The position numbers and the translations under genes are program-made. DNA of 62,260 nucleotides, counting the filler, from Schmidtea nova (Eukaryota): NCBI GenBank assembly GCA_044892505.1. It is 5 parts of 2 records of this genome, joined end to end, with 100 filler letters (N's around TTAATTAATTAA, not from the genome) between each part and the next. Parts side by side here need not be neighbours in the genome. Positions count along the whole stretch, not along the records: positions 16,994 to 43,322 come from CM097882.1; 4 more parts are not named here. One strand, 5' to 3'. Position 1 is the stretch's first letter. Every line of letters begins with the position of its first letter. The notes under the pieces were generated by a model. It saw only the letters and a program-made list of their open reading frames with translations, was not told the origin of the DNA and searched no databases. Positions 1-62,260 of this stretch are shown in pieces.

Positions 1-11909: not shown

Positions 11910-14330
11910 CAGTGGGTGGCAAATTTATTGGCCAAAGAGCCAAATATGTACATAACAACGATTAAAAAAATTCTGAGAACCAAATCTGTTTTTTTATTTA
12001 GTAAACTTTTATTATAATTTTAGACCTTCATTAAATTATGGGTACACTGAATAAAACTTGATTTCACACTTATTAAAGATTTATTCGTTGATAAACAATT
12101 ACTTGAAAGTAAGGAATCCATAAATTTAAATCATGAAAATGACTGACAAACACTTAATGCGAACAATGTCATTGTATCTCCTTGGAAAGTTTCAGTAAGT
12201 CAGGTTTGTATGTTATTGTTTTTAATTTTAGACATGATTCAAAGTTTTCAACAATAAGATGACTTCTCAGTTTACTTTTGATAAAGTCCATGCTTGAAAA
12301 AAGATTTTTCGCATGAATATGTTGAACCAAAAGGGGAAAGAACAGCAAACGCGAGTTTTTTCAGATGATCGTAAAAGTCTGGAATACTATTCCAGGCGTC
12401 GAAAATGATCATTTCTTTCTTCTCCAGGTCTTTCAAAGCAGACCACTTGTGTTGTGAACTAAGATCACATTTGTTCTTCTCCAATATTTCCAAATCAATA
12501 CAAAGACGTTGAAATTTAGAGCTTCATATCTCCTTATTTTTTTAAATCATGCAATTGTATTTCAAAGTTCCCAATGTCAATTCAAAAGGAAAAAAATTCA
12601 ACTCAGTTATCGTAGAATTAAGAGGATCTTTGACGAATTCTAAGGTCGCTCTGTTGTTTTTAAACTCTTGAAAGCTGCTGAGAAATGCTTCCTCATATTT
12701 AAAATTGGTGTTTTGAAATGGTGTTTGCCAATGAAAGAATTATTTTCTTGGCGATCCTTGCTTCACTTTCAACATCTTGAGCAAAAAGGGATAATTTGTT
12801 TTCGAATGAAATGACTTCTTCTAACATCGAAAAAATTGTGTTACCTTTCCCTTGTAGTTAACGGTTAAGCTGATTTAGATGAGACATAACGTCTACCATG
12901 AAATGAGATATTTGGATCCATTGATTGTCTGTAAGTTCTGGATAGTGAACACCCTTCTCAATTAGAAATACTTCAATTTCTGGAATTAAGGACGTGAAAC
13001 AATCGAGCCTTGTTATAAATCAGAAGATCAGCGTACTAAATTCTCCAATTCAACTAAATATTCTTTGAATTGACGTTAATTAAGAGCTTTAGCTACAATA
13101 AAGTTAATGATCGTAATCACTAATTTTATAACTTTACTTACTTCTTCCGGAAATGTCTGCGCACAAAGCGCTTCTTGGTGAATAATGCAGTGATAAGCCA
13201 ATATCTCGTGATTAATATTTTCGTTTTAAAATGGCAACAAACCCTTTTCTTCCGCCGGTAATACTTTTGGCCTCGTCTGTTGAAATTGACACAATTTTAT
13301 CGAGAGGAATATGTTATTTATCCATACACTCCACCCCAGCATTTGCAATATCCTCTCCACGCGTCTGACCTTTGAGTGGCAATAATGTTAAGGGTTTTTC
13401 TTTAAGACCTGAGTGAGAAATAAATCTTACAAAAAGCGAAAGTTGCGCTGTATCACTTATGTCACAAGACTCGTCAACTGCTATTGATAAAGCTGAAACC
13501 AATATCAGATATTCGATTTGTTGGATGGTTATATTGGAATTTGGTTATATTTTAATTGTTCTATCTTTCATTGTTTTGGCAGACAATGGTAACTCTTTTA
13601 TTATTTTAAGAATATCTGCTCTGTTCTTAACCCCTTTACCGGTAGACCCGAGGATACTCGTCAAGCCGAAACCGGTTGATAACCGGTAGATCCGAGTTAA
13701 CTCGTTTTATAGATTTATGTTATTAGTTAGTTAACTGTTATTCGTTATTAGTTGTTCGTTATTGTTGATAACGATGATTGAAAAAAAATTAAAAAATTAA
13801 ATTTTTTTATAATCGCCAATAAAGTCGCCAATTAAGGGTCGATTTCAAAAAAAAAAGTTGACGGTAAAAGGGTTAAAATCTCGAAATAGATCTTCGTATG
13901 TATTGATAAAACAATGTTTTATGTACTCGCTGTCTGTGTACAGTTTCCATCTCCTAGAAATCTCTTGACTAACAACAAAACTTGCCATATTAACATTGCT
14001 GGAAGATTGCATCCAGTAATTACGTGTAAATACAGAAGTTTATGAATCGTGACTCTTTTAAATTTCCTCAACTGCTTTATTCTTTGCATCACCGGCAGGA
14101 TATTTAGTGTTAAATGACGCATGGTTACTTGTAAAGTATCTCTCCAAATTTGACTTATTGTTGTGAGTAAATTTCTCCTTACAAATAAGACATGTCGGGT
14201 GGCCATTCAATTTTCGAATAAATGCAAAATCTTTGGTCCACTCAACTCTGAATTTTTTTTCATTGTTAGGTACACAATATTTTGGCACAACCTTTATCAA
14301 GTGTATATTTGATAAAGGATGTGCCAAAAT
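11910..14330 (-). mobile_element. Degenerate hAT transposon (Charlie/GTF2IRD2-like transposase pseudogene)
   Basis: TIR-like CAGTGGGTGGCAAATTTATTGGCC at 11910. Fragments FRVEWTKDF...CLIC...SNLERYF (BED-like), SIAVDESCDISDTAQLSLFVR (catalytic D) and FGSTYSCEKSF (dimerization domain), with many stops and frameshifts. Confidence 0.88.
13627..13876. mobile_element. piggyBac-type MITE (242 bp) inserted into the hAT transposase
   Basis: TTAA (13627-30) | CCCCTTTACCG ... CGGTAAAAGGG | TTAA (13873-76): TTAA target duplication and CCC...GGG termini. Confidence 0.8.
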
Positions 14331-14340
14331 ATCGTGTATT
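14271..14340. repeat. Diverged inverted pair of the Penelope hammerhead-motif tail, inserted at the hAT transposase N-terminus
   Basis: ACACAATATTTTGGCACAACCTTTATCAAGTGT followed by TTGATAAAGGATGTGCCAAAATATCGTGT, matching 25773-25813 in both orientations. Confidence 0.75.
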
Positions 14341-15387
14341 TAACTACCAAAAAATATTTTGACTATAGTCATACAATTATAAATATGAAAATTATTGATT
14401 TATTGATAATAAATTAACAACAACAATATCACAGTTAATTCAAATTCATCAATATTTATTCACTCAAGCTTACCGTTCATTGCAACACGGACATAACAGC
14501 TGGACCCAAATAGTGAGACAAGTTTTGCCTTCGAAAATATTCTTTAAATATCTATATCGTTTGCTTACTTTTATAAAAATTTTCACGGACTTCTTTTAAT
14601 ATTTTTGACTGTTTATACAGCAGTTTCATCCTAACTGCCTTCCTTTCATTTCCTGCATGCCCAAGCTGTAAGTTGGCAATGAGTAAATGGCCGGAAAGCA
14701 ATTTTTGAATTCCTAAATTTTAATTTGTTTTCAAATTCTTTCAACAATTAAGTAGATGATTTTTAATTAATTTTGGCATTTTATATTTATTTCATTTTTT
14801 CAGGTATGGCTGCTCGATAATTAATGTTTTTAATAATTAATTTGTTTTATTCCGATTTATTTCCCCTCTCATTTCTCCTAACAAAAATGGCAACATTTTA
14901 GAAGTTTATTTTAATTTATAATTTATTTATCTATTTTATTTTTTTAAATACCTAATAATAACAATGAATAAAACTACTTCCATTTCGAAGTTAAACTTTT
15001 CATAGTAAACTCATTAGTAAATCATTAATTTTCAGAAATTAAAAGTTATTAATGTATGCGGTGATTACGGAAAAAATGAAATTCACATTGTCACGCATCA
15101 TTGAATTTTATGTTTCATCTTATTGTTGTTGGCACATGTAAATTTTTTTCGTTTTAACATTCAAATAACTTGTCAAATAACAATTAAAATGCAATTACAA
15201 TTGCAAATACATGCTTAAAATATGTTAATAATAAAACAGTTTGTCTGTTTTGGTTTAGATTTATTTTTAAAAATTTAATAAAACTAATATAATTCAGTAG
15301 ATTTATTTTATAGTCGAATTTTTGTTTAAATTATTTTAAGAGAATTTTATTAAATTTAATCGCTCCAATTCTGGATAAGCTGAATTT

Positions 15388-16030
15388 TGATGCAAGGCTT
15401 GTGTTATTGTGATGAAAGGGTTGTGTTATTGTGATGCAAGGGTTGTGTTATTGTGATGCAAGGGTTGTGTTATTGTGATGCAAGGGTTGTGTTATTGTGA
15501 TGAAAGGGTTGTGTTATTGTGATGAAAGGGTTGTGTTATTGTGATGCAAGGGTTGTGTTATTGTGATGCAAGGGTTGTGTTATTGTGTTGCAAGGGTTGT
15601 GTTATTGTGATGAAAGGGTTGTGTTATTGTGATGAAAGGGTTGTGTTATTGTGATGCAAGGGTTGTGTTATTGTGATGCAAGGGTTGTGTTATTGTGATG
15701 AAAGGGTTGTGTTATTGTGATGCAAGGGTTGTGTTATTGTGATGCAAGGGTTGTGTTATTGTGATGAAATGGTTGTGTTATTGTGATGCAAGGGTTGTGT
15801 TATTGTGATGAAAGGGTTGTGTTATTGTGATGCAAGGGTTGTGTTATTGTGATGCAAGGGTTGTGTTATTGTGATGAAATGGTTGTGTTATTGTGATGCA
15901 AGGGTTGTGTTATTGTGATGCAAGGGTTGTGTTATTGTGATGAAATGGTTGTGTTATTGTGATGCAAGGGTTGTGTTATTGTGATGAAAGGGTTGTGTTA
16001 TTGTGATGCAAGGGTTGTGTTATTGTGATG
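15388..16030. repeat. 22-bp minisatellite, ~29 copies (GGGTTGTGTTATTGTGATG(C/A)AA)
   Basis: Near-perfect tandem array with GCAA, GAAA and GAAAT variants. Confidence 0.97.
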
Positions 16031-16993
16031 GAAGAGGCTGAAGTTAAAAGTTGATATTTTGTGCGATGAATGAATTGAGCTACCTTACGTATATTATTTA
16101 CAATATTGGTTTCTTTTAAATAAGTCATGTTGAATTCTGTTTTCATAAATGATTATTTAAAACGTTTATTTAAATAACAATGTTTATTTTGTCTATAACG
16201 CAATCACACAACCAATCGATATTGGCAATGTGTTAACCACAACTAAGGGTAAGTTAACTAAAGGTGAACTACCAACTGATGTTACGGAGAGAACCAATTA
16301 TTCTCTAATAAACTTTGGTGCAAAACTGATTGATTTCTTTACTGATTTCTTTGAAACTCGCTCTAGTTGTTCTTCTGCTTCATCAAATTATTGTTGTATA
16401 AAAGGCAATTAGGAACTAAATTCCAAAATCAAATAAGACTACCAATTAAAGTTGCTAATAATTAAACTATTATCTGCTAACAGTAGCTCCAGAAACATTG
16501 GTGATTCGACAATTATCTTACAATAATGGTTCTGGAGCTCCAAAGAAATCTAATCATCCCCTATGTGACAGACCGACACTGCCTGTCACAATCGGCAATC
16601 TTCTTTTCCTTCGGGGATTTTCATCGATTTTTTGCATAATTAAGAAGATAATTAATTTATTTTTACTTTTGAAATGCAATTACCTGGTGACCATTTAATA
16701 TTGATTTTTAAGTTTAATTAATTTTAAATTAGTTTCACTCTTAATTTAAATATTTAAGTTTTACATACTTTACATTTGAATTTTGCCTTTTTTCATTTTT
16801 ATTTGTATATTTTTGTGCAACCCCAACACATTTTAAAATAAATTTTTGCATTTCAATCAATTTTTTTCAATTTGCATTTTAATTACTTAGTTANNNNNNN
16901 NNNNNNNNNNNNNNNNNNNNNNNNNNNNNNNNNNNNNTTAATTAATTAANNNNNNNNNNNNNNNNNNNNNNNNNNNNNNNNNNNNNNNNNNNN

Positions 16994-19565
16994 GCCCAAC
17001 CGTACAAATTATTAATGTCGATGTAAAGTAGTTCAGTCGTTTCGGAGGATACTGCGTGATGTTTGTTGACAAATGTCAAACCACCACGGATCCCCCCTTC
17101 GAAAAAATTTATACATTTCCATATCCTGGAGCAATTCAATAGGTTCATCCAAGGTAATAAGCGCAGAAGCCCACGACATACCTGGAATCCCCAAGAAATT
17201 CAATGGTTCTAACCTATTATGAGAAATCGACTTGGCTCTAAACTGTTGAAAGAAGTCAGTAAGAAGAAAGACGTCAAGTTTTAAGTATATCATCATGTAG
17301 TCACAAAGAGTTTGACAATTAGTTTCCCTCCAAATAACTAAAGCCTTGTCGTATTCAGCCTGCTTAACACCCTCCCAGATTGGTGGTAATTCATATGTTT
17401 CATTCATGACTTCTAACGATGTCGCAAAATTATAAGAAAAAATACCCTTACAATCAACAATAGTACCAGTGAATTCAGATCTAGTCAAAGGCAAAGAAGT
17501 CAATGTTTTAATCGCGTCATTTAAACTGGAGTTAATAAACTGACAAGAGTCAATGAATTTAATTGTTAAATCACCGACTCTTGCAGACAAAGTAAAGAAT
17601 TTTTCACTCGTAGTTGGAATACAAGATATTTTCCAAGTTGAAAAGTTAGCCAATCCATATTTAAGAATATGGTGCATGTCATACCCTTTTAAGTTATGAA
17701 AAACAACCGGTACTTCCTTACGAATCTGTCTAGTAAGATTACATTTTAAACAAGCAGCACCCAAGAATTCACCAGTGTAATGGTCATGATCTCTAACAGG
17801 ATTAACTAAACGATTTTTACAAAGATAACAAATTGTAGATGAGGCTAAAGATCTTTTATTATCAAATGTCATAAGAAGTGGTTTTTTGTAGTTATTTTTA
17901 TAAAAAGGAAAAACAATTTCTTCACCTATATTGCTAATTTCAGTAATAAAATTAGTAACGCAATCAAGACCTAAGAAACTCTTGTAAATATTTTCACCAG
18001 TAAAGTTATTAGCAAGTAAAAGTCCCGCAGATATAGGTACATGTCTTTGAAAGTACTTATCATCAGAAGGCAAGATTGCCTCAAAATTGGTGTAAACAAC
18101 AAAAGGTGGGGTAATTGTTTTGCCTCAATTACTAAATGTTAAATAAGGGTTTTTAGGTAAAGTATATAGAGTTGTGCCTAATTGATTTTTAGAACACAAC
18201 TCTTGATGACGAAAGAATGAATCTTGATATCTAAACCCATTCAAGCATCGATGACACCATATACTTTGAATACGAGTACCAGATATTGATTTATTGTCAA
18301 GATTTAAAAGTCTATCAAGATTGGTGACTGCTATATAATGAAAAGAGTCACCATTTTGCAAAAGAATCAAATTAATAGGAATTCCGTCTACTACTTTCGA
18401 CCTATGAATTATGTCAATACATGAATGTTTGAAAACTTCAGGCTTAGTGTCTAGAATTCCAGATTCATCATATGACAGTACGTTAATCGCATATCCCGGG
18501 TTTTTAGCTTCAAACTTTGGGATATTGCAAAGACGCATAGGTAAATCAGAAGGACTAAAGTTAACATCTGAAATATTGTAATTACTGGTTCCATGTTTAT
18601 TTTTACGACCAGATATCTCATCATATTTAATAATTACCAAAACAGAATAGATAAAACACAAGTCATCAGAATTATGAACATTTACAACACAATGTTTTGA
18701 CTTTAAAGATTCAGGAGTGTCAATACCACCGTAACCTATCAACCTACTAATCTCAGAAAATTTTGTTAAGATGAAATGAATAATTATCCAATTACTGCCC
18801 CTAGTATTAATTAATGTAATTTTTTTATTAAGAATATTAATGCCATCATCTAAAAAGGTATCTGTGACAGGTTGTGCAGAGTTCAAAATAACTATAGTTT
18901 GAAAAAAACCATCTTTTTCAAACTCGACTTCGATGCAAAATTGTATTTTAACAGTTCCCATCGAATCAATTACGTTATTTAATTTATTAATTAAATTAAC
19001 CGGTACAATCATTGTTTCTAAATTCAAGTTAGTGACAATCATTTTCACTATAGCATGTGATTTATTTAAATCAAATTTAACAATAGGTAAAAGAGAACCA
19101 CCAACCTGTACTTCAGGAACTAAAGAGTATTTATCGTCAGAAATTTTATTAAAAAGAACCACCAATTTGAATATTATAATTAACAATTGAATCAGGAACA
19201 AACCAGTCTACAACCACAAAATCAGAAAGATTATTTATATCAAGATTGTTATCATCAGGAATGATATAATCATCAGAAATTACAACTATATCTGAAGGAA
19301 CAACTGAAGTTACACCTGAAGGAACAATTGAAGAAATATCATCAGAAAGAACTGACTTAATAATTTTGATTGGGTTTGGACTATAGTCATTACATTTTCT
19401 TTTAAGCGGTAATTTAAAAATAGATTTTTTCGATATTTTAAATTGATCTAAATGCTCGCAATGAGTCTTGTAAAAGTAAATATATGAAGAGGATGAAGTA
19501 GATTTGCAAAAAGGGCAAATGTAGTAGTTTTTACAGTTATAAGGGTATGCATAATATCTTTCCAT
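16994..19565 (-). pseudogene. polB: Polinton pPolB copy 2, N-terminal two-thirds: Zn-finger-like segment, OTU-like protease domain, C2H2 finger, exonuclease with EndoVII/HNH insertion, up to motif A
   Basis: Three track ORFs join through a +1 T in a T5 run (~19150), an in-frame TGA (18127-18125) and a +1 T in a T6 run (~17105). Motifs VNVHNSDDLCFIYSVL...FHYIAVTNL, WCHRC...FFRHQELC, degraded ExoI PFVVYTNFE, CYLC...RDHDHYTG...ACLKCN, FHNLKGYD and YIDINNLYGW. 44/67 identical to copy 1 in a hand-aligned block. Confidence 0.92.
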
Positions 19566-19749
19566 TAATTCATGACATTTTACATCATGAATTGTAGAGT
19601 TGCAATAATTTTGATATAAATTGCCTATAAATTTTAAAAATATTATAAAAATAATGATAAAAATTAAGATAAAATATCAATGATGTATATATATTAAGTG
19701 TGTATACACATTCATTTCAAAATATCGTAATATATATTTATTGATTATG

Positions 19750-19782
19750 ATTGGTTAAATTAATTTAAAATTTCTATATAAA
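19750..19782 (+). promoter_or_regulatory. ATTGGTT (inverted CCAAT) plus TATA box of the spliced orphan gene
   Basis: ATTGGTT at 19750-19756 and TATATAAA at 19775-19782, about 30 nt before ATG 19813. Confidence 0.5.
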
Positions 19783-19812
19783 CGACTTATAAAATTAATA
19801 TAATCATTAAAA

Positions 19813-20289
19813 ATGTATCAACTGAAAAGTAAGATTAATTAATTTTAAATGATTATTTTTAAATTTCTTTTTCTAGAATCGAAAAGAATGACAAAACAAG
19901 AAATAATGAAGATTATTCTTGAAGAAAATCCTAATTCTTCATCTAATTTGGTATTGAATCCACCAGTTCAATTCATGCAATACTCGATGGAGTATTTGAA
20001 ATATCCGATCAAATATACATTTAAAGTAAATAATTAAATATTATAAAAATCTAATTAATATTATTTACAGGAACCTGTTACATTGAAACAATGTCAATAC
20101 AATATTCAGGTTGGAAAAATCGGGGAAATTGATAGAAAGAACCTATCTGAAATTTTATTGCTAATCAATAAAGATATTCAATTCAACGTCGAATTTACAT
20201 ATATGAATTGTAAAAAAGAAACAGATTTAGGCAAATTAGATGAAAATTCAATGTATGAAATCAAAATTATGTTACAAGGCTTTAAATAA
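19813..20289 (+). CDS. Three-exon orphan protein, 127 aa, inside the Polinton and divergent from pPolB copy 2
   Basis: Exons 19813-19828, 19877-20025 and 20071-20289. Introns GTAAGA..TTCTAG (48 nt) and GTAAAT..CTAAT..TTACAG (45 nt). Both splices preserve frame and join the two track ORFs: MYQLKKSKRMTKQEIM...YTFK|EPVTLKQC...LQGFK. Confidence 0.7.
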
Positions 20290-20429
20290 ACCGATAATGT
20301 GATAAAACCTATTTGGAAAATTATTGATTTTTCACGAATAAACTCTTGTTTAATTTATTTTTTCTTTAAATATTTTAAAAATGATTTTACTTATTTTGAA
20401 ATAAATGTGTTTAATTCAATTAATTTTTA

Positions 20430-20625
20430 AAAATAATATAAAAATGTGTCAATACTAAAATATATTTAATGAAATAATCATTTATTTAATTGCTAATAAT
20501 ATAAAAATGTGTCAATTATAAAATATATTTAATGAAATAAAAAATAATCATTTATTTAATTGTTAAAAATATAAAAATCTGCCAATTATAAAATATATTT
20601 AATTAAAAAATAATCATTTATTTAA
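20430..20625. repeat. ~62-67 bp AT-rich degenerate tandem repeat x3
   Basis: AATATAAAAAT(G/C)TG(T/C)CAAT...AAAATATATTTAAT...ATAATCATTTATTTAATT repeated three times. Confidence 0.75.
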
Positions 20626-20658
20626 TTTCGTATAATATAAAAATACTCACATTTAATA

Positions 20659-20820
20659 GAAAATTTCTTTGACATATTGTTCATAGATAATTTCTTTAGC
20701 ATATTATTCTTAGAAAATTTCTTTGGCATATTATTCTTAGAAAATTTCTTTGGCATATTGTTCATAGATAATTTCTTTAGCATATTGTTCTTAGAAAATT
20801 TCTTTGACATATTGTTCGAC
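20659..20820. repeat. 27-bp tandem repeat x6
   Basis: GA(A/T)AATTTCTTT(GA/AG/GG)CATATT(G/A)TTC(A/T)TA units starting at 20659, 20686, 20713, 20740, 20767 and 20794. Confidence 0.92.
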
Positions 20821-21089
20821 TTATTTGTTGGCATATTATTCATATTTCTATATCTGTAAATAAAAATTAAAAAATAATCATAAAAAATAAACATGCTTAC
20901 TAAAGTTGGCTTGTTGTTAAAATTGTCATTTATTTAAACGAAATTTTTTAAAAATAGTAATATAATTTAATTTAAAATTACATTAATTTAATTAAATATT
21001 TAAAATATGTATTTAAAAATATTTTCAACTATAATTTAACAAATTAATTCAAACATAAATAGAAAAAGTCGTTTTATAATAAAAAAATT

Positions 21090-21468
21090 TTATTTCATAT
21101 ATTTTAGCCAAGCTAAACAATGTTGTCCACAGGTTTTTGTCATAGGATTTTGATACCGAATTCTGTTATAATCTATTGGTTTTAACATTGACGATAATTT
21201 TTTCAATAATATCGGTGGATAATAAAATCCCATTGGATCAAACACGTATATTTTATCGGGTTTATTATAAATTGCAAGCCAATGTTCACCTTTGAGATTT
21301 GATGATTGAATATTGACAATCAATGCTTTATTCACATCTATATACGGTATTTTATCTAGTGGAAAAACTCCTAGAAATTCCGATCCAATCAATTTTCTAG
21401 CAATCTGATCTACCTGAATTGAACTAAAATCAATAAAATTTAATTATTAAAAATAAATCTTACTTCAT
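21090..21468 (-). CDS. Adenain-like (adenoviral-type) cysteine protease of the Polinton; spliced start, ~112 aa
   Basis: FLGVFPLD...GEHWLAIY...FDPMG...YQNPMTKTCGQHC supplies the catalytic H, D, Q and C. No in-frame ATG, but ATG AA (21468-21464) plus intron GTAAGA..TTTTAG (21463-21424) plus T gives MNSIQVDQIARKLIG. Confidence 0.88.
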
Positions 21469-21538
21469 TTACTTTTTTAATTTATTAAAAATAAATCTTA
21501 CTTCATTTACCTTTTTAATTAATTAAAATTAGTTTATA

Positions 21539-22755
21539 TTAAACGAGTATTGTTCGATTAGCTGTAATTTGTAATTCCTTTTCAAAAACTCCATATACAA
21601 TTACAGAAACTGATTCAGTCAATGATGTACCAAATTTAATATCAAGTCTTAGATTACCTTGTTGAGGTAATTGACTTTGATTTAGGACAAAATCTGGAGC
21701 CAAAACGAAGGTGAAAAAAGGATATTTAGTTTTCCAATCTGATAAAGAAATACCACAATTCATACTCTTATTCAGGTAACCAAGGTTACGGATAATAGAT
21801 TGCATATAACTAGTACTACAATTATCATTTTCAAAATCTTGAGAATAATTTTCACGATAATCACTTCCTTTCGATAAAGTTAATTATTTGACATTAAAAT
21901 GATCGTAAATAGAATAAGTTTCAGTAAAAGAACCACTATGTCTTTTATTTCTTTGAAATGCTACAAGAATAAAGTTTGGTAATCGTCTATCACCACAGAT
22001 TTGTTCCTTATTAAATGAAGAAGAACCCATTGGCAATGTAAATTCTTATTTCTTATTGGATAAATTGCATTTCTTGTACCAAGTCCAATTTGATGCCCAG
22101 CCAAAACTGATGGTTCAACTCGAACTCTTCTAACCATTAATTTTGCCTCTAAAAATTCAATTATAGGTTCAATTTTTGTACATGTTAAACTATTGGATGG
22201 ATTTGATCTCGTCAATTTAATTTGAACACTAACACCAGGTAATAAATACTTGGGTTGTTCAATGAAATCGAAATGTAATGGTGAACAAATTGAAAATGGT
22301 TTTGATTTCGCAATCCATGCTTTTATAGTAAGATCATGGTCATTGTATCCCATTGGAGTTAAAGATGTGTGTTTTGTATCACTATTGTAGTTGAGAATAG
22401 TTTCAATCATGGCTTTGTGTGTAAATGTATCATTTCCTCCTTCAACTTTAGTAGAATTGAAAATTAATTCGGCTTCTTTAAAAAGAGTTTGGAAAAAGAA
22501 ATTGTTGGGAGTAACATCAGCATCCAATCCTAAATTTTCACCCGATTTGTTTACAACTTTGACCTGAAGAGATAGTAAAGTATCGTTCAAATCTAAATAT
22601 TCAGTTTGAGATCCGTTGATGTAAAATTGAATAGATGATGTCCCAGCATCTGTAATTGAATTTGTTGGGTAAATATCTTCAAATGCACCATGTTCAATTA
22701 CTGCTTGTGGAGATGGTCTATCAAAAAGACATAATTCAGATTTTGCACTAATCAT
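21539..22755 (-). pseudogene. Polinton major capsid protein (double jelly-roll, PY/hexon-like) with one frameshift and one stop
   Basis: N-terminus KSELCLFDRPSPQAVIEHG...IQFYING..EYLDL; C-terminus GNLRLDIKFG...VIVYGVFEKELQITANR. After a frameshift at ~22045 the frame FTLPMG..RLPNFILVAF..(TAA 21886-21884)..MQSIIRN links the two track ORFs. Confidence 0.88.
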
Positions 22756-23159
22756 TTTTCAAAAATTGTTCCATATCCTTTCATACTTTTGTTTATATGT
22801 TTCTTCATATTTCTTTTACGTTTAAGAATTCCGCCATTTTGTTTATTTTCAGTTTTATTTTCGTTAAACACATCAGTCACTTTACTAATTACTTGTGGCA
22901 AATGATGAATCACATCGGGTAATGAATCTTTAATTTCAGAAATGGCATTGGATTTTAGTGCAGGTAAAATCTTTGAATTATTATTTATCACATCATTGGC
23001 AGTTTTCATACCAAAATTTCCAATACGTCTAAGAATTGGTAATGCAAATCTACCTATCGTTTTCAACCAACCAGTTCCATATTGCTTACCTACAAAATAC
23101 GGTAATTCTCCACCTGATTGACTGTTGCTATAGAAACTGATAATATCTGGATTATTCAT
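22752..23159 (-). CDS. Small basic core/membrane-active protein (adenovirus pVI/pX-like; Polinton QxGxG family), 135 aa
   Basis: QSGG and QYGTG motifs, then amphipathic WLKTIGRFALPILRRIG and basic C-terminus QNGGILKRKRNMKK. Overlaps penton B by 8 nt and the MCP start by 4 nt. Confidence 0.7.
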   Translation of the reverse strand: MNNPDIISFYSNSQSGGELPYFVGKQYGTGWLKTIGRFALPILRRIGNFGMKTANDVINNNSKILPALKSNAISEIKDSLPDVIHHLPQVISKVTDVFNENKTENKQNGGILKRKRNMKKHINKSMKGYGTIFEK

Positions 23160-24174
23160 TTATTTTACGGAAATGTAATGTCAAGTAAGTTTTGTCTTCT
23201 TTTGCAAATTTAACTATTTTTCCACTGTCATCACGAATATTGATTTCAATATTGTTTATATATGTGGAACTGACCGGTAAATACATTAGATTTTTCTCAA
23301 CAATTTGAACCAAATCACCATTTTTATGTTTTTCAACCCAAACACATTTCAATAGGGGAACTGACATGTCACCAACAAGAATTGGTTGAATAATATTCGT
23401 ATAGATGAACATTTGTTGATGAAGTTTTAAAACTTGTGGATAATATACGCCATCAATAATTTTGTCAAAGAATTCTTGTTCAACTAATCCTAACGAATTT
23501 GCTAAATTCCTACTAAATTTTACACTAGTTATATCATCTTCAAGAATTAATTTAATTAATTTTCCTTCTTTAATATCAATCACTTTAAATGGATGTGGAT
23601 AAAAAGTTTCAATTTGATCAAATAATTCAGTAAGATTATTTATTATTAAATCGTCTTTGAAATTATCTGTGTATTCAACAGGATAAGTATAAGTTATAGT
23701 AAATCGTATAGTATCATCAAGTTTTTTATTTTCATTTGCTGGAATTTTAATTTTGTTTAATTCATCATAAAATGTCACAGCTTTTTCTTGAAACCCTAAT
23801 TTTTTAGCTTCATCAACACTATCAAATATTATTTAAAATGGAAAATATTTACAATTTACATTTAAAATATTGCCGTCAATATACATCAAATAATAATTAG
23901 AATCGTGACTTATATCATATTCTTTCTTTTGTTGGTTAAAATTGAAATATTCATAACTAAAATGTAATTCATTTCTAATAAATTTTATACTTGAACTATT
24001 ATAAAACGGAAATTCATTGTATACAAAAGTAAAATCCATAAGAGCAACTTCCCAACTACCATCCAAATAAATTGGGTTTTGATATTCAACATTGAATTTT
24101 CCAGCTTTATTATTAGGATGTGTCAATGGGCAAGAATTGCTTGGTAAATTAACATAAAAATCTTTTTTAATCAT
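23152..24174 (-). pseudogene. Polinton penton/minor capsid protein B (340 codons, one premature TAA)
   Basis: N-terminus FYVNLPSNS...NKAGKFNVEYQNPIYLDGSWEVAL; C-terminus MFIYTNII...VGD...PLL...YLPV...INNIEINIRDDSG...LTLHFRK. ORFs 23833-24174 and 23152-23778 are in frame across TAA 23835-23833, which aligns with Lys in penton A. Confidence 0.88.
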
Positions 24175-24990
24175 TTATTTTACGAAAATGTAGAGTCAAA
24201 TGAATCTTTGTATCTTTTGAAAATTTAATTAATTTTCCACTGTCATCACGAATATTGATTTCAATGTTGTTTATAGTTGAAGTTGAAATCGGTAAATACA
24301 TTGGATTCTTTATTTCAATTTGTACAACTTCACCTTGGTCATATTTCTTGATCCAAATTGATTTTAGGAGGGTAACTCGTACATCTCCAACAGTCATGGT
24401 TCAATAATGTTGCTGTAAATGAACATTTGCTGATTAAGTTGTAAAATTTTGGGGATTTTTACACCAATTATTTCTGTATCAGTATATGTTTGTTTCTGTA
24501 GACCCAGAGATTTGGTTAAATTTGAATCAAAAGTAATTTTTGAAATATTATCCTGAAGAATAATTTTAACCAATTCATTATTGACAAGTTTCATTTCTTT
24601 AAATGGAGATGGATTAATTTTCATTAAATATCCTTGCAATTCCGGTAATGACGTTATGAATAATTCTTCTTGAAAATAATAATCATTAACAGTTTTAATG
24701 TCATAATTTAATAAAATTCCAAATTGTTCAAGACTATTATCATTCGTGAATTTTGGTAATTTTAAACGATAATGATCATTTTCACTTGTAATTGTGATAT
24801 TTGTCAATCCAAAACTTTTTGCATGTTCAAGATCTGGAAATGTAATTTTAAATGGAACATGTGGGCAAACAATCACTAAATAATTATATTTTTCAATAAA
24901 TACATCAGTGTCTGAACTAGGTTGAGAAACTATAACTTGAAATGTTTTATTTTGATTATTAATTCTCAAATAACTAATTTCTTGAATTTC
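24167..24990 (-). pseudogene. Polinton penton/minor capsid protein A (N-terminus lost at Penelope insertion; one frameshift)
   Basis: MFIYSNIIEP|(fs at 24396)TVGDVRVTLL...MYLPIS..INNIEINIRDDSG...LTLHFRKIND; colinear with penton B. Confidence 0.85.
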
Positions 24991-24996
24991 TCCTAT

Positions 24997-25903
24997 TAGG
25001 AGAAAGAAAAAGAGCCATAAGAAACTGTTCAGACGCAAACAAAATACAAGAAACATTAGAAAACTTCAAAATACGATTCCTCCAAAATGGATACCCTGAA
25101 GACTTTGTAAAGAAACACTTCCTTAACGAACCATACCACAATAAACGCAACAATAGAAAACGCCAGAAACACAATAACAATAACAAACACACAACATATC
25201 TAAGATTACCTTTCCTAAATGACACTACAGCCAACAAAATCACCAACATTTTTAATCAAACAGATTTGCCTATCCACATCCGTCCAACGTTCATAACCTC
25301 CGCACCGTTAAAATCACAACTCCGAAAGCCACCAATTTCCAACATCTCCAAACATAAATGTCTTTGCCGTTCCACAACCCGATGCTTTTGCTTTTCCAAA
25401 AATATAGTATATAAACTTTCTTGCCAAAAATGTGACGCTACTTACATAGGAGAAACACATAGAACTTTTCGCACCCGACTTAATGAACACACTAAAATCA
25501 AAACCAGTAATTATTACGAACACTGGGAGAAAGTACATAAAACAACTCCATCTATAGAAGAAACAAAATGCCAGATTCTACAAGAGGGATTCAAAAATTC
25601 ATTACAAAGATTAGCTTCCGAGACTTTTTTCATAAAAAAATACAAACCGTCCATCAACATTCAATTCGCACAAAAAAATTAAAATAAATTTTTTCATCCA
25701 ATAAAATCATTATAAAATATTAAAAAAATAATTAAGGCTACTATTTAGGATTAAGTAAATATAACGATAGAAATACACACTTGATAAAGGCTGTGCCGAA
25801 ATATTGTGTTATTGTTTATAAAAAAAATTTGATCTATAGTCATTATGAGAATTATTGATAATAATAATAAAAAAAGATCAAAGGTGAAAAAAGATAATTA
25901 TGA

Positions 25904-25941
<38 letters not shown>
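24997..25941 (+). mobile_element. 5'-truncated Penelope-like retroelement: RT thumb, GIY-YIG endonuclease and 3' tail
   Basis: Open frame 24999-25682: RAIRNCS...LQNGYP...LRLPF...NIVYKLSCQKCDATYIGETHRTFRTRLNEH...LASETFFIKKYKPSIN. Tail with hammerhead motif ends in (ATT)n. Antisense to the penton it disrupts. Confidence 0.92.
25773..25813 (+). ncRNA. Minimal type I hammerhead ribozyme motif, U3-A8 variant
   Basis: ACAC-[TTGATAA]-A-GGC-TGT-GCC-[GAAA]-TATT-GTGT. Stem I ACAC/GTGT, stem II GGC/GCC, palindromic AATATT in place of stem III, predicted AUU cleavage after 25805. Confidence 0.7.
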
Positions 25942-25943
<2 letters not shown>

Positions 25944-26390
25944 TTCAAAATTTTTCAAAGTTTTTATTATTTTTCAGACTGAACCGAAAATATAAAAGTT
26001 TTTAAAATTAACTTCATTTAAAAATAAATAAATTAATATAAAATAAATTANNNNNNNNNNNNNNNNNNNNNNNNNNNNNNNNNNNNNNNNNNNNNNNNNN
26101 NNNNNNNNNNNNNNNNNNNNNNNNNNNNNNNNNNNNNNNNNNNNNNNNNNNNNNNNNNNNNNNNNNNNNNNNNNNNNNNNNNNNNNNNNNNNNNNNNNNN
26201 NNNNNNNNNNNNNNNNNNNNNNNNNNNNNNNNNNNNNNNNNNNNNCAAAATAATAAAATTANNNNNNNNNNNNNNNNNNNNNNNNNNNNNNNNNNNNNNN
26301 NNNNNNNNNNNNNNNNNNNNNNNNNNNNNNNNNNNNNNNNNNNNNNNNNNNNNNNNNNNNNNNNNNNNNNNNNNNNNNNNNNNNNNNNNN

Positions 26391-26470
26391 AAAAAAATTT
26401 TTTTTGGGGGGGTTAAAAAGTTTTTTTAGGGGGGTCTGTTCCTGTTCTTGGGCGCTCCCCCTACTCTACT
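26391..26470 (+). mobile_element. Candidate Polinton terminus 2 (minus strand reads 5'-AGTAGAGTAGGGGG)
   Basis: ...GCTCCCCCTACTCTACT ends exactly where pPolB copy 3 similarity begins; resembles the 10970 terminus. Confidence 0.55.
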
Positions 26471-27243
26471 AGTAGTCTCGATAAGAATTATTATGAGCTT
26501 TTAAATAATAGTCTGTACGGAAAACAGTCGAAAATTTGGAGAAAAGAATGAATTTGAGACTGTGTAATACTGAACAGAAAATGATAACATATGCTTCGAA
26601 ACCAACTTTTCAAAGAAGTATCAAGATTGATGATGATTTAATAACTGCCTTACTAAATAAAGAATCTATTTGTTTGAATAGACCTAGTTATATAGGTCAA
26701 TCAGTTTTGGATTTATAGAAACTTCGGATGTATTAACTACAATATCTGGAGTTAGCTAAATATCGAGCACAATTCGGTTGCGAAATAAATATTGTTGCTG
26801 GAGATACCGATAGCTTTTTCTTGGAATGTAAAAATGTTAAATTAGATACATTATTACTGGCAATGGTTAATGATAATCTCTTGGATACATTTAATTATCC
26901 TTCGGAACATCCACTCTTTTCAGGAAAATTGGATTCGATTATCGGAAAGCTCAAGGATGAAAGTAAAGGCGATGGAAATAAAGAATGGGTATTTTTAAGA
27001 CCAAAATGTTACAGTTTGTTAGGGGAAAGAAAGCTTAAAAGCTAAAGAAATAACATTGAATGGTACTGACATCAAAAACAGTCGTATAATAACAACAAAA
27101 GGTTTATAGTACACAATGTCGAATTGGTACACAAAATCATCAATTATTAGTTTCTAACAGTCGAAAGTTGCTTTAACAAATGCCAATGATAAAAGAAATT
27201 AGATTAAAAAGAATAAAAGCCCTGCATATGGGTACTGTGGTGA
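26465..27243 (+). pseudogene. polB: Polinton pPolB copy 3, C-terminal part (motif B to end), degenerate
   Basis: STSSLDKNYYELLNNSLYGK(fs)TVENLEKRMNLRLCN...RPSYIGQSVLDL*..AGDTDSFF...FLRPKCYS...NHQL...DKR..AYG, colinear with copy 1. Several stops and frameshifts. Confidence 0.92.
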
Positions 27244-27710
27244 TGAAAGAAAAATGGAAACAATTTACGAAGATAAATTATGTTAAAATATATTTTGTTT
27301 AATAAATCTTATTATAAAAATGTTTTAGTCATTTATAATGTTTTAATGAAATTTTATATTACATTTATTAATCCAAAAACCTATTTTGTGTGTTTATTTA
27401 TTAGTGATTTAGAAAGAAGACTTTTTAGCAATATTTAGCCAAAAGATTTTATTGACCTATTGTTAATATAAGACTAATAAGTACTTAAAGCAATGTGTCA
27501 AATTTTAATTATATATATTTTAAAATTTTACAACACTCTTTTCAAAATACCCATCAAGTAATTGAAAATAAAAGTTATTTTGAAATCGTTGCCAATTTTT
27601 ATTTAAACAAAATATTTAAAAACCACTTTGTTTAAACACACTAAATTTTCGTCAAAATTTGACTATACACACTTAAAAGTCAACCTAATGTTTGTTTACA
27701 CACACGATAT

Positions 27711-27858
27711 ATTCCCGCGAAAGTTCATGTGCACACACCTAATTCCCGCAAAAGTTCGTGTACACACACCTAATTCCCGTCAAAGTTCATGCACACACGC
27801 CTAATTCGCGCCAAAGCTCATGTGCCCATACCTAATTCCCGTCAAAGTTCATGTACAA
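27711..27858. repeat. 31-bp tandem repeat x~5 downstream of pPolB copy 3
   Basis: AATTCCCGNNAAAGTTCRTGYRCACACACCT-like units head to tail with no spacers. Confidence 0.85.
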
Positions 27859-30800
27859 ATTTCAAATTCTTCCTAAAATCTAGTTTACACACACTAATCA
27901 TTTAATCGTAATTCTTAGGGGAGAAGGGGGTCAGTGCGCTAGATGGTAGACATCATACTTAAATATTAATATTAAAGTAAGTAAATAAATATAATTAAAA
28001 TAAAAATCCAAACAGTAAAACAAACACAATTTAAAAATTGCGCAAAAAAGAATTTAAAAATTTCCAAACATTTAAACAAAACACACTTCAAACATCTCAT
28101 TAAAAGATGCGCCATAACTCATACAGATCCAGATAGCTCATAGCTACCTAGTAGCTTAAGAGTCTTGCCATCTTCAATTGACATCGATATGTAGAAATAT
28201 CAATCATACATCATTAACGGGAGATTGCCTGAGATATGGAAATATCACTACAGATAATCGCATAAAAGAAGAGCTAGTATTTATATAGTTAACATATTTT
28301 GTTGCTAACTAAATAGTTTCGGCCAAAGAAGTAAAAATTGGTTACTCAAATTCAACTTAAAAACAAAGAAATTGAGTGTCTAACAGAAACTGAAGTATTA
28401 AAACTGGGATTATCTGTAAACTTTGAACAAATAGATTTTAAGCGGAACCATGTGATATTTACAGAAAATTAGAATATACAATGAAGGAATGCTAATTTTA
28501 CTTAATAATTGTGTTAAATTATACGTCACTGCAAGTCATTGTAAATATAACGAATATATTGTGTTAAACAAGCACGTTAACAAATAGAACCACTTCATAA
28601 TATTATGGTGAAATATAAAATTATTTCTATCAAACTTGTTCGAAAATTTTTAATTGTATTCTGTAAACAGACACAAATAATAGACATTACAACACTGCAA
28701 ATAAACGAAATTTTTACGCAGTTTTAGTACAATAGTGTATATTAAGCTTTGAAAAAAATGTTAAAATTCAATTATGCTAGGTACAATAATGATGATAAAA
28801 TCATGACAGCAATAAATACCAACCAATCAAAATCGATAAGTGGATTAAGATATTGATTTATGAAAACAATAAAATACATACTGACATGCATTTAAATATT
28901 GTTCACTTCTATTTAAATCAATTGGTTGTTTTTCATTTTTATTATTAAGCCAAATTAAGGTAATTAAATGGAGAAGCAAAATATAACTTCAAGGAAACCA
29001 TCTCTAATTGTGGTAAGGAAATTTATATTTTTCAAATATTTATTATTATTATTATTTTTATGTTTAAATCTTCACAAAAAAAAATTTTGTTTATTAAATG
29101 GTTTTAATAAACGCATTAAAATTTATATTTGTTAAAAAGAAAAATAATTTGTCATATTTCTAATACTATCCTGTAAGAGAATGGATTAAGAAATTTTAAA
29201 TTGAAATAATTATAATTAGAGTTATTATGTGTCACACTTAATTGGTATTGTCTTTTAAGCATCAAGTTTGACTATACCGTAATGGACCCATTATGTAACT
29301 GTGCGTGAAGTATTCTTCAATGTCTAAAAATAAATGGAATATAATTAGAATATTTTTTTTATATTAATATAAAAAAATTGTTTTAAATTGGCATACGAAT
29401 TTAAAAATTATTTGATAAACAAAAATAAATGAAAACTTTTGAAATAGTTATGAAGAAATCAAAGTTGAACTAAATAAAAGTTGATAGATTATCAAATGCA
29501 TTTTTAATTGCAAAATTCATTACGAATTAAATCATCAAAATTAAATTACGAAAGCATTAACCAAATTACCGTTTCGTACTTAAATTTATTTAATATATAA
29601 CTCAAAAACAATATAATCACGTACTATAAAATTCAGATAAACTGGAATAAAAAAAATATTTACAGATTTATAATAATTATTTGTCGATTTCACGGGTGAA
29701 TAATCAACTGAAACAACCATAAGCAAATGTTTTGAAAAGTACCAAGCTAATTATAGTGAAATCATTTATTCTTCTATCAACCAATTACTATAAAATAAAA
29801 TCATTTAGCGAAACGCATTTTACACTGCAATGTAATTCAGAACTATTTTTGTCTGCTTGGTTGGTGTCCTCATTCTGATAATTTTTCAACTATTAAATGA
29901 AATTTATTCACTCTTAGCAACATTTTTTATAACTTTAAGTTTCGATAGCTTACTCAACTTCATGTCCTGTATAATAACAAAATTATAAAAAGATTTTATA
30001 TAACTTTTCGATATTATATGTACTTTACTCTTAATCACTACTTTTTAGTTACCTGAACTCGGTTGTGTAATCTGTATGCTCGTAATTTAGTTAACTAAGT
30101 TTTTTGTCAGGGCGTACCCAGGGGGTTCAGATCCTCTTAGATAAGAATGAGCCCATAGTGGCAGTACTATAAATTTAAAATTTTACATTATCTTATTATC
30201 GTTCCGGCAGTTAATTATAATTCTTTCAAATAATTTTAAGCAGTTCGTTTCTCTGAACAGTAAAATATACTTTGCTCATGAATCTTATAAATCATATTCT
30301 GTCTTTACATTTTTTTGTCAAACTCTTCTTCCGTGAACTTCAAAACTTTGATAATTGCAAAGCTGCTTTCTGATTTGTGATACTTAAAGGTAATACAATG
30401 ATGTGCTCGTTAGAATGTTATAAATTATGGGTTAATAGTATTTGAAAGTTACTGCAACTAATTACAACTACTAATCGTGGTGTAATAGTTGTTAGACAAA
30501 AATTTATTTCAAGTAAAAATGAAACATGCATCTATGCATGAAAAAACTGAATGCTCATTTACCTATGAATCGCCGCCTGTGAAGGGAAGCGTACAGAATC
30601 ATTTGACATGGAAAGATTCCTTCACCAGTTTCACTCTCAGAAGAACTTGAAATTGTAGTTATTATCATGAGTTCATTCTATTTCAAACAACGCTTGTAGT
30701 GGTTGACTATTCTGAACTATGGTTATATTATGATATAATGATCATTTATTAATACTAGAAAATTAACCATGACAGTCGAAATGGATCGGACTGTAAGCTC

Positions 30801-33597
30801 CACATAAAATTCCCAAAGCCCCTGTGATTATAGCCTGGCTACAGTGCTGAATTTCACAGGTGATCTGACTAAAAAATATCACCGTATTTATACAAAATTT
30901 GAAAACATGAAATTTATTAATTTTCACATCATTTACAATTAAAATAATTTTAGTGTCTACTCTAACTGTGATAAAAAATAAAGACAATTATTTTTGTTTT
31001 TTACTTTCATTACACTTATTTGATTTAATTAAACAAAAATCTTTAGTAAATTATTATAAAATATTTTCAAAATCAGAAAAATGTATTTCAAATGTAGTTT
31101 TATAACATAATATCTTATACAAATTCCAAATTCCAATCACTAATCATTTTCTGGGAACTTGTCTGCCTTCTGTGTCATCATGTATTGTTCATCCAACATA
31201 ATTGTCAAAATGTCCAATATTTGGATAAATAATATTTATCTACAATAAAAAATAAAATTAGCTTTATACGTATTTTTAAATTAAGACAGCCGAGTTACTT
31301 TTAAATCTAACTGAGATGTATATGAAAAAATAATTAGGAAAATTTTTAGTAATAATTTTCTAACGATATTAAAACTTCAATTTAAAATAGTAATTTCATT
31401 TATTGGAAAATATTATAGTAATTCAAATCTATGGGTTAGAAACTTTTGAATGATATTCAAAATAAATAATAAAATTGCCACTTAATCTTCATTAAAATTC
31501 TATTCTAATATTTTGCTATATCCGCCCACGCTCAAAACATATTTAAATTGAATAGTGCTGTTTAAGCTAGTCATTAAATGATATTTATTTAAAGTGCCCA
31601 GACTCACTCCTGGCGGGCGTTCAACACCAGCTGCCGTCTGTGATTCGAGTGGTCAAAATATTTTAGCACTCACAATAGGATAAACTTAACATAGACGATT
31701 TAAAACAGTTTGCAATGCAAAAAGCTCTCAAAGTTTTTTTATGCAATATTATTGTTAACGAATCGCCGTGTATTTTAAATATTTAATCTGCATGCATATT
31801 GTTAAAAAAATAGCATTCAAATAAGAAATGTGTTAGAAAATTTATTAAAAAGTAATTTTTGTGTAAAACCGTCAGATCAGGTTTGAAGGTTAAATTTTGC
31901 TACGCGTTACAATAATGTGTGCATAAATTTATGCGTTACTTAATAATTTTTAAATAACAGACGTATTAACAAAACTATTTTATCTAATATCACCTGAAAA
32001 GTTTTAGTTATAATTTTCTGATATTACGGTATAAAATCTGCTTAACAGTTTAAATAATAGACTTGATATATGACATAATTTTGACAAACTAGAACATTGT
32101 TTTTAGTGGAAATTCGTGGTCAAAATAATTATAAAGAAAATTGAAATCTTTAAATTGTATTGCCTTTTTTGGGACGAAACACTTGTTCTGCTGACGTGTT
32201 TATTAGGGATACACGATAAAGAGGTTAACTTAATTAATATAAAGTGGATTGTGCTATTATGTCAAAATATAAAAATGCTCCTTAATTTATTTCGAGTATT
32301 CCTTTTCTCTGTTTTTATTTTGTTGAAACCATTTTTAACATAAATTTATTTTGTGTAATATACTTTTATTATAATCTTAATTATCTTTTGGTTTCACCTT
32401 TGGTCTCTTTATTTATATCAATAATTTTCATAATTGTATGACCATAAATGGACTTTTTTGGTTTTTGGGGTATCAAGTGTATATACACTTAGGTAAATAT
32501 AAAAATTCAAAATTTTTTTATAATTATTCATCTTAATTTTAATGGTATAACTGTAAAAAAATTTAAAAATTAATTGTAAAAATTAAAATTAAATAAAAAT
32601 AAAATATTGATAAAAATAAAATTTATTAAAGTAAAGAATAAAATTTTATGTAAAAATATAAACTTATTTTAGAAAAACTAAAATATTTCTTTTCAAATTA
32701 AAATAAATTAAACAGAAAGAACATTCTACAAGCATTTGTTTTACTGCATCAATTAAATTAAATGCTCTGAAAATGGTATAAATAGAAATTCCATTTTCAT
32801 TATTTTTAACACTCTTTTGAGAATTTGAGAAAGTTTCACGAAGAATTGAGGTTTATCTGGAAATTTTGAAAATACTTATCTTCAAATGAAGGAAACTCTC
32901 CACAGTTAGGGTATAGAACATTTGAGAGACATAACTGCTCAAATTTTGGGGATACTGCATCATTCTGTACATAAAAAGGGATGTCAATTTGATGTCTTGC
33001 TCATCCTATGATTGTCTATGCTCTAATGTCTATTATTATTTTCATGGCAAAATAAAGATTTTGGAAAGAGAGATCAGTGTATTTTCGATCGGTAATTAAA
33101 ATGATTTCAGGCACTGAAATGAAATTTTATCTTTTTTGTTCAAATTTCTTGATCTATTAATTTGCTAACTCGATTTGGTATCCCAACTTGTTGCGATGCA
33201 GATACGTCAGCGTATGGTTCACGAGTTTGGAGTGGAATCACCCGAACTGTCCAACCCCATGCTATCGACGCGATATTCAAACCTAGCGTCATACTCACTT
33301 AGATGTGAGATAATGTCGGAGTATCATGCATGTATGGGTTAGGCCAGCGGTTTACAACCTTTATGCTACGGAGCCTCCCCCAAAAAACTTTTTTTCTTGG
33401 CGCCTCCCCATCTTTTTTTTAATATATATAATAATATAAACACTTTTTAAACAAAAATAACTTTATTACAAAAAAAATTAAAACTACAATTAACAGAATA
33501 AAAACAAGGTTTTGCTATAACATACGAACATGTATATTTATTTGTATATTGAATTACTAATTAATCCTACGTCGGTAGCGCCCATTTTCCTTACATC

Positions 33598-34036
33598 GTC
33601 GGTCGCGTGGGGTCTTTAAAAGTCCGGAGCATAGAAAAACCGACATAACTTTTTAATTATTTAAGTTAGAGGTTTGTGTGTCTCAATAGCTGCCTATTTT
33701 TTTAGATGTATAGTTATAAGTATCTTGATGTTTAAAGGTAAAGAATGCCTGGAATTTGACATTTCTTGTTATTATGTAAAAGTGTTTAAATTTTGTTATT
33801 TTTTATTTGGTAATTTTAAACTCGAAGTGCTAAAAATGACGTTTTCTAATAAGTTTGTTTTCTAATAAGTTATAATTTCCATGCCAAAATAAATAACGAA
33901 ATACAAAATATGCTTTATTATCGTTAAATATATACCCACATAACAGAAAAACATAAAAAACCATATACATATAGAAAAAATATATAACATTTCGCCAAAT
34001 AGTGTATTGTGCCTTTAAAGACCCCACGCGACCGAC
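33598..34036. repeat. 23-bp terminal inverted repeat pair (MITE-like, ~440 bp) inside the hAT 3' region
   Basis: GTCGGTCGCGTGGGGTCTTTAAA (33598-33620) and TTTAAAGACCCCACGCGACCGAC (34014-34036). No TSD recognised. Confidence 0.7.
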
Positions 34037-35072
34037 CCCGGGTTAAACTACATCTAAAAAATCAAAATTTAATTCGAAGGTTGTTGCTGTCTATTGGCAC
34101 AAAGTTTATCAAATCTTGGAGGTAATGTGGAGGTTGCCACTCGTAATTCTTTTTCGACTATTAACCTGGCTCGATATTTGGTTTTCATTGCAGCCAGTGC
34201 CGACAAGCCCGTTTCGCATAAATAAGACGTTACAAATGGTAGAAGCACTTGCATTGCTTTGCAATACAGAGATTCATACTCTCCACTAAGATTCATCAAA
34301 AATTGAATTATCGTTTCATTTTGAAACTTTTGTTTTAGTAAACTATCGCATGATAATTCTATTAATTTTTCTCTTTCGATTGTTGACAGCTCAAAGTCGT
34401 CTTCTTCATTGTCGATAAATGGATTTTGTACCCACAAAAACATTGAGAAATCAAGGTTTTTGAAATAATTTGTAAAATGCAGCACCAAACCATCCAAGTG
34501 TTCAATAAAAAGATTTTTGCTTGATTCTATGTTGGCCGTGGTTCAGAAATCTTTTGAAAGTAAAAACATATCTAACTCATTCTTTTGGAAATTTGATTTC
34601 CATAACTTCAGCTTTTTAATGAAAGCTTTAACTTTGTCTTTTTGAACAAGTGGATGCATTTGTGATCCCTGCATTCATTTATTCAAACCGCTCAATTTTC
34701 CAAAAATTTCAACCAAATAGGCAAGTTTCACAATAAATTTATCATTCGTTCACAAATGTGCCTCTTCATGATGGTTTTATTGTATTATCACATAAAAAAC
34801 CAAAACAACAAAATTCTTTTTAGATACAAAGTGAATTAGTTGGAGTTAACACAAGGAAGTTATTTATTTTTATAATAAATATGTACAATTTAAAATAAAA
34901 ATCATAATTTCGTAATCTTTACATATTTTCAATTATTTTGAAATTTAATATTAATAAAATCTTTATCATTTATTTTAATTTATTTACAATTTCTTTATAT
35001 TCATTTTTTGCAGACCTTTTGATAAATATTTATTTTAGTTACTTCGTTTAGTGTTTAAAATTACATAAAGAT

Positions 35073-36040
35073 TTGGGCAATGCTTATTATGAAGTAGAAC
35101 TTGACGATACTTTAAAATTGAAAAAAGCATTCTCCACAAAAAGAAAGCAATATTACTTCAGCAGAATGACATTTGGAATAGTCATCACACTAGCAACATT
35201 TCAAAGACTTATGAACTTAATTTCTGAAGAATTAAATTGGAAAGGAACACTTGTATATCTGGATAATATCTTTATATTTTCAAAGACATTTAATGAACAT
35301 CATAGAACCATTGAAAATGGTTTGAAAAAAAATAAATTTGCAAATTTTAAAATAACTCCATCAAAATGTCATTTCAAGAGGAAAGAAGTAAATATTGTTG
35401 ACCATATTATCGGAAATATTTGAATACGTTGTGGGTGAAAGCAAGATTGAAACTAATAAAAATATTAGAGACCTAAATGCTTAAAAAACACGATAAAAAG
35501 ATTTGTGATGTTTGACAAGCCTGTGAATACTCTCATAAAAGAAATGTGGATACAACAAACCAAAAAAGAAATAATATGCAAAAGGTATTCGAAATTATTT
35601 GAAACAATTTATGTAGATTTTTGTGGTCCCTTAGAACTTGTAATGAGTAAGATATATTCTAAGATATATTCTTGGGCTTATAAATCATTATAGTAAATTT
35701 ATTTTTCTACATGCAGTGAAATGAAAAGATGAAAAAACAGTGGTAAGAGTACTGAAAGTAGAGTGGATAAGGAAGTTTAGAGCACCAAGGATAATAAACT
35801 GTGACAGAAGTAAGTCATTTGAATCAAAGCTATTGAAAGACTTTGCAAAATTCCACAATATTGAAATTAATTATTCAGGTCCATATCATCATTCAGTAAA
35901 TGGACAGATTGAGAGACAATTTCGTACAATTAAAGATGGAAAACCGATAAAAATTAAAAATAAAAGACATAAATCATGGGTAAATGTTCTTCTCGAAGTA
36001 CAGTTTATGAGTAATTCTACTTTTCAAAAATCTATTTAGA
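35073..36040 (+). pseudogene. Degenerate, internally deleted Ty3/Gypsy pol (RT and integrase fragments)
   Basis: AFST..QYYFSRMTFG....ATFQRLM...VYLDNIFIFS..SKCHF (RT); IYVDFCGP, IINCDRSKSF, GPYHHSVNGQIER (IN). RNase H is missing. Confidence 0.85.
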
Positions 36041-36734
36041 AGACTCCAGCTGAAATGGTTTGTGAAAAAATGATTTATAGTGAAAAGTCCTTAGAGATAT
36101 GCGAAGAAAAAATATCAATCAGAAGACAAATCGTGAAATTCAAATTAGAGATTACGAATCAATTTTGGAATTCCTTTTCCTTTTTGTATTTATTAATTAA
36201 AAATGACCTTTTCTTGTTAATTAATCGACTTTTTTTATATCACTGCCACCTTCTCATTTCTCAATTTTTGCTCTTCCTTTCCTCCTTTGCCGAATTTCAA
36301 ACATCAAATTATTTACTCTGTCTATCTTCCCCTAATCATTTTACTTATTTGTGATAATATTTAATTTATTAATTAGGTTTCCTCAACAAATTAAATATTT
36401 TGATTATAAAATAATATAAAATTTAGTAAAATTAAAATTTTTAAATACTCTACGAAAATGCAAGAATTCAAAATGTCACTTGTTTAATGTCAAACTTTTT
36501 GTTTCAATTTATTTTTACTGTAATTGTAGTTTATGAAGACTCATTAAAAAAAAGAAAAACGGTATATGAAATTAAAAAAATGCAAAATATTCTTTTTTTT
36601 TTATCTTTTTGCACTTTCTGGTAGAAACTTTAGATGAAATAATTTTATAACAATAAATTAACAATAAATAACTGCAAATGAAGCATATGTATATAAAAGA
36701 TTACTTACTTTTTTCTGTGAATGGTACTGTAACA

Positions 36735-36800
36735 CAGCGGTTTCCAACCTTTATGCTACTGAGCCTCCCCCAAAAAAATTTTTATTGGCGCCTTATCTTT
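36735..36800 (-). mobile_element. Second, internal copy of the hAT 3' end
   Basis: CAGCGGTTTCCAACCTTTATGCTACTGAGCCTCCCC...GGCGCC in the same orientation as the 33345 end. Confidence 0.85.

Positions 36801-62260: not shown

Follow-up and report, generated by a model that had tools for sequence, protein, structure and literature searches.

A predicted short GT-AG intron, inherited in codon 2 of the protease gene in a clade of Polintons

The protease gene of a clade of Polinton-type elements, one decayed copy of which lies in the window (the whole stretch of Schmidtea nova DNA analysed, 62,260 nucleotides), most probably carries an inherited short GT-AG intron in its second codon, predicted to be spliced constitutively by the host and to be dispensable. 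On the minus strand of the window, exon 1 in its proximal copy consists of the ATG and 2 further nucleotides (21464-21468, ATG at 21468-21466), a 5-nt exon found also in 14 relatives. A 40-nt intron of spliceosomal type (21424-21463, GTAAGA..TTTTAG, donor at 21463, AG ending at 21424) follows in phase 2 of codon 2, and exon 2 (21090-21423) is open for 110 codons. The intron contains 10% GC vs 30% in exon 2 and displays U2-type features, namely GT-AG ends, a donor consensus and a pyrimidine-rich 3' end. The gene is recognised as a protease (adenain) by a PF00770 match with a score at the cut-off (E=2.4e-4), by a profile match to the adenovirus protease 1avp (E=0.0014) and by the invariance of H, D, Q and C among 10 aligned sequences.

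An earlier sequence-only reading had held that this frame lacks an ATG unless the 40-nt intron is removed, and its coordinates hold: the unspliced stop-to-stop frame (21090-21443, minus) reaches a Met only at residue 71, past the catalytic His, and predicted removal of the segment between donor 21463 and AG 21424 joins the ATG plus 2 nt to a family-type protease start. Retention of the intron results in a two-codon frame followed by a stop, both in the window and in all 14 intron-carrying relatives (Met-Lys-stop, or Met-Glu-stop in L018), so a protease begun at that ATG needs splicing; the stop itself is given directly by the phase-2 GTAA/GTGA donor. The same reading had noticed a 38-bp duplication offering an alternative intron of 78 nt. 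It was recovered as two tandem units of 38 nt with ATG and donor (21520-21483 and 21482-21445, minus, 37/38 identical), whose distal ATG plus 2 nt (21502-21506, ATG from 21506) is followed by a donor at 21501 that permits a 78-nt intron to acceptor 21424. The duplication is absent from the 14 carriers and is seen only in the broken copy of the window.

Relatives were collected by a metagenome scan with protease alignment, which confirmed 57 loci among 163 pattern matches. Of these 53 are scorable, L017, L019, L022 and L055 being cut at the site (L017 still shows the acceptor); a viral contig collection yielded only 2 distant loci (29-41%), which were left out of the analysis. Conservation of the intron in related proteases, proposed earlier as a check, is borne out by 14 of the 53 scorable loci, which have a GT..AG intron of 37-47 nt at exactly the same phase-2 site; the other 39 have an ordinary in-frame ATG. 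All 14 carriers follow the pattern ATG-NN|GTR..YAG|Y, with the third base of codon 2 coming immediately after the AG, and after intron removal this codon reads Asn (13 loci) or Asp (1), in agreement with intronless relatives (M-D-S in L008, L013 and L023). An in-frame ATG stands 17-26 codons before the G-V-F motif in 37 of the 39 intronless loci, and in the remaining two, L044 and L050, where the motif search missed G-V-F, an in-frame Met is visible. The site accordingly presents exact presence or absence at a homologous coding position with the frame kept, the intronless loci including L008 and L013 of the same clade. The counter-case named by the earlier reading, relatives with an ATG near position 21434 and no conserved GT-AG, did not turn up among close relatives, and a separate scan of 38 loci outside the clade revealed no ATG-plus-intron leading into the protease.

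Donors among the carriers are GTAAGT (8), GTAATT (3), GTGAGT (2) and GTAAGA (1), and the intron lengths cover all three remainders modulo 3. The window and the 14 carriers make up about 10 lineages at 46-70% protein identity, all of which keep the intron's position, phase, splice signals and low GC, and between which intron interiors are mostly 47-70% identical, in AT-rich DNA and with no conserved interior seen. Within the pair L003/L004, identity reaches 94% in exon 2, where 12 codon differences are synonymous and 2 non-synonymous, vs 72% in the intron interior; two of the five close pairs (L006/L007 and L009/L037) have identical interiors and therefore show no faster intron change. The range of hosts may be small, since many of the 14 carriers are near-duplicates or have contig names with common prefixes. 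Among close protein-only matches, P0002, P0003, P0013, P0014 and P0027 have Ser where the acceptor would read through, preceded in four of them by low-complexity read-through, and the UniParc entry P0045 begins with M-N-S-I.

How often such patterns arise by chance was gauged in the window itself. Under strict criteria, the 62 kb yielded the four proposed introns, other ways of pairing donor and acceptor at the protease site, and 2 look-alikes within a repeat element. Relaxed criteria, applied to three pieces of the window (32 kb), gave 17 intron-like patterns vs 16 expected, and an excess over chance within the window was rejected; with DNA so AT-rich, the pattern by itself is weak evidence. 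In the 14 carrier loci, the same pattern occurs at only 16 of 1162 (1.4%) arbitrary YAG[T/C] sites. It is the comparative evidence from relatives by which the protease intron is real, its splicing being predicted. Separately, two tandem intron-like units of 41 and 46 nt with 11-nt spacers and no visible coding frame were observed at 39372-39469 (minus), inside an inverted-repeat element at about 39060-39770.

The descent of the intron was followed on two trees of about 115 columns each. The protease tree comes from a quick search on 72 rows, from which L055, L001 and L002 were left out and in which L017, L019 and L022 are unlabelled; the capsid tree, also a quick search, uses the C-terminal part in 38 rows (37 loci with at least 70 aligned residues and the window). 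Both unite all the carriers and the intronless pair L008/L013 in a single group (SH-aLRT 87 for the protease, 98 for the capsid), and on each of them 2 intron changes are needed vs 13.2 (protease) and 10.3 (capsid) in shuffles. The simplest reading of both trees is one gain followed by one loss, with the intron probably gained once in the clade ancestor and dispensable thereafter. The nesting of L008/L013 has a support of only 81-83, and with quick trees of this length the gain may also have come after these two branched off.

Capsid, integrase and polymerase frames are unbroken in some carriers; the intron is thus inherited rather than a product of decay, and it is, as far as open frames tell, a trait of apparently intact elements. 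L015 has open frames for integrase, two penton-like proteins, capsid and a 1304-codon polB; L007 and L018 contain open frames of sizes matching these core genes. Integrases of the relatives are of the rve type (E=1e-12 in L015) with a chromodomain-like end, and a partial frame without Pfam match in L007 is presumably ATPase-like.

The window is a concatenation of five contigs joined by N-flanked 12-base linkers at 7221-7320, 16894-16993, 43323-43422 and 55358-55457, so neighbourhood across these points carries no meaning. The protease and an orphan gene both lie on contig 16994-43322, within a Polinton-type array of polB with a zinc-finger-like 5' part, the orphan gene on the opposite strand, protease, major capsid gene, a small conserved gene and two penton-like genes. 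The adintovirus-type genes and the short, AT-rich introns suggest an invertebrate as host. This copy is decayed, with stops or frame changes in the capsid, penton-like and polB frames; an interpretation of the capsid and penton breaks as introns was considered and rejected. The protein-primed polymerase gene (16994-19676, minus), interrupted by stops and frame changes and truncated at the contig end, matches PF03175 (protein-primed type B DNA polymerase, E=1.7e-9 at 17210-18124). The major capsid gene (21539-22755, minus) has a frame change near 22040 and a stop at 21884-21886, and is 51-54% identical to the open 426-codon frame of L015. It is preceded by the small gene (22752-23159, minus), conserved in relatives and which we take to be PZ-like, and the array continues with two conserved genes at 23152-25065 (minus), both broken in the window and presumably penton-like (minor capsid). 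Capsid and penton-like genes match in size and order between window and relatives; the Pfam search gave no match for them, and their labels are tentative ones based on motifs. A search with the relatives' frames found no close integrase or ATPase match in the window, the only integrase matches being of 26-28% at 35662 and 38146, of which the former adjoins retrotransposon-like pieces. The element is cut by the contig end at 16994, and the partial loci L015 and L003 are without a long inverted repeat.

Other features of the window were recorded alongside this array. Two more polB fragments, at 7321-9267 (plus) and 26465-27235 (plus), belong to related but distinct elements, with 66-72% identity to others. 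A frame on the opposite strand (24978-25682, plus) abuts a penton-like gene, has no Pfam match and presumably resembles the endonuclease at the C-terminal end of a Penelope-like retroelement. Positions 6074-6294 match 36169-36390, but this match was rejected as a Polinton gene, being without a visible coding frame and adjoining retrotransposon-like pieces. Directly downstream of the protease, a Lys/Asn/Met-rich frame (20622-20933, minus) sits on a 27-nt tandem repeat and has no match in the related loci; a 47-nt intron-like stretch, possibly a 5' UTR intron, ends about 10 nt before its first repeat Met. The frame of the zinc-finger-like 5' part of polB (19149-19676, minus) opens behind an acceptor-like AG, with no ATG close to that point; a 4-nt first exon is possible at 19711 but would require an 83-nt intron with a weak donor (19707-19625, minus). 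In L016 the homologous gene shows ATG|GT.

The protease intron is not the only candidate of its kind in the clade. Intron-like segments number 51 vs 14.6 expected in 19 clade loci, and 8 vs 6.5 in the other 38 loci. Chains of three to five short in-frame introns are predicted in the zinc-finger/polB 5' region (L003:1590-2244, L004:1483-1993, L008:3274-2543 on the minus strand): five in L003 join the zinc-finger start to the polB frame, with three of the sites recurring in L004, L008 contains three, and L016 a single one immediately behind the ATG, while the region is a single open frame in L015. Accessory genes of relatives likewise contain such introns; the inspected integrase, penton and capsid frames are unsplit, the short introns lying in 5' and accessory regions. 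Two sub-lineages show further intron-like segments around the protease: one near the 3' end of the gene (L006:5337-5384 and L007:5337-5385, 48-49 nt), the other, whose scorable members lack the protease intron, after its stop (L022:305-357, L008:1835-1880, L013:683-730), directly following an ATG in L022 and L008.

In the window itself, short introns had also been proposed for the orphan gene and for a RING gene. The orphan gene (19813-20289, plus) would have 127 codons if spliced, in exons 19813-19828, 19877-20025 and 20071-20289, with predicted introns of 48 nt in phase 1 (19829-19876) and 45 nt in phase 0 (20026-20070). Both segments were found where they had been placed; they hold 9-12% GC vs 26-28% in exons 2 and 3, and stops fall inside them and not in the exons. 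Homology does not add to this: exon 3 has no homologue among proteins of 39-126 aa (best Atlas score 0.83, a lead only), exons 2 and 3 have none in the fetched related loci, and since both introns are multiples of three, the gene may also be a decayed single frame. The gene RING1 (950-356, minus, ATG at 950, PF13920 E=2e-9) has a predicted phase-0 intron of 46 nt (872-917) after a 33-nt first exon. This intron, too, lies where it was proposed, but an assignment of RING1 to the Polinton is not supported: in this concatenation of contigs it sits on contig 1-7220, separate from that of the Polinton, and none of 434 frames from 21 related loci matches that contig. For RING1 exon 2, none of 52 candidates passed (best Atlas score 0.86). 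The predicted orphan and RING1 introns are nevertheless considered probable, because in size, composition, signals and TATA-like spacing they are the same as the protease intron. RING1 and a divergent second gene, RING2 (3882-4412, plus), are 38% identical; the RING2 frame has no ATG at its start and is preceded by an acceptor-like AG. The UniParc protein P0045 combines a protease start with a RING-like end, a hint of RING genes neighbouring the protease in some relative.

A TATA-like motif at 21532-21538 (minus) precedes the distal ATG by 31 nt, and its position suggests a promoter role. In 13 of the 14 carriers, ATAAA stands 31-38 nt ahead of the protease ATG, with L016 at 46 nt; among the 39 intronless loci, 24 have it 68-83 nt ahead; in the window a like motif is spaced by 31 nt from the distal protease ATG, 35-38 from that of the orphan, 36 from that of RING1 and 41 from that of the capsid gene. 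In 14/14 carriers the capsid stop and the protease ATG are -1 to 8 nt apart, with A/GATAAA about 25-35 nt ahead of that stop. It may be proposed that the motif, mostly within the last codons of the capsid gene, directs transcription by host polymerase II. The RNA would have a very short leader and a tiny first exon, and its intron, close to the cap, would be removed constitutively by the host spliceosome to give the family-type start. The intron would likely have persisted because an intron of host size is cheap to carry and may aid expression. The motif spacing of the distal ATG in the window is typical of the clade, so the 78-nt intron may be the one used; otherwise the distal ATG may be a two-codon upstream frame in this broken copy. 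Dependence of the start on host splicing, as first claimed, stands in part: retention stops are present throughout, but a strict dependence is weakened by three of the 14 carriers (L012, L014 and L016), which have an in-frame upstream ATG without splicing, and by L008/L013, which do without the intron.

A more far-reaching interpretation would see here an old, intact animal-type Polinton lineage whose protease came to depend on the spliceosome, either to gate the passage from quiet integration to particle maturation or to provide a mark of 'self' against the silencing of intronless RNA, with the capsid genes intron-free; this we consider unlikely. Unlikely, too, is a regulated gate in the strict sense, in which retention would switch the protease, and hence virion maturation, off and on. 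The shared retention stop, the keeping of the intron site across 46-70% protein identity and the lack of introns in the inspected capsid and penton frames are what it would lead one to expect. Yet the stop is automatic with a phase-2 GTAA/GTGA donor, the donors are near consensus around interiors that show no conservation, L008/L013 have no intron at this site, and polB 5' regions and accessory genes have introns too. The regulatory switch for virion maturation of the sequence-only reading is unsupported, in view of the same intronless pair, the three carriers with an upstream ATG, the restriction of the duplication to the broken copy of the window, the lack of a shown link between RING1 and a Polinton, and the absence of a homologue of the orphan gene in the searches made.

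The tight spacing of capsid stop, A/GATAAA and protease ATG in all 14 carriers might alternatively indicate that the intron is mainly an overlapping 3'-end signal of the capsid gene, with ATAAA as poly(A) signal and the U-rich intron as its downstream element. This appears improbable: in 24 of the 39 intronless loci the motif, 68-83 nt ahead of the ATG, lies further inside the capsid frame than a poly(A) signal could, a similar motif precedes the orphan gene (-35 to -38), for which no same-strand ORF of 70 or more codons is listed just upstream, and L008/L013 retain the motif without the intron. The absence of any intron, with an AT-rich spacer or decay and translation from a non-ATG codon or an internal Met, is very improbable, for although most genes of the window copy are broken, its relaxed scans are not above chance and L018 has a Met about 9 codons in, ATG-NN-GT and AG-Y flank the segment at one site in 14 loci with differing lengths and interiors, and the window frame has no Met ahead of the catalytic His. 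Constitutive removal of an inherited and dispensable intron thus stays the preferred reading.

If so, the intron implies nuclear, host-polymerase transcription of a virion gene, and a single site that has persisted through such protein divergence, with one probable loss, marks vertical descent cleanly. Since an intact Polinton is commonly defined by core frames without introns (PMC8097293, in its accessible part), this lineage would be scored as broken or be given wrong protease starts; protein collections show such read-through and truncated protease starts. On a small scale, the clade could also serve to study how a virus-like genome gains and loses introns, and whether such elements avoid silencing with the help of introns, for which HUSH in human cells provides a precedent (PMC8770142, as far as the available text goes), a human system that may not apply to the host here.

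Against known systems, this Polinton clade, in which codon 2 of a core virion gene holds an inherited intron and further micro-introns show a 5' bias, is apparently an unreported variation on intronless Polintons, as judged by sequence comparison. The literature searched, outside which Repbase, subscription papers and supplements may hold such models, contains no description of a conserved Polinton protease intron, and a word search of the accessible text of PMC10748475, PMC11296320, PMC12220804 and PMC6431247 gave no spliceosomal introns in Polinton core genes. Animal Polintons/Mavericks (adintoviruses, PMC8502044), in the portion available, resemble the present clade in having adenain, pPolB (PF03175) and capsid genes in a compact array. 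Their core genes are intronless where the consulted sections describe them, with eight intronless frames in intact vertebrate Mavericks (PMC8097293) and an intronless core beside intron-bearing cargo genes in a nematode Maverick (bioRxiv 2022.07.12.499685), whereas the window clade has a conserved intron in a core gene. The nematode element shares with this clade intron-bearing genes that travel inside a Maverick, but the excerpt places its introns in host-derived cargo near a terminal repeat, and here they are in a core virion gene and the polB 5' region. Dinoflagellate maverick-polinton-like elements with introners (PMC11957031) also have spliceosomal introns inside polinton-like elements; in the available text, introners are multi-copy transposons mostly inserted after integration, in contrast to the AT-rich segments of 37-47 nt at one inherited site, whose interiors in different lineages are mostly 47-70% alike in a comparison covering the protease site only (introner copies elsewhere lie outside its scope). 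Finally, start-codon introns of cellular genes (PMC1626468) likewise lie beside the ATG of a short gene, and the ATG|GT phase-0 introns in other genes of L016, L022 and L008 are like them. According to the part of that source consulted, start-codon introns peak at phase 0 after codon 1, whereas the protease intron is in phase 2 of codon 2 and belongs to a virus-like element.
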